The position numbers and the translations under genes are program-made. Source: Nannocystales bacterium (GTDB lineage: Bacteria; Myxococcota_A; Polyangia; Nannocystales; Nannocystaceae). From it: DNA of 64,000 nucleotides. This document shows positions 1-64,000 of this stretch, piece by piece. Under the pieces are notes generated by a model. That model had not been told where the DNA came from. It worked only from the letters and a program-made list of their open reading frames with translations, and made no database searches. Location of the stretch: contig JBOEGF010000043.1 in the NCBI GenBank assembly GCA_050633305.1, forward strand, positions 1-64,000, given 5' to 3'. Numbering within the stretch: the stretch's first letter is position 1; the number at the start of each line of letters is the position of its first letter.

Positions 1-22
1 CGTGACCGAGATCATCGAGTAG
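1..22 (+). CDS. tuf: 3' end of elongation factor Tu (partial)
   Basis: Frame from position 2 reads VTEIIE-stop, a typical EF-Tu C-terminus, immediately upstream of rpsJ. Confidence 0.75.
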
Positions 23-69
23 GCTCTGCCTACACCGCTACCTGAAAAGACGACGAAAGGACCAACACC

Positions 70-378
70 GTGCAGGACCTGAAAATCCGCATTCGGCTGA
101 AAGCCTACGACCACAAGCTTCTTGACCAATCGGCGCGCGAGATCGCTGAGACCGCTCGCCGTACGGGAGCTCAAGTCGCAGGCCCCATCCCGCTGCCGAC
201 CAAGATCAACAAGTACACGGTCCTCCGAGGTCCTTTCGTCGACAAAAAGTCGCGCGAGCAGTTCGAGATTCGGACGCACAAGCGGCTTCTCGACATCCTC
301 GAGCCGAACAAGCAGACCCTCGACGCCCTGATGAAGCTGGACCTGTCCGCCGGCGTGGACGTCGAAATCAAGACCTGA
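70..378 (+). CDS. rpsJ: 30S ribosomal protein S10
   Basis: [10 protein letters not shown]...GPIPLPT...[15 protein letters not shown]. Confidence 0.99.
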
Positions 379-419
379 GACGCCTGGATCCAAGCCGCAC
401 CAAGAAGAGGCAGACCAAA

Positions 420-1094
420 ATGGCCAAACTCAACGTCATCGATCTCAGCGGAGCTGCTGCCGGCGAACTCGAAGTCGCCGATGAAGTGTTCGCGACCGAG
501 GTCAACGAGCATCTCCTTTGGGAGGTCGTCCGTTCGCAACGCGCAGCCAAGCGCACGAACACGGCCCACACCAAGACCCGCGCCGAGGTGTCCTACACCA
601 AGGCGAAGGTCTACCGTCAAAAGGGCACCGGCAACGCCCGTCACGGCTCGCGCCGCGCCAACATCTTCAAAGGTGGCGGCGTCGTGCACGGTCCCCGCAA
701 CGCGGTGAACCACACCATCCGGGTCAACCGGAAGGCCATCGCCGGCGCGCTCAAGTCCGTGCTCTCCCTTCGTGCCGCGGCCGGGAACCTGGTCGTCATC
801 AAGGAGTTCAAGGGCGAGGGCGACAAGAAAGCCAACACCAAAGAGCTCAACACCGCACTCGGCAAGCTCGAGGCTGGGAAGGCGCTCCTCGTGGACGACG
901 CTGGCAACAACTGGCTGAAGATGAGCGCTCGCAACCTTGCGGACGCCGACTTCCTCGCCGACGCCGGCCTCAACGTCTACGACATCCTCAACCACCCCAA
1001 GCTGCTGATCAGCGAGACGAGCCTTCGGAAAGTCGAAGCCCGCCTCACCGGCAAGGCAGCTGACGACCAGGCCGCACAGCCGGCTGCAGAGTAG
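420..1094 (+). CDS. rplD: 50S ribosomal protein L4
   Basis: TKTRAEVS...[14 protein letters not shown]...GGGVVHGP. Confidence 0.98.
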
Positions 1095-1105
1095 GAGTCG
1101 CACCG

Positions 1106-1393
1106 ATGACCCCGCATCAGATTCTCGTTCGTCCCGTCGTGACTGAGAAGTCCACGGACCTGATGACCGAGCAGAACCAATACGTCTTCCAGGTCGCCAA
1201 ACAGGCCAACAAGATCGAGGTCCGCAAGGCCGTCGAGATGGTCTTCGGCGTCCGCGTCTCCGACGTGCGCACCCAGGTCGTTCGTGGCGACCTCCGACGG
1301 GTCGGCCAGAACACCGGCCGCAAGCCCTCCTGGAAGAAGGCCATCGTCACCTTGCACCCCGAGGACACCATCGATCTCTACGGAGAGGAATAA
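1106..1393 (+). CDS. rplW: 50S ribosomal protein L23
   Basis: PVVTEKS...[11 protein letters not shown]...WKKAIVTL. Confidence 0.98.
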
Positions 1394-1399
1394 GCGGTC

Positions 1400-2227
1400 A
1401 TGGGCATCAAGAAGTACAAGCCGACCAGCCCCGGTCGCCGAAACATGTCAGTGAACGACAAAGAAGTCGTCACTGCTGACAAGCCGCACAAGCGCCTCGT
1501 CGGGTTCCGGCACCGCAAGCAGGGCCGTAACAACAACGGCCGTATCACCTCCCGCTTCCGCGGCGGTGGCCACAAGCGCCTCTACCGAAGCATCGACTTC
1601 AAGCGCGACAAGTTTGGCGTCCCCGCCAAGATCGCCACGATCGAGTACGACCCCAACCGGACGACGTACATCGCTCTGCTGCACTACGCCGACGGCGAGA
1701 AGCGCTACATCCTGGCGCCGCAGGGGCTCAAGGTTGGCGACCCGGTCATCTCCTCGGCCAAGGCCGACATCATCCCCGGCAACTCGTTGCCGCTGCGGGC
1801 GATGCCTCCCGGTACGGTCATCCACAACGTCGAGCTCAAGATCGGCCGGGGCGGACAGCTCGTCCGCACCGCTGGCGGTTCCGCTCAGTTGATGGCGCGA
1901 GAAGGCAACTGGGCCACCATCCGACTTCCCTCCGGGGAGATGCGGAAAGTCCACGCCGACTGTCGCGCGACCGTCGGGTCGCTCTCGAACCCCGAGCACG
2001 CAAACATGCGCATCGGCAAGGCCGGTCGCAAACGCTGGCTCGGCCGGCGCCCGCACCAGCGAGGCACCGTCATGAACCCGGTCGACCACCCCATGGGTGG
2101 TGGAGAAGGCCGCAACGCGGGTGGTGGTCACCCCCGCTCGCCATGGGGCTGGGTCACCAAAGGTGGTCGCACCCGCACAAACAAGCGAACCGACGTCTTC
2201 ATCGTCACTCGGCGCAAGCGAAAGTAG
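1400..2227 (+). CDS. rplB: 50S ribosomal protein L2
   Basis: [28 protein letters not shown]. Confidence 0.99.
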
Positions 2228-2239
2228 GAGGAAGCAGAG

Positions 2240-2518
2240 ATGCCACGTTCCGTCAAAAAAGGTCCGTTCATCGACGACCACCTCGCTCTCAAGGTCGAGG
2301 CGGCTGCCGAAGAAACTGGTCGACGCGCCATCAAGACCTGGTCGCGCCGCTCGGTCATCATCCCCGACTTCGTCGGCTCCAACATCATGGTGCACAACGG
2401 GAACAAGTTCATTCCCGTGTACATCACGGAGAACATGGTCGGTCACAAGCTGGGCGAGTTCTCGCCGACCCGAACCTTCCGTGGTCACGCTGCTGACCGC
2501 AAAGGCAAGAAAGGTTGA
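2240..2518 (+). CDS. rpsS: 30S ribosomal protein S19
   Basis: RSVKKGPF...KTWSRRS...[13 protein letters not shown]. Confidence 0.99.
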
Positions 2519-2523
2519 GCTCG

Positions 2524-2889
2524 ATGACTGAAGCCAACGAAACCTCCGCCGCCGCAACGGCCAAGCTTCACTACGTGCGCATCGCACCGCGTAAGCTCCG
2601 CGTCATCGCCAACATGGTCCGCGGGCAACCGGTCGCCCAGGCCATCAACCACCTTCGGTTCCTCAACCGAGCCGGCTCCCGCGAGTTCTTCAAGCTTCTC
2701 GTGTCCGCTGTGGCCAACGCCGAGGACCAAGGCGACATCGATGTCGATGGACTCGTCGTTCGCACCGTGATGGTCGACCAAGGTCCCGCTCTCCGTCGCT
2801 GGCGTCCCCGGGCCCACGGCCGAGCCACCCAGGTCAAGAAGTTCACCAGCCACGTCTTCGTGGAAATCGCCCCCGCCGCAGCCAACTAG
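2524..2889 (+). CDS. rplV: 50S ribosomal protein L22
   Basis: RIAPRKLR...SAVANAE...RWRPRAHGRA; ATG at 2524 chosen. Confidence 0.97.
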   Translation: MTEANETSAAATAKLHYVRIAPRKLRVIANMVRGQPVAQAINHLRFLNRAGSREFFKLLVSAVANAEDQGDIDVDGLVVRTVMVDQGPALRRWRPRAHGRATQVKKFTSHVFVEIAPAAAN

Positions 2890-2928
2890 GCCGGCGTCAC
2901 CCCACGAGCAAAGACAAGCAGGATAGTT

Positions 2929-3612
2929 ATGGGCCAGAAAACGCATCCAGTCGGCTTCCGACTCAAGATCGTCAAGACTTGGAACTCGAAGTGGTTCGAG
3001 AGCACCCGCTACCGCGAGTGGCTCCACCAGGACCTCCGCCTTCGACGGTTCCTCAAGAAGAAGCTCTACGGCGCCAGCATCTCGGAGATCACGATCGAGC
3101 GTGCCGCCAACAAGGTGAAGGTCAACATCTTCTCCGCCCGCCCCGGAATCATCATCGGCAAGCGTGGCGCCGGCGTCGAAGCCCTCAAAAAAGAGGTGCA
3201 GAAGATGACGGACTCCGATGTCTACCTCAACATCCAAGAGGTCCGGAAAGCCGAAGTCAACGCGCAGCTGGTGGCTGAGAACATCGCCCAGCAGCTCGAG
3301 CGTCGCATCGCCTTCCGCCGCGCGCTGAAGCGTGCGGTCCAGACCGCGGTCAAGTTCGGAGCCAAGGGCATTCGCGTCAACGCGGCCGGCCGTTTGGGCA
3401 ACTCCGAGATGGGGCGCCGCGAGTGGTACCTCGAGGGCCGAATCCCACTTCACACCCTTCGGGCCGACATCGACTACGGCTTCGCGATCGCGAAGACCTC
3501 GGGCGGCACCGCTGGCGTCAAAGCTTGGATCTTCAAGGGCGAGGTCTTCGACCACCGCGAGAAGGGCCAGCAGGACGCTCGTTTCCCCACTCCTCAACAG
3601 CGAGGCGGCTGA
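2929..3612 (+). CDS. rpsC: 30S ribosomal protein S3
   Basis: [37 protein letters not shown]. Confidence 0.99.
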
Positions 3613-3615
3613 ATC

Positions 3616-4032
3616 ATGCTTTCTCCTTCCAGGGTCAAGTATCGCAAGGTCCAAAAGGGCCGTATGAGGGGCAACGCCAAGGGCGGCACGCAAGTCAGCT
3701 TCGGCGACTTCGGCCTCCAGGCCACCACCTGCGGGTGGTTGACGTCGCGGCAAATCGAAGCCGCTCGTATTGCCATCAACCGGACCGTGAAGCGTGGTGG
3801 CAAGTTGTTCATCCGCATCTTCCCGGACAAGCCCATCTCCAAGAAGCCCGCCGAGACTCGGATGGGTAAAGGTAAGGGCGGAGCCGAGTACTGGGTCGCC
3901 GTGATCAAGCCCGGCCGCGTCCTGTACGAAATCTCCGGAGTCTCCGAGGAGCTCGCGCGTAAGGCATTCCTTCGCGCTCACCACAAACTGCCTGTAGGAA
4001 CGAAGTTCCTGGCCCGGGAGTCGGACCTGTGA
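3616..4032 (+). CDS. rplP: 50S ribosomal protein L16
   Basis: [28 protein letters not shown]. Confidence 0.99.
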
Positions 4033-4268
4033 AAACGTCTGAAATGCGCGACAAGAACGCCGAGGAACTGCTGGAGCTCGAGACTGAGCTTCGCGACCAG
4101 CTGGTGAAGCTCTCCGTGGCCAAGGCCACCCAGCGAGCCAACAACACCGCTGCGTTCCAACGGATCAAGAAAGACATCGCCCGCGTCCTCACCATTCAGC
4201 GCGAGCGCGCTGCCGGTCTGGATGGGGCCCTGGACGCAGCCCAAGCAACCGAAGCAAAGGCGGAGTAA
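4029..4268 (+). CDS. rpmC: 50S ribosomal protein L29
   Basis: Operon position; [10 protein letters not shown] motif. Confidence 0.95.
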
Positions 4269-4274
4269 CGAGCC

Positions 4275-4586
4275 ATGTCCGAGCAAACCGAAAAGACCCA
4301 AGCTGGGGACGCGACCGGCACTGGCCACCTCGAGCGGCACCGTCGCTTCATGCAGGGCACCGTGGTGTCGGACAAGATGGACAAGACCATCGTCGTCCAG
4401 GTCACCCGTCGCTACCGTCACCCCAAGTACAAGAAGTACGTGAACGAGCGCGTGCGCTACAAGGCGCACGATGAGACCAACGACGCCAAGATGGGCGACA
4501 AGGTCCGTATCATCGAGTCTCGTCCGCTTTCCCGCGACAAGCGCTGGCGCCTGACGTCCGTGCTGGAAAGGGCGCCCACGCTGTGA
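4275..4586 (+). CDS. rpsQ: 30S ribosomal protein S17
   Basis: [31 protein letters not shown]. Confidence 0.98.
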
Positions 4587-4951
4587 TCCAGGTTCAATCC
4601 GTTATCGACGTCGCCGACAACTCCGGCGCGCGCAAGCTCTTCTGCATCAAGGTCCTTGGCGGCTCCAAGCGCCGCTACGCTTCGGTCGGCGACATCATCG
4701 TCTGCTCCGTCCGCGATGCCCTTCCCAACTCGAAGGTCAAAAAGGGCTCGGTCATGAAGGCCGTCGTCGTTCGCACCCGCCAGGGGCTGCGTCGCTCAGA
4801 CGGCAGTGTCATCCGCTTCGACACCAACAGCGCCGTGCTCGTTGACGCTCAGAAGCAGCCCATTGGAACGCGTATCTTCGGACCCGTCGCTCGCGAGCTC
4901 CGGGCCAAGAAGTTCCTCAAGATCATCAGCCTGGCGCCGGAGGTCCTCTAA
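4583..4951 (+). CDS. rplN: 50S ribosomal protein L14
   Basis: [27 protein letters not shown]. Confidence 0.99.
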
Positions 4952-5268
4952 TGGAACGCATCAAGAAGGGCGACAACGTCGTCGTCACCGCGGGCAAGAA
5001 CAAGGGAAGCAAGGGCGAAGTCCTCGCTGTCTACCCCTCTGCGGACAAAGTGCTGGTCGCTGGCGTCAACGTCATCACCAAGCACATCAAGCCCAGCCAA
5101 ACTAACCCCCAGGGTGGCCGCGTCCGCAAAGAGGCCCCCATTCACGTTTCCAACGTCATGATGGCTGACCCGAAGACGGGCGGTCCCACTCGGGTCCGCA
5201 TCAACACGCTCGCTGATGGCAAGCGCGTTCGGGTGGCCGTCAAGTCGGGCGAGCAGATCGACACCTAG
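4951..5268 (+). CDS. rplX: 50S ribosomal protein L24
   Basis: [18 protein letters not shown] motif, EAPIHVSNV. Confidence 0.98.
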
Positions 5269-5279
5269 AGGGCCTCGCA

Positions 5280-5918
5280 ATGTCCGATCCTACCCAGAAG
5301 AAGAAAGCGGAGCGCGGGTTTCCGTACAAGTTCCGCGCAGTCATGGACGAGCCTGGCGCTCGCCCCGATGGCTACAAGTCCGACCTCCAGCAGAAGTACG
5401 AAGGGCCCGTTCGCAAGGCGCTCATCGAGGAGTTCTCCTACAAGAACCCGCTGGAAGTCCCTCGGCTCACCAAGGTGACGCTCAACATCGGTATGGGCGA
5501 GTCGCTCAAGACGCCGAAGTTGCTCGAGCAGGCGTTTGAAGGCCTCGGTCTCATCGCCGGTCAGCGTCCGGTCGTCACCCGGGCCAAGAAGTCCATCGCA
5601 GGCTTCAAGCTTCGCGAAGGCATGAAGATCGGCTGCATGCTGACGCTTCGCCGACACAACATGTGGGAGTTCCTCGGACGTCTTCTGACGGTCGCTCTCC
5701 CCCGAACCCGCGACTTCCGTGGCGTCAGCCGCCGTGCCTTTGACGGGCGCGGCAACTACACCCTCGGTGTTCGTGAGCTGCTCATCTTCACTGAAATCGA
5801 CATCGAGCGTCTCGACAAGGTTCCAGGGATGAACATCTGCATCCACACTTCCGCCAAGACCGACGACGAAGGTCGTGCGCTGCTGGCTCAACTCGGGATG
5901 CCCTTCCGGGCGAACTGA
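5280..5918 (+). CDS. rplE: 50S ribosomal protein L5 with an N-terminal extension
   Basis: AKKSIAGFKLREG, LPRTRDFRG, FDGRGNYTLG. Confidence 0.98.
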   Translation: MSDPTQKKKAERGFPYKFRAVMDEPGARPDGYKSDLQQKYEGPVRKALIEEFSYKNPLEVPRLTKVTLNIGMGESLKTPKLLEQAFEGLGLIAGQRPVVTRAKKSIAGFKLREGMKIGCMLTLRRHNMWEFLGRLLTVALPRTRDFRGVSRRAFDGRGNYTLGVRELLIFTEIDIERLDKVPGMNICIHTSAKTDDEGRALLAQLGMPFRAN

Positions 5919-5949
5919 TCCGCGCCACGAAAGACGAAAGGAACCGTTC

Positions 5950-6345
5950 ATGTCCATGACCGATCCCATCGCCGACCTCCTGACCCGTATTCGCAATGCG
6001 ATCTCGGCGGGCCACAAGGAGCTTGAGCTTCCCGCGTCCAAGGCTAAGCACCGTATCGCCGAGATTCTCGTGCGTGAGGGCTTCATCGCCAGCTGTGATT
6101 TCCGTGAAGAGGGCCCGCAGGGCAAGATTCACATCGATCTCAAATGGCAAGGTGAGCAGGCCGCAATCGAAGGTCTCAAGCGCGTCAGCCGTCCCGGCCA
6201 ACGTCGCTACGCCAAGAGCACCGACATCCCCAAGGTCCGCAACGGCCTGGGAATCATGATCATCAGCACGTCGCAGGGCATGATGACCGACCGCGCCGCC
6301 CGTAAAGCTGGCGTCGGTGGCGAGCTCATCTGCAGCGTCTGGTAG
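5950..6345 (+). CDS. rpsH: 30S ribosomal protein S8
   Basis: MSMTDPIADLLTRIRNA, SRPGQRRY, GGELICSVW; ATG at 5950. Confidence 0.99.
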   Translation: MSMTDPIADLLTRIRNAISAGHKELELPASKAKHRIAEILVREGFIASCDFREEGPQGKIHIDLKWQGEQAAIEGLKRVSRPGQRRYAKSTDIPKVRNGLGIMIISTSQGMMTDRAARKAGVGGELICSVW

Positions 6346-6369
6346 CCAAACCCAAAGGGAGAACGAACC

Positions 6370-6909
6370 ATGTCTCGTATTGGAAATGCACCCATCGCCA
6401 TCCCCAACGGCGTGACGATCAAGACCTCCGGTCAGGTCATCTCGGCCAAGGGCCCGAAGGGCGAACTCAGCTTCGAGGTGCACCACCGCATTTCGTTCAA
6501 GGTTGAGGACAACACGCTCACGTTCGAGCGGCCCACCAACAACCGGTTGGATCGTTCGCTCCACGGCACCGCGCGTGCCCGTACGGCGAACATCGTCCAC
6601 GGGGTTCACGAGGGTTGGTCCAAGACGCTCGAGATCAACGGTGTCGGTTACCGCGCTGCGGCCAAGGGCAAGACCCTCGACCTCACGCTCGGTTTCTCCC
6701 ACCCGATCAGCTACGTGCTGCCCGAGGGCGTGAAGGCCGAAGTCGCAAAAGACGGCAAGGTCACCGTGTCCGGACCGGACAAAATTGCCGTCGGCAAGGC
6801 GGCTGCGGATATCCGCGGCTACCGTCCGCCAGAGCCCTACAAGGGCAAAGGTGTCAAATACGTCGGCGAGCACATCATCCGTAAAGAGGGTAAGCGCGGT
6901 AAGAAGTAG
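6370..6909 (+). CDS. rplF: 50S ribosomal protein L6
   Basis: MSRIG, GVGYRA, RPPEPYKGKGVKY. Confidence 0.99.
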   Translation: MSRIGNAPIAIPNGVTIKTSGQVISAKGPKGELSFEVHHRISFKVEDNTLTFERPTNNRLDRSLHGTARARTANIVHGVHEGWSKTLEINGVGYRAAAKGKTLDLTLGFSHPISYVLPEGVKAEVAKDGKVTVSGPDKIAVGKAAADIRGYRPPEPYKGKGVKYVGEHIIRKEGKRGKK

Positions 6910-6978
6910 CGCCCGCTCCTTCCGCGGCCGGTACCAAAGCCCGGCCGCACGCTCCACTCGTGGAGGAAGAGTTCGAAC

Positions 6979-7329
6979 ATGGCCAATCAACGTCAAAAAA
7001 CCCGCCTTCGTCGCAAGAAGCGAATCCGCAAGAAGGTGACCGGCACCGCCGAGCGTCCGCGCCTGACGGTGTTCCGCAGCAACAAGCACATCTACGCCCA
7101 GGTCATCGACGACGCGACCGCGTCTTCGCTTGCCGCCGCTTCCTGCCTCAAGGTTGTTGGCGACGAGCTCGACAAGACCGCCAAGGCCAAATCCGTCGGC
7201 GCTGCAATCGCCTCGGCTTGTCTGGACAAGGGCATCAAACAGGTCGTGTTCGACCGCAACGGTTACGCCTACCACGGCCGCATCAGCGCGCTTGCGGCTG
7301 CTGCCCGGGAAGCTGGGCTCGAGTTCTAA
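6979..7329 (+). CDS. rplR: 50S ribosomal protein L18
   Basis: [28 protein letters not shown]. Confidence 0.99.
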
Positions 7330-7356
7330 GCGAGCCCTCGGAAGGAAGTTCTACTC

Positions 7357-7860
7357 ATGGCAGTCGATATCGATTCCCTTGGCGATCTCGTAGACCGAGT
7401 CGTCTACATCAACCGCGTGGCCAAAGTGGTCAAAGGCGGTCGTAACTTCTCGTTCACAGCCGTCGTCGTCGTCGGCAACGAGCATGGCTGGGTTGGCATG
7501 GGCCACGGCAAGGCTCGCGAAGTCCCGGAGGCCATTCGTAAGGCCAACGAGTACGCGCGGCACAACTTGTTCGAGGTCCCGCTTTCGGGCACGACCATTC
7601 CGCACGAGGCACTTGGGCACCACGGCGCCGGTCGAGTGCTCCTCCGCCCCGCCAGCGCCGGTACCGGCGTCATCGCAGGTGGTCCCGTTCGCGCGGTCGT
7701 TGAGTGCGCTGGCATTCACGACGTGTTGAGCAAGTGCATCGGCACGAACAACCACCTCAACGTCATTCACGCGACGATGGACGCGCTCAAGCAGCTTCGC
7801 AGCCCCGAAATGGTGGCTCGTCGTCGTGGGCTCACCGTCGAGCAGATCATGACCGCCTAA
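7357..7860 (+). CDS. rpsE: 30S ribosomal protein S5
   Basis: [19 protein letters not shown]. Confidence 0.99.
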
Positions 7861-7906
7861 GGCGGCCACCAGACGCCAACCGCAACTAGGTAGCGAGGAC
7901 TTCGTC

Positions 7907-8098
7907 ATGGCTCAAAAGCTCAAGGTCAAGCTGGTTCGCAGCACGATCGACCGCAACTTCAAGCAGAAAGAGACCGTTCGCGGGTTGGGCCTTCGTCGCC
8001 TCAACCACAGCGTCGAGCTCGAAGACACCCACGCCGTTCGCGGCATGATTCGCAAGGTTCAGCACCTCCTCGAGGTCGAGCCTGTGCAGGAAGGCTAG
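7907..8098 (+). CDS. rpmD: 50S ribosomal protein L30
   Basis: LVRSTI...GLGLRR...[10 protein letters not shown]. Confidence 0.97.
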
Positions 8099-8105
8099 CC
8101 GTAAC

Positions 8106-8591
8106 ATGGGTACCGAACTTCACGATCTTCAGCCCGCTCCGGGCGCCCGTCAGCGCAAGCAGCGAGTCGGTCGCGGCATTGGCTCTCGTCGAGGCAAGAC
8201 CTCGACCCGCGGAATGAAGGGCCAGCTGGCTCGCCGCACTTCGATGAAGGCAAGCTTCGAGGGCGGTCAGCTCCCGATTCACCGCCGGGTTCCGAAGCGC
8301 GGCTTCATCAACATTCATCGCGTCGAGTACTACGGACTCAACGTTGAAGTGCTCGAGAGCAACTTCGACAAGGGTGCCGAGGTGACGATCGAGCTCCTCC
8401 ACGAGAAGGGCCTGATCCCCAAGAAGACCACGCACATCAAGCTGCTTGGCAATGGCGAGTTCAAGACCTCGCTCACCGTCAAGGTGCATCGCGCCAGCAA
8501 GTCGGCCATCTCCAAGGTGGAAGCAGCGGGCGGCACGATCGAGTACATCAGCGCCAAGCCTGCCAAGGCTGAAGCCGCTGCCGAAGCCTAG
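8106..8591 (+). CDS. rplO: 50S ribosomal protein L15
   Basis: RVGRGIGS, FEGGQLP, PKRGF. Confidence 0.99.
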   Translation: MGTELHDLQPAPGARQRKQRVGRGIGSRRGKTSTRGMKGQLARRTSMKASFEGGQLPIHRRVPKRGFINIHRVEYYGLNVEVLESNFDKGAEVTIELLHEKGLIPKKTTHIKLLGNGEFKTSLTVKVHRASKSAISKVEAAGGTIEYISAKPAKAEAAAEA

Positions 8592-8608
8592 GGCTCCGCT
8601 CGGTTGAG

Positions 8609-8638
8609 AAAGGCCGTCCCATTGGGGCGGCCTTTTTT
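8609..8638 (+). terminator. Intrinsic terminator after rplO
   Basis: aaaggccgtccc-att-ggggcggccttt hairpin followed by a T-run. Confidence 0.85.
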
Positions 8639-8992
8639 CGTGGTTCGTTCTCGGTCTCAGCGCTGCCAACGTCGGCGCCGAGCGGGGCAAGTGCCAGTAG
8701 GTCTGGGTCTGGAGTGCGCCGTCATTGGTGAGGTTTCAGGGTCTGGGTCGGACGATGCTTGGTTGTTCCCGCTCGGTTGCGGGCGGCAGTGGACGGAGGA
8801 GAGGAGGTGGCGGGTCGGTCGGGAAGCTCGCCTGAATCCAGGCCTGATGAAACTCGCTGGGTTTGAAGTCGCCGATCGGCCGCCGGCGACGTGGCGGCCG
8901 CCGAAGCCCGCGCAGACGCGGACGAGCGCCCGACAAGGTCTCGCCGGAAGCGGGCCTTGTTGGACACCGAGGGAAAGGAGACTCGGGGCCTC

Positions 8993-10945
8993 TCAGCCGG
9001 AGGCTAGCAGTGCGGAGACCGCTTCGAGCAGGCCGTCGATGGAGAATGGCTTGGGTAGGTAGGCCACGTTCTTCGCGAGGACGCCGTTCTCGAGGAGCGC
9101 GTCCTCCGGGTATCCCGAGACGTAGAGCACGCAGACATCGGGCCGGTCCTCGTGGAGCTTGGCGGCGAGCTCTCGACCATTCATGTGCGGCATGGCGACG
9201 TCCGTCAGCAAGAGGTCGATCGTACCGTCGTAGGCGCTGGACAACTCGAGTGCTTCTGCGCCACTGCCTGCCGCCAGGACTTCGTAGCCACTGCGTTGTA
9301 GACCTCGGACGGTCAGACGAAGCAACACCGGCTCGTCTTCTGCGACAAGGACGGTCGTCCCGCCTGCGCTCGGGGCGGCCTCGACCGGAACTTCTGGAGT
9401 CGGCTGGGCCTTGGCGCGTGGCCAATAGATCTCGAAGGAGGTTCCTGTCCCCTCCTCACTCTTGAGGTCGATGTGACCGTGGTTCTGGCGGACAGCACCG
9501 AACACCGTGGCAAGCCCGAGTCCGGTCCCCGCGTGCATCTTGGTGGTGAAGAACGGCTCGAACGCACGGTCGCGGGAGAGCTTTGACATGCCGGCGCCCG
9601 TATCGGTCACGGCCAGCACGACGTAGTCCCCCGGCTCGATCTCGGAGTGGGTTGTGGAGAACGTCGCGGCCAGTTGTACGTTGCGCGCGGCAATGCTCAG
9701 TTGGCCACCGTCGGGCATCGAGTCTCGTGCGTTGGCCACCAGGTTGAGGAGAATCTGGTCGAGCTGGGAGCGGTCGACCTCGATCGGCCACAAGTCGTCG
9801 GCGACTTCGACACGAGGCACGACGCCCGGGCCGAGCATCCGATGCAGAAGCCGCATGAGCTCGTCCACCGCGGTGGAGAGCTGCAGGACGGTGGGTTGAA
9901 TGATCTGCCGCCGAGCGAAGCTCAACAGTTGCGTGCACAGCTCCGCTGCTCGCCCGGAAGCGACGAGGACCTCGGTCAGGTCCTCGTGACGGCGGTCGGT
10001 CGCGGACAGCGTCTTGTGAACCGCCGCGGTGTAGTTGTCGATGATCGTCAGGAGGTTGTTCAGATCGTGGGCCACGCCGCCGGCGAGGCGCCCGATCGAT
10101 TCGAGCTTCTGGCTCTGCCGGAGCTGCGACTCGAGCTCCTGCATGGGTCGCAGGTCGGTCATCACGGCGGACACGTACCGTTGACCGTCGTCGTCCGGCT
10201 CGTGAACTACGAGGGCGAGCGAGACGGGAACCGGAGTCTGTGTCGCGCTGCGCAACTCAACTTCGGACTGCCAATGTCCCTGGTCGCGCGCGGTGGGAAG
10301 ACCGACCTCTGTGAGCCTGTCCGCGGAGGCGTCGGTGAGGAAGTCGGGGAGCGACCGGCCTTCGCTCGTTTCCTCGGTGAGCCCGGACAGCTCGAGGCCG
10401 GCAGGGTTGACGTAGGTGACGGGCCCGTCGAGTCGCCACAGCCCGACGAACGCGGGCGAGAGTTCGGCCATTCGTCGAAACCGTCGTGCGTCGAGCTCGG
10501 CGTTTCGGCGCTTGGTGACGTCCGGGAGGACGGCGACGGCCCCGACGAGTTCTCCGTCCGCGTAGACGGGGGCCGCATGCCCGCTGAGCCACCGCTCGTT
10601 GCCGGCGCCGTCTCGAAGGACAAAGTCTTCCCCCTCGACCACTTCCTCTCGCTGAAGCGCGCGGGGCAGGGGGAGCTCTTCGGGTGCGTAGGGGTCACCG
10701 TTGGGACGGAAGGCGTTCCATCCTGCGGGGTCGAGCTCGGCCGGGAGCTCGGTGAGCGCGTCCGAGTCCTCCGAGGTGCGAATCCCCAGTGCTGCCGGAT
10801 TCCACTCCTCGAGCTCCCCGCCGGGCGAGGACGCGATCAGAATGCCGGCGGGCGAGGCGCGGATCGCCGCCCGAAGGACGGTCACTTCGCGCTCGCGTTC
10901 CGCGAGTTGAGCCCGCAGTTTCTTCAGCTCGTCAGCAGTATCCAT
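8993..10945 (-). CDS. Hybrid sensor histidine kinase (two PAS domains, HisKA, HATPase, receiver; CckA-like)
   Basis: LAGGVAHDLNNLL H-box, NLVANARD N-box, DTGAGM, FEPFFTTK, GTGLGL, receiver LLTDVAMP; ATG at 10945. Confidence 0.95.
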   Translation of the reverse strand: MDTADELKKLRAQLAEREREVTVLRAAIRASPAGILIASSPGGELEEWNPAALGIRTSEDSDALTELPAELDPAGWNAFRPNGDPYAPEELPLPRALQREEVVEGEDFVLRDGAGNERWLSGHAAPVYADGELVGAVAVLPDVTKRRNAELDARRFRRMAELSPAFVGLWRLDGPVTYVNPAGLELSGLTEETSEGRSLPDFLTDASADRLTEVGLPTARDQGHWQSEVELRSATQTPVPVSLALVVHEPDDDGQRYVSAVMTDLRPMQELESQLRQSQKLESIGRLAGGVAHDLNNLLTIIDNYTAAVHKTLSATDRRHEDLTEVLVASGRAAELCTQLLSFARRQIIQPTVLQLSTAVDELMRLLHRMLGPGVVPRVEVADDLWPIEVDRSQLDQILLNLVANARDSMPDGGQLSIAARNVQLAATFSTTHSEIEPGDYVVLAVTDTGAGMSKLSRDRAFEPFFTTKMHAGTGLGLATVFGAVRQNHGHIDLKSEEGTGTSFEIYWPRAKAQPTPEVPVEAAPSAGGTTVLVAEDEPVLLRLTVRGLQRSGYEVLAAGSGAEALELSSAYDGTIDLLLTDVAMPHMNGRELAAKLHEDRPDVCVLYVSGYPEDALLENGVLAKNVAYLPKPFSIDGLLEAVSALLASG

Positions 10946-11307
10946 GGAGCCTCGCGACTGAGGGGAGCGTAGTGGACCCTCGCGGCGTACGGCTAGCCGT
11001 GTCGGGCAGCGCCGCATCGATGGCCGTTGGGGCCCGATCTGCGCCGATTCGCCGCCCATCGGGCCGCGGGGAATCTTCCGCGCGGAGCTTCCTGATGAGG
11101 GGTTGCCGATGGTGGGCGGTCGAGGACCGGGGCACTCGAGCCCCGCTCGGCAGCTGTTCCGGGCCGACGATTCGGTCCGTCCCCGCACCGCTCAGCCGCC
11201 ATCGAGCTACGACCGCCCCTCGCGCAGTGCGGTTCCGCGCCGCCGAACGTGCTCCGTTGCGTGGCCTTTGTCGACGGAAGCAACGGCGGGGACTTGGGTG
11301 TTTCCCC

Positions 11308-12090
11308 CTACGGGGTCGGGTCGCTCTCCTCGCCGAACCAGAGCACCGCGTATCCATCGGAGATCCCAACCCCGACCGCGTTCCACGTCAGGTTTGCCCA
11401 TGTTCCTTCGTTGAGCATCACAGCGTTGTGACCGGCGCTGCCCTTCCAAAGCTCGAGCGCTTCTGCAGGGCCGAGCGCGCCGCCGCCCCCCGCCGCGTTT
11501 TCATAGCCATTGCCCGGGTACGCGGTCAGCTCGCGAGGCTTGTCCCACATGCATTGCGCCGCAGCGTGATCGGAGGTGTAGCAGCACCCCGACCATGGCC
11601 CGGCGTCCGACCAGCTGTGGAGGTTGCATTCGGCGGCGCTGTGCGGCGCCTCCGTCGCGAGGTCTTGGACGTGGAGATCTCCGACGGTGCATAGCGAGCT
11701 GCTGGCCGGGATCGGTCCGAGGGCGTTCTCGGCTCGGTACTCGTTGAGCAGGTCGATGAGTGTCAACGCGTCAGGGCTGCAACCGGCAGGGGGGGAATCC
11801 CCGGTACTCTCGCTCCCCGCGTCGCCCGTCGACCCACCCGCGGTGGCCGAGGGATCCGTTGCGGTAGGGTCGGGATCGCTCGTCGTGGAATCATTGCTTG
11901 GATCGGCGTCGGTATCCGCGGTGGACGTGCTCGAGGGACCGGTCGGCGTGCTCGTCGTCGGAGCCCCAGACTCCCCGGTGGCACCGCTCTCGGTGTCGGG
12001 GTCCCAGGCGTCGGTCCCCGAATTTGCGCCGTCATCCGTATCGCAGGCCAGCATCCCCAGAAGCAGCGTCCAACAGCCGAATCTACGCAT
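11308..12090 (-). CDS. CAP (SCP) domain lipoprotein
   Basis: Lipobox GMLAC, Thr/Asp-rich linker, LNEYRAENAL...ENAA...WKGSAGHNAVML. Confidence 0.88.
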   Translation of the reverse strand: MRRFGCWTLLLGMLACDTDDGANSGTDAWDPDTESGATGESGAPTTSTPTGPSSTSTADTDADPSNDSTTSDPDPTATDPSATAGGSTGDAGSESTGDSPPAGCSPDALTLIDLLNEYRAENALGPIPASSSLCTVGDLHVQDLATEAPHSAAECNLHSWSDAGPWSGCCYTSDHAAAQCMWDKPRELTAYPGNGYENAAGGGGALGPAEALELWKGSAGHNAVMLNEGTWANLTWNAVGVGISDGYAVLWFGEESDPTP

Positions 12091-12327
12091 GTGGCGCAGC
12101 TTACCAAAGACTCGGAGCCGATGACCTCGGGGCTCGGATCCGCGTCTCCCCTGCGTCAACCCCGCCGTGTGGGTTCACGCGCGTTGTGTCAGATGCGGGC
12201 GGGCGGTCCATAGGATAGGTTCGTCGCCCGCTACGGCACCCGGCCGCAGCCCGTCCACTGATCCCACGCCGGCATCGGCGCCTAGCCACACCGCATCTGC
12301 GCCCCCGATGTCCCGCACGGACGCTCC

Positions 12328-13641
12328 ATGAACGTTCTCATCAACATCTTCAAGCTGCCCGAGCTCCGCAAGCGGGTGCTCTTCACCCTGGGCATGCTCG
12401 CCGTCTATCGGCTCGGTGTCTTCATCGCGGTGCCCGGCGTTGACCGGACCGTGATGTCCGAACTGGTCAACTCCGGTTCGGGTGGCTTCCTGGGCTACTT
12501 CAACATGTTCACCGGTGGTGCACTGGAGCAGGTCTCCGTGTTCGCGCTTGGGATCATGCCGTACATCAGCGCGTCCATCATCATGCAGTTGATGACGGTC
12601 GTCATTCCGCGGCTCGAACAGCTGAGCAAGGAAGGCGAGACCGGGAAGCGCAAGATCAACCAGTACAGCCGATACGGCACGGTGGGCCTGGCGTTCGTCC
12701 AGGGCTACTTCATCGCCAACTGGCTCGAGTCACAGAACTCGGCCGGATCGCAGCTGGTGCTCGAACCGGATGGGTTTGGGTTCGAGTTCATGACGGTGCT
12801 GACGTTGACCGGCGGCACCGTGTTCTTGATGTGGCTCGGTGAACAGATCACCGAGCGCGGCATCGGGAACGGCATCTCGCTGATCATCTTCGGAGGCATC
12901 ATCGCCAACTTCCCCTCGGCGATGTACCAGCTGTTCCAGAAGATGCAGGACGACCCGGAGAACTTCGGTCCGATGACGATCGCGATTCTCGGCCTGGGTG
13001 CAGTCCTGGTCATCGCCTTCATCGTGATGATGGAGCGAGGGCAGCGGCGCATCACCGTCCAGTACGCCAAGCGTGTCGTTGGGCAGCGAATGTTCGGCGG
13101 CAACGCCAACTACCTCCCGCTGCGAATCAACAGCGCCGGCGTCATCCCGCCGATCTTCGCGTCGTCGATCCTGATGTTCCCCAGCCAGATCGCTGCGTGG
13201 AGCCAGAACGAGTGGCTGCAGAAGCTCTCCGAAGCCCTTCGGTACGACGGTTGGCTGTACATCACGGTCTACGTCGCGATGTGCGTGTTCTTCACGTACT
13301 TCTACACGGCGATTCAGTTCAACCCCACGGACGTCGCCGACAACCTCAAAAAGCAGAACGCGTCTGTGCCCGGCATTCGACCCGGCAAGCGCACGGCCGA
13401 GTACATCGACTACGTGCTCAACCGGCTGACCTTTGTAGGCGCTTGGTACATCTCCGCCGTCTGCGTGTTGCCCACCTTCCTGCAGACGAAGTTCAACGTC
13501 CCGTTCTACTACGGCGGCACGTCGCTGCTGATCGTCGTCGGTGTTGCTCTCGACACCGCCCAGCAGATCGAAAGCCATCTCGTGACGCGTTCGTACGAAG
13601 GCTTCGCCGGTCCTCGAGGCGGTCGAGGTCGACGCAAGTAG
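12328..13641 (+). CDS. secY: Preprotein translocase subunit SecY
   Basis: [53 protein letters not shown]. Confidence 0.99.
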
Positions 13642-13749
13642 ACTCGAACACGCGTTCGAGTGGGTCACGGCTCCGGGTGCATCATGCTCCGGGGCCGTCC
13701 GTTTTTGCGGACCGTCCGAAGCGCCGACTCTGCTAAAGTCCATGCCGCA

Positions 13750-14388
13750 ATGGCAGAGTCGAGCCGCACCGGAATCATGTTGATCGGAGCCCCCGGATCG
13801 GGGAAGGGCACCCAAGCGAAGAAGCTCAAGGAGTCCCTTGGCTACGCGCACGTCAGCACTGGCGATCTGCTGCGGGCGGCCGTCAAGCAAGGAACCGAAC
13901 TGGGCAAGCAGGCCAAGAGCTTCATGGACGCAGGCGGTCTGGTGCCGGACGAACTCGTGATCGGTCTGCTCGAGGAAGCGCTGACCAAGCCCGAGACGGA
14001 GCAGGGCTTCATCCTCGACGGCTTCCCGCGGACTGCGGTCCAAGCCGAGGCTCTCGACGCCAAGGTCTCGCTCGACAAGGTGATCTACATGAAGGTGCCG
14101 TTCGAGCTGATCGAGGAACGCATCACCGGCCGACGCATGTCCAAGTCCGGCCACGTCTATCACGTGAAGTACAACCCGCCTGAGAACGAAGGCGTTTGCG
14201 ACGTCACGGGTGAAGACCTCTACCAGCGCTCCGACGACACACCAGCGAAGGTCCAAGAGCGCCTCGACAAGTTCGTGGCGGAGACCCAGCCGGTCGTGCC
14301 GCGATACCAGGCCAAAGGGATCGTGGTCGAGGTCGACGGCGTCGGGACCCCCGATGAGGTCTTCGCTCGCATCAACGCGGTCCTGTGA
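13750..14388 (+). CDS. adk: Adenylate kinase
   Basis: GAPGSGKGTQ, STGDLLR, GFILDGFPRT, QRSDD; ATG at 13750. Confidence 0.98.
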   Translation: MAESSRTGIMLIGAPGSGKGTQAKKLKESLGYAHVSTGDLLRAAVKQGTELGKQAKSFMDAGGLVPDELVIGLLEEALTKPETEQGFILDGFPRTAVQAEALDAKVSLDKVIYMKVPFELIEERITGRRMSKSGHVYHVKYNPPENEGVCDVTGEDLYQRSDDTPAKVQERLDKFVAETQPVVPRYQAKGIVVEVDGVGTPDEVFARINAVL

Positions 14389-14506
14389 TCTCCGAAGGAC
14401 CCTTCGCAAGGGTCCCTCACTGCGGCAGCAAAGCTGCCTTCGCTTCATCCTCCCAACGGTCGCCCTGTCGGGCTCCTGCTCCCGCGCCTGCTTCTATCGA
14501 TCGCTG

Positions 14507-14869
14507 ATGACGACGCGCATCTTCAAGATCTACACGGCGCCCCAATGGGAGCGCCGTGTCTCTTTGGGACATCTCGCCTGGGCACCCGTCGACGAAACGG
14601 ACGGCTTCGTGCACCTCAGCGCGCTTCATCAGGTCCTCGCGACCGCGAACAAACACTTCGCGGGGCAGCAGGGCCTGGTGCTCGTGGAGATCGATCCCGA
14701 TGCCTTGCCCGCTCAAAGCCTGCGCTGGGAGGTCAGCAGGGGCGGGGATCGCTTCCCGCACGTCTACGCCTCGATTCCGCTCGAGGCCGCCCGCTCTCAC
14801 TGGCAATTCCCGCCTGGAGCCGCTGGATTCGCGCTGCCAGCGGCGCTTCAGCCCGGCGATCAGGCATAG
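14507..14869 (+). CDS. DUF952 family protein
   Basis: IFKI...DETDGFVHLS...LRWEVSRGGDRFPHVY. Confidence 0.9.
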   Translation: MTTRIFKIYTAPQWERRVSLGHLAWAPVDETDGFVHLSALHQVLATANKHFAGQQGLVLVEIDPDALPAQSLRWEVSRGGDRFPHVYASIPLEAARSHWQFPPGAAGFALPAALQPGDQA

Positions 14870-15024
14870 GTGAACGTCTGCACCCGATGCGCTACACAGG
14901 CCTGCAAGGGCGTGTAGGACCCGTTCTACGCCCGTTCTTGAGATTTGCGCCCGATGCGCGGTTTGCGGGGATCGCGATCGCGCGGGGTCTCACGCCGGGC
15001 CAAAAAACCTCCGGCCGGGGGGGG

Positions 15025-15053
15025 TGGACTTCGCTAGAAGGTGCCTCTATATT
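15025..15053 (+). promoter_or_regulatory. Sigma70-type promoter of the infA-like/rpmJ/alpha operon
   Basis: TGGACT-17 nt-TATATT followed by GC-rich discriminator ccggcgc. Confidence 0.6.
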
Positions 15054-15134
15054 CCGGCGCTCCGTGGCCTGGGTCAGCACTCAGGCCACTTCGTTCTGCC
15101 TAACCCCAAGTTCTCTACCCGAGACCTTACTTTG

Positions 15135-15401
15135 ATGAACCCCGACGTTGCGGTCGTGAACGCCACAATCCTGGCCGACCTCCCCCAACGTCTCTATCGC
15201 CTCAAAACGGAGGGCGGCTCTCAACTCGTCGCCGGTCTGTCCCCTGAAGTCCAACGCCTCGGTACCACCTACAAGCCTGGAGATAGAGTGCGGGTTCGCC
15301 CCGCTGCCAGCGACCTCGGTCGCGGGACCATCCTCGGGCCCTCCGTCGAACCGCCAACGCCCAGCCAGCCACCTCCCGATCCCGGGACGGGGCCCGAGTA
15401 A
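15135..15401 (+). CDS. Highly divergent translation initiation factor IF-1-like OB-fold protein
   Basis: Canonical infA position; aligns by eye with IF-1 (LP..YRL...G..L.A.LS...PGDRVRV...DL.RG.I), but core motifs are altered and a Pro-rich tail is added. Confidence 0.7.
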   Translation: MNPDVAVVNATILADLPQRLYRLKTEGGSQLVAGLSPEVQRLGTTYKPGDRVRVRPAASDLGRGTILGPSVEPPTPSQPPPDPGTGPE

Positions 15402-15503
15402 CCGGCTCCTCGACAACGCCGAAGCCACCGACCACCAAGACAGCCCATGACCTTTGAAAGCCCCCCTTACGAGATGCGATATCGACCAGCGAGCCCCCTG
15501 ACG

Positions 15504-15617
15504 ATGAAAGTCCGAGCCAGCGTCAAGAAGATCTGCGAGAAGTGCAAGGTGATCCGCCGCCGCGGTGTGGTGCGTGTCATTTGCGAAAACCCCAAGCACA
15601 AGCAGAGGCAGGGCTAA
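15504..15617 (+). CDS. rpmJ: 50S ribosomal protein L36 (Zn-ribbon form)
   Basis: Translated by hand: [37 protein letters not shown] (too short for the ORF track). Confidence 0.98.
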
Positions 15618-15619
15618 TC

Positions 15620-15991
15620 ATGGCTCGTATCTCTGGAGTCGACCTGCCCAAGGGCAAGCGCATCGCGATTGCGCTGACCTACATCTACGGCGTCGGCACG
15701 AACACCGCGACGCGCATCCTCAAGCAGTCTGGCGTGGGTCCCTCGGTTCGAACCGATGACCTCACCGACGAGCAAGTGAGCGCGATCCGTCAGACCATCG
15801 AAGGCGACTTCAAAGTCGAAGGTGACCTTCGGCGCGAAGTCCAAGGCAGCATCAAGCGCCTCATGGACCTCGGTTGCTACCGCGGACTTCGCCATCGTAG
15901 AGGTCTCCCTTGCCGCGGGCAGCGGACGCACACGAACGCGCGGACACGCAAAGGCCCCAAGCGAGCCACCGTCTCCGGCAAGAAGAAGTAA
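15620..15991 (+). CDS. rpsM: 30S ribosomal protein S13
   Basis: [36 protein letters not shown]. Confidence 0.99.
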
Positions 15992-15999
15992 GGCAGCAA

Positions 16000-16383
16000 A
16001 TGGCTCAAGCACGAGGAAAGAAGCGCGTTCGCAAGAACATCTCGACCGGGGTGGTGCACATCCAGTCGACGTTCAACAACACGCTGGTCAGCATCACCGA
16101 CGTCAACGGCAACGTCATCGCATGGGCTTCGGCCGGTGTGCGTGGCTTCAAGGGCTCCCGCAAGTCCACGCCGTTCGCTGCTCAGCTCGCCGCCGACGAA
16201 GCGTCGAAGCGAGCTCAGGACCACGGTCTTCAAACGGTCTCCATCCGGATCACGGGCCCCGGAGCAGGACGAGAGTCCGCACTTCGCGGAATCCAGTCCT
16301 CCGGCCTTCGCGTCACATCCATCAAGGACGTGACTCCCATTCCGCACAACGGCTGCCGGCCTCCCAAGCGTCGCCGCGTCTAA
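16000..16383 (+). CDS. rpsK: 30S ribosomal protein S11
   Basis: [35 protein letters not shown]. Confidence 0.99.
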
Positions 16384-16418
16384 CTGCGCTTCTCGAGATT
16401 CTGTAAGGACCGTTTAAG

Positions 16419-17048
16419 ATGGCTCGCTACACCGGACCCACCTGTCGCCTTTGCCGCCGCGAAGACGCGCAGCTCTACCTCAAAGGCGATCGCTGCTTCT
16501 CCCAGAAGTGCGGCTACGAGCGCCGCCCATATCCCCCCGGCCAGCACGGCCAGGGTCGCAAGCGTCGTCCCAGCGACTACGGCCAGCAGCTTCGCGAGAA
16601 GCAGAAGGTCAAGCGCATGTACGGCCTGCTTGAGAAGCAGTTCCGTGGCTACTACTACCGCGCATCCCGCATGAAGGGCGTCACCGGCGAGAACCTTCTC
16701 AGCCTGCTTGAGCGTCGTCTCGACAACGTGACCCTGCGGCTTGGCTTCGGTTCCAGCCACGCTGAGTGCCGTCAGCTCACCACGCACGGTCACTTCCGGA
16801 TCAACGGCAAGAAGGTCGACATCCCCAGCTACCTCGTCAAGCAAGGCGACGTGATTGAGGTCTGCGAGCCGAGCCGCAAGATTCAGAAGGTCGTGGACGC
16901 GTTGGCCAAGGTCGATCGCACGCCGTCCCCGGGCTGGCTCGAGCTGGACAAGGACGCCTTCAAGGGCAAGGTCACCTCGCTTCCCGCCCGCAGTGACATT
17001 GCCGCTGAGATCGACGAACAGCTCATCGTCGAGCTCTACTCCAAGTAA
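16419..17048 (+). CDS. rpsD: 30S ribosomal protein S4 (Cys/Zn-type N-terminus)
   Basis: [33 protein letters not shown]. Confidence 0.99.
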
Positions 17049-17121
17049 CCCTTCGGGAACTCCCCCGACCTCAGGCACCCCGAGTACGCCGAGTCATCCC
17101 CCCAAGAGCGCAGGACAGCCG

Positions 17122-18129
17122 ATGCAAGACACGAACACCATCGCGAGAAACTGGCGAGACCTCATCCGGCCCAAGAAGCTGGACGCGGACAACAACTCGC
17201 TCAGCGACGCCTACGGAAAGTTCACCTGCGAGCCGCTCGAGCGCGGCTACGGGATCACGCTCGGCAACAGCCTGCGGCGTGTGCTTCTCAGCTCCCTGCA
17301 AGGCGCTGCGGTCACCTCGGTGCGTATCGAAGGTGCGCTGCACGAGTTCACGACCATCGAGGGCGTCGTTCAGGACGTCACCGACATCATCCTCAACGTC
17401 AAGTCGCTCCGTCTTCAGATGGACGACGCCACGCCCCGCACGATCCAGATCGACAAGCAGGGCGAAGGGGACGTCAAGGCTTCGGACATCATCGCGCCGA
17501 CCGGCCTGCACGTGCTCGACCCCGAGCAAACCCTCGCGACGCTGTCCAACGGTGGACAGCTGAAGATGGAGATGACGGTCGAGATGGGACGCGGTTACGC
17601 GACCGCCGACCAGAACAAGAAAGAGGGCCAGCCGATCGGTGTCATTCCGATCGACAGCCTCTTCTCGCCCATCCACAAGGTGAACTATCGGGTGACCAAC
17701 GCCCGGGTCGGACAAAGAACCGACTACGACCGTCTGGTGCTCGAGATCTGGACCGACGGCTCAGTCCGTCCCGACGACGCTGTGGCGTTTGCGGCCAAGA
17801 TCCTCAAGGAGCAGCTCTCGATCTTCATCAACCGCGAAGAGATCGAAGAGGCGACCACCGCCGAGCCGTCCGAAGAGGACAAGCTCAACGAGTACCTGTG
17901 GCGCTCGGTCGACGAGCTGGAGCTCAGCGTCCGCTCGGCGAACTGCCTGCAGAACGCCAACATCCACTACATCGGCGACCTGGTCCAAAAGACCGAGGCC
18001 GAGATGCTCAAGACCAAGAACTTCGGTCGCAAATCTCTCAAAGAGATCAAAGAGATTCTCGCGCAGATGGGTCTCTCGCTCGGGATGAAGATCCCGAACT
18101 GGCAGGGACCACCCCCTGCGCACGACTAA
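17122..18129 (+). CDS. rpoA: RNA polymerase alpha subunit
   Basis: [46 protein letters not shown] at 17122. Confidence 0.99.
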
Positions 18130-18174
18130 TCGCGGCAGCGCGCCCCGATTCGACTACCTTCGAAAGCCACTACG

Positions 18175-18588
18175 ATGCGACATCGCAAAGCAGGACGACA
18201 ACTCGGACGCAACTCGGCCCACCGCAAGGCGATGTGGCGCAACATGGTCACTTCGCTCATCGAGCATGGCCGTATTCGCACCACCGAAGCCAAGGCCAAG
18301 GAACTCCGCGGCTTCGCTGAGAAGACGATCACCAAGGCTATCCGCGTGGCAGACATCGTCGCCAAAGACGCGGATGACCGGAGCATGGAAGAGAAGACCC
18401 GCTTGGTTCACGCCGTGCGCGTCGCAGGCCGAATGGTCCGCGGTCGGGACCAGCTTCACAAGCTGTTCCACGAGGTTGCTCCTCAGCTCACCAGCCGTCC
18501 CGGTGGCTACACCCGGATCACCAAGGTCGGACCCCGACCCGGCGATGCAGCTCCGATGGCGTACGTCGAGATCATCTTCGACAACTGA
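18175..18588 (+). CDS. rplQ: 50S ribosomal protein L17
   Basis: MRHRKAGRQLGR, RPGGYTRI, RPGDAAPMA. Confidence 0.99.
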   Translation: MRHRKAGRQLGRNSAHRKAMWRNMVTSLIEHGRIRTTEAKAKELRGFAEKTITKAIRVADIVAKDADDRSMEEKTRLVHAVRVAGRMVRGRDQLHKLFHEVAPQLTSRPGGYTRITKVGPRPGDAAPMAYVEIIFDN

Positions 18589-18621
18589 TCCGCAACTGTT
18601 CCGCCTCCAGGCGTCAGTCCG

Positions 18622-18653
18622 AAAACCCCTCTGCCTTGGCAGCGGGGTTTTTT
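18622..18653 (+). terminator. Intrinsic terminator after rplQ
   Basis: aaaacccctctgcc-tt-ggcagcggggtttttt. Confidence 0.85.
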
Positions 18654-18743
18654 CGTGGTTGGGCAGCAGGCGAGGAGCGGCAGGAAACCGTCGCAATCGC
18701 AGGTTTTTTCGTTCATCGCGCCTGCGCGCCTACATTTGCGCAC

Positions 18744-18998
18744 ATGGGCAGTTCTGCGCTGGGGTCTCTCGTTCCCGTCACGCTGGTCCTCTGTGCGTTG
18801 CTGTTTGCGGCACTGTGGATGCGTCGACGGCTGGAGCAGGGGAGCGGAGGAGGCGAAAGCGTCCGCCTGACCGGCGAACACGCGGTCCACGTCGTGACCG
18901 TCGAGGGCCGTCGCTGGATGTTGGGAACCGGCCCGGCGGGTCCACCGACCTTGCTGGCGGAGCTCGCCACGACTCCGTCGGAGACGTCCGGTGGCTGA
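18744..18998 (+). CDS. fliO: FliO-like small bitopic membrane protein
   Basis: One TM helix ending WMRRR, then VRLTGEHAVHVVTVEGRRWMLGTG...LLAEL, matching the FliO beta-domain pattern; directly upstream of the fliP-like gene. Confidence 0.65.
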   Translation: MGSSALGSLVPVTLVLCALLFAALWMRRRLEQGSGGGESVRLTGEHAVHVVTVEGRRWMLGTGPAGPPTLLAELATTPSETSGG

Positions 18999-19602
18999 GG
19001 TGTCGCCGACGATCTGGATCTGGGTGGGGCTGGCGGCGCTCCCCTTGGTGCTCGCGTTGTGCACCGCGTTCACCAAGTCTCTGGTGGTCGTTGGCGCCCT
19101 GAGAACCGGACTGGGTGCGGAGACGTTCCTGCCGTGGCCCATCGTGTTGGCGGTCGCCACGGTGATCACAGGCGTGGTCATGTTGCCCGTCGCGAACGCG
19201 TTGGCCCTTGCTTTGGAGTCGGTTGGCGGCCTCCAGTCGGTGATCCAAGCTCCCGCGGAGCATGCCGCGGCGCTGTTGCAGCCGCTCTTGGAGTTCACGC
19301 ATCGACACGCCGATGCGGCCGAGCTGGAGTTCTTCTCGGAGTTGCAGGGGCGTTCGCCGCAGCAGGCATGGGTCAGCGTTCCCGCATTCCTGGTGACCGA
19401 GTTGACCGAGGCGTTGGCCATTGCGGTGGTGATCTTGGTGCCGTTCGTTCTCGCCGACCTCGTCGTCAGCCAAGCGCTGATGCTCGGTGGGCTGGCTTCC
19501 GTACCGCAGCCGCTGGTGAGCGTGCCGGTGAAGTTGTTGTTGTTTCTCGCTGTCGGCGGCTGGGACGTCGTCATCGGCGGACTGGTGAAGGGATACGCAT
19601 GA
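18991..19602 (+). CDS. fliP: Divergent FliP/SctR export-gate subunit
   Basis: CTAFTK..VV.ALRTGLG, PAFLVTELTEA, VPFVLADLVVS, SVPVKLLLFLAVGGW match the FliP family motifs. Confidence 0.9.
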   Translation: MAEVSPTIWIWVGLAALPLVLALCTAFTKSLVVVGALRTGLGAETFLPWPIVLAVATVITGVVMLPVANALALALESVGGLQSVIQAPAEHAAALLQPLLEFTHRHADAAELEFFSELQGRSPQQAWVSVPAFLVTELTEALAIAVVILVPFVLADLVVSQALMLGGLASVPQPLVSVPVKLLLFLAVGGWDVVIGGLVKGYA

Positions 19603-19892
19603 CCGAGTTGTTCGACATCGTTCGAGACATGTTGATGCTGGCAGTGACAGTGCTTCTGCCGCTGGTCCTGGCGGGCGTGGCGGGGGCCGTGATCGGCGGG
19701 CTCGTGGTCTTGTGGTTGGGATTGCAGGACCAAAGCCTGGCAACGATGATCCGCGGGCTTTCGGTTCTGGCCGCCCTGGCATTCACCGGCGCGGCCGCGT
19801 TCGACGGTGCGGTGGAGCAGACCGTCGCGGCGTGGGGCCATGTCGAGAGTCTCGGCCACGATGGCGTGGCCCTGGACCTCGATGGGTCTTGA
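19599..19892 (+). CDS. fliQ: Divergent FliQ/SctS export-gate subunit
   Basis: ATGA overlap with fliP; 97 aa with two hydrophobic helices and LQDQSL (cf. IQEQTL). Confidence 0.75.
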   Translation: MTELFDIVRDMLMLAVTVLLPLVLAGVAGAVIGGLVVLWLGLQDQSLATMIRGLSVLAALAFTGAAAFDGAVEQTVAAWGHVESLGHDGVALDLDGS

Positions 19893-20595
19893 GGCGCACC
19901 TCGCCGGGGCGTCGCTGCTCGCGTTGCGCTGGTTCGTCGTGCTTCGAGTTCAGCCGCACTGGACCGCCGCGGTGGGCCCACTTTGGTGGCCGGTCGCTGC
20001 CGCCATCGCGGTTGGCCTCGGGGCTAGCGCGGAGGCGTCTCCGGTCGTGCTGGAGTCGGCGTCCGCGTGGATCTCCGCGGTCGCCATGGAACTCCTGCTC
20101 GGGGCGGGCATCGGGATCCTTGCCAGCCTGCCCGCCTATGCGTTGCTGGGGGGGGCGACGGCCTCGGCCGCGGCATTGCGCACCACTCCGGCGCCGCTCG
20201 TTCGGATGAGCGTCAGCGGTGCCCTGGTCGCTGCGCTGTGTCTGCGTTTGCACCACCCTGCCTTGGTGGTTCTTCGGGACCAGGCGACTCTCCTCCCGCC
20301 GGCACGTCCCGAGCTGTGGCTGCCAGGGGTCTCCGAGCTCCCCGGGATTCTTGCGGTGCATCTGGACGGAATGCTGATGCTGGCGCTGACGCTCGCGACG
20401 CCGGTCCTGCTGACCGTCGTGATCTTGCGAGCGGTCGGGTCGGTCGTCGGCTCCGGACCCGCGGTCTCTCGGCCGATCTCGGGCGGTGTGGCCCCGGCGC
20501 TGGCAACCATCGGGGCCCTGATGGCGTTCGCCGCATCGTGGGCCGTGTATCCGGTGGGCTGGGCACGGAGCGCGGTGTCCGTCGCGGCCGGCTGA
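19882..20595 (+). CDS. fliR: Divergent FliR/SctT export-gate subunit
   Basis: Polytopic; AMELLLGAGIGIL (cf. E..IG...G) and LALTLATPVLL (cf. AL.LA.P); follows the fliQ-like gene; ATG at 19882. Confidence 0.7.
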   Translation: MGLEAHLAGASLLALRWFVVLRVQPHWTAAVGPLWWPVAAAIAVGLGASAEASPVVLESASAWISAVAMELLLGAGIGILASLPAYALLGGATASAAALRTTPAPLVRMSVSGALVAALCLRLHHPALVVLRDQATLLPPARPELWLPGVSELPGILAVHLDGMLMLALTLATPVLLTVVILRAVGSVVGSGPAVSRPISGGVAPALATIGALMAFAASWAVYPVGWARSAVSVAAG

Positions 20596-20637
20596 CAGGA
20601 CCCCGGTCGTTTCGTCGCGTTGCTACACTGCCCTGGC

Positions 20638-22035
20638 ATGGTTCGGGCATCGCTCGTTGCTGCGTTGGTGGCACTGGGAAGCTGTGGGGGCACCGAGCCG
20701 GAGCCGGTGCGGGACTCATTGCGCCAGCCCAGTGGTCTGGCGGTCTCCCCGAACGCGCAGTGGCTGTTTGTGACCAACGGCAACTGGGACCGGGTTCAGA
20801 AGGGCGGTACGCTGGCGGCGGTCGACCTCGTCGGGTTGCACGCCGCACTTGGGGGGGACGTCGGCGCCCCCGGAGCGACGCTCTCGTCCTCTCGTCCATG
20901 CCGCCGTCTTGCCGAGCGCGATCCCACCATCGAGTGCTTGCCCACAGCGTTCATCGATGCGGAGCAGACGGTCGTTTTCGGTGATGGCCTGGGCAACATC
21001 GCCCTGGACACTCGTGGTGCTGAGACCGCTGGCGGCCCCTACCGACTCCTGCTACCGCAGCGCGCACCCGCAGCGCTGGCTTGGGTCGACGTGGTCCCGA
21101 CCTCTGAGGGCATCGATCTCGACTGCGGCCAGGATGCATTCGGCGTCTGCGATGCCCAGCACCAGGTCCGGCGGTCCGAGGACGCCGTCGGCATCGGCCC
21201 GGACCCGTCTCGGGTCACGCTCGACGACCAGGGGTTTCGTTTCGCCTACGTCCCACACCTGCTCGACGGTGAACTCACCCTCATCGACCTCGATGGTGAA
21301 CTGGGTCCCGAGATCACCGCGCGGACGGACAGCGAGTTCTATCGGGCGGATCTCTTCGACGAGTTTGACGCCGCCGGCGGGTTCTCGGTCGCTGCGCGAG
21401 CGTGCGATCCCATGGCGGCCGCGGAGGTGACCGCCGCCTGCGAACGGCCGCTGCTGTACACGACCCACCGGTACTGGCCCGGGATCAAGTCGTTCACCGT
21501 CGCGGCAGGTCTGGAAGTCATCCTCTCCGGCAACGACACCCGGATCTCCGGGATCGGCGCCGAGAATGTCATCGCACGACCCATCATGGGGGACCTGGCC
21601 TTTGAGGATCCCGCGCTGGGGGACCGTTTGTTGCTCGTCCAAACAACGCCGGGGGCGCTTGCCCGGGTCGATACCTCGATCGACCCCGAGTCCGAGTCCC
21701 CACGCAACACACCGCTCGGCTCGGTTGCGCTGTGCAGCAACCCCAACATCCTGGCCGTTCACCGTCCTCCGAACGAGGAGGCCCTCGCGCTGGTGAGCTG
21801 CCTCAGCGACGGCGTGGTGGCCGTGGTCGGACTTGCGACGTTCACGGTTGTGCGGCGTGTGCTCGTGGGGGAAGGGGCCAACGAGATGGTGATCGACGCC
21901 GCGCGCGAACAGCTCTACGTCGCCAACTCGAGAGAGAACACGGTCTCGATCGTGAGCCTCGACCGGCAGAGCCCCGACTTCCTGCGGGAGTGGGCTCGGC
22001 TCGGAGTGGGCGCCGGCTCGCGCGACGAGCCCTGA
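20638..22035 (+). CDS. Lipoprotein, probable YncE/YVTN-like beta-propeller
   Basis: Lipobox ALGSC; PSGLAVSP...LFVTN, LYVANSRENTVSIV blades. Confidence 0.75.
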   Translation: MVRASLVAALVALGSCGGTEPEPVRDSLRQPSGLAVSPNAQWLFVTNGNWDRVQKGGTLAAVDLVGLHAALGGDVGAPGATLSSSRPCRRLAERDPTIECLPTAFIDAEQTVVFGDGLGNIALDTRGAETAGGPYRLLLPQRAPAALAWVDVVPTSEGIDLDCGQDAFGVCDAQHQVRRSEDAVGIGPDPSRVTLDDQGFRFAYVPHLLDGELTLIDLDGELGPEITARTDSEFYRADLFDEFDAAGGFSVAARACDPMAAAEVTAACERPLLYTTHRYWPGIKSFTVAAGLEVILSGNDTRISGIGAENVIARPIMGDLAFEDPALGDRLLLVQTTPGALARVDTSIDPESESPRNTPLGSVALCSNPNILAVHRPPNEEALALVSCLSDGVVAVVGLATFTVVRRVLVGEGANEMVIDAAREQLYVANSRENTVSIVSLDRQSPDFLREWARLGVGAGSRDEP

Positions 22036-22141
22036 GTCGTTTCGCGCCGCAACGCGGACCGCACCGGGACACGGCGCGACGGAGCGTCCCAGGCTCGGTG
22101 CTCGCCTCAACTCCGGGCCGTCTCCGGCCGAAGGGGTCCTC

Positions 22142-22825
22142 GTGCGCGCGCTCGCTCTCCTCGTGCTGTTGGCCACCGGGTGCCATGCCGTGCCCGCGGG
22201 AACCCCCGGGGCGTACGGTCAGCAGCGCTGGGTCGCGGCCGATGGCAGCTTTGGCGTGGAGTTCCTGAATCCCCCGTGGTCCATCGCGATCGAGGATTCC
22301 GGGAGGCTCGAGCTGGAGATCCCACCCGAGATCTTCGGCGTCGCGCTGGACGGCACATCTCCATCACACGCGTTTCAGGTGGGGCACGTTGATGGGCTGG
22401 AAGGGCTCGATGAGTTCACCTCCGAAGACGACGATGAAGGAGACACCGATGGGAGCGGTGACACCGACACCGACACCGATGACATGCCGTTGGACCCCGA
22501 CGTTGACCTCGGTGGGCTGCCGGAGTCGCTGGTGGGTCTGGACCTGCGAGATCCTTACGCGGTCGCCCGCGCCGAGCTCGATGTGCTGATCGAGGAGCAT
22601 GATGCACAGCTCGACTACGGGGTCTCCGACTTCGTGATGCCGACCGGAGTTCGCGCGGTGGAGTTCCAGGTTCAGATGAGTCCGGGCTTCTTCGTCCGGG
22701 CGTTCTACGTGGACGCTCGTCCGTCGCTGGTGCGCGCGACCTTCGTGTCGCTGTTCGACCTGGACACCGAAGACATCGCAACCATGGCCCGGTCGTTGGA
22801 CACGGTCGATCCGGAGGGCCGATGA
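22142..22825 (+). CDS. Hypothetical lipoprotein with acidic DT-rich linker
   Basis: Lipobox LATGC; EDDDEGDTDGSGDTDTDTDD. Confidence 0.7.
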   Translation: MRALALLVLLATGCHAVPAGTPGAYGQQRWVAADGSFGVEFLNPPWSIAIEDSGRLELEIPPEIFGVALDGTSPSHAFQVGHVDGLEGLDEFTSEDDDEGDTDGSGDTDTDTDDMPLDPDVDLGGLPESLVGLDLRDPYAVARAELDVLIEEHDAQLDYGVSDFVMPTGVRAVEFQVQMSPGFFVRAFYVDARPSLVRATFVSLFDLDTEDIATMARSLDTVDPEGR

Positions 22826-23808
22826 TCAGCTTGTTCCTCGCTGCGGGGCTCTGGTTGGGTCCCCCGGTGTTGCCGGACCTTCCCGCCGAGCGTGCGGCCA
22901 AGGCTCGTGCCGACGAGCAGGCCCGACTCGAGGCTGAGGCCGAGGCGAAGGCGGAAGCCGACGCGAAGGCGGAAGCCAAGGCCGAGGCCCAGCGCAACGC
23001 TCCCCAAGCGCAGCAGCCCCAGCCGACGAGCCCCTCCACAGGCCCGACCCAGGGTGCAGTCGCTCCCACGGCGCCGCAGAGACCCCAGAAGCCGCAGTCC
23101 AAGCCCGTCACAGCTGGCCAGCTTCGAGCCGCCGCCCCCCAGGCTCAGCTCGAGGCCGCGTCTGCGTCCGAGCTGGCGGCCTGGGCCGAAGACGATGCAC
23201 TCTATGGTTCGCAGGGAGAGCCTGACGATGCGCTTCGTCGTCCGCCATCGAAGCCTTCGGGCCGTCACGCACCGACGCGGACCGCGACGCGGCTTCGTAC
23301 GAGCACCGCGTTGGAGCAACCATCCCGGCCACCGCCGCCAACGCGCAGCGCGGCGTTCGTATTTGGATACCGGATCTTCAACACCTCGGACGCGTTCGCC
23401 CGTGCTCAGTCGTGGCACGTGGGGTCGCTGGAGGTCACGCCCGTGCGCCGCTGGGTGCGGCTCAACCTGATCACGGAGGTTGGCGCAGAAGGAGGCGCAG
23501 CGGCCCGGGGCGGAGACCGAGCGGACCTGTTCATGATGCAGAAGGCCGGCTTGGGCGTGCAGTCGCCCGGTTGGCTGACCCCGTTTGTCGAGTTCCAAGG
23601 CGGTGCCGGGGTCGCCCGGGTCGAGCTGTTCGACCGCAACGATCTGCTCTTGCTCTGGACCCTAGGTGTCGACGCGGGTGCCCAATGGGCGGTGACCAAG
23701 TGGATGTGGATCCACGCCTCGGTGGGTTGGATCCGCCCGACGTTCCAACGCCCCGAACGCGCCGTCTACCACGACAGCTTCACGTTCAAGCTCGGCCTTG
23801 GCTTCTAG
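22822..23808 (+). CDS. Secreted protein with Ala/Pro-rich linker and C-terminal outer-membrane beta-barrel-like domain
   Basis: Signal-like N-terminus, EAEAKA/Pro-Gln stretch, amphipathic strands, terminal FKLGLGF (BAM-type signal); ATGA overlap with the upstream gene. Confidence 0.7.
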   Translation: MISLFLAAGLWLGPPVLPDLPAERAAKARADEQARLEAEAEAKAEADAKAEAKAEAQRNAPQAQQPQPTSPSTGPTQGAVAPTAPQRPQKPQSKPVTAGQLRAAAPQAQLEAASASELAAWAEDDALYGSQGEPDDALRRPPSKPSGRHAPTRTATRLRTSTALEQPSRPPPPTRSAAFVFGYRIFNTSDAFARAQSWHVGSLEVTPVRRWVRLNLITEVGAEGGAAARGGDRADLFMMQKAGLGVQSPGWLTPFVEFQGGAGVARVELFDRNDLLLLWTLGVDAGAQWAVTKWMWIHASVGWIRPTFQRPERAVYHDSFTFKLGLGF

Positions 23809-23884
23809 GACACTCGTGCGAGGGCTGACCCGGTCCTGCCAAGGCGGCCCCGACGCTTGGTCGACGCGAAGGCGTCTCGAGATC

Positions 23885-26146
23885 TCAGATCCCTTTGACC
23901 CGAACCGGCGCGGCGATGAAGTTGGTCAGCCCTTGGCCGTGTTGTCCGTAGGTGTTGTCGCCTAGGCACTGCACCTGGCCGTTGGCCCGCAGGGCGCAGG
24001 TGTGCTCGCCGCCCGCGGCGACTGAGCGGAAGTCACCGCGGAAGTTCGTGCGAACCGGAGTCCGGCTGAGCCCGCCCTCTCGGCCCATGCGCCCTTTGCC
24101 GTTGTCGCCCCAGCAAACCACGGCGCCGTCCTTGAGCACGACGCACGTGTGATCGAGGCCGGACGAGATGGACACCGCGTTGGTGATGCCCTTGACCGGG
24201 ACCCGGGTCGTCCACGTTGTTTGCGTCCCCGAGCCGAGCTGGCCCTTGTCGTTGCCGCCCCAACAGGCGACCTGCCCCGTCCGTCGACGGGCGCAGGAGT
24301 GCGTCGCACCCGGGGCAACTTCGGTCGCGTCGGTGAGTTTCGCGACACTCACAGGCGCGGCTTGTGGCGTTCCCAGCTCAGCTGCGCCGGCCCCATTGCC
24401 GAGCTGACCCGCGCGGTTGGTGCCCCAGCAGACCACACCGCCGAGCTTCCGGACCGCGCAGGAGTGCTGGGCTCCCAACTCGATGCCCGACGCGTCGCGC
24501 AAGCCCTGGGCGACGACCTTTCGGGCGTTCGCACCGCCGGCGGGCGCTCCGGTCTGCGAGAACTCGCTGTCGCCCCAACAGGTGACTTGTCCGCCGCGGC
24601 GGCGAGCACAGGTGTGTGCGGCTCCGGCCGAGACTTCAACCGCGTCGCTGATCTGGGGCACGACCGTGGGCCTGGGAACACCCCGCTTTTTTCCGGCGCC
24701 AAGTTGGCCGGAGGTGTTGCTTCCCCAACACCAGACGCGGCCGCTCTTCGAGGCCGCGCACGCGTGCTCGCTTCCGGCGGCCACGGAGACCGCATCGGCG
24801 ATCCCTGTCGCGGGCACAGGGGCATCGGCGTCCGACTTGCTGCCATCGCCGAGCTGCCCCTTGTCGTTACGCCCCCAGCAGCTGACCGAGCCGTCCCTCC
24901 GCCTCGCGCAGGTGAAGCTCGTGCCGGACGTCACTTCGACCGCATCGTCGAGCGCAGAGACTCTGGGTGCGTCGCCGGCCGAGGACTTCCCGGCTGCGCC
25001 GTTGCCGAGCGCGCCGCCATCGTTACTGCCCCAGCAGTAGACCTCTCGACCAGGCTTGAGCGCGCAGGCATGCGACGCGCCAACCGACACGCTTTGCGCA
25101 CCTGCGATGCCCTGCACGAGGGCCGGGGCCCGCACGGAAGCTGTGGAGCCATTCCCGAGCCGGCCATCGGCTGCGGCGCCCCAGCAGCGCAGCGTGCCGT
25201 TGTCCAGACGCGCGCAGGTGCTGGCTTCTCCCGCGTCGACGGTCGCCACGCCCGCCACGGCGACGGTGCTGGGCTTGAGCGCTGCGGCCCCTGCGACTCC
25301 GGTCGCCTGTCCCGCCCCGTTGGCACCCCAGCACGCGACGCGGCCGGCCGCACTCCGGACACAGGTGTGGAACTTGCCGGCCGTGATCTGCGTCGCGCCC
25401 TCGGAGCCACGGACCAGGTGCGGACGCGCGCCGCCGACGCGGCCGCCGTCGCCCATCTGCCCCTGGTCGCCCTGGCCGAAGCACACCGCGGCCGCACCTT
25501 TGCGGATGACACAGGTATGACCCGCCCCCGCGGCCACACCGGTGAGCTGAGCCAAGCCGGGCACGTCGGTTGCTGCCAGCGTATTGGGGCGGCCTTCCGT
25601 CCCCTGCTGACGCCATCGGTTCTCACCCCAGCACGCCAGCGTTCCACCGCGGCGGATGACACAGGTGTGGTCCTCGCCGGCCGCGATCGCAACCGCGTCG
25701 TCCACGTTGCGAACCGTGACCGGGAGGGTGGATCGTTTTCCCGTGCCGCCTCGTCCGTCACCGAGCTGACCCCGGTCGTTGAGCCCCCAGCACGCGACCG
25801 TGCCGGTCTTCTTGAGCGCACACGCGTGGGCACGCCCCAAGACGAGGTCCGTCGCGTCGGTGAGCCGCTCGACCAACGGGCCCGCGGTGTTTCGGTCGAG
25901 GGTCTTTCCATCGCCGAGTTGGCCGCGGTTGCCAGCACCCCAACACTGCGCGCGCCCCGAGCGTCGTCGGCTGCAGGTGAATCCATCGCCGGCTTCGACC
26001 TCGACGATGGGGTCGTTGGCCAGCGACGGGAGCCCCGCGCCGGCTCCGGGCTTCGTCGTCTGGGGGGAAGATGACGGCGATGACGACGGTGTGCACGCAG
26101 CTGCGACGAACAGCAGGATCAGGCTCGGGAGCGCAGCAGCTCGCAT
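23885..26146 (-). CDS. RCC1/BLIP-II repeat lipoprotein
   Basis: Lipobox AAAC; about 14 repeats of HTC.....G.V.CWG.N..GQLG. Confidence 0.93.
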   Translation of the reverse strand: MRAAALPSLILLFVAAACTPSSSPSSSPQTTKPGAGAGLPSLANDPIVEVEAGDGFTCSRRRSGRAQCWGAGNRGQLGDGKTLDRNTAGPLVERLTDATDLVLGRAHACALKKTGTVACWGLNDRGQLGDGRGGTGKRSTLPVTVRNVDDAVAIAAGEDHTCVIRRGGTLACWGENRWRQQGTEGRPNTLAATDVPGLAQLTGVAAGAGHTCVIRKGAAAVCFGQGDQGQMGDGGRVGGARPHLVRGSEGATQITAGKFHTCVRSAAGRVACWGANGAGQATGVAGAAALKPSTVAVAGVATVDAGEASTCARLDNGTLRCWGAAADGRLGNGSTASVRAPALVQGIAGAQSVSVGASHACALKPGREVYCWGSNDGGALGNGAAGKSSAGDAPRVSALDDAVEVTSGTSFTCARRRDGSVSCWGRNDKGQLGDGSKSDADAPVPATGIADAVSVAAGSEHACAASKSGRVWCWGSNTSGQLGAGKKRGVPRPTVVPQISDAVEVSAGAAHTCARRRGGQVTCWGDSEFSQTGAPAGGANARKVVAQGLRDASGIELGAQHSCAVRKLGGVVCWGTNRAGQLGNGAGAAELGTPQAAPVSVAKLTDATEVAPGATHSCARRRTGQVACWGGNDKGQLGSGTQTTWTTRVPVKGITNAVSISSGLDHTCVVLKDGAVVCWGDNGKGRMGREGGLSRTPVRTNFRGDFRSVAAGGEHTCALRANGQVQCLGDNTYGQHGQGLTNFIAAPVRVKGI

Positions 26147-26298
26147 CGGGGGGATGATAGCGCCGATCGGTTAGAAGCGACTCGCGGGATGGGCGGTGAC
26201 CCGTCTGTGCAGGGCGTGCACTGCGGGCTGTCGTCGAAGCGGCCTCCCGCGGTCGAGACGTTTGGTGATCTGCGGCGATTGGGCTAAGAGGGTCGAGC

Positions 26299-26949
26299 GT
26301 GCCCGGCGACCGCACCATGATGCCTTCCGCAGCGCGAGCACGGCGGGGCTGGAGGGCGGGGCTGCGGGCGCAGTCCCGTTGGCTGGATACAGCCGCAGGA
26401 CTCGCGGCCGTCGGTCTCGTGTTGGGTGCCATCCCGTGGTCGACGGTGTCGGGGTGGGGCGCGCGCTGGCAGGCCGCGGTGGTGCAACCCGCGTTGATGG
26501 GTCCGCTTCTCGTGGAGGCGGCATGGGGCGCAGCCGCGATCGGGCTGGCGCTGTGCTTGGGCTTCGGCGCTGCCCGGGTGCTCTGTGCGGGGCTCACCGG
26601 ACGGGTGGGGGCGGTTGAGCGAAGTCTCCTGCCCCGGCTCCGCCCCGCACCGGTGGGGTCGGGCGCTCTTCCGCTGGTGCTGCTCTCGTTGATCGCGCTT
26701 CTTGGCGTGGGCGTTGCGGTCCGTGGGGTGGCGGCGGGCTCGGCCCGGTCTGTGGATGCGACGGCCCGGGGGGTCCTGGCGTTGTGGACCTCGTGGCCGC
26801 AACGGGCGTGGGTGGCCGCACTCATCGTTCTGGGTATCGTCGGGTGGGTCGAGCTTGTGCTGAGTCGTCGCCGGATCACGGCCGCCTTGGCGCAGACCCG
26901 ACAGCAGGTTCGTGATGACCTCAAGGCGCGCTCGGGGGGACACCGATGA
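26299..26949 (+). CDS. flhB: Divergent FlhB/SctU-like protein, membrane domain only
   Basis: N-terminal DRTMMPSAARARRGWRAG...SRWL (cf. EKTE.PT..R...AR..G...S.EL); four hydrophobic segments; C-terminal LAQTRQQVRDDLKARSG (cf. LKMTKQEVK.E.K..EG); stops before the NPTH domain. Confidence 0.7.
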   Translation: MPGDRTMMPSAARARRGWRAGLRAQSRWLDTAAGLAAVGLVLGAIPWSTVSGWGARWQAAVVQPALMGPLLVEAAWGAAAIGLALCLGFGAARVLCAGLTGRVGAVERSLLPRLRPAPVGSGALPLVLLSLIALLGVGVAVRGVAAGSARSVDATARGVLALWTSWPQRAWVAALIVLGIVGWVELVLSRRRITAALAQTRQQVRDDLKARSGGHR

Positions 26950-29498
26950 GCGGGACTCGTGGCGTGATGATCTCGGTCGCGGTTCCGGTCAGTCTCGACC
27001 GGCCGTTCACCTACCGGCTACCACCGACCCTCGGCGAGTCGTTGGCTCCCGGAACTCGGGTGTTGGTCCCGTTGGGGCCTCGTGCGCTGATCGGCGTGGT
27101 GCGGCCCGAGGACAATCCCGTCGCGCCCGACCCGTCGAAGGTCAAAGACATCTACGGGGTCCTGGATCCTGAGGGCCCATGCCTTCCACCGGACGTCGTG
27201 GCGCTGTGCGAGTGGATGGCGGGCTACTACGTCGCCCCGATCGGTGAGGTCTATCGTCTGGCGCTTCCTGGCATGTTGACCTCAGCGGATGCGCGGCGCG
27301 TGGTGGTGACGGAGGCGGGCCAAGCCGCGTGGCGGGGCATCGAGGCGCCTCTGCTCGGCACGCCCCCGCCTCCGATGAACAACGCGGCGACCCGGCTGCT
27401 CGAGGCGCTCGTGCACGCGGGTACCGACGGCCTGCCCGTCGCGAAGCTCCCGGCGATCCGGCCGCGCATTGCGGGGAGTCTGCTGCGGATGACCGAGCTC
27501 GAAGCCGCCGGACTCGTCGAGACGCTCTGGCCCGAAGCCGGGGTGCGTACCCGGACCGAGCTGCATCTGCGCCGAACCGATTACCTGCGGGGAAGTGGAG
27601 CCGATGAGCCCGCCGTTCAAAAGATCGTCGGGCGTAGCAAGCAGCGCCGCGCCCTCTTGGACTACCTCGAGGCTGCACCTGATGATGACCCTTGGGTTCC
27701 GATCAGTGAGCTGCGCGGTCCGTTTCCGCGGGTAAGGCAGCTTGTTCTGCCTCTGGTCGATCACCGACTCGTCGCGACAGAAGAGCGTTCGCGGTCACTT
27801 GACCCGTTCGAGACTCAAGAGTCTCCCCCAACGACGCCCCAGGCTCCCACCGCGGACCAAGAGTCGGCGCTCCAACGGCTGGCCGAACTGACCGATGCGC
27901 GGGCGTTTGCCTCGGTCCTGCTGCACGGGATCACCGGGAGCGGGAAGACGGAGGTCTATCTGCAGCACATTGCCCGGCTTCGCGATGCCGGGCGGGGGGC
28001 CATCGTCTTGGTCCCCGAGATCGCGTTGACGCCGCAGCTCTCGGAGCGGTTCCGGGCGCGGTTCGGGGACGAGATCGCGGTGCTCCACAGCGGTCTGACC
28101 CCGAGGCAGCGACTCGATGCGTGGGAGCAGATCCGAAAAGGGGAGCGCCCCATCGTGATCGGAGCCCGCTCGGCCGTCTTTGCGCCGGTTCCCGACCTGG
28201 GGACGATCGTGGTCGACGAGGAGCACGACGGGTCGTTCAAGCAAGAGGAGGGCATCCGCTACCACGCACGAGACGTCGCGCTCGTCCGGGCGCGGACGCT
28301 GGGTGCGTCGGTGGTGTTGGGCTCAGCAACCCCGTCGCTGGAGTCCTACGACAACGCGCGCAGTGGTCGCTACGTGTACTTGGAACTCCGAACCCGGCCC
28401 ACGCCGCGCCCGCTGCCCAAGGTCGAGATCGTGCCGCTGTCGGTCCACCGTCCCGATGGCGACTCCATGATGTCCGCGCTGCTCCGCGACGCGATTCGGG
28501 AGACGGTCGATGCCGGGGAGCAGGCGATCGTGTTTCTCAACCGCCGCGGCTACACCACGACATTGTGCTGTGAAGACTGCGGGAGCTTTCAGCAGTGCCC
28601 CGACTGCAGTGCGCCATCGATGACGTACCACCTCGGTCGCAACCGCCTGATGTGCCACCTGTGCGGCTATATCGAGGCGACGCCCCAGCAGTGTCGGGAC
28701 TGTGGCAGCACCAAGCTCGCCCACGGCGGGGCGGGCACCGAGAAAGTCGAGGTTGCACTCTCGCGGGCCCTCGAAGGGATCCGGGTCTTGCGGCTCGATC
28801 GCGACGCGTCTCGGGGCAAGCGATTGCTCGACACGCTCTCGGCATTTCGCCGTCACGAGGCGGATGTCTTGGTGGGGACTCAGATGCTCTCCAAAGGGCA
28901 CGACTTCCCCGGCGTCACGCTGGTGGGGATCCTGCAGGCCGACCACGGCCTTGGCCTGCCCGATCTTCGCGCCAGCGAGCGTACGTTCCAGCTGCTCACC
29001 CAGGTGTCGGGGCGGGCTGGGCGGGGGGAGCGACCCGGGCGGGTGCTCGTGCAAGCGTATGCCGTCGAGCATCCCGCCATCCGCCATGCCGCGACCCACG
29101 ACTTTGAGGGGTTTGCCACCCAGGAACTCGCGGATCGCGAACGGATGGGGAATCCGCCGTACGGTCACCTGACCCTGATTCGTGTTCAGGGACTGGACGA
29201 ACGCCGAGTACAGGCCCGCGCCGAGACGCTGGCCCGGTTCCTCAAGGCCGGGGTCGACAAGCTACGCACCCGGCAAACCGACCCCTTCGCGGTCCCTGTT
29301 GCCACCCTCCTGGGCCCCGTCCCCTCGCCGATCAAGAAGATCAACCGCCGGGTCCGATTCCAGATGCTGCTGCGTGCGCAGCAACGGGGCGCTCTGCGCT
29401 GGTTGCTCAGTCATCTCCGCCCCCACTTGGGGAACGATGGCAGTGGCGCCGCGCAAACCCTCGCTATCGCCGATGTCGATCCTCAGTCTCTGCTGTGA
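26946..29498 (+). CDS. priA: Primosomal protein N' (replication restart helicase)
   Basis: GITGSGKTEVY, VLVPEIALTPQ, DEEH, Cys-rich Zn region, GTQMLSKGHDFP, QVSGRAGRG. Confidence 0.98.
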   Translation: MSGTRGVMISVAVPVSLDRPFTYRLPPTLGESLAPGTRVLVPLGPRALIGVVRPEDNPVAPDPSKVKDIYGVLDPEGPCLPPDVVALCEWMAGYYVAPIGEVYRLALPGMLTSADARRVVVTEAGQAAWRGIEAPLLGTPPPPMNNAATRLLEALVHAGTDGLPVAKLPAIRPRIAGSLLRMTELEAAGLVETLWPEAGVRTRTELHLRRTDYLRGSGADEPAVQKIVGRSKQRRALLDYLEAAPDDDPWVPISELRGPFPRVRQLVLPLVDHRLVATEERSRSLDPFETQESPPTTPQAPTADQESALQRLAELTDARAFASVLLHGITGSGKTEVYLQHIARLRDAGRGAIVLVPEIALTPQLSERFRARFGDEIAVLHSGLTPRQRLDAWEQIRKGERPIVIGARSAVFAPVPDLGTIVVDEEHDGSFKQEEGIRYHARDVALVRARTLGASVVLGSATPSLESYDNARSGRYVYLELRTRPTPRPLPKVEIVPLSVHRPDGDSMMSALLRDAIRETVDAGEQAIVFLNRRGYTTTLCCEDCGSFQQCPDCSAPSMTYHLGRNRLMCHLCGYIEATPQQCRDCGSTKLAHGGAGTEKVEVALSRALEGIRVLRLDRDASRGKRLLDTLSAFRRHEADVLVGTQMLSKGHDFPGVTLVGILQADHGLGLPDLRASERTFQLLTQVSGRAGRGERPGRVLVQAYAVEHPAIRHAATHDFEGFATQELADRERMGNPPYGHLTLIRVQGLDERRVQARAETLARFLKAGVDKLRTRQTDPFAVPVATLLGPVPSPIKKINRRVRFQMLLRAQQRGALRWLLSHLRPHLGNDGSGAAQTLAIADVDPQSLL

Positions 29499-29549
29499 GT
29501 CGAAGCAAAGTCCGGCGAGACCTTCGGCAGGCTGATAAGCTCGTGGTCC

Positions 29550-31448
29550 GTGGTCAGCGGTCCGATCCTCATCGTCGGTGAGGCGCAGCGGTGCATTCCG
29601 CTGGTCCGTCGCGTCGTCGGCCTTGGGTACCCGGTGGAGGCCTGCGGTCTCCCCGAGTTGACCGGGCGCGTCCGTGAGGGGAATGGTCCGGCTGCGGTGA
29701 TGCTGTGTGCCGAGGGGCCGGCCGCGTCGGCCGTGATGCAGGAGCTTCGGAGCATGCGCCGCGGGGTCTCGATTCCTGTCACGTTGTGTGGCCGACTGGG
29801 GGGGGCGATCCGAGACCTGGCCGATGTGTTGGATCTTGGTGCCGACCAGTTCCTCGAAGAGCCGTTCGAGGACGCGACGCTCGCCAGTACGTTGACCGCG
29901 TTGGCAGGGGCACCCCCGGCGCCGCCACCCGAGCCGGATTCGGCTTCGACCGCAGTCTCGGCCGATCAGCCGCTGCGCACCGAGGTCCTCGACCACGCGC
30001 CTTCGGCGGATACCGAGCGTCATGATGAAGGTCGGCGCAACGGCGGCTCCGTCGACCCGAGCATCGGTCGGCTTGGCCGCACCCTGGATCTTCTCGAGGG
30101 GCGCCTGCGCGCGCGCTCGGAGGGGCTTGCATCTGAGAGCTCCGACGAACTCGAGCGCTCCCTGCTCGGGCTGGAGCCCGCCCCGTCGGTCGACGATGAT
30201 CCTGGGGTCAACGGAGCGTTTGTCGGTGAACTGCTCACTGCCGCCGCCGGGGCGGGCGGTGTCTCGCGACAGCATGAGATCAGCCCGATCGACTCCACGA
30301 CGCGGCTGGAGGGGGTGAGCTCCACCCACGCGCTTCTCGAGCGGCCGGTCACGTACGTGCGGGAGACGGACGAACGCAGGGATACGGAGCGGAACGCGGG
30401 CAGTCGTCGTCGTGTGGCGCTATCGGTGGAACGAGAGGGGGACCTCGGCGACCTGGAGCTGCCCCGCATGCTGTGGTCCCTGCACCGGTCCCGGTACACG
30501 GGGCGTGTTGATCTTCATCAGGGCCGAGTCGAAAAGCAGCTCTGGCTCGAGCAGGGCGAGCTTGTGTTCGCGAGCAGCTCGGAGCCCGAGGACAGACTCG
30601 TCAACGCACTTGTGCGCCGCGGGCTCCTCACGCGAACCCAGTACGACGCTGCACGGAGCCTCGCCGCCAAGGACCCGCGGCGCGTTGGACAGCTGCTGGT
30701 CGAGGCGGGCTTCCTCAAAGCCGATGCGCTTCCCGAGGCGATTCGGACTCAGGTCCTGGGGATCGTGACCTCCGCGTTCGTCTGGCGCCGTGGACAGTGG
30801 TCCCTCGAGGAGAACGCGCTGTGCGACGAAGCGGTGCAGCTCGAAGAGTCGGTGGCTCGAATCTTGGTCAGCGGCGTGTTGGATCGATTCGACGCTCCGC
30901 AGCTGGAGGCGCTCGTCGGCGGCCTCGATGGATACGTGAGGCTCTCTTCTTCGGCGCGCCCCGAGACCCTCGCGCTCGACCTGGGGTTGGACGCGTCCTC
31001 ACAGGGCCTGCTGACGATGCTGGACGGTCGCCACGACTTGTCCGAGGTGTGCGCGAGTGCGGGACTTCCCGACCGGGTGGTGTTGGCGACCGTGTACGGG
31101 TTGCTGGTGGTGGGGGCTGCCGAGCTCATCGGTGAGCCGCTCGCTCCGCTGGGCGCCTCGGATCCCGACGCTCTGGACCACGCTCGGCTCGACGAGCGGC
31201 TGGAACTCGTCCGGCAGGCGGACTACTTCGAGGTGCTCGGGCTCTCCCGTGATGCCAACGCCGCCGATGTTCGTCGCGTGCATCGGGAGCTTCGGGCAGC
31301 CTTCGCCGACGACGCAGTCGAGCCGGGTGTTCGGGACGAACGAGGGCTCGAGCTGAGGGAGATCCGCGAAGCGCTGGACGACGCAGCGGCTTTGCTCGGA
31401 GAAGACGACCTGCGGCTCGCCTATCTCGCCCACCTAGATGTACCTTGA
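29550..31448 (+). CDS. Degenerate receiver + DUF4388-like + J-like domain protein
   Basis: LDLGADQFLEEPF receiver-like end; GDL....LPRML..L......GRV.L (DUF4388-like); DYFEVLGL J-like start. Confidence 0.7.
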   Translation: MVSGPILIVGEAQRCIPLVRRVVGLGYPVEACGLPELTGRVREGNGPAAVMLCAEGPAASAVMQELRSMRRGVSIPVTLCGRLGGAIRDLADVLDLGADQFLEEPFEDATLASTLTALAGAPPAPPPEPDSASTAVSADQPLRTEVLDHAPSADTERHDEGRRNGGSVDPSIGRLGRTLDLLEGRLRARSEGLASESSDELERSLLGLEPAPSVDDDPGVNGAFVGELLTAAAGAGGVSRQHEISPIDSTTRLEGVSSTHALLERPVTYVRETDERRDTERNAGSRRRVALSVEREGDLGDLELPRMLWSLHRSRYTGRVDLHQGRVEKQLWLEQGELVFASSSEPEDRLVNALVRRGLLTRTQYDAARSLAAKDPRRVGQLLVEAGFLKADALPEAIRTQVLGIVTSAFVWRRGQWSLEENALCDEAVQLEESVARILVSGVLDRFDAPQLEALVGGLDGYVRLSSSARPETLALDLGLDASSQGLLTMLDGRHDLSEVCASAGLPDRVVLATVYGLLVVGAAELIGEPLAPLGASDPDALDHARLDERLELVRQADYFEVLGLSRDANAADVRRVHRELRAAFADDAVEPGVRDERGLELREIREALDDAAALLGEDDLRLAYLAHLDVP

Positions 31449-32400
31449 GCCGGCTTTGACCTTGCGCGCAGCCTTCATGGGATCGCCGGACTTCGCGGTC
31501 TCGAGTCTTCACGCCGTCGCTGCAGCCTGCGACCTGCGAGCGGTCGTTTGCCAGCCCGATCGTCCCGCGGGACGCGGTCGCAAACTGCGTCCCCCCGCGG
31601 TCAAGGTTGCCGCTGAGCCGCTGGGCGTCCCGATCATTCAGCCGACCAAGATGAAGGACGGGACGCTTCGTGACGCGCTGTCCGAGCATGACCTGGACGT
31701 CATCGTGGTCACGGCATTTGGCCGGATTCTGCCCAAGGACATCCTCGAGCTTCCCCGGCTCGGCTGCATCAACGTGCACGCGTCGCTCCTGCCGCGTTGG
31801 CGTGGAGCTGCGCCCATTCAACGCGCGGTCTTGGCCGGAGATCCGACCACAGGCGTCGCGATCATGCGGATGGAGGAAGGGCTGGATACGGGTCCCGTCT
31901 ACCGCATGGTGGAGACCCCGATCGAAGCCCACGAAACCTCCGGGATGCTGTTCGAGAGGCTGGCGGTGCTGGGCGGGGATGTGCTCCGCGAAACCTTGGA
32001 GACGTTCGAATCGGTGGGGGAGCCGTTGGTGCAGGACGAGGCGAAGGTGACTCATGCCGCGATGCTGTCCAAGGCCGAGGGCAGCGTGGATTGGTCGCAA
32101 CCCGCCCAGCGGGTGGTCGACCATGTACGCGGCATGGACCCGTGGCCGTGCGCGTTCTCGACCCGAGGTGATCTCGTCATGAAGCTGTACGGAGCTTCAC
32201 TCTCCGAGCGCCAGACCGACACACCGGGGACGGTCCTGGCCGTCGATGAACGAGGAGTGCATGTGGCCTGCGGGACGGGCGCAATCTGTCTTGCGGAGCT
32301 TCAACCCGCCGGGAAGAAGCGCATGAGCGCGCAAGCCTATGCATCGGGTCGCGCGTTCGCGGACGGCGAACGACTCGGCCCCCCAAAAACCGACGCATAA
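31438..32400 (+). CDS. fmt: Methionyl-tRNA formyltransferase
   Basis: FMGSPDFA, QPDRPAGRG, INVHASLLPRWRGAAPIQ, GLDTG. Confidence 0.97.
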   Translation: MYLEPALTLRAAFMGSPDFAVSSLHAVAAACDLRAVVCQPDRPAGRGRKLRPPAVKVAAEPLGVPIIQPTKMKDGTLRDALSEHDLDVIVVTAFGRILPKDILELPRLGCINVHASLLPRWRGAAPIQRAVLAGDPTTGVAIMRMEEGLDTGPVYRMVETPIEAHETSGMLFERLAVLGGDVLRETLETFESVGEPLVQDEAKVTHAAMLSKAEGSVDWSQPAQRVVDHVRGMDPWPCAFSTRGDLVMKLYGASLSERQTDTPGTVLAVDERGVHVACGTGAICLAELQPAGKKRMSAQAYASGRAFADGERLGPPKTDA

Positions 32401-32462
32401 TCGGCGCAGGGAAGTCCTTGGCTATGGCAACCTGCCGGCCGTAGCACCGTCTACGGGTCGCC

Positions 32463-33353
32463 ATGGTCGAGATCCTCAGGAAAGTCTCCAACGCGAGCTG
32501 GTTTACCCAGTTCATTACTGGTGTGATTCTGCTTGCTGGGGTCATCGTGGGCCTCGAGACCTACCCGGGCATCGTTGAGGAGTGGGGGGGAGCGCTTCAC
32601 GGCGCCAACCTGCTGATCCTCATCATTTTCACGATCGAGGTCGCGGTGAAGATGGGCGCGGAGGGCAGCAAGCCGTGGCGCTACTTCCGCGACCCGTGGA
32701 ACATCTTCGACTTTCTGATCGTCGTCGCCGCGTACCTGCCGATCGACGCGCAGTTCATCACGGTTCTGCGGTTGGCTCGGGTCCTGCGCGTTCTGAAGCT
32801 CGTCCGGGCGCTGCCCAAGCTCCAGATCATCGTCTCGGCGCTCCTCAAGAGCATCCCGTCGATGGGCTACGTCTCACTGTTGCTCTTGCTGCTGTTCTAC
32901 CTGTTCGCGGTCACCGGTACGTTCCTGTTCGGCGAGAACGATCCCGTCCACTTCCGTAACCTGCAGCTTTCGATGCTGACCCTGTTCCGGGTGGTCACGC
33001 TCGAGGACTGGACCGACGTCATGTACATCCAAATGTACGGATGCGAGGGCTACGGGTACGGCGGCATGGAGCACCTGTGCACCAAGTCTGCCGCCCACCC
33101 TGTGTTCGGCGCCGGGTTCTTTGTGACGTTCGTGCTGATCGGCACGATGATCGTGCTCAACCTCTTCGTCGGCGTGATCATGTCGGGCATGGAGGAGGCC
33201 CAGCGCGAACAGGAGCTGCTCCGTGAACTCGAAGACCGGCCGACGTCGGTCCAATCCGACGTCCGCGACCTGCTCAAACAGACGGTCGCTCTCCAGGCCA
33301 GCCTTGAACGCTTACAAGCGCAGGTCAAGATTCAAGAGGAGGGCAAACTATGA
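32463..33353 (+). CDS. BacNav-family voltage-gated cation channel (6TM)
   Basis: DPWNIFDF, S4 RLARVLRVLKLVR, selectivity filter TLEDWTD, S6 VLNLFVGVI, C-terminal coiled coil. Confidence 0.95.
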   Translation: MVEILRKVSNASWFTQFITGVILLAGVIVGLETYPGIVEEWGGALHGANLLILIIFTIEVAVKMGAEGSKPWRYFRDPWNIFDFLIVVAAYLPIDAQFITVLRLARVLRVLKLVRALPKLQIIVSALLKSIPSMGYVSLLLLLLFYLFAVTGTFLFGENDPVHFRNLQLSMLTLFRVVTLEDWTDVMYIQMYGCEGYGYGGMEHLCTKSAAHPVFGAGFFVTFVLIGTMIVLNLFVGVIMSGMEEAQREQELLRELEDRPTSVQSDVRDLLKQTVALQASLERLQAQVKIQEEGKL

Positions 33354-34093
33354 CGGACTGGTTCGCGCAGCCCCACTTCTGGGAGCGGGTCTACCCGCTG
33401 ATGTTCTCGGCCGAGCGCGACGAGCGGGCGCATGAAGAGGTGGCGAACCTGCTCGAGCTGGTGGGCATGAAAAAGGGACGGGCGCTGGACCTTTGCTGCG
33501 GCCCAGGGCGGCACTCGGTCCCGTTGGCCAAGGCGGGCTTCGACGTCACGGGGCTGGACATCAGTGAGTTCCTGCTGGAGCGCGCCCGAGCTCGGGCTCA
33601 AGCTGCCAAGGTCGACATCGACTGGGTGCACGAGGACATGCGCAACTACGCCATGCCCGGCGGGTTCGATCTGGTGATCAACCTCTACACCTCCTTCGGC
33701 TATTTCGCGCAGCAGAGCGATGATCTCAAGGTGCTGCGCAACCTCGTCTCCAGCCTGACCGAGGGGGGGTGCGTGGTTCTCGACGTGGTCGGTAAGGAGG
33801 CCCTCGCCGAACAGCTTCCTCTCGATCGGCAGCCGACGGTTGAGCATGACGGATCGCTCCTCATCGAGCGGATCGAAGTCGTCGACGACTGGAGCCGGGC
33901 GAAGGTCCAGTGGATGTTCATCCGCGGGGAGACCGTCGAGCGCTTCAACTTCGAGCACACGCTGTACAGCGGTCGTGAACTCAGGGAGCTGATGAATTGG
34001 GCGGGGCTCTCCGACGTGTCGTTGTATGGAGGACTCGATGGCCGGGCGTATGGTCCTGGTGCACAGCGGCTCGTTGCCGTCGGTCGACGCTGA
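33350..34093 (+). CDS. Class I SAM-dependent methyltransferase
   Basis: ALDLCCGPGRH, VTGLDIS, NLYTSFGYF. Confidence 0.93.
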   Translation: MTDWFAQPHFWERVYPLMFSAERDERAHEEVANLLELVGMKKGRALDLCCGPGRHSVPLAKAGFDVTGLDISEFLLERARARAQAAKVDIDWVHEDMRNYAMPGGFDLVINLYTSFGYFAQQSDDLKVLRNLVSSLTEGGCVVLDVVGKEALAEQLPLDRQPTVEHDGSLLIERIEVVDDWSRAKVQWMFIRGETVERFNFEHTLYSGRELRELMNWAGLSDVSLYGGLDGRAYGPGAQRLVAVGRR

Positions 34094-34153
34094 GCCCGCA
34101 ATCGAGGCGTTCCGGGGCAGACAGCGGGCCCGGCTGCGCGGTACCGTGCATCC

Positions 34154-34537
34154 ATGATGATGCTTCGGAGGATGCCTGCTCTGTTCCTCGCCGGTTCTTT
34201 GGCTCTGGCGGTCGGTTGCGATGGGGGAGACGAAGACGACACCGGTGGTGGAACGGGTGGAGACGACCGTTCCGCGACCATCTTGGGCCTCGAGGGGGAT
34301 GCTACAGCAGGGGCGACCCTCTTCACGAGCAGCGGTTGCTCGAACGATGCATGCCACGGTGCGGACGGTGTGTCTGGTATGGCCATGCCCTCCCTCGACA
34401 CCAGCGTGATGGCCTCGGACGACTCGCAGATCGTCAACACGTTCCTCAACGGCAAGGGAACGATGCCGCCGCAGAGCGGACTGTCCGACCAAGCGCTTGC
34501 GGACCTGCTCGCCTACGTGAGCGACACGTTCGGCTGA
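34154..34537 (+). CDS. c-type cytochrome lipoprotein
   Basis: Lipobox LAVGC; GATLF...CSNDACHGADG; distal Met in GKGTMP. Confidence 0.85.
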   Translation: MMMLRRMPALFLAGSLALAVGCDGGDEDDTGGGTGGDDRSATILGLEGDATAGATLFTSSGCSNDACHGADGVSGMAMPSLDTSVMASDDSQIVNTFLNGKGTMPPQSGLSDQALADLLAYVSDTFG

Positions 34538-34574
34538 GCCGAAGGACGTCTTGCCGAGCGCACCTCGGCCTTAC

Positions 34575-34616
34575 GACCCCGACGCGGCCGTCACCTCGGC
34601 CCATCGGGGTCTTTTT
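34575..34616 (+). terminator. Probable intrinsic terminator between convergent genes
   Basis: gaccccga...tcggggtc stem followed by ttttt. Confidence 0.6.
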
Positions 34617-34618
34617 CT

Positions 34619-36202
34619 TCAGCCCCAAGCTTCACACGCTTCGGCCTCGACCGCGATCGGGACCGACGTGACGACCGAGGCCATTGCGGACGTCATCGTG
34701 GCCTCGACGGTGTCGCGGGCCTGCGCCGCGACTTCCCGGGGAACCTCGGCGATGTACTCGTCGTGGACAACCATCACCCCGCGGCCTCCGAGGGCTTCGA
34801 GCGCGGGCTGAAGTTCGACCATCGCGCGCTTGAACCCCTCCGCGGCAGTGCCTTGCACGGGGATGTTGAGCGCAGAGTTGAACGAGACCTTGCCGGGGGC
34901 AAAGCGCTTGCGCCGGCCCAGCGCGGTGCGGACCGTGACGGGGCCAGGTCGCCGCGACAACGCCCCAACGCGCTTGTGCCACGCGGCGATGCCAGGGAAC
35001 GTCCTCATGAACGCGGCGCGAGCATCGGCCGCTTCGCGGTCCGTGAGGTCGACGCCATACCCGTCGGCGGCGTAGCTGCGAAAACGCGACGCCCCCATAC
35101 CAAACAGGAACCCGAAGTTCACAGCCTTGGCGAGTTTGCGTTCGTGGTCGGTAATGCTGTCTTCGGGCCGTCCTGTGATCGTGGCTGCGGTGGCGCGGTG
35201 TGGGTCGCGGCCTTCGTGGAACACCTGACGCAACGCGTCGCAGGGGGCGAGGTGGGCGGCAACACGAAGCTCGATCTGCGCATAGTCGGCCACGACCAAC
35301 ACCTTGGAGGGATCGGGCCGGAAACACGCTCGCAGTCCAGGAGCCGTGTGAGCGCTGGGGACCTGCTGAAGGTTGGGATCGGTGCAACTGAATCGGCCAC
35401 TGTCAGTGGCGAGCGGGTGGAGTCTGCATCGAATCCGTCCTCCGCGGACGTGCTCCTGTCCCCAGTAGGCATAGGTGGAGATCAGCTTGTCCAGTCGCGC
35501 AACACGCTCGGGAACGTCGGTGTCACGGCGCTCGGTGTGCCACTGGGCTGCGATTCGTTCGAACGCGGCGGCATCGACGGCAACGCCTGCGCGCTCCATG
35601 GCGATCACCGACGGGAGGACATCGCATTCCAGGCCGAAGACCCGAGTCAGCTCTCGCTTGCGGAGCAATGGCGTGAGGGCGCCCATCAATGGAAGCAGCG
35701 ATTCCGCCGCCTGGGTTGTGGCCGGGATGACGTCTGCGGAGAGTCGATCCGGAGCCTGCCAGGGCTTGCCGAGCATCTTCTCGGTGCACTCGGTGAGGGT
35801 CGGAAGGTCGCGACCGCGTCGCGTTCCCTCGGCCAGAAGCTGGGCCGCGGTTTGGGTGCAACCGAAGCGTCCTGTCCTCGCCGCAGCGCTGGATCCGGTG
35901 GCCGCCGCGAGTCGGAGAAGGGCGTCTTGTGCCCCGTGGAAGACGACGTACGTTTGGGTCAGCCGGCTGAGCGTATTCTGTAGTGCGGCCAGGGTCCCGG
36001 GGGTGCCCCGCGTGACCGCCGTGCGTTCGGCGGTTGCGAGGCCGAGCGCCGCTACGCTGCCCAGCCGCGGATCGCTCTGCACATGCAGAGGTTGGGCGGG
36101 GTCGGGGGCAAGCCAAACCCCGAGTGCCTTTGGCGGGTTTGCCTCGAGCTGCGAAAGCGTGGCTTCGAAGGTTGCGTCGTCGCGGGGCTCGGGCAAGGGC
36201 AC
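34619..36202 (-). CDS. Compact family A DNA polymerase (no 5' nuclease, degenerate exonuclease, shortened thumb)
   Basis: TDSGRFSCTDPNLQQVP, motif A ADYAQIELR, motif B RKLAKAVNFGFLFG, motif C VHDEY; GTG at 36202. Confidence 0.9.
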   Translation of the reverse strand: MPLPEPRDDATFEATLSQLEANPPKALGVWLAPDPAQPLHVQSDPRLGSVAALGLATAERTAVTRGTPGTLAALQNTLSRLTQTYVVFHGAQDALLRLAAATGSSAAARTGRFGCTQTAAQLLAEGTRRGRDLPTLTECTEKMLGKPWQAPDRLSADVIPATTQAAESLLPLMGALTPLLRKRELTRVFGLECDVLPSVIAMERAGVAVDAAAFERIAAQWHTERRDTDVPERVARLDKLISTYAYWGQEHVRGGRIRCRLHPLATDSGRFSCTDPNLQQVPSAHTAPGLRACFRPDPSKVLVVADYAQIELRVAAHLAPCDALRQVFHEGRDPHRATAATITGRPEDSITDHERKLAKAVNFGFLFGMGASRFRSYAADGYGVDLTDREAADARAAFMRTFPGIAAWHKRVGALSRRPGPVTVRTALGRRKRFAPGKVSFNSALNIPVQGTAAEGFKRAMVELQPALEALGGRGVMVVHDEYIAEVPREVAAQARDTVEATMTSAMASVVTSVPIAVEAEACEAWG

Positions 36203-36203
36203 G

Positions 36204-37124
36204 CTACTCCGTTTCCGGAGTGCAGCCGCACAACCCACCGGAGTCGATGATGCACTCCGGGTCGGTCAGCGTCGTGCACACCGGGCGGGTGGGGTTGCCC
36301 GCCGCGTCGTCGCAGCCCGGGCGAGGGCACGCCGTGCACGCGACCGAGGTGAGGTCGCTGCTGACGAGGTACGGCAGGCTTTTGAAATCGGTGTTGTTGG
36401 CGGGCTGCTCGCAACAATACGACCGACTGCCCACATCGACCTCTGTCGTGCTCCCGGGACAGAAACTCCCCGGTTCGACCTCGCAGCCAACCTGGCCGCC
36501 ACGCAAGCACGTCGGGTCGTCGGTGGGGCGACAGACGCCCTGTTCGATGGTCTGGTCGACATCGATCGGCTCGTCGGGCTCTGCCTGCTCCTCCAGGGTT
36601 CGTACGCACACCCCAACCGAGCCGCAGCCTTCGTCGTCGTCGCAGTTCTCGCCCAGCAGGGAGTCGTCGGTTGGACGGCATCCGCAGGGGTCTCCCTCAT
36701 TCTCGAGCTCGCAGCGAGCCTCTCCGGCGCGACACGATTCTTCGCTGCTGCTGGTTGCGCCGCATTGGGGGCAGTCGAAACACTCCGCAGTCCCATCGCT
36801 CTCGGCGATGCCGATCACGGTGGGGATGCCTGAGCCTGAGGGGCAGCAGAAGTTGCCCCCGTCGGGTCCTTCGGCGGCCACGAGCCCGGACCCGCTACAC
36901 AGCCCATTGGTGTTGGCGGCGCAGCCAGCCTGTTCGCCCTGGACGCACGAACTGTCGGCGCTGCACAGCCCAGGCTCGTCCTCCGCGGTTTCGGTCGCGG
37001 TGCGGACACAGGTGAGGTTGGGGCAATCGGCGTCTTCGTTGCACGGAGCACCGACGAGCGCGTCGTCGATGCCGCAGGCGAAGCCGAGCGTCAAAGCTGT
37101 AAAGACCAGGAATCGGCGGACCAT
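36204..37124 (-). CDS. Cys-rich lipoprotein with an internal duplication
   Basis: Lipobox GFAC; two similar halves (LVGAPCNEDADC..CVRT / LLGENCDDDEGC..CVRT). Confidence 0.8.
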   Translation of the reverse strand: MVRRFLVFTALTLGFACGIDDALVGAPCNEDADCPNLTCVRTATETAEDEPGLCSADSSCVQGEQAGCAANTNGLCSGSGLVAAEGPDGGNFCCPSGSGIPTVIGIAESDGTAECFDCPQCGATSSSEESCRAGEARCELENEGDPCGCRPTDDSLLGENCDDDEGCGSVGVCVRTLEEQAEPDEPIDVDQTIEQGVCRPTDDPTCLRGGQVGCEVEPGSFCPGSTTEVDVGSRSYCCEQPANNTDFKSLPYLVSSDLTSVACTACPRPGCDDAAGNPTRPVCTTLTDPECIIDSGGLCGCTPETE

Positions 37125-37127
37125 GAC

Positions 37128-38354
37128 TTAGAATCTCCCTTGGACGACGACGCCGCCGCCCTGTGGTCCGATCGCTGGAGCGACGGAGCCGAGCCGTACC
37201 TTGCGTTGCAGGGTGGTGTAGCGCGAGTTGGCAAACGCTCCGAACGCGCCGCCGACAACGGCGAGGCCAAGTCCGCCCCATCCGAGTCCTACGCCCAATC
37301 GGGCGCGGCTGTCGAACTGCTCGCGGTCGGACGAGATGGTCGCCGCATTGGTCTCGGCTTCCAGAGAGCCCTTGTTGCGGGTGAAGAGGAAGTAGCCAGC
37401 CGCGGCCATGCCAACCCCCACCGCGGCACCGCCATAGCCAACGAACGTCAGCGTACGGGCGGTGCTCAGCTGCTTCTGGAGCTCGTCGTTGTCCACAGGG
37501 GGCGCATCATCATCGCTGATACTCGCGGTCCCGCCGGGGGTCGGCGTGGACGGATTGACGAACACGCGGTCGATCGGGACGACCTCGACCCGGAGAAGCG
37601 CACCGCAGCCTTCGGGGGGCTGCTGGTCTGCCGTGGTCGACGACACGCAGGCCGCGACGTCGCCATCGGTCTTGAGGACCTGTTGGTCGGTCGAGGACGA
37701 CACGCCGGCGCCGACGTTCCCGACCGTCGCGCCGCCTCCGACCTCGGCGCTCTTTCCCGTGTAGAAGGAGAACGAACCAACCGTCAGGCCGGTGACGACA
37801 TGGGTGGCGTCGTCGCAGCGGCCTTCGAGGTCACGCTCGTTGAAGCTCGATTCGGTTGCGTCCCGACGCCCCACGATCGTCATGTCGACGTTGAGTTGGC
37901 CGGCGCGCTCGAGCTTGGCTTCGAGCCCCGCTGCACCGATCGGGAGCTTGGCGTAGAGCTGATCGGTGTCAGTGATGCGGACGCCCTCGGTCTTCTGAGT
38001 CAGACCCAGGTATTCGTACTCCCCCTTGGCCGAGCAGGTGTTGAGCACCTCCATCTCGCAACCCGAGTAGCGCACCGCCACCAAGCCACGTGTTGCCCGG
38101 GCTTCGAGGGCGGCGCGCTCAGCTGCCGGCCACTCGATGACCAGCGGTTTGTCGCTGCTCTTCTTGACTCCGCACTTGGCTTGGCCCGTGAAGTCCTCCA
38201 AAGAGGGCGCGGTGGCGACCGCGTCGGCGGTCTGGCCCGTCTTCTTGCAGCCAGTCAGGGTGATGGCAGCCGCGCAAAGAACGACGCCTCCGAGTCGCGC
38301 GACGGCGCGGTAGCCCGAGGGGGGCAGATTGAGTCGACGCACGGCGGCGAGCAT
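37128..38354 (-). CDS. Hypothetical lipoprotein with C-terminal Gly-rich hydrophobic helices
   Basis: Lipobox TLTGC; long ORF with plausible codon usage; operon-like spacing. Confidence 0.75.
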   Translation of the reverse strand: MLAAVRRLNLPPSGYRAVARLGGVVLCAAAITLTGCKKTGQTADAVATAPSLEDFTGQAKCGVKKSSDKPLVIEWPAAERAALEARATRGLVAVRYSGCEMEVLNTCSAKGEYEYLGLTQKTEGVRITDTDQLYAKLPIGAAGLEAKLERAGQLNVDMTIVGRRDATESSFNERDLEGRCDDATHVVTGLTVGSFSFYTGKSAEVGGGATVGNVGAGVSSSTDQQVLKTDGDVAACVSSTTADQQPPEGCGALLRVEVVPIDRVFVNPSTPTPGGTASISDDDAPPVDNDELQKQLSTARTLTFVGYGGAAVGVGMAAAGYFLFTRNKGSLEAETNAATISSDREQFDSRARLGVGLGWGGLGLAVVGGAFGAFANSRYTTLQRKVRLGSVAPAIGPQGGGVVVQGRF

Positions 38355-38417
38355 AGTCGAACGTCAGACGGGCGCCCAGAGGTGTCGTTGCGGGAAAACG
38401 ACCCGGGACCCGTCTTT

Positions 38418-38915
38418 TCAGCCGGCGCGGACCGACGCGATGGCGCGTTCTAGGGCATTTTCGTCCTGCTCGGGCCCTCCGACCCAGGCGACGTTGCCTG
38501 TGGCGTCCACCACGAAGGTGATGGGCAGCGCAGAGACGCGGAATCGCCCCGAGAGGACGTTGCCCCGGTCGAGAATGACGGGGAAGGACAAGCCGTAGGT
38601 CCGGACCAAGGCTGCGGCGTCATCTTGTCTCTCGTCCTCGGACACGCCGATGAACGCGACGTCATCGTACTTCTGGTGAAGCCGCTGCGCTTCGGGGAGC
38701 GTGCGCTTGCACGGCTCGCAGTACTCCGCGAAGAACTTCACGACCCACACTTTCCCGGCAAGCGCTTCGGTGTCGACGCGTCGGCCGTCGAGGGTGTCCC
38801 GGGCGAACTTTGGCGCCTCGTTTCCCGACAGTGGGCTCGGCGACGAAGGAGGCGGCGGCCCTTTGGCAGCGCAGGCCGAGAGCGAGAGCACCACGGCCAA
38901 AGCGAGCTTGCGCAT
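38418..38915 (-). CDS. TlpA/ResA-like thiol-disulfide oxidoreductase lipoprotein
   Basis: LSAC lipobox; VVKFFAEYCEPCKRTLP; LPITFVVD. Confidence 0.9.
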   Translation of the reverse strand: MRKLALAVVLSLSACAAKGPPPPSSPSPLSGNEAPKFARDTLDGRRVDTEALAGKVWVVKFFAEYCEPCKRTLPEAQRLHQKYDDVAFIGVSEDERQDDAAALVRTYGLSFPVILDRGNVLSGRFRVSALPITFVVDATGNVAWVGGPEQDENALERAIASVRAG

Positions 38916-41053
38916 CACCATACGGTGACCGTACCAATCTTGGCGAACTCCCGCTTGCGGCCGCGGACCTCCACACCGAACTCGCCCTGCTTCCCCTCGG
39001 GGATCTTGATCGGGTAGTTTGCCTTCTCGCTGCGCCGGAGACCGAGAAGCAGATCGTACTCGCCGGGCATGACCTCCAGTGGGGGCGTCTGAAACGTCCA
39101 CCGGTGCCAGATGATGTCGCCCTTGCGCCACAGGTTGCTCGGGTAGAGGCCATCGGCAAACTCGTGGGGCTCCCCACCGATTCGCGAGAGTCGACCCTTG
39201 AGCATTCGCGCGTACAGCTTGCTTCCAGCTGGAAGTGGGCGAAGCACCCGGATGCCGAGTTGGAGCGTGTGCTCCTTACCGCGGCGCAGTGGCCCATCGA
39301 GTTCCCACCCGAGTACCTCGATGTAGTTGTCGAAGTTCAGCAGCGTCTGGTGGGCGAGCCGTGGCGGCTCGTCGAGGACGATCTTGGCCAGAGCATCCCG
39401 GTTCTCCGCGTCTTCGGGAAGCCGGTTGGCGACCACCCGCAAGCGGGCGTGCGAGTCGTCGAGCACGTACAAGGGGCGGCCGTTTTGGCGCGACGCTTGG
39501 AACAACGGGGGGTAGTCGCCGACGCGAACGAATGCGGCAGCAGGCTCGTCGGTGTCGAACCATTGCAACAGCTCTCGCCTGCCCGCGAGTGCCTCGGTGG
39601 CGTCGGGTCCGTACATCGTCAGCCCGCGATCGCGCACCCGGTGAACGCCAAGGGTTGGGGGGAGGGCGCCGGACTCGACCCATGCGGCGAGTCGCTGCAA
39701 TGGCTGCTTCGGGCTGAGTAGAGCGCCTGTACGGGCCACGAGAACATGGCCGTGGGTCCACGCGTTGGTGCACGCGGCAACGGCAAACGCGCCGACAATG
39801 ATGGCGTCCCGGGCGGGGTCGGGGATGCGAGAGGCGACGCGTTCGAGCCCGCCAGGTTCGCGTCTGCGGCCGAGCAATCCGGCGAGGACGATCGCGTAGA
39901 ACACGGTCTTCCCCATGCCGCCCAACTCGGCCTCCGCATCGAGGGCCTCGTCGGGGAACGTGTGCTCGTTCTCCCGGAGCTCGGTGGGCGCGATGAGGCG
40001 GTTGGATTGGAGCCCACCGTCCTTTGAGACGACCAGCGCGGCGGCGGCGGCCACGAACAGCGCGAGACGGCGCTCCCACCCCGCGGCTGCGGGGTCGAGG
40101 ATGCGGGCAATGGCAGCGACGACACACGCGGCCGCTGGCACGCTGAGAGACGCGGGCGTGGGCCCATAGAGCATCGACCAGCCCGCGTTGAACGCGAGCG
40201 CGACGACCAACCAGATGGCGGGAGCGCGCACCTCTGAACGACCCGTCGCCGCCCCGATCATCGCGAGGCCTGCCCAGGGAAAGAGCTGGTAGCCGAAGTC
40301 TTCGAGACCGTCGGCGAAGCGGCGCGCCTGCGGCTTGTCGAGCAGCTCGAGGTCCTTGGCGGCTCCCAACAAGGGGATGAAACCGTCGCTCTGGTCCAGT
40401 ACGAGTCGGATCGAGACGAGAACCGCGATGCCGGAGCCGACACCGAAAACCATGCGAAGGCGTGGCGCGACTCCAGGGGACAGCGCGACGACGGCCAACG
40501 GAAGGCCCGCGCCGAGCAGCAGACCGCACGATGCCACGCCGCCTCCGAGAGCGAGGAGCGCGGACGCAGCCGAAACGGCTCGGGAGAGGTTCGAGCTCTC
40601 CTGCCTCGCCGCGCCCCACAGGCTCAACACCGCGACCACACTCATCAGCTCGGCGATCGGGTTGCCCAACGCGGTTCGGGCGCTGAGCGAAAGCATCGGA
40701 ACCGACAACACGACCGCCCCCCCGAGGAGACTCAGTCCGAGCGAGCGGCCCAGGCTACGAATCCAGCCGATGGCGAGGCCGACGATGGCGGCGGCGGCGA
40801 GGGCATGCGGGAGCCGGAGGCCGAGCGCACCGCCAAGTGCACCGACGCCACGAGCCCGGATCCGATCGGGGAGGGGGGGACTTCGCTCGAGGCCGCTGAG
40901 CGCGTCCCCCAGCGCCGCACGAGCCCGGTCAAAGACCGGCAGTTCGGCGTCGCTCCACAGCCCTGTGCTGTCCAAGCCCCACACCCAAAAAGCGCACGCC
41001 AAGGCGAAGCCGAGGAGGCCGAGAGGGACCGGGCCGAGCGCACGCCAACGCAT
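38915..41053 (-). CDS. Polytopic membrane protein, GT-C (ArnT/PMT-like) glycosyltransferase
   Basis: GLWSDAE after TM1, LRLPHAL, many TM helices, LFPW, periplasmic C-terminal domain (WRKGDII). Confidence 0.65.
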   Translation of the reverse strand: MRWRALGPVPLGLLGFALACAFWVWGLDSTGLWSDAELPVFDRARAALGDALSGLERSPPLPDRIRARGVGALGGALGLRLPHALAAAAIVGLAIGWIRSLGRSLGLSLLGGAVVLSVPMLSLSARTALGNPIAELMSVVAVLSLWGAARQESSNLSRAVSAASALLALGGGVASCGLLLGAGLPLAVVALSPGVAPRLRMVFGVGSGIAVLVSIRLVLDQSDGFIPLLGAAKDLELLDKPQARRFADGLEDFGYQLFPWAGLAMIGAATGRSEVRAPAIWLVVALAFNAGWSMLYGPTPASLSVPAAACVVAAIARILDPAAAGWERRLALFVAAAAALVVSKDGGLQSNRLIAPTELRENEHTFPDEALDAEAELGGMGKTVFYAIVLAGLLGRRREPGGLERVASRIPDPARDAIIVGAFAVAACTNAWTHGHVLVARTGALLSPKQPLQRLAAWVESGALPPTLGVHRVRDRGLTMYGPDATEALAGRRELLQWFDTDEPAAAFVRVGDYPPLFQASRQNGRPLYVLDDSHARLRVVANRLPEDAENRDALAKIVLDEPPRLAHQTLLNFDNYIEVLGWELDGPLRRGKEHTLQLGIRVLRPLPAGSKLYARMLKGRLSRIGGEPHEFADGLYPSNLWRKGDIIWHRWTFQTPPLEVMPGEYDLLLGLRRSEKANYPIKIPEGKQGEFGVEVRGRKREFAKIGTVTVW

Positions 41054-41098
41054 ATCGGGGGGAGGGTAGGTCGCGGTCGCGGGATGCTCAAGCCGAGC

Positions 41099-43069
41099 TC
41101 AGAACGCGCACTGGTTTGTCGCCATGTTGCAGGTCGACCCCGGAGCGACGAACGGACACACGTCCCCAAAGAAGGACGTGCACGGGATTCCGCATGCGTT
41201 GGCGGTGTCGTCGTAGCAGATCTGCCCATCCCCACACTCGCTGTCGTTGTTGCAGCGACAGTTGAAGTCGTCGGGAATCCCGTTGCCGTTCTGGTCGGTG
41301 CCGTTGCAGCACTCGGTCACGTAGAAGTCGCTGGCGGCACAGTCGTCGTCGGCACAGTCGGCGACGCCGTCGCAGTCGTTGTCCTGTCCGTCGGTGCACG
41401 CCGCAACGCCAAACTCGGCAGTCGGGTTTGCGCCCCCGTTGCAGCCCGCGCACGGCGGGACGTTGGCGCAGTCGGGGTCGCCGCAGTCCGCGTAGATGTC
41501 CCCGTCGTTGTCGATGCCGTCGTCACAAATCTCGGGCGGGTTGGGGATGATCTCGACGTTGAACACGTAGTTGCCCTCGTTGGGTCCGCCGAACGGGTCG
41601 ATGGTGAACCCGTCGAGGAACACGAAGTAGGTGCCCGGGTACAGCAGCGTGAAGTCGAGCCGAGCCGAGAAGAACGAGCCGCCGGAGTCGTCGTCGCAGC
41701 CGACCTGGGCGCCCGCGGTACAGGAGCCCGCCCTCACGTATAGGACCGTGTCGAAGTCGCTGCCGATCGAGTCGAGGATCACCCGTGAGGGCTCGTTGAG
41801 GACAAACGAGAAGATCGCCTCTCCGGCCCCGCCGCCGCAGGTGCCCTCGTGGTTGTTGGTGTTGCCGAAGGTCTCGCCCGTGTAGGTCCCGGTTCCGGGG
41901 ATGAACTGGGCCGTATCGCAGGTGTTCTGCGACTGCTGGCACAGCGGCACGCCTGCGCATTGGGGGTCGTCGCAGTCGATCAGACCGTCGTTGTCATCGT
42001 CGAGGTTGTTGTTGCAGATCTCCGGCTGGGCTTCGCATCCAGGGGCGAAGGCGCAGGCAGGGTCGGCGCAGTCGATGATGTCGTTGCAGTCGTTGTCGAC
42101 CCCGTCGTCGCAGATCTCCGGGACGCAGTCGTCGCACTCGGGCGCCACAAAGCAGGCGGGATCGGCACAATCGACGAGATCGTTGCAGTCGTTGTCGATG
42201 CCGTCGTTGCAGAACTCGGGGGTCGGCGCGCCCGCGCAGGAGCATGGGAAGATCCCCTCACAGTCAGGATCGGCGCAGTCGATGAGGAGATCGCAGTCGT
42301 CATCCGCGTCATTGCTGCAGTCCTCGACCGCGTCCTGGCACAGGCAGCTCTCCGAGTCCGAGCACTCCGGGTCGTCGCAGTCGATCAGATCATCACAGTC
42401 GTCGTCGAACCCGTTGTCGCACAGGCCCGCCTCCGAGCTCGCGCAGCCACAGGCCGGGGTTCCGATGCAGTCGGTATCGAGGCAGTCGACCGTGGTGTCG
42501 CAGTCGTCGTCTTCGCCGTTGGTGCAGACCTCGCCACCGGGATCTGGGTCGCAGCCGCAGTCCGGGACACCGTCACAAACGGGGTCGAAGCAGTCGGCGA
42601 CGCCGTTGCAGTCGTTGTCGTCGCCATCGAAGCAGTCCTCGGCGGTCGCCGGGTTGGTGTTGGGGTTGAGATCGTTGCAGTCGTCGCCCCCACACTCCAG
42701 CGGCGGAAATCCATCGCCATCGGCATCGAGCAGGTCGTAGACGCAGGTGCCGTCGATGCACTGAGGTGCCTGGCAGGGGTCGTCGACGGGGCATTGGGCA
42801 GCGATCTCGCAGTCTTGCGGAAAGCCGGTGTCGTCTGTCGCAGTCGTCGTTGGATCTGTGATCGTGACGCTGGTGACCGGTCCGGTTGTGAGTGGATCGG
42901 TGGCGCCGCCGGTGGGTCCTGTCGTGACGTCGTCGTCGTCGTCGATCGGGATCGGGCTGCTGTCGCTTGCTGAGGCGCTGAAGCGAGCGATGTCGAGATC
43001 GGTGCGTCCGCAGCCGCCAGCGGCGAGGATGGCCAGGACTGGACCCCAATGCTTCAAGAAACCTAGCAT
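41099..43069 (-). CDS. Cys/Asp-rich repeat lipoprotein (MopE-related DNDCNG repeats) with a PPC-like domain
   Basis: AGGC lipobox; about 9 repeats of EIC.DG.DNDC...DC.DP.C; FDTVLYVR...GCDDD. Confidence 0.85.
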   Translation of the reverse strand: MLGFLKHWGPVLAILAAGGCGRTDLDIARFSASASDSSPIPIDDDDDVTTGPTGGATDPLTTGPVTSVTITDPTTTATDDTGFPQDCEIAAQCPVDDPCQAPQCIDGTCVYDLLDADGDGFPPLECGGDDCNDLNPNTNPATAEDCFDGDDNDCNGVADCFDPVCDGVPDCGCDPDPGGEVCTNGEDDDCDTTVDCLDTDCIGTPACGCASSEAGLCDNGFDDDCDDLIDCDDPECSDSESCLCQDAVEDCSNDADDDCDLLIDCADPDCEGIFPCSCAGAPTPEFCNDGIDNDCNDLVDCADPACFVAPECDDCVPEICDDGVDNDCNDIIDCADPACAFAPGCEAQPEICNNNLDDDNDGLIDCDDPQCAGVPLCQQSQNTCDTAQFIPGTGTYTGETFGNTNNHEGTCGGGAGEAIFSFVLNEPSRVILDSIGSDFDTVLYVRAGSCTAGAQVGCDDDSGGSFFSARLDFTLLYPGTYFVFLDGFTIDPFGGPNEGNYVFNVEIIPNPPEICDDGIDNDGDIYADCGDPDCANVPPCAGCNGGANPTAEFGVAACTDGQDNDCDGVADCADDDCAASDFYVTECCNGTDQNGNGIPDDFNCRCNNDSECGDGQICYDDTANACGIPCTSFFGDVCPFVAPGSTCNMATNQCAF

Positions 43070-43212
43070 TCCTACTGGCACTGTATCGAAGCCGCGCGCG
43101 GAGATCGAGGAGATCCATCCCGGCCCTCGGCCCAGGTGGGAAATCGGGGCTGTGTGGCGAGGGGTTGAACTTCAGGGGGAGAGCGGCGCCCCGGGGGTGG
43201 TCTTGTTGAGGG

Positions 43213-43378
43213 CCGGCCCGGATGCGGGTGCGGGCCGGGCTGGGTGCGGCGGGCGTTTCGGAGGTTAAAGCAACAGCCCCGCATAGCGGGCGCAAGCGGG
43301 GCTGGGTGCGGAGAGCGTTTCGGAGGTTAACGGCAACAGCCCCGCATGCGGGTGCAAGCGGGGCTGGGTGCGGAGGGC
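43213..43378. repeat. About 2.7 tandem copies of a 61-63 bp hairpin-containing (REP-like) unit
   Basis: cagccccgc-loop-gcggggctg + ggtgcgg..gcgtttcggaggttaa..gcaa, starting near 43213, 43274 and 43337. Confidence 0.85.
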
Positions 43379-43466
43379 GGTCGTCGAAACCGTTGGTTTC
43401 GACGCTGTGGGGGGCGGTGATTGGAGACGGCCCCCGTCGAATCCGTAGGATTCGACGTTTTCGACG

Positions 43467-43862
43467 TTACCGCTTCGAGAACTGGAAGCGTGCGCGGGCG
43501 CCCTTGCGGCCGTACTTCTTCCGCTCTTTCTTACGAGCGTCGCGGGTGAGGTAGCCGGCGGTCTTGAGCGGCTCGCGGTGCTCTTCGCTGACGCGAAGGA
43601 GCGCGCGGGAGATCCCCAAGCGGATGGCGGCTGCCTGACCGGAGAGACCGCCACCTTTGGCGGTGGCCCAGACGTCGTAGTCCTCGCGGGCGTTCGCGAG
43701 CTGGAGGGGCTGTTCGACCACCCGGAAGACCGTGGAGCGAGCCAAGTAGGCCTCGCCGTCACGCCGGTTGATGGTGATCTTGCCCTCGCCGTTCATGAGC
43801 CAGACGCGTGCAATTGCATTCTTGCGTCGACCGGTGGCGTAAAACCTCATGTTGTCCGTCAT
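43467..43862 (-). CDS. rpsI: 30S ribosomal protein S9
   Basis: TGRRKNAIARV, GGGLSGQA, ERKKYG, QFSKR. Confidence 0.99.
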   Translation of the reverse strand: MTDNMRFYATGRRKNAIARVWLMNGEGKITINRRDGEAYLARSTVFRVVEQPLQLANAREDYDVWATAKGGGLSGQAAAIRLGISRALLRVSEEHREPLKTAGYLTRDARKKERKKYGRKGARARFQFSKR

Positions 43863-43898
43863 CGTCAGAACCTTTTCAGAATCCGTGAAGAGAGCCGA

Positions 43899-44333
43899 TT
43901 AGGCTTCGACCTGGAGCGCCTTGAGGGGCTGCGCGGAGTGGGGATGCTCGGCGCCGGAGTAGACCTTGAGCTTCTTGTAGGTCTGTCGGCCCAGAGCGTT
44001 GCGAGGCAGCATGCGACGGACGGCGATCTTGATGACTTCCTCGGGCTTGCGCTCGAGAAGCTCACGTGCCGTTTCGTGCTTCATGTTGCCGATGTACCCC
44101 GTAAACCGGTGGTACTCCTTTTGGTCGAGCTTGCGCCCGGTGAACTTCACCTTGTCTGCGTTGATGCAAACGACAAAGTCGCCAGTATCCACGTGCGGGG
44201 TGAAGATCGGCTTGTGCTTGCCGCGCAGGACCGTTGCGATCTGCGAAGCTGCACGGCCCACCGTGAGCCCGGCCAGATCGACGATCCACCAGTCGCGCTG
44301 GACTTCTTCGGGTTTTGGGTACACCGTCGCCAT
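43899..44333 (-). CDS. rplM: 50S ribosomal protein L13
   Basis: LRGKHKPIFTPHVDTGD, HPHSAQ; ATG at 44333. Confidence 0.99.
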   Translation of the reverse strand: MATVYPKPEEVQRDWWIVDLAGLTVGRAASQIATVLRGKHKPIFTPHVDTGDFVVCINADKVKFTGRKLDQKEYHRFTGYIGNMKHETARELLERKPEEVIKIAVRRMLPRNALGRQTYKKLKVYSGAEHPHSAQPLKALQVEA

Positions 44334-44344
44334 CGAGAGCGGGA

Positions 44345-44373
44345 GGCTTACGCGAGGCACCAATGGGTGTCAA
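44345..44373 (-). promoter_or_regulatory. Sigma70-type promoter of rplM-rpsI
   Basis: On the minus strand TTGACA-17 nt-TAAGCC, ending 11 nt before the ATG. Confidence 0.55.
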
Positions 44374-44516
44374 GCTGGATCAGACGGCAGTCTTGCGACT
44401 ATTCGTGAGCCAACCAGGCCCTGGGTGCCCGGCATTTCGGAGAAGAAGCGGCACGAGTTGGAACCGAGCCGCGGTGGGACACGCGGGCTCGCGAAAACCC
44501 TGTATTATGAGGTTGG

Positions 44517-45500
44517 GTGCACGCGTCCCCCACTAGCGCGATCAAGGTCCTGGTCGCCGACGACTCGGAGACGGAGCGGCACGCTGCGCGGACCACGCTT
44601 CGCGCGGCCGGATATTCCGTTGTGGAGGCCTTTGATGGTCAGCACGCACTCGAGGTGTTCGCCCGGGAGCGGCCAGATCTGGTCCTGCTCGACGTCGTCA
44701 TGCCACGGCTGACCGGTCTGGAGACCTGCCGGATCCTCAAGGCCAAGTCTCAGTCGAGTTACCTCCCGGTCATCATGCTTTCGACCCGCAACTCGGTGAA
44801 CGCGAGGGTCGAGGGGCTGCGCTCCGGCGCGGATGACTATCTGGGGAAACCCTACGATGGCGATGAACTCGTCGCCCGCGTCGAGGCCCTGCTTCGTGCC
44901 CGGAAGGTACTGGGGGATACGGACGGATCCGCGAACGGATCCGGACACCCGACCCCATCCGGGCTTCGGGGCTCCTCCGAAGCCGTTTCGACTGCCGCTG
45001 GACCCGCTGGACCCGCTGGACCCGCAGCGGAAGGATCCGATCCCACGTTACTTCAAGTGGAAGACGCACAACGACGCCGCATGGAAGAGGAGTTCGACCG
45101 GGCGGAGCGCTACAGCGATCCGTTGGCGTGCCTCCGCGTCGCAGCGGACAACGGCTCGGTCCAGGATGCGCTTCGGTCGGTGATCGAGTCGAGCGTTCGC
45201 AAGATCGACATCGTGTTCGAAGCGGGGGACGAAGGCTTCATGCTCCTGCTTCCGAACACGCACTTTCCTGGGGCGCTCTCGGTCGCGGAGAGGATCTGGA
45301 AGGATGCGCGCACCACGTCCGTCGTGGGCAAGCTGATGTCGGTGAGCGTGGGTGTCTCCTTCTATCCCAACCGCGACACCCACTCGTTGCAGGACCTGGT
45401 GGATCTGGTGGAGGCCGCGCTCAAGCAAGCCCGCGAAGTCGGCGGGGGTAAGATCTGCCTCTACCAACACCAAGGCTACCTGTACGCTCCAGAGACGTGA
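44517..45500 (+). CDS. Response regulator with degenerate GGDEF domain
   Basis: VLVADD, LVLLDVVMP, GADDYLGKP; C-terminal diguanylate-cyclase-like fold with AGDEGF in place of GGDEF. Confidence 0.85.
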   Translation: MHASPTSAIKVLVADDSETERHAARTTLRAAGYSVVEAFDGQHALEVFARERPDLVLLDVVMPRLTGLETCRILKAKSQSSYLPVIMLSTRNSVNARVEGLRSGADDYLGKPYDGDELVARVEALLRARKVLGDTDGSANGSGHPTPSGLRGSSEAVSTAAGPAGPAGPAAEGSDPTLLQVEDAQRRRMEEEFDRAERYSDPLACLRVAADNGSVQDALRSVIESSVRKIDIVFEAGDEGFMLLLPNTHFPGALSVAERIWKDARTTSVVGKLMSVSVGVSFYPNRDTHSLQDLVDLVEAALKQAREVGGGKICLYQHQGYLYAPET

Positions 45501-46360
45501 TGTCTGCGGTCGACTCCATCGGTCCCGTACGGGTAGCGGTGCTCTCCCCCAGTGACGACCCGCGCGCTGTCGAGGCTGCGTCGGTCGCCCGGGCCTGGCT
45601 GCAGGAGCACGGGGTTCAGACGCTGCAACCGAATGAGCTCATCGAAGCGGGACCCAGTGCGCCCAAGTGCGACCTCGCGATCGCGCTGGGCGGCGACGGG
45701 ACCTTGCTGAGAACGGCTCGCTTGGTCGCCGACGAGGAGATTCCAGTGTTGGGGGTCAACCTCGGCACGCTGGGTTTCTTGGCCGCGTACGCAGCGTCGG
45801 AGCTGACGGACGCACTCCAGGCTGCCTACGACGGGACGTTGGGTTGGGAGCCACGACTGCGGGTGAAAGTGGAGGTCGAGCGCGATGGCGAGATCGTTCA
45901 GTCTCAGATCGCGTGCAACGACTGCTACGTCAAACACGGCGTGTCGCCTCGCATGCTGCAGCTCGTGTCCGAGGTCGGCGGCTCGAAGATGGCCGAGTAC
46001 CGCGCAGACGGGCTCATCATCTCTACGCCGATGGGTTCCACCGCGTACAACTTGGCCGCGGGAGGACCGATTGTGGACTCGGGCACCCAGACGTTGGTGA
46101 TCACGCCGATCTGTCCGCACAGTCCGACGCATCGGCCTGTGGTCATCGCTGCCGACCGTGAAGTCCGAGTCCGGTTCTGCGGGCCGACCGGGGAGGGGGC
46201 GGCGACGCTGTCTGTCGACGGTCAGTGGGGCATTCCGCTCGAGGTCGGTGACACGGTCACCGTGACCCAAGCGGAAACGCCGCTTCGGCTGGTGCCACCG
46301 CGTTCGACGGTGTTCGAGGTTCTGCGCGCAAAGCTCGGTTGGTCCGGCGCCTCGGTCTGA
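45497..46360 (+). CDS. nadK: NAD(+) kinase
   Basis: LGGDGTLL, GVNLGTLGFL, ADGLIISTPMGSTAYNLAAGGP. Confidence 0.96.
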   Translation: MMSAVDSIGPVRVAVLSPSDDPRAVEAASVARAWLQEHGVQTLQPNELIEAGPSAPKCDLAIALGGDGTLLRTARLVADEEIPVLGVNLGTLGFLAAYAASELTDALQAAYDGTLGWEPRLRVKVEVERDGEIVQSQIACNDCYVKHGVSPRMLQLVSEVGGSKMAEYRADGLIISTPMGSTAYNLAAGGPIVDSGTQTLVITPICPHSPTHRPVVIAADREVRVRFCGPTGEGAATLSVDGQWGIPLEVGDTVTVTQAETPLRLVPPRSTVFEVLRAKLGWSGASV

Positions 46361-46480
46361 GGACATTCCTTCGTCCCGCCGGGGCGAGCCTTAGCCTCGC
46401 CATGAACCTCGGGAACACGGCCGCAACGGCCGGCTGGCGGCCGCGCGCGCTGTGGGTTCGCGCGACGGCAGGCAGCTGCT

Positions 46481-48208
46481 ATGAGGACCGCCATGCTCTC
46501 GTACCTGCGCGTTCGTGGTTTGGCGCTTCTCGACGATGTTGCGCTCACCTTCGAGCCGGGGATGAACGTACTCACCGGTGAGACCGGGGCGGGCAAGTCG
46601 ATCATCGTTGGGGCCTTGGCGCTGCTCCGTGGGGCCCGCGGCCGCGCCGAGCTCGTGCGCGACGGCGATGCGTCGGCGACCGTCGATGCTCAGTTTGAGC
46701 CACGCACGGGTTCCCGCGATCGGTTGCTCGCGGCCCTGGCCGACCATGGCCTGCCCAGCGATGATGCCGACGCGTTGGTCCTTCAGCGGGTTGTTGCGCG
46801 CGCGGGCCGGGGCCGCAGCTTCGTGCAGGGAGCGCTCACCACTCAGTCGGTGCTCGGTGGCCTCGGCGAAGAGCTGATCGACATCTGCAGCCAGCACGAA
46901 CATCACTTTCTCACCCATGCGAGTCGGCACCTCGACGTGCTCGACGCGTACGCGGGCAACGACGCGGCACGGGCTGCCTATGGCGAGCAGTACGGCGCAT
47001 GGAAACAAGCCGAAGAAGACCTCGCGAGTCTGCGGGAGAGGATGGCGGACGGCGCGGCACGGGCCGACTACCTGCGATACCAGCTCGAGGAGATCGACCG
47101 CATCGCGCCGGAGGTCGGCGAACTCGATGCGCTCCGCCGCCGAGTGAACGTGCTGCGTGGCGCCCGCGACTGGGTGAACTTTGCCCACGAGGCGCAACAC
47201 GTCCTGTACGAGTCCGACGGTGCCATCGCATCCTCGCTGGGAGGGCTCGCCGAGCGTGCTCGCGACGGGGCCGAAGACTCCACGACCATCGCGGACCTGG
47301 CCGAGCAGCTCACCGCGGCTTCCATGGCGGCCGAAGAAGCCGCTGCGTTGGCAGCCCGACTGCTCGCCGAGCTCGAGTTGGATCCCGTGGAACTCGAGCG
47401 TGCCGAAGACCGTCTTCACGAACTGGAGACGTTGCGTAGGAAACACGGCGTCGAGCTTGACCAACTCCTCGAGCGGGTCACGGAGATGCGAGCCGAGCTG
47501 GCCGCGATGGAGAACGCGGACGACCACCTTCTGGCGCTTCAAGCTCGGACCGACGAGCTGTCTCGCGCCGCTGCCAAGGCGGCTCGTGGGTTGGGGCAGC
47601 GTCGGCGCCGGGCAGCCGCGGGACTGGCTCGGGCTGTGGAGACCGAGCTCGCCGCGCTCAGCATCAAGAACGCCAAACTCGAGGTCCAGATCGGAGCCGC
47701 CGAGTTGTCGGCATCGGGTGGCGACGCGGTCGAACTCCTGTTCTCCGCCAACGCCGGCGAGTCGGTCGCGCCGCTGCGCAAGGTCGCGTCCGGGGGCGAG
47801 CTGTCTCGGGTACTGCTCGCGATCAAAGGGGTGCTGGCCGCAGGCGATCGAGTCGCGACCTACGTGTTCGACGAGGTCGACGCTGGCGTCGGTGGAGCGG
47901 TCGCCGAAGCCATCGGCCGACGCCTCAAGCGTGCGGCGGCCGAGCACCAGGTCCTGTGTGTCACCCACCTCCCGCAGATCGCGGCCTTTGCGGATGCCCA
48001 CTTCCGGGTCGAGAAAAAAACCTCGAAGGGTCGAACGACGACCCGGGTGGTGTGTCTCGATGAGGGACAGCGGGTCGAGGAACTGGCCCGAATGCTGGGC
48101 GGAAAGCGGGTGACCCAGTCTGCGCGGGACCACGCCGAGGCACTGATCAAAGCAGCCAAGGGCGCGAAAACAGGTCAGGGAACCCCCCGTAGAGCATCTC
48201 GGTCCTGA
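46481..48208 (+). CDS. recN: DNA repair protein RecN
   Basis: LTGETGAGKS, coiled coil, ASGGELSR, FDEVDAGVGG, VTHLPQIA. Confidence 0.98.
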   Translation: MRTAMLSYLRVRGLALLDDVALTFEPGMNVLTGETGAGKSIIVGALALLRGARGRAELVRDGDASATVDAQFEPRTGSRDRLLAALADHGLPSDDADALVLQRVVARAGRGRSFVQGALTTQSVLGGLGEELIDICSQHEHHFLTHASRHLDVLDAYAGNDAARAAYGEQYGAWKQAEEDLASLRERMADGAARADYLRYQLEEIDRIAPEVGELDALRRRVNVLRGARDWVNFAHEAQHVLYESDGAIASSLGGLAERARDGAEDSTTIADLAEQLTAASMAAEEAAALAARLLAELELDPVELERAEDRLHELETLRRKHGVELDQLLERVTEMRAELAAMENADDHLLALQARTDELSRAAAKAARGLGQRRRRAAAGLARAVETELAALSIKNAKLEVQIGAAELSASGGDAVELLFSANAGESVAPLRKVASGGELSRVLLAIKGVLAAGDRVATYVFDEVDAGVGGAVAEAIGRRLKRAAAEHQVLCVTHLPQIAAFADAHFRVEKKTSKGRTTTRVVCLDEGQRVEELARMLGGKRVTQSARDHAEALIKAAKGAKTGQGTPRRASRS

Positions 48209-48322
48209 CGGCCGGTCCTCGGAGACTAAAATGGGGGCACTTGACCCCTTTGTACTGGTTGGAGACGGGTCCCTGACCCGGAATGAGGCGATTCCCTGGG
48301 GCCTGTGGACCCCCAAAAGGCG

Positions 48323-48351
48323 TTGACACCTGACCCCTACGCACCTACAGT
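48323..48351 (+). promoter_or_regulatory. Sigma70-type promoter
   Basis: TTGACA-17 nt-TACAGT upstream of the lipoprotein at 48445. Confidence 0.65.
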
Positions 48352-48444
48352 CCTCGACGACGGGGGCCAACGAAGGTGCGCAAAGTCGGAGATTCACCGA
48401 CGTGGCGGCACCTCGAGTCAGGCCTTGTGCGTAAGGGGAACACC

Positions 48445-49905
48445 ATGAAAATCAACAAGCGATTCGCGACTCTCTCTCTTGCTGCGTTCATCCTGGCCAC
48501 AGGCTGCGACGATGGCGCCGACAACGAGCGCACAGACGCCGAGGCCCAAAAAGCCGAAGACGACTCGCGCGAGGTCACCAAACTCTCGGGCCAACTGCTC
48601 GACACCGATGGCAACCCGATCGCGCACGCCGAGGTCTCGCTCGCCGTGGGTTCGGTCGAAGTGACCGCTCGAACGATGACCACGGCCGAGGGTCTGTATG
48701 CGGTCGATGTCCCCGTTGCGGTGGTCGACGAAGCCCGCGCCAACAGCCAGGAAGTTGCCGTCCTGTTCCACACCCCGACCAACGACCTCGAGCCCTACGG
48801 CACGGTCCAAGGCGACTACGTGCACTTGCTTCCAGCTTCGCTGGACGAGTTCATCAACATGGACGAGCTGGGTGCCGAAGAACTCGAGATGCGCGTGGCC
48901 TACGTGCCGCGTCAGGGCCAAGGGTTCAAGATCACCGACGAGCTCATCGAGAAGGGCGGCGTGTTGACCTGGTCCCCCGAGGGAACCCAGTACGGCGAGG
49001 ACTTCAGCGTCAGCCTCGTGATCGAGCCGGGCTCGATTCACAAGGGCCAAGACCGCCAGGACGAGATCACGCTGACCGTGCTCGAGCAGGCTGTCGCTCC
49101 GATGCAGATCCCCGAGGACGGGTTCGGCCCGCTGTGGACCATCCAGCCCCGCGACATCACGTTCGATCCCCCGGCCCGGATTCGCATCCAGGGCAACCGA
49201 CTTCCGGTGCTCGGCCCCAGCGACATGGAGGTTGGCCAAGAGACCGACCTCTACGGCGCGTCACTCGAGACCGGCTGGAAGTACTTCGGCGGCATCGAGA
49301 TGGTCGAGGACCGCGATGGCATCGTCACTCTCGAGTCGACCGAAGGCATCATCTCCCACGGAGCGTGGGGCCACGTGTTCGGTGCGTCAGGCTCGGACTG
49401 GGGCTTCCTCGCCGAGTGTTTCTCGTTCCCCGGAGAAGGCGAAGAGCCGTTCACCACGCGCATCCCGTGCGCCATCGTGGACGACAACCGTCAGTCTTGT
49501 AACGACCCGGCGACCCACACCGGGATCCTCAAGTGCGAGCAGATCGACTACAACGGCCAGCACGCGCGGGTCTACTCGACGGTGACGGAGCCCCGTTGCA
49601 ACGGCTGCGGTGGCGTCAACGCCCCCTACGTACTCGCCATGGGCGCCGACGACATCGGTGCTGGTGACCTGAGCTCGGTCGACTTGCGGCTCAAGGCGGT
49701 GGCTCTGTGCCCCGAAGAGACCACGATCACCGACATGGACGAGCTGTTCGCTTCGATCCGGGCACGACGTGGGCAGCAGGCGAGCAACCTCGCCGACCTG
49801 TACGATGTCGCCGAAGACTCGGTCGATGCAAACCTCGCGTGGCGCAACTTCTCCAAGCAGGCCAAGGTCCAGGTTCGGCCTCCAATCGGCTGCGCTGGCG
49901 AGTGA
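48445..49905 (+). CDS. Lipoprotein with carboxypeptidase-regulatory-like and ZU5-like domains
   Basis: SD aagggg; LATGC lipobox; LSGQLLDTDGNPIAHAEV; IQPRDITFDPPARIRI. Confidence 0.75.
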   Translation: MKINKRFATLSLAAFILATGCDDGADNERTDAEAQKAEDDSREVTKLSGQLLDTDGNPIAHAEVSLAVGSVEVTARTMTTAEGLYAVDVPVAVVDEARANSQEVAVLFHTPTNDLEPYGTVQGDYVHLLPASLDEFINMDELGAEELEMRVAYVPRQGQGFKITDELIEKGGVLTWSPEGTQYGEDFSVSLVIEPGSIHKGQDRQDEITLTVLEQAVAPMQIPEDGFGPLWTIQPRDITFDPPARIRIQGNRLPVLGPSDMEVGQETDLYGASLETGWKYFGGIEMVEDRDGIVTLESTEGIISHGAWGHVFGASGSDWGFLAECFSFPGEGEEPFTTRIPCAIVDDNRQSCNDPATHTGILKCEQIDYNGQHARVYSTVTEPRCNGCGGVNAPYVLAMGADDIGAGDLSSVDLRLKAVALCPEETTITDMDELFASIRARRGQQASNLADLYDVAEDSVDANLAWRNFSKQAKVQVRPPIGCAGE

Positions 49906-49909
49906 GCTG

Positions 49910-50458
49910 ATGCGACGGGGGACCTTCGATGTCCCGCAGCGCTCGAGGGTCGTCGCAGTCGCGGCGGCCCTCTTCGCGATGACGGGGTTCGGCTGTGACG
50001 GCGAGGCGATGACGCCGGCGAGCGAAGACGGCACGGGCAGCGGGGCACCGGTCCCCGCGTTTGATGGCGTGCTGGAGTTGGGTTCATTCTCGGAGGCTCG
50101 AACGTTCGTGCCCTACGAGGGCGGCGAGGAGGAACTCGTCGAACAGGGCCTGCAGGGCGGGTTTCACATCTTCGTCGACGGTCGACTACGGCCGGACTCG
50201 GAGCTCACGGAGGTTGTGGTCGAGCTTGTGGTCACGGCGGTGGCCGACGGGTCCGAGGTCACGCGTATTCGCCACCAGCGGACGCCCGACATCCCAGACT
50301 CTCAGGGCTGGCCGACGCTCCCCGAGATGATCATCTTCATCCCCGATCCGGAGGTTGTCGAAGACCAAGATGTCGTCCTCGACGTCTCTCTGGAGGCTAT
50401 CGACGGCACGCTGCTGGATGTGGTCGACACCCAGCTGCACCTGGGCGCCGACTACTGA
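49910..50458 (+). CDS. Hypothetical lipoprotein
   Basis: GFGC lipobox; GLQGGFHI motif typical of myxobacterial hypotheticals. Confidence 0.7.
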   Translation: MRRGTFDVPQRSRVVAVAAALFAMTGFGCDGEAMTPASEDGTGSGAPVPAFDGVLELGSFSEARTFVPYEGGEEELVEQGLQGGFHIFVDGRLRPDSELTEVVVELVVTAVADGSEVTRIRHQRTPDIPDSQGWPTLPEMIIFIPDPEVVEDQDVVLDVSLEAIDGTLLDVVDTQLHLGADY

Positions 50459-50465
50459 GACGCGC

Positions 50466-52571
50466 TTACTCGCGACGCCGCCGAACCCACTGCACGCCCG
50501 GGAGGCGCTCGAGTTTGCCCAGGACCCGCAGAAGCTGGGCGTTGTCCCGCACCTGCAAGGTCAAGTCGAACTGCGCCGCACCCATGTCGTCGCTGCGGAC
50601 CGATGTGTCGGTGAGGTTCACGCCTTCGCCGGACACGCCGTCCGCCACGTCGCGCAACAGGCCAGGACGGTCGTGGGCCACCAGCTGTACACGGACGGGG
50701 AAGCGACTTCCGCGGCCGGTACCCCAGGACAGCTCCATCCAGCGGTCGGGCTCTGCGGACCCGCGCACGTTGGGGCAGTCGCTACGGTGGATGACGATGC
50801 CACGTCCTCGGCTGATGTAGCCGATGACAGCATCGCCGGGGACCGGCTTGCAGCAGTTGGCCGGTCGGCTGAGCACGTCATCGACCCCGGCCACGTTGAC
50901 CGATGTGGAGACTGGACCCTTCGGCGCGCTGGAGATTGGAAGCTCAACCTCCTCCGGCTTGGGTTCGAGCTCCAGCACGCGCTGGCCCACGCTGCGCGCG
51001 TTGATGTCACCGAAGCCGAGCTTGGCCAGGAAATCGTCGGTCTCCAGGTCGTACAGTGCCGCGACATCGTCGACCTTGCGGCCTTCGACGCCGAGCCGAC
51101 CAAGCTCGCGCTCGACGATCTCTCGGCCAGAGGCGATCGATTCGTCCCGCTGCTGGGCCCGGAAGTGCTGCCGAATCTTCTGCTTGGCGCTGGCCGTGTG
51201 CACCAACCCCTCGTGAGGGCTGAGCCAGTCGCGGCTGGGACCTCCGGTCTTGGTCGTAATGATCTCGACCTTGTCGCCGGTTCGCAGGTTGTAGTCCAAC
51301 GGGACGATCTGTCCGCCGACCTTGGCGCCACGACATCGGTGCCCAACCTGCGTGTGTACGCGGTAGGCAAAGTCGATCGGGGTCGCACCGATGGGAAGAT
51401 CGATGACCGCGCCCGCGGGGGTGAACACGTAGATCTGGTCCGCGAAGATGTCGGTCTTGAGCGAGTGAGCGACGTCGTGGGGATCGGTGACGCCCTTCTG
51501 CCACTCCATCAGCTGGCGGACCCAGTTGATCTTCTCGTCGAAGCGGCGGTCGGCCTTCTTGGCTTCTTTGTAGCGCCAGTGCGCGGCGACCCCGTTCTCG
51601 TTGTACTCGTGCATCTCTTGGGTCCGAATCTGGACCTCGAGCGGGCGTTGGTCCGGGCCGAACACCGCGGTGTGCAGGGAGCGGTAGAAGTTCTCCTTGG
51701 GCTTGGCGATGTAGTCGTCGAACTCGCCGTCGATCGGCGTCCACTGAGCGTGGACCATGCCCAGGACCGCGTAACACTCGGCGACTTCGGAGACGATGAC
51801 CCGTACCGCGGAGACGTCGTAGATTTCCTCGAAGCCGACCTTCTTGCGGCGCATCTTCTTGAAGATGCTGTAGATGTGCTTGGGACGACCCGAGACAGTG
51901 GCCTCGATGCCGGCCTCGGCGACCTTCTCTTGCAGCAGATCGATGACCTGGGCGATGCCTTCGGTTCGTTCCTTGCGCTTGCTGGCCAGCAGCGACTTGA
52001 TGTCTTGGAAGGTGTCGGGCTCGAGCCACTTGAACGCGAGGTCTTCGAGCTCCCATTTGAGCTGCCAGATTCCCAAGCGGTTCGCCAGTGGAGCGTAGAC
52101 CTCCATCGCCTCCGACGCGATCGCATGTTGGTTTTCGGGCGTCTCCGCCTTGAGCCGTCGTAGCCGGTGCACACGACCCGCGAGGGCCAGAAGGACGACC
52201 CGCAGGTCGGAGGCCATCGACAGGAACATCTTGCGGAGGCTCTCGGCTGCCTCATCCTCGAGGTGGCTCCACTGGACTTGTCCGAGCCTCTGCACACCGT
52301 CGATGAGCCCGAGGATCTCCGCTGACACGTCGGGAGGGAAACGACCGCGCGGGCCGCCACACAGAAGCGCCGCCGCCAACGCAGAGCCGTCCAGTCGCAG
52401 GCCGACGAGGACCTCGAGGGTGTCGACGGCTCGCACGCCGTGTTCGGGATCATCGAGATCGCGAAGCCACTGGGCGTACTCCTGCAGGCACTGGATCTCC
52501 GCAGGGTCGCGGTCCGTGCTCGCGGAGCCCAGCGCCGTCTCGAGTCGTTCTTGCCAAGATGCTTCGCTCAT
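50466..52571 (-). CDS. relA: Long RelA/SpoT homologue with degenerate hydrolase domain
   Basis: YAPLANRLGI, GRPKHIYSI, EFDDYIAKPK..YRSLHT, EVQIRT, AAHWRYKE, TGS and ACT domains. Confidence 0.93.
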   Translation of the reverse strand: MSEASWQERLETALGSASTDRDPAEIQCLQEYAQWLRDLDDPEHGVRAVDTLEVLVGLRLDGSALAAALLCGGPRGRFPPDVSAEILGLIDGVQRLGQVQWSHLEDEAAESLRKMFLSMASDLRVVLLALAGRVHRLRRLKAETPENQHAIASEAMEVYAPLANRLGIWQLKWELEDLAFKWLEPDTFQDIKSLLASKRKERTEGIAQVIDLLQEKVAEAGIEATVSGRPKHIYSIFKKMRRKKVGFEEIYDVSAVRVIVSEVAECYAVLGMVHAQWTPIDGEFDDYIAKPKENFYRSLHTAVFGPDQRPLEVQIRTQEMHEYNENGVAAHWRYKEAKKADRRFDEKINWVRQLMEWQKGVTDPHDVAHSLKTDIFADQIYVFTPAGAVIDLPIGATPIDFAYRVHTQVGHRCRGAKVGGQIVPLDYNLRTGDKVEIITTKTGGPSRDWLSPHEGLVHTASAKQKIRQHFRAQQRDESIASGREIVERELGRLGVEGRKVDDVAALYDLETDDFLAKLGFGDINARSVGQRVLELEPKPEEVELPISSAPKGPVSTSVNVAGVDDVLSRPANCCKPVPGDAVIGYISRGRGIVIHRSDCPNVRGSAEPDRWMELSWGTGRGSRFPVRVQLVAHDRPGLLRDVADGVSGEGVNLTDTSVRSDDMGAAQFDLTLQVRDNAQLLRVLGKLERLPGVQWVRRRRE

Positions 52572-52573
52572 CG

Positions 52574-53779
52574 TCAGCCTCCTGAGGCCAGTGCTGCAGC
52601 ATCGGCACCGGGCGGGGTCGGGTCTTCGAGGTCATCGAGAAAGCCGTCCGGCAATGCGACCTTTTGGGTCCCCGCGGTTTTCCCTCGTGGAACCCGCATC
52701 GAACGCGGAGGGAAAGGCTCATCCTTGGGTAGCGCCTCGAGCACGTCGCGAAGCTCGGAGAGCGTCGAAGACTGCATGATGGCCTGCCGGGCGCGAGCGC
52801 TGCCGCGAAACCCTTTCGTGTACCAGGTCGCGTGCTTGCGGAACATGCGGACGCCAGCGGTTTCATCGAACCACTCGATGAGTCGCTGGACATGCTCGAG
52901 CATCACCTCGACGATCTCTCCGAGCTGTGGCGGGTTGGGCGGAGCGCGTCCTTCGAAGACTTCGGCCAGGTCCCGGAACAGCCAGGGGCGACCCAGGCAG
53001 CCTCGTCCGACGACCACACCGTCGCAACCGGTCGTCCTCATCATGCGAAGCGCATCCTCGGCCTCCCAGATGTCGCCATTGCCCAGCACCGGAATGCTGG
53101 TGACAGCCTGCTTGAGGTTCGCGATCGCTTCCCAGCGCGCGGTCCCGTCGTAGAGCTGGGCGGCCGTGCGTGCGTGAAGAGCCACCGCGGCGCAGCCCTC
53201 GTCTTCACCGATACGGCCGGCGTCGAGGTAGCTGAGGTACTGGTCGTTGATGCCCATCCGGAACTTGATGGTCACCGGGATGTCCTCGCTCGCCCCGACC
53301 GCGGCCCGCACGATGCTGCGCAGCAGGTTCGGCTTGACCGGAATCGCGGCGCCGCCCCCTTTGCTGGTGACCTTGCGGACCGGGCATCCGAAGTTCATGT
53401 CGATGTGATCGACGCGTCCTTCGGCGACGAGACGCTTGACCGCTTCGGAGACGAAGTAGGGGTCGACCCCGTAGACTTGCAGGCTGCGTGGGGCCTCATC
53501 GGGCCCGAAGTCGGCCAGCTTTAGGGTCTTGCGGTTGCCCATGACCAGCGGCCGGGCTGTGATCATTTCACTGACGTACAGTCCTCGAACCGCGCCCGCG
53601 TCGACCCCGCCAAGGAACCGTCGACAGATGGCACGAAACGGGTAGTTCGTGACCCCGGCCATGGGGGCCAAGACCACGGGCGGCCATACCCGTAGGGGGC
53701 CGAGCTCAAGCGGCTCAAACTCGCCGTCTTGAGCAGGGGGGACATCCGCGTTGATCGGGCTGCGGTAGACCGCGTCCAT
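52574..53779 (-). CDS. dusB: tRNA-dihydrouridine synthase B
   Basis: VLAPMAGVT, DMNFGCPV, HARTA, GNGDI, GRGCLGRPW. Confidence 0.93.
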   Translation of the reverse strand: MDAVYRSPINADVPPAQDGEFEPLELGPLRVWPPVVLAPMAGVTNYPFRAICRRFLGGVDAGAVRGLYVSEMITARPLVMGNRKTLKLADFGPDEAPRSLQVYGVDPYFVSEAVKRLVAEGRVDHIDMNFGCPVRKVTSKGGGAAIPVKPNLLRSIVRAAVGASEDIPVTIKFRMGINDQYLSYLDAGRIGEDEGCAAVALHARTAAQLYDGTARWEAIANLKQAVTSIPVLGNGDIWEAEDALRMMRTTGCDGVVVGRGCLGRPWLFRDLAEVFEGRAPPNPPQLGEIVEVMLEHVQRLIEWFDETAGVRMFRKHATWYTKGFRGSARARQAIMQSSTLSELRDVLEALPKDEPFPPRSMRVPRGKTAGTQKVALPDGFLDDLEDPTPPGADAAALASGG

Positions 53780-53877
53780 GGGGGCTCGGGATACCACGAC
53801 CCAGCCCCGGGGTCCCGTCCGCATCCCCGCCGCACGTGCCGGATTTTTCGTCCCCGAAGCGGTTTCTGATATGGGCG

Positions 53878-55356
53878 ATGACAGTGCCCCGAAAGCGGAC
53901 CAAGCGAAGCTCGACCGCGCCTGCGCGGCGCCCCCGGGCTGCTCGCACCGCGAAGGGCAACCGCAAGACGTCGGGGACCAAGCGGAAAGCGAAGGCCCCG
54001 CGCGAGCTGGAGCCCGAGCAGCGACGAGCGCGCAATCGAACCATCCTCGCGATGGCGATTTTGGCGCTGGTCAACGCGTACGTGTTTGTCTGGAACGAGG
54101 ACGGCCTGTTCAGCGGGATGGGCTCGCTCCAGGCGGCTTCCATCGAGGGCCGCAAAGGGCCGCTGCCTCCTCGCGCCGCACCGGTGGACAACGCATGCGG
54201 CGGCGACCCCGTTCGCGTCTTCGAGGGGCTTACGGACCTGATCCGGCTCGACACATCGCTGCGCGGCGGGGCGACCCTCCGACTCGCGCTGCTCTCGTTG
54301 GGAACGCCGGGCGAGCACATCGACGAGCTCGAGGCCGCCGTCCGCTCGAAGGTCGACCTGGGCATGCTGGGGGGAAGCGGTGCACCGCTTCGCATCGCAG
54401 CCGATCGGACCGGAGGCGTGCATGCACTGGAGATCGAGCTGGCTGAAGGACGGGTCCTGCAGGCCTGTCGCGCCGATGAGGGGTTTGAGGTGCGAAACCT
54501 CCAGCATCCGCACCGTGCGGACGTCGAAGTGCTGTCCTTCGAGTTGGGTGACGACGCCGACTTGGCGAGCGCGGTCGTCGAAGCCGGGGAGAAGCCCGAG
54601 CTCGCGACGCTCCTGGGCGAGACACTCGCGAGTGACGTGGACCTTTTAACCGAGGTCCGTCCGCACGACAAGATCGAGGTCATGGTCGAGAAGCGGTATC
54701 TCGGCCGCCACTTCCACCGTTATGGGTCCGTGCTTGCGGTCGCGTTCCGCGGCGCGGTTCGTCGGGTCGCGTACTTTCGGTACAAGCCTCCCGGACAGGA
54801 CTCCGCGTTTTTCGACTCCGACGGGAAGACCGTCGAGCGGGCGATGCTTCGAAGTCCCGTCTCGTACTTCTCGGTCGGCCAGGGCGCGCGAGGATTGCTG
54901 CCGCCTTCGGTCGAGATCATCGAGGGACGGCTGGGGTCCGTGTACCGGCTGCCTGAAGGCACGCCATTGGTCGCGATCGGAGACGGTACGATCGTGGACG
55001 CTGGCGAGACTCGCAAGGAGGGGCGCTTCTTCGACCTCCAGCTTCACGACGGGACGATTGCGCGCTACTGCCACTTGGGCCGTTTCATCGGCAACATCGA
55101 GGAGGGCGCTCGCCTTTCGACCGGCGACATCGTCGGTCTGTCCGGACATTCGGGGCGGACCCCCAACGACCGACTCCGACTCGAGCTCTGGGTCGAGCGG
55201 GACGGCGTGCTGTCAACCATCGACCCGCTGCGCCTCACCGGCGAGGGGCAAGCTCGGGCGGCGAGGGTGGGCATGCCCATCGCGGATGAGGACCGTGAGC
55301 GGTTCGACGAAGACATCGCACCCCAGCGACGAGCGCTCAAAGCCGCACGTCGCTAG
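53878..55356 (+). CDS. Membrane-anchored M23 (MepM/Csd-like) protein, probably catalytically inactive
   Basis: Basic N-terminus and TM helix; PEGTPLVAIGDGTI, YCHL, GDIVGLSGHSGRT; Zn-ligand motifs missing. Confidence 0.8.
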   Translation: MTVPRKRTKRSSTAPARRPRAARTAKGNRKTSGTKRKAKAPRELEPEQRRARNRTILAMAILALVNAYVFVWNEDGLFSGMGSLQAASIEGRKGPLPPRAAPVDNACGGDPVRVFEGLTDLIRLDTSLRGGATLRLALLSLGTPGEHIDELEAAVRSKVDLGMLGGSGAPLRIAADRTGGVHALEIELAEGRVLQACRADEGFEVRNLQHPHRADVEVLSFELGDDADLASAVVEAGEKPELATLLGETLASDVDLLTEVRPHDKIEVMVEKRYLGRHFHRYGSVLAVAFRGAVRRVAYFRYKPPGQDSAFFDSDGKTVERAMLRSPVSYFSVGQGARGLLPPSVEIIEGRLGSVYRLPEGTPLVAIGDGTIVDAGETRKEGRFFDLQLHDGTIARYCHLGRFIGNIEEGARLSTGDIVGLSGHSGRTPNDRLRLELWVERDGVLSTIDPLRLTGEGQARAARVGMPIADEDRERFDEDIAPQRRALKAARR

Positions 55357-55415
55357 GTGTTGAGTCCCGCTGCGGACTGCGGGGCTCGTCACTCGTGTGC
55401 GCCCTTCGGGGACGC

Positions 55416-56087
55416 TCAGTCGTTCTCGCAGAACTGGCCGCCGTGGTCACAGTGGTAGCCCGGCCAGGCAGCGCAGTCGTCGTCGTTGTTGTTGCATGGG
55501 AACAAGCAGTATCCGTGCTCACAGCCCATGTCGCTCTGTGGGCAGTCGTCGACATCGTCGCAGGGAACCATGCAGGTGTTGAGGCACTCGGCGGCGGTGC
55601 AACATTCCTGGTCGTCGTCCTCCGAGCAGTCGTCGTCGCCGGCACAGGCCATCCCAAGGGGGTCGTCCGGGTCCCCTCCGGTGGATGTCGAACTGCTGGA
55701 GCTGGAACTGGAACTGGAACTGGAACTGGAACTGGAACTCGAACTCGAACTGTCGGAGGCCGAACCTCCGCCGGTTGTCGTCTCATCGACCGTGGTTTGC
55801 GACTCGCCGCTCCCCTCCGCGGCCGCGCTCGTGGATGAGGCCGAGGTCGTCGAGGTGGATCCGCCGGATGAGGATGCGGACGAGGATGCGGATGCGGAGT
55901 CCGAAGCTCCGGTGGCTGCTGAGGGGTCCGCCGAATCGCCGGCGGTACCTGAACCGCTCGCGGACTCGGCCACCGTTTCCGTTCCACTGTCCGACTCGCC
56001 GCTTGCCCCGACGAAGGTCGTGCACCCCGTCAACGTAACGCACAGCATCCCAGCGAGACACGCGACGGGGCGACAAGCCAACACCAT
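55416..56087 (-). CDS. Ser/Thr-rich lipoprotein with Cys-rich C-terminus
   Basis: TLTGC lipobox; poly-Ser tract; Cys/Asp-rich end. Confidence 0.75.
   Translation of the reverse strand: MVLACRPVACLAGMLCVTLTGCTTFVGASGESDSGTETVAESASGSGTAGDSADPSAATGASDSASASSSASSSGGSTSTTSASSTSAAAEGSGESQTTVDETTTGGGSASDSSSSSSSSSSSSSSSSSSSSSTSTGGDPDDPLGMACAGDDDCSEDDDQECCTAAECLNTCMVPCDDVDDCPQSDMGCEHGYCLFPCNNNDDDCAAWPGYHCDHGGQFCEND
55696..55751. repeat. Hexanucleotide tandem repeat (ctggaa/ctcgaa)n encoding poly-Ser
   Basis: ctggagctggaactggaactggaactggaactggaactggaactcgaactcgaact. Confidence 0.9.
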
Positions 56088-56150
56088 ACGGACGAGTTTA
56101 GGGGCGTGGTGGTCAACCGGGCAATGCGGGGCCGGTTGACCTCGCGGCGC

Positions 56151-57065
56151 TCAGGAGAACATGCCTTCGCTCAGGTCTCCCCCGGTCGGGAACGAGCTGA
56201 GCAATCGGTCGCGGAACAAGGTTACGTGGGCAGGGACGTGCCGGGTCGACGGGTAGACGAGGTGTAGAGGGCTGGTCTCCATCGACACCTCAGGGAGGAC
56301 CGACGCCAGCAGGCCGCGGGCGAGAGCCTGTTGGCCGGGGACTTCTGGCAGCAACGCGATGCCGCCCCCCGCGATCGCGACGCGGCGGACGAACACGAGG
56401 GAGTTGCCGTTGATGCTGCCGCGAACCTCGACGCACTGCTCGCCCTCGGGGGTCGACAGCGTCCAGTTGCAGGCACCGTTGCGGCTACGGAACAGCACGC
56501 ACGCGTGTTGTGCCAGATCCGCCACCGCACGCGGGGTTCCGGCCCGCTCGAGGTATGCGGGCGAGGCGAACAGCCGGAAGGGCGTGTTGCGGAGCTTGCG
56601 AATGACGAGCGAAGAGTCGGGCTGCGGTCCGCCGACGATCGCAAGGTCGAACCCCTCGTCCACCAGGTTGGCCGTGCCCGCGGTGACCTCGACGTCCACG
56701 CGGATGCCCGGGTGTTCGAGGACGAATTGGGACACGAACTCCGGGAGCGCTTCGGAGGCGACGCCCGCCGGCGCACTGAGCCGGACGGTGCCAGTTTCGG
56801 CGTTCTGGTTCGCGCGGTTCGAAGCGGTGACGAGCGTCCCAAGGGGTCCGGAGACTTCGGAGTAGTAGGCCGTGCCCGCGTCGGTGAGGACGGAGGCGCG
56901 CGAGGTTCGTTGCATCAGTCGTTGACCAAGGTGGTCCTCGAGCCGCGAGATGCATCGGCTGACGGAGGACTTTGCGACCCCCAGTCGGCTCGCCGCGGCG
57001 GTGAAGCTGCCCGTCTCGACGACATGCGCGAACACCAGGATGTCGTTGAGATTCACGGACTCCAT
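56151..57065 (-). CDS. LysR-family transcriptional regulator (CrgA-like)
   Basis: FAHVVETGSFTAAASRLG..KSSVSR.ISRLE..LGQRL.QRTSR; LVDEGFDLAI. Confidence 0.96.
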   Translation of the reverse strand: MESVNLNDILVFAHVVETGSFTAAASRLGVAKSSVSRCISRLEDHLGQRLMQRTSRASVLTDAGTAYYSEVSGPLGTLVTASNRANQNAETGTVRLSAPAGVASEALPEFVSQFVLEHPGIRVDVEVTAGTANLVDEGFDLAIVGGPQPDSSLVIRKLRNTPFRLFASPAYLERAGTPRAVADLAQHACVLFRSRNGACNWTLSTPEGEQCVEVRGSINGNSLVFVRRVAIAGGGIALLPEVPGQQALARGLLASVLPEVSMETSPLHLVYPSTRHVPAHVTLFRDRLLSSFPTGGDLSEGMFS

Positions 57066-57192
57066 GGTCCCCCCATCGTACCCGCACCCCCGGGCCTCCC
57101 GGGTCCGCCGGAGCGTTGCGATGTGGGAACCCTTCGTTCCTGGATTTCGCATGGAGCGAGTGGGCCGCACCACCTACACCGAACTCCAAGAC

Positions 57193-58299
57193 ATGTTCAC
57201 ACCGCCCCGAATCCTGTGCGTCTGCCTGTTTCTCGCCACTGCTTGCCAAGACCCTGCGGAGTCCGGATTGGAGGACTCAGACGGCACGGGGTTCGTCGAA
57301 GAGACTCAGGGGGCGGACGAGACGGGGGACGTTCCCCCGGGCGCCCCCGACTTTCCAGTCTACGTCCAGCCTTCGCTGCAATGTCGGCCGCCGCTCGCCG
57401 GGGAGCCGGACGGCGCATCGCCGGGCGGGGATGTGTGCACCTGGGAATCGATCGCCGGGGCGACCGAAGAGGGGCGTCGGTTTCGCGACTATGCCAGCTG
57501 TGAGGTGGTTCGAACCCAGCGCCCGTACTATCCGGTCCCTCCGGCTGCGACCTACGGGGAGCCCGATTCTCGTATGGAGGACCCGAGCTACGTTTCTGAG
57601 CTGGACTGGGTGCGTGCGCAGATCGACGCCTCGGGGTGCTCGTGTTGTCACTCGTCTGATGCTCCCGAGGGCCCGGTTCGCTGGTCAGTCGACCGACCGG
57701 GACAATGGGTCTCTGCGATGAACGACCGGGACGTCGCGGCGCTGGCAGACTGGCTCGATACCAGTATGTTCGGTCGCTACCCACCTGCGCTGAACAACGG
57801 CTTCACCCGCGAGTTCGGGTTGCCTTCGACCGACCCCGCCCGGGCGGTCGCGTTCTTTGAAGATGAGCTGGCCAGGCGGGGGTTGCAGCGCTCCGACTTC
57901 GCGGATGAGCCTCCGACGGGAGGTCCGCTTCTCGAGCAAGCGGCGTTCGTCCCAGGCGCATGTGGACCTGAAGAGGGGGTGACCTCGGACGGCGCCGTAC
58001 TGTGGAGCGGAGGACCCGCGCGCTACCTCTACGTTCTGCGCCCCGGAAGCGACAACCCGACTGTACCGCCGAACCTCGACCTTCCCGAGGGGACGCTGTG
58101 GCGGATCGATGTGCCGCACGCGGGGGTCCCCGTCGAACCCGGTGCGGTGCAGTTCGGTGTGGTCCCCGACGGGCTGTCTCAACGCCACCCGAGCCAAGGT
58201 GCACCCGCAGCGCTCGTCGCCGGTGAGGACTACTACCTCTATGTGGCGCGAGACGTGGTGCAGCCCATCACCCGGTGCTTGTTCACCTACGAGGGCTGA
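57193..58299 (+). CDS. Hypothetical lipoprotein with a CxxCH motif
   Basis: LATAC lipobox; GCSCCHS; divergent from the LysR gene. Confidence 0.75.
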   Translation: MFTPPRILCVCLFLATACQDPAESGLEDSDGTGFVEETQGADETGDVPPGAPDFPVYVQPSLQCRPPLAGEPDGASPGGDVCTWESIAGATEEGRRFRDYASCEVVRTQRPYYPVPPAATYGEPDSRMEDPSYVSELDWVRAQIDASGCSCCHSSDAPEGPVRWSVDRPGQWVSAMNDRDVAALADWLDTSMFGRYPPALNNGFTREFGLPSTDPARAVAFFEDELARRGLQRSDFADEPPTGGPLLEQAAFVPGACGPEEGVTSDGAVLWSGGPARYLYVLRPGSDNPTVPPNLDLPEGTLWRIDVPHAGVPVEPGAVQFGVVPDGLSQRHPSQGAPAALVAGEDYYLYVARDVVQPITRCLFTYEG

Positions 58300-58336
58300 G
58301 CCGCGCACCGACGGCGGAGGCGATGTACCCTCCGGC

Positions 58337-58585
58337 ATGGCTCAACGCGTCGAGAGGGTGCAGACCGGAGTTCGGATGGAGAAGCGGTTGGTCAAGGTGC
58401 TCAAGGCCGTGGCCGAGTACCACGACATGTCCCTCGGAGACTTGCTCGAGGGTATCGTTCTCCATGCCTTCGAGGGCAAGTGTGCGTTCGATGCCGGCTC
58501 TCAAGAGCGGATCGCGACGCTGGCCGAAGTCTACGAGTTGGATCTGACCGCGGCCGACAGTCATCGGCTCGTCGAGTCCGGATGA
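58337..58585 (+). CDS. Small conserved protein, possible ribbon-helix-helix DNA-binding fold
   Basis: VQTGVRMEKRLVKVLKAVAEYHDMSLGDLLEGIV shows a strand-helix-helix pattern. Confidence 0.75.
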   Translation: MAQRVERVQTGVRMEKRLVKVLKAVAEYHDMSLGDLLEGIVLHAFEGKCAFDAGSQERIATLAEVYELDLTAADSHRLVESG

Positions 58586-58625
58586 GGGAACGGCCGCGAG
58601 GTGGACATTGGCGACGGGGTTGTTG

Positions 58626-58655
58626 GCCGAAATGTTACCATGGTAACATTTCGGC
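58626..58655. promoter_or_regulatory. Perfect 30-bp palindrome (operator-like)
   Basis: gccgaaatgttaccatggtaacatttcggc is its own reverse complement. Confidence 0.75.
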
Positions 58656-58656
58656 T

Positions 58657-59064
58657 GTGAACAGAGATAAAAATGGTGGTTGCGCCGTGTTCAGCGCTTT
58701 CGAAGCCGGGGACGTGGACGTCGAGACGTTCAACCACCGTGCGCATGTCCGCGTCGCGTGGCATGCGCTGGAGGCCCTCCCTCTGCTGGAGGCCCTCCCC
58801 CGGTTCTGTGCAGGCCTTCGGGCACTGGTTCGGGCACACGGCGCGGAGGCGAAGTTCAACGCGACGATGTCGGTGGCGTTTCTCCTGCTTGTGTCCGAGC
58901 GGCGCCGTCGTGGTGAGTCGTGGGCGGTGTTCGAGGAACGCGAGCACGACTTCATCGCCGCGGGGCTCGAGCCCGTCCTGGCCGTGTACGACCGCGAGCA
59001 GCTCGAGGCTCCTTGCGCCCGCGCGTCGTTCGAGCTGCCCGCGCTCGATGCCGTGGGAGGTTGA
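58657..59064 (+). CDS. Conserved hypothetical protein (F.H..H.R.AW family)
   Basis: FEAG.....FNHRAHVRVAW...KFNATMS..F; start uncertain (GTG 58657 or 58687). Confidence 0.7.
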   Translation: MNRDKNGGCAVFSAFEAGDVDVETFNHRAHVRVAWHALEALPLLEALPRFCAGLRALVRAHGAEAKFNATMSVAFLLLVSERRRRGESWAVFEEREHDFIAAGLEPVLAVYDREQLEAPCARASFELPALDAVGG

Positions 59065-59093
59065 GCGTGTGATCGGCTGATGGGGTGCAGCGT

Positions 59094-60068
59094 TCAGCAG
59101 CCGATGCGCTCGGTCGCGACGACGAGGTCATCGACCCACAGTTCATTGTCGAGGTTGCTGAAGCTGTGCCAGCCGACGATGAACTCGCTGAACTTCCCTC
59201 CGAGGAAGTCCGTGCCCAACGCCCCGTTGTTCCACTGCGCGGGGTCGCTGACGGCGTGGACTTCTTCTCCGTCCCTCCATGCGCGGACCTCATGGGGCTC
59301 CGTATCACCGAGGAACGCGACCTCGATGCAGTTCCACTGTCCCGCCTCGATCCTCGGCCCGCGACCCCAGTGCTTCATCGTCGGGGAGATGTCGTCGCTG
59401 GGGACCTCGTTCGTGCCGATCACGCCCTTGATCTCCCCGAAGCGGACCTCCTCGTTGGCTTGACCCACCGAGCCCCGCACACCGAGCAAGGTCTCGTGAT
59501 TGTTGCCGGGATTCTGGCCCAGCCCGACGGTCAGCCACACGTAGGCACGGACGTACACGCGGTTCGTCGTGGCCGGGAGTGGGCGGGTCAACATGGCGGG
59601 CGTGGAGCCACCCAGGACATGAAGCGCTTGGTCTCCGCTGCGTGCTCGGCTGTCGTCTGCGAGCGCGAAGGCGGACCCGCCGGGCTCGTTGTTCATGTTG
59701 ACGACGTACCCCACGAAGCTGTCCCAGCCCGCCGGAGTGGTCCCCGTCGCAGCGGCCTCGAAATCCTCCTCGAACAGGACTGTGGCTGGGTCGAAGGCGG
59801 TCGTCTCGACGGGATCCGGGTGACCGGTGCTGGACTCGTCCGTCGAAGGGTCGGTCGACGAGGAGCTGAGCCCGGTCGTCGTTGAAGGCATGCCCGTGGT
59901 GGCCGGGCTCTCGCTGCTCGTCCCTGGTTGCGTTGACCCCGAGTCTCCCGAGCCTTCGGCGGCTGCAGGACCGCGGCTCTCTCCGGTGTCCTCATCGGAC
60001 GCGGGAGACCCGCACGAGACTGCGTGCAGCGCGAGGGCAGGGCCGGACCAACGGGCGAACCACGACAT
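59094..60068 (-). CDS. Lipoprotein with Cip1-like (polysaccharide-lyase-like beta-sandwich) domain
   Basis: AVSC lipobox, Thr/Ser linker, FEEDFE, NRVYVRAYV, NHET, EVRFGE, WNCIEVAF, GWHSFS, WVDD. Confidence 0.7.
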   Translation of the reverse strand: MSWFARWSGPALALHAVSCGSPASDEDTGESRGPAAAEGSGDSGSTQPGTSSESPATTGMPSTTTGLSSSSTDPSTDESSTGHPDPVETTAFDPATVLFEEDFEAAATGTTPAGWDSFVGYVVNMNNEPGGSAFALADDSRARSGDQALHVLGGSTPAMLTRPLPATTNRVYVRAYVWLTVGLGQNPGNNHETLLGVRGSVGQANEEVRFGEIKGVIGTNEVPSDDISPTMKHWGRGPRIEAGQWNCIEVAFLGDTEPHEVRAWRDGEEVHAVSDPAQWNNGALGTDFLGGKFSEFIVGWHSFSNLDNELWVDDLVVATERIGC

Positions 60069-60113
60069 CACCTGGGTTGGGGCGGCGGTGGCCCACAACC
60101 GATGAAAAAAATC

Positions 60114-61274
60114 TCAGCTGAGGCGAGACTTGTAGTCCTCGTACCCGAAGCGTCGGTGCACGGTGATGGCGCCCGTTTGGGGGTCTGCCGTCGCGATGGA
60201 GGGGAGCCGGACGCCGTTGAACGTCGTGGTCTTGACCATCGTGTAGTGGATCATGTCCTCGAAGATCAGCTTGTCCCCTACTGAGAGGGGCTTCTCGAAG
60301 CTCCATTCTCCGATCACATCCCCCGCCAAACAGGTCAGACCGCCTAGGCGATAGCGGTGCGGGTGGGTGTCCGGGTCGTGCCCGCCGACGATCTGCGGCC
60401 GATACGGCATCTCCAGGACGTCCGGCATGTGGGCGGTGGCGGACGTGTCGAGGATCGCGGTCAGGCCGTCGTTGTCGACGATGTCGAGGACCGAGGCGAC
60501 CAGCACCCCGGTGTTTAGACCAATCGCTTCGCCGGGCTCAAGGTAGACCTGCACATCGTGGCGTTGCGCGAAGTCGCGGCACAACGAGATGAGCAGCTCT
60601 GTGTCGTAACCCGGCCGCGTGATGTGGTGGCCGCCGCCAAAGTTCACCCACTGCACTTGAGGCAGGAGGTGCCCAAACTTGGCCTCAAACGCCGCCAGAG
60701 TCCGTTGCAGCGCATCGGAGCCGAGTTCGCAGAGCGTGTGAAAGTGCAGCCCGCTGACGCCGTCCAACTCCACGCCCGCAAGCGCTGCCGCGGTGGTGCC
60801 CAGCCGGGACCCGGGCGCCGCGGGGTCGTACAACGCGACCTCGACCTCCCGGTGCTCATGGTTGAGCCGCAGTCCGAGCTCGACCCGAGTCCCCGTCTTC
60901 GCTTCATGAGCGTCCCGGCGTGGGCGTAGACGTTGCAGCTGGCTGGGCGAGTTGATGACGATGTGGCCGCACAGCTCGAGAAGCTCGTCGAAATCCGCAT
61001 CGGCATAGGCGGGCGCGGTCGCGTGGACCTCCCCGCCGAACGTCTCGCGCCCCAGTCGGGCCTCGTGGGTGGAACTCGACGTGACACCGGGCAGGCTCTG
61101 CTTCACCCGATCGAAGGTGCTCCACATCGCGAAGCCCTTGAGTGCGAGCAGGATCTTGCAACCCGACTCGCGCTGGACGTGCTCGAGGATCTTCAGGTTG
61201 CGCTCGAGCGCCCCGAGGTCGCAGACGAACGCGGGTGTCTCCAGCTGCGTGATGTCGTAGTCGAAGACGCCCAT
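60114..61274 (-). CDS. nspC: Carboxynorspermidine decarboxylase
   Basis: LLALKGFA, LYDPAAPGSRLG, GLHFHTLCE, NFGGGHHIT, EPGEA, TCLAGD, HYTMVKTTTFNG. Confidence 0.97.
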   Translation of the reverse strand: MGVFDYDITQLETPAFVCDLGALERNLKILEHVQRESGCKILLALKGFAMWSTFDRVKQSLPGVTSSSTHEARLGRETFGGEVHATAPAYADADFDELLELCGHIVINSPSQLQRLRPRRDAHEAKTGTRVELGLRLNHEHREVEVALYDPAAPGSRLGTTAAALAGVELDGVSGLHFHTLCELGSDALQRTLAAFEAKFGHLLPQVQWVNFGGGHHITRPGYDTELLISLCRDFAQRHDVQVYLEPGEAIGLNTGVLVASVLDIVDNDGLTAILDTSATAHMPDVLEMPYRPQIVGGHDPDTHPHRYRLGGLTCLAGDVIGEWSFEKPLSVGDKLIFEDMIHYTMVKTTTFNGVRLPSIATADPQTGAITVHRRFGYEDYKSRLS

Positions 61275-61278
61275 CGAG

Positions 61279-62472
61279 CTAGCCTTCGAGTTCGCGCACG
61301 TGCCAGGGCAGGCCGGACTCCGCCAACCGCTTGAGGAACGGCGCGGAGTCGAACTGCTCCATGTGCCAAACCCCGGGCTTCATCCACTGCCCCGTCAGCA
61401 TCATTTCGGCGCCAACCGTGGCCGGGACGCCGGTCGTGTACGAGACCGCCTGTGCCCGGACTTCCTTGTAGGTCTCGGCGTGGTCGCACGTGTTGTAGAC
61501 GAACACGGTCTTGTCGGCGCCATCCTTCTTGCCCTTGACCAGGCAGCCGATCGACGTCTTTCCGGTGTAGTTCGCGGCCAGGCTGGCGGGGTCGGGAAGC
61601 AGCGCCTTGAGGAACTCGATCGGGATGATCTCGCGCCCCTGAAACTGGATCGGTTCGATGCTGGTCATGCCAACGTTCTGCAGGACCTCGAGGTGCTTGA
61701 TGTAGGCGTCACCGAACGTCATCCAGAAGCGGAGCCGCTGCAGACCGGGGATGTGCTGGACCAGTGACTCGAGCTCCTCGTGATACAGGAGGTACGCCTT
61801 TCGCACGCCGACTTCGGGGAAGTCGAAGTCCATGCTCTGCGACATGGCCTCGATCTCCTTCCACTCGCCGCGTTCCCAGTACTTTCCTTTCTGCGTGATC
61901 TCCCGGATGTTGATCTCGGGGTTGAAGTTCGTTGCGAACGCGTGGCCGTGGTCGCCTCCGTTGCAGTCGAGGATGTCGATCGTCTCGATGGTGTCGAGCA
62001 GGTTGTCGCGGGCGTGAGCGCAGAACACGTTGGTCACGCCCGGGTCGAAGCCCGATCCCATGAGTGCCATGAGGCCGGCCTTCTCGAACCGCTCCCGGTA
62101 GGCCCACTGCCACTTGTATTCGAACTTGGCTTCGTCCCGTGGCTCGTAGTTCGCGGTGTCCATGTAGTGGACCCCCGTCTCCAGGCACGCGTCCATGATC
62201 GTGAGATCCTGGTAGGGCAGGGCGACGTTGATGACCAGCGCTGGACCGAACTCCCGGATGAGGGCGACCGTCTGCGGGACGTCGTCGGCATCGACGGCTG
62301 CCGTCGCGATGTCGCGGCCTGTCAGCTCCTTGACCGACGCCGCGATCGCGTCGCAGCGGCTCTTGGTACGGCTTGCGAGAAGGATCTCGCCGAACACGTC
62401 CGGGTTCTTGGCACACTTGTGGGCAACGACACCGCCGACGCCACCCGCTCCGATGATGAGGACCTTATGCAT
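61279..62472 (-). CDS. Carboxy(nor)spermidine synthase (saccharopine dehydrogenase family)
   Basis: VLIIGAGGVG, ALPYQDL, YMDTANYE, GFDPGVT, FATNFNPEINIRE; adjacent to nspC. Confidence 0.95.
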   Translation of the reverse strand: MHKVLIIGAGGVGGVVAHKCAKNPDVFGEILLASRTKSRCDAIAASVKELTGRDIATAAVDADDVPQTVALIREFGPALVINVALPYQDLTIMDACLETGVHYMDTANYEPRDEAKFEYKWQWAYRERFEKAGLMALMGSGFDPGVTNVFCAHARDNLLDTIETIDILDCNGGDHGHAFATNFNPEINIREITQKGKYWERGEWKEIEAMSQSMDFDFPEVGVRKAYLLYHEELESLVQHIPGLQRLRFWMTFGDAYIKHLEVLQNVGMTSIEPIQFQGREIIPIEFLKALLPDPASLAANYTGKTSIGCLVKGKKDGADKTVFVYNTCDHAETYKEVRAQAVSYTTGVPATVGAEMMLTGQWMKPGVWHMEQFDSAPFLKRLAESGLPWHVRELEG

Positions 62473-62552
62473 GGAGAAAGCGCCGCAGGTTAACACCTTT
62501 GGCGCAGGCCAAATCCTGCGCAGGTACCGCGGCGGAAGCGTATGATGCGGCC

Positions 62553-63428
62553 GTGAGCGTCCTGCTTCGCGTCGCCTACGACGGCACGGACTTCCATGGG
62601 TATGCGGCACAGAAACCGCGCCCCGATGGCTCCGAGATCCGGACCGTGCAGGTCGAGATCGAGAAAGCTCTCGCGGCGCTGTACAAGACCGCGTTGAGGG
62701 CCCGGACTGCGTCGCGGACCGATGCCGGGGTTCATGCGCTCGGGCAGCTGGTCGCCTTTGATCCCCCGACTCACATCCCGATGCCGGGACTTGTACGGGG
62801 CCTCAACTCCAAGATCCCCGATGACGTCGTCATCGTAGCCGCATGGGAGGAACCCGGCTTCATCGACGTACGCCACGGGAGTGAGGGCAAGTACTACCGC
62901 TATCGGATCCGTTGCACGGAGGTCCGCGACCCGATTCATCGTCGACAAGAGTGGAACCTGGGGCGGCGACTGGACCCGCGACCCATGAAGAGTGCTGCGG
63001 CCTCCTTTCCCGGGCGCCACGACTACGCGAGCTTCCGGGCCTCTGGTTGTCAGTCCAAAACCACCGAGCGGGTCGTCGAACAGGTCGAAATCACACATGG
63101 AGCGACCGCTCTGGGCCCGATGGGGGATCTGGGACGACTCGATGCTCGGGTGCGCAGGGGTGAGGCCGAACCGGGTCCCGCGTCCGCCTGGGGGCCGGAT
63201 TGGCTCGAGGTGCACGTGTGGGGCCAGGCCTTCCTCATGAACATGGTGCGGATCATGGTCGGCACCTTGGTGGAGGTCGGACTGGGCCGGCGCGCACCCA
63301 CATCGATCGACGAGTTGTTCGAGACCCCGGACCGGACGAAGGCGGGGATCACCGCTCCTGCGTGTGGTCTCACGCTGGTCGAGGTGCGATGGCCTCCCGA
63401 GGGGGAACGGATCCGCAACCGTAGTTGA
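62553..63428 (+). CDS. truA: tRNA pseudouridine(38-40) synthase
   Basis: AYDGTDFHG, SRTDAGVHA.GQ, FLMNMVRIMVG, TAPACGLTL. Confidence 0.97.
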   Translation: MSVLLRVAYDGTDFHGYAAQKPRPDGSEIRTVQVEIEKALAALYKTALRARTASRTDAGVHALGQLVAFDPPTHIPMPGLVRGLNSKIPDDVVIVAAWEEPGFIDVRHGSEGKYYRYRIRCTEVRDPIHRRQEWNLGRRLDPRPMKSAAASFPGRHDYASFRASGCQSKTTERVVEQVEITHGATALGPMGDLGRLDARVRRGEAEPGPASAWGPDWLEVHVWGQAFLMNMVRIMVGTLVEVGLGRRAPTSIDELFETPDRTKAGITAPACGLTLVEVRWPPEGERIRNRS

Positions 63429-63463
63429 CAGGCGCGGCGAGGGAGTCGAGGCTTGCCGGCGAG

Positions 63464-64000
63464 ATGGACGCGGTACCCAAGTCCCGACGCGAGCAGAAGA
63501 AAGCCGAGGTGCGCGACGCACTGGTGCAGGCCGCGGACACACTGTTCGTCGAACAGGGCTACGAGGGCACGACGGTCGATCAGATCGCCGAGCGCGCCGG
63601 CGTCTCCCGCCGCACCTTTTTCCGGTACTTCCCGAGCAAAGAGGCCATCGCGTTCCCGCGCGCCGAGGAGCGTCGTGACGCGTTCCGCACCCTGCTGCAG
63701 GAGCGGTTCGCCGAGCAGGACGCGTTGCCCGCAGTTCGAGCTGCCTGCCTCGAGGTTGGCAAGATGATGGTCTCCACTGCCGAGGAAGAACTGCGGCGTC
63801 AGAACGTGGTCGACGCGTCGCCCACGCTTCTCGCTGCCGACCTCGAAATCTACCGCGCGTGGGAGCAGGTCATCGCGGAAGCCGTGACTCGAAGCGGCGA
63901 TGCGGAGCGGGCGCGACTGGGCAAGCTGTTTGCCGCCGCGACGATCGGCATCGTGCGTTCGGTGTTGCGGGCCTGGTTTGACGCGGGTTGCAAAGGCGAT
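63464..64000 (+). CDS. TetR-family transcriptional regulator (runs off the window end)
   Basis: Translated by hand: MDAVPKSRREQKK...LFVEQGYEGTTVDQIAERAGVSRRTFFRYFPSKE. Confidence 0.93.
   Translation, partial: MDAVPKSRREQKKAEVRDALVQAADTLFVEQGYEGTTVDQIAERAGVSRRTFFRYFPSKEAIAFPRAEERRDAFRTLLQERFAEQDALPAVRAACLEVGKMMVSTAEEELRRQNVVDASPTLLAADLEIYRAWEQVIAEAVTRSGDAERARLGKLFAAATIGIVRSVLRAWFDAGCKGD

Follow-up and report, generated by a model that had tools for sequence, protein, structure and literature searches.

The 'short' Myxo non-flagellar system for type III secretion (T3SS) is a conserved, secretin-less and needle-less system in which an export apparatus is accompanied by SctJ and FliO (PMC3459982). 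It is presumably the same as T3SS(2) of Myxococcus xanthus (MXAN_5643-5654). As far as its three inspected loci show, the gate system described here resembles it in these respects. The short system, for which reports are confined to the Cystobacterineae, also possesses an ATPase and an inner rod, whereas neither part was found in the present gate, whose genes are spread over at least three loci and whose SctU, SctV, SctJ, SctR and SctT have each lost one defined functional element. Most of the short-system inventory of R-S-T-U-V-N-J-I is seen in relatives from the families f17, f20, f36 and f52. These have retained an SctJ-K-L-N-O locus, which is accompanied by SctI in f17, f20 and f36 and preceded by an upstream sigma gene in f17 and f36.

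M. xanthus also contains the needle-less T3SS* of prey lysis (MXAN_2434-2464) which, like the gate system in the loci inspected, is an inner-membrane apparatus that has no secretin, no needle and no translocon (PMC12075869). It differs in having a sorting platform and an ATPase, both unfound in the gate system, and in working with a Kil/Tad pilus; no Tad-like genes are reported for the Nannocystales (PMC10196010). The flagellar export apparatus shares the O-P-Q-R gene order, the FliR* fold, the charged residues of FlhA and FliO itself. In contrast to it, the gate falls in a separate clade, has an SctR-type lysine and an SctJ-type lipoprotein instead of FliF, is without FliH/I/J and the C-ring, has a shortened FlhB and occurs without flagella.

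The nanotube 'CORE' draws on six gene families that the gate system also has, fliO, P, Q, R, flhB and flhA, and is said to work without FliI (PMC6456723). It has been suggested that CORE-only species exist, with Myxococcus being named, and Table S2 of the same paper scores only FliP and FlhA among the gate and ring genes of Plesiocystis pacifica, with FliQ, FliR, FlhB and EscJ at zero (PMC6456723). Unlike the gate system, the COREs that have been tested possess an intact gasket, plug and FlhB. No description of the gate system was found in the literature searched.

The window, the whole 64-kb stretch of DNA that was analysed, comes from a genome (G000) of the Nannocystaceae, a family assignment judged by named relatives. 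It contains five gate ORFs, all intact and all on the plus strand, which are listed below with their neighbours.

18175..18588, plus strand: rplQ (ribosomal protein L17; Pfam PF01196), the upstream landmark, outside the gate system
18629..18657, plus strand: intrinsic-terminator-like hairpin (18629-18647) and T tract after rplQ
18744..18998, plus strand: fliO*, FliO-like assembly factor, 84 aa (TIGR03500 E 3e-4 and Pfam FliO E 0.065, both below cut-off)
18991..19602, plus strand: sctR* = fliP*, FliP/SctR family, 203 aa (Pfam FliP E 4e-34)
19599..19892, plus strand: sctS* = fliQ*, FliQ/SctS family, 97 aa (Bac_export_3 E 1e-4, below cut-off)
19882..20595, plus strand: sctT* = fliR*, FliR/SctT family, 237 aa (from orthologues and Foldseek)
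20638..22035, plus strand: YncE-like beta-propeller lipoprotein (tied to the gate by synteny alone, a putative member of the system)
22142..22825, plus strand: lipoprotein of no known family (no Pfam or NCBIfam match), a variable neighbour, in 8/20 loci
22822..23808, plus strand: probably a small beta-barrel of the outer membrane whose N-terminal part is Pro/Ala-rich, a variable neighbour, in 7/20 loci
23885..26146, minus strand: RCC1-repeat lipoprotein (Pfam), a variable insert, in 5/20 loci
26299..26949, plus strand: sctU* = flhB*, FlhB/SctU family, 216 aa (Bac_export_2 E 6e-6)
26946..29498, plus strand: priA (Pfam), the downstream landmark, its start overlapping the sctU* stop

An earlier sequence-only reading of this DNA had recognised five intact ORFs with FliO/P/Q/R and FlhB signatures, and this is confirmed by Pfam and NCBIfam, by orthologues in relatives and by Foldseek. 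Among NCBIfam models fliP* scores 102.5 bits with yscR against 95.7 with fliP. FliR* itself has no Pfam or NCBIfam match; its orthologues clear the Bac_export_1 cut-off in 4/4 relatives, and the 13 best Foldseek matches to its model are all FliR/SctT chains (best E 0.011, probability 1.0, TM 0.50-0.62), with no match at E 0.001. The flhB* gene lies 5.7 kb downstream of fliR*, and its Bac_export_2 match spans only profile positions 2-224 of 335. The same reading saw no other flagellar genes in the window, which held when 29 queries taken from the flagellar cluster of the genome were run by tblastn against the window together with FlhA*: fliP* was the sole match, the FliN query falling out of frame, and a separate domain search found no FliN domain within the window.

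The arrangement is largely conserved. Within the 39 named loci rplQ is found 5' of the gate in 32 and fliO* 5' of fliP* in 35, priA adjoins sctU* in 28/30 loci, and the beta-propeller gene follows sctT* directly in 19/20 and 36/39 loci (two counts). A predicted complex of SctR* and SctT* with the beta-propeller as partner (score 0.00, mark 0.32) counts neither way. The protein of 22822..23808 gave ESM Atlas leads of 0.92-0.94 to OMP_b-brl/PagL-like clusters. The terminator scan is weak on its own, since it returned 5 sites in the window against 4.3 expected by chance, and an upstream k-mer search found no common motif beyond T-rich/TTGG stretches. RNA contigs of near relatives extend over the ribosomal genes as far as rplQ, and their cover of the gate is patchy and low; such contigs cannot rank expression.

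The gate had been called an orphan, a description that does not survive a search of the other contigs. SctR, S, T, U and V are all present in the genome, and, as judged from sequence, the gate is completed by an unlinked SctV* and a mini-SctJ*. The former is the product of a second, divergent flhA (G000:C5:280631-282568) and the latter of a ring lipoprotein gene (G000:C11:136499-137050, minus strand). SctJ* scores under the Pfam cut-off; it was missed by PF01514, and also in 3/3 family genomes by a profile built from the SctJ of relatives. Its fold matches domain 2 of EscJ/PrgK (E 3e-6; 85 columns fit PrgK D2 with an rmsd of 1.9 A), with the first ring motif deleted and the gate-facing part retained. 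The order pilZ-sigma-sctJ*, in which genes for a PilZ protein and a sigma factor adjoin sctJ*, is kept in the family. A complete flagellar gene set elsewhere in the genome that uses the window genes had been named as the contrary case, and only half of this was found: a full flagellar cluster does exist on another contig, but it has its own fliO/P/Q/R/flhB/flhA.

In trees of R and V, which include no Myxococcus sequence, a homologue search having yielded no named SctR from that genus, FliP* and FlhA* fall in the non-flagellar (Sct) clade, beside export-gate genes that stand alone in other Myxococcota. The clade has a support of 100 with FastTree, with IQ-TREE and in the FliP tree, and of 100/99 with a mixture model on the membrane domain; the FlhA trees contain 78 rows (FastTree), 34 rows (IQ-TREE) and 25 rows (mixture model, membrane domain only), and the FliP tree row 'Nanno_FLAG243' is a stand-alone, f41-like copy. 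Origin by duplication from the lineage's own flagellar genes was rejected in the FlhA* and FliP* tests (p-AU 0.0003 and 0.01). The branches of both proteins are long, and an alternative placement just outside the other Sct sequences, next to all flagellar ones, survives the test with p-AU 0.079 and 0.075. A site diagnostic of SctR versus FliP is Lys in 58/58 family proteins and Arg in 15/15 flagellar FliP. The labels 'flagellar-type' and 'distinct from Sct-type' are thus not supported. FliO, taken in the sequence-only reading to be absent from injectisomes, is reported from both non-flagellar T3SSs of M. xanthus (PMC12248157) and is carried by the related non-flagellar loci examined, and so its presence with the gate is not diagnostic of a flagellar type. 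The five window genes are real and intact, and are neither flagellar nor orphan.

The gate system is fixed in the family. FliP*, FlhA* and SctJ* are each present in 42/42 high-quality family genomes, 25 of which are without FliF, which supports a gate that works independently of flagella in most family members. The shortened SctJ* is found in 67/72 genomes. The gate system reaches the cultured genera Nannocystis, Enhygromyxa, Plesiocystis and Paraliomyxa. The machine is kept under purifying selection: dN/dS (NG86 values, with dS near 1) stays below 0.5 in each of the seven genes. In the comparison with G004, the nearest of the relatives tested, it is 0.05-0.21, and for fliO* it is 0.05-0.12. 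These values, together with the 42/42 presence, sustain the earlier view of a retained, selected minimal gate.

No SctN ATPase exceeded the cut-off in the 30 FliF-negative family genomes, and FliI/SctN did so in 18/48 family genomes, exactly the 18 with FliF and with one copy in each. An ATPase search gave, in 5/5 genomes, matches only at F-type ATPase loci plus weak noise, and G000 has no ATPase of this kind besides FliI; in the 18 flagellated genomes the gate may borrow the flagellar enzyme. FliN (C-ring) and FliH (stator) were each not found in 4/4 non-flagellated genomes searched, and neither the sorting platform (SctQ, L, N, O) nor a rod, substrate or chaperone was found in searches of family genomes. 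For the SctI inner rod, PF17001 had no match in 4/4 family genomes, with the control G084 reaching only E 0.006, and a custom profile was also without match, although a fast-evolving copy could escape. Inspection of three loci showed no secretin, SctD, needle or translocon. Some of the parts not found may have escaped the searches, as SctJ* escaped the standard profile.

The proteins that remain are themselves trimmed. SctU* (196-219 aa across the family) consists of the membrane part and linker only, with NPTH in 0/30, and carries a new family-specific motif; the cytoplasmic domain is absent from every intact copy checked, and no separate gene for the SctU/FlhB C-terminal domain was found in G000. 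SctV* is missing D2 in 32/33; at nine charged sites it agrees with E. coli FlhA in 32-33 of 33, and it has Arg for K203 in 32/33. The methionine gasket of SctR* contains no Met in 52/58 proteins and a single Met in the other 6, where 14/15 flagellar and 13/14 Sct references have two or three; the Gln-Gln belt is lost. In SctT* the plug region is about 12 residues shorter, whilst in SctS* the Glu/Lys salt bridge has become Asp/Arg (D and R in 39/39).

Given that the gate is so reduced, with no motor, needle or seals found, and is yet selected, its job is probably something different from ordinary protein injection or the building of flagella. The best explanation overall, with a probability of roughly 0.45, is an Sct-type minimal gate with SctV* and SctJ* that would act as a proton-coupled pore or platform without classical secretion. 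By homology with known structures, FliO* would help to build an R5S4T1 core, SctU* would close the core on its cytoplasmic side, and a SctV* ring and a single-motif SctJ* collar would encircle it. Classical polypeptide transport may have been given up in favour of an inner-membrane pore or platform, coupled to the proton-motive force and under SctV* control, whose task could be to let small molecules pass or to form membrane conduits, a role that has been put forward for the six-gene 'CORE' (PMC6456723). Taken alone, this functional part has a little under an even chance of being right. It is based on the fact that every substrate-handling or sealing part (ATPase, stator, C-ring, inner rod, SctU cytoplasmic domain, SctV D2, glutamine belt, methionine gasket and plug) is lost or was not found, whereas the network of charged SctV residues is fixed, as are the salt bridges of assembly. 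In Salmonella, gates without the FlhB C-terminal domain assemble but neither secrete nor leak, and gasket and plug matter solely in active secretion (PMC8239009). FliO/P/Q/R/FlhB/FlhA act in nanotube formation by Bacillus subtilis without FliI (PMC6456723), work that is disputed (PMC7532143). It is more tentatively suggested that this seven-gene, ATPase-free and seal-free proton-coupled pore or platform, without protein secretion, represents the end of a stepwise reduction series in the Myxococcota and a natural minimal 'CORE'.

Slow ATPase-free export fits the same losses: in Salmonella plug deletion spares secretion, ATPase mutants remain partly functional and gasket mutants are improved by FliQ E46D, which is how the site is fixed in this family (PMC8239009). 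A close rival, somewhat improbable in itself, is a minimal translocase for the proton-driven export of one or a few unchaperoned substrates to the periplasm, in which hydrophobic residues and the tighter Asp/Arg SctS clamp would stand in for gasket and plug. The fixed SctV* charges and the retained gate-facing part of SctJ* agree with it, and translocation was suggested for the Myxo systems by Abby and Rocha (PMC3459982). Against export stands the loss of the SctU* cytoplasmic domain, which halts secretion in Salmonella; a secreting gate without gasket or plug also leaks, at a fitness cost (PMC8239009), and rod, substrate and chaperone are all unfound. That gates without the FlhB C-terminal domain remain shut (PMC8239009) would suit a closed, non-conducting scaffold or sensor that anchors a complex in signalling or in the envelope, with the beta-propeller or the sigma/PilZ pair as possible partners, as would the tight synteny of both sets of genes and the new SctU* motif. 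Such a purely structural role explains the SctV* charged network less well, in G024 the propeller gene lies away from the gate, homologues of it occur in a genome without a FliP or FlhA match, and the idea is unlikely.

Decay is very improbable: its signs are the long branches, a SctJ* dN/dS of 0.40-0.45 against two relatives (the highest in the set), a frameshifted sctU* (G003) and a split sctV* (G036), but it is refuted by the low dN/dS and universal presence, and the deletions in the gate proteins are clean and common to the family. Least credible of all is a second or accessory gate of the flagellum. FliF does occur in G000 and 22 other family genomes, and FliO and the FliA-like sigma bear names of flagellar origin, but the FliF-less carriers and the separate gate of the flagellar cluster, from which duplication is rejected, largely refute it. 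The proton-coupled pore or platform remains the preferred reading.

The methionine gasket, plug and salt bridges have been proposed as a universal type III sealing mechanism (PMC8239009). Here gasket, plug and FlhB switch are gone from a whole family, apparently together with the ATPase, and the gate nevertheless stays under purifying selection. This provides a natural minimal system in which to ask what such a gate is still capable of. A predatory myxobacterial family retains a heavily reduced relative of type III export, of which the ATP motor, needle and channel seals are all unfound, and secretin-less T3SSs are extended beyond the Myxococcia, where surveys had placed them, into cultured genera. 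In these the function of the second myxobacterial T3SS, the CORE/nanotube claim without a flagellum and early steps from flagellum to injectisome are testable.

The export-gate genes in the window are a real feature and form a variant of the myxobacterial type III secretion system (T3SS) of the non-flagellar kind. Behind the rplQ terminator the four coupled ORFs of the sequence-only reading are all present and intact, as is the FlhB-like ORF that overlaps priA; in line with that reading, a search of the 64 kb gave no additional flagellar match. Profile searches bore out the proposed identities of FliP* (SctR*; Pfam E 4e-34) strongly and FlhB* (SctU*; Pfam E 6e-6, membrane part only) modestly, left FliQ* (SctS*) and FliO* below cut-off and gave FliR* (SctT*) no family match of its own. 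FliR* is confirmed indirectly, with orthologues above the Bac_export_1 cut-off in four of four relatives and a predicted model (pLDDT 88) whose 13 best fold matches are FliR/SctT chains, none of them reaching E 0.001. In SctU* (window 26299-26949) the loop ahead of the final membrane helix holds a conserved motif specific to the family; this motif is missing from canonical FlhB/SctU and is a candidate partner interface. Elsewhere in the window, the ribosomal superoperon is split after rplO and before secY by two minus-strand genes (8996-12054), named by eye as a PAS/sensor-like protein and a lipoprotein.

The gate had been described as an orphan, a description that fails since a second divergent flhA and an SctJ* lipoprotein are encoded on other contigs of the source genome (G000; 11.0 Mb, 92% complete). 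A complete flagellar set, which would have counted against a repurposed gate had it used these genes, also exists there, but that cluster carries its own fliO/P/Q/R, full-length flhB and flhA.

G000:C15:198400-237500 (L012-L014), full flagellar cluster with mot, hook, rod, fliF/G/I and flagellin
G000:C5:280631-282568, second, divergent flhA (FlhA*, SctV*), without T3SS neighbours
G000:C11:136499-137050, SctJ*, 184-residue lipoprotein, found with a profile of relatives' SctJ (E 3e-4)

The flagellar cluster is complete although Nannocystaceae is a family known for gliding, and its FliO (396 aa) has a long N-terminal extension. The SctJ* model matches EscJ, PrgK domain 2 and FliF RBM2 (best E 3e-6), and in alignment the first ring-building motif is deleted right behind the lipobox cysteine. 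Conserved PilZ-domain and sigma-70 family genes lie directly upstream of sctJ* (L399:10135-11188; G000:C11:137134-138187), which may point to c-di-GMP-linked regulation. In several genomes sctJ* stands tail to tail with the gene of a helical 135-aa protein (L399:6589-6999; G000:C11:133588-133998) that gave no NCBIfam match. Judged by eye only, a T-rich TTGG-type element occurs about 30-40 bases upstream of start codons (window 18690-18746; upstream of sctJ* in loci L402-L431), with a possible -10 box immediately 5' of the ATG; together these suggest leaderless starts from promoters of their own. A gene of the tryptophan 2,3-dioxygenase family (L015:12605-13714; G000:C5) comes after sctV*, as in most other family loci inspected, and MlaE/MlaD-like ABC genes precede it in some. 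G000 also encodes a second F-type ATPase alpha/beta pair (C36:122000-127700), additional to that on C43.

The gate was first read as flagellar-type and distinct from the Sct-type T3SS* of Myxococcus, but the trees do not support a flagellar type. FlhA* and FliP* group with injectisome SctV/SctR and the stand-alone gate genes of many other families of the phylum, separate from all flagellar copies, with support of 100 in each of the 78-, 66- and 34-row trees and 100/99 under LG+C20 (membrane domain, 25 rows); in the 66-row tree the uncertain reference UBA8530 lies outside the grouping. Family f41 is the sister group in the 66-, 34- and 25-row trees. Grouping with the flagellar genes of the same class is rejected (p-AU 0.0003 for FlhA, 0.01 for FliP). 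A constraint with all flagellar rows, under which FlhA*/FliP* do no more than move to a basal position in the Sct clade, is not rejected (p-AU 0.079 and 0.075, respectively). The diagnostic FliP/SctR site agrees with the trees, being Lys in 58/58 family proteins, 21/21 stand-alone copies and 13/14 Sct references, and Arg in 15/15 flagellar FliP. FliO, earlier held to be absent from injectisomes, is no sign of flagellar origin because both non-flagellar systems of M. xanthus are reported to possess one (PMC12248157).

Other Myxococcota families form a reduction series. The sctJ-K-L-N-O locus is kept in f17, f20, f36 and f52; the first three have sctI as well, and in f17 and f36 a sigma gene precedes the locus. 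Both f20 (nearest named homologues: proteins of Bradymonadaceae, Persicimonas and Lujinxingia) and f52 retain fliO-R-S-T-U too, their SctU being full. These inventories match that described for the secretin-less, needle-less "short" Myxo locus (PMC3459982). The genes of f2 and f5 are dispersed; these families retain SctN, have an SctV without D2 and, in both genomes tested, a full SctJ. In Nannocystaceae, pilZ-sigma-sctJ* alone is left of the sctJ-K-L-N-O locus. Dispersed fliO-sctR pairs or lone sctR genes occur in f2, f3 and f5, with sctU, sctV, sctN and sctJ elsewhere and sctN often adjoining a dnaJ-like gene:

L178:9206-10334, L186:9906-10927, L175:9797-10453 and L176:9635-10372, scattered fliO-sctR or lone sctR loci

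Of 48 family genomes, 18 have a FliI/SctN above the TIGR01026 cut-off, one copy each, and these are precisely the ones with FliF; in other families 29 of 31 genomes, chosen for possessing export-gate genes, also pass. SctQ/FliN, SctL/FliH, SctO and SctI were not found in G000 outside its flagellar cluster, nor FliN, FliH and SctI in non-flagellated family genomes (3-4 tested per family model). Because both Pfam and a custom profile missed SctJ*, other small and divergent components may have escaped detection; absence is most secure for the ATPase. One f41 and one f24 genome (G176, G082) likewise have no SctN over cut-off, which may reflect parallel or shared reductions, and an f41 locus (L174:7313-10279) holds a degenerate SctU.

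The charged residues of FlhA serve proton-coupled export. In SctV*, the counterparts of E. coli R85, R94, R147, R154, D158, D199, D208 and D249 are identical in 33/33 proteins and D170 in 32/33, while Arg takes the place of K203 in 32. D2, by the domain boundaries we assume, is missing in 32/33; one SctV* (L331:7041-9467) has a long low-complexity repeat at the site. In SctR*, Met is absent from all three gasket positions in 52 of 58 proteins and occupies one of them in the other six, and the Gln-Gln pair of the belt is without Gln in 54/58. SctT* is about 12 residues shorter over the plug region (23 family rows aligned), and in SctS* Glu and Lys have become Asp and Arg (39/39). Intact SctU* copies have 196-219 residues; NPTH is absent from 30/30, whereas stand-alone SctU of other families has it in 13 of 16 loci scanned.

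The same gate occurs in the named records Nannocystis punicea, N. pusilla, N. radixulma, Enhygromyxa salina, Plesiocystis pacifica and Paraliomyxa miuraensis, from which we infer Nannocystaceae as the host family. FliP*, FlhA* and SctJ* are each present in 42/42 high-quality family genomes, and overall in 65, 68 and 67 (one weak match included) of 72. The FliP* count accepts three divergent copies (G016-G018) on synteny and excludes seven genomes, none high-quality (four without a match, one with a weak match only, two with a flagellar copy only). FlhB* was detected in 53/72 (29/42 high-quality) with a single-protein query, weak for so fast a gene. FliF is patchy by genus (23/72; 17/42 high-quality). 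Gene order is conserved: among 39 named loci, rplQ lies upstream in 32 and fliO* in 35, and a YncE-like propeller lipoprotein gene follows in 36; priA lies downstream of flhB* in 28/30 loci. As kin are not independent, these counts reflect fixation within one family, not repeated evolution.

The seven genes are under purifying selection, in line with the claim of a retained gate, with NG86 dN/dS against relative G004 of 0.05 (O), 0.11 (R), 0.14 (S), 0.17 (T), 0.17 (U), 0.09 (V) and 0.21 (J), compared with 0.05, 0.10 and 0.05 for the controls rpoA, rplQ and priA. Against G001 and G003 they span 0.10-0.45, SctJ* being highest; the values are rough because dS is about 1. One sctU* is frameshifted (G003) and one sctV* split (G036).

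Databases already name SctR* "EscR/YscR/HrcR family" and SctV* "FHIPEP family", with SctS* and SctT* hypothetical or FliQ/FliR, and SctJ* hypothetical. SctV and SctR in Polyangia are mentioned in passing in PMC11509652, and PMC10196010, PMC11821767 and bioRxiv 10.64898/2026.07.10.737566 place T3SSs chiefly in Myxococcales/Myxococcia. The P. pacifica row of Table S2 in the CORE (FliO/P/Q/R/FlhB/FlhA) survey scores FliP and FlhA, not FliQ, FliR, FlhB or EscJ, and a FliO survey gives no FliO for two Nannocystaceae rows among the matches listed. No description of the system was found in the literature searched, subscription journals being mostly outside its scope. The short Myxo family counts an ATPase and an inner rod among its criteria, neither of which was found with the Nannocystaceae gate, which is therefore classed as a derived relative and not a member.

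Assembly would follow that of homologous structures. According to PMC8239009, the gasket and plug are required solely during secretion, and gates without the FlhB C-terminal domain assemble, neither secreting nor leaking; loss of secretion would thus be one economical cause for all the other losses. The same source cuts both ways, as secretion survives plug loss, ATPase mutants retain some export and gasket mutants are rescued by FliQ E46D, all of which fit a slow, ATPase-free minimal translocase, a tentative but serious possibility. The six CORE genes are said to build nanotubes without FliI (PMC6456723), a disputed claim (PMC7532143); the Nannocystaceae gate comprises the same six gene families. 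A closed scaffold is unlikely, and the remaining explanations together are more doubtful still. The gate fixed in this family may serve, at a probability of roughly 45%, as a proton-coupled, non-secreting pore or platform.
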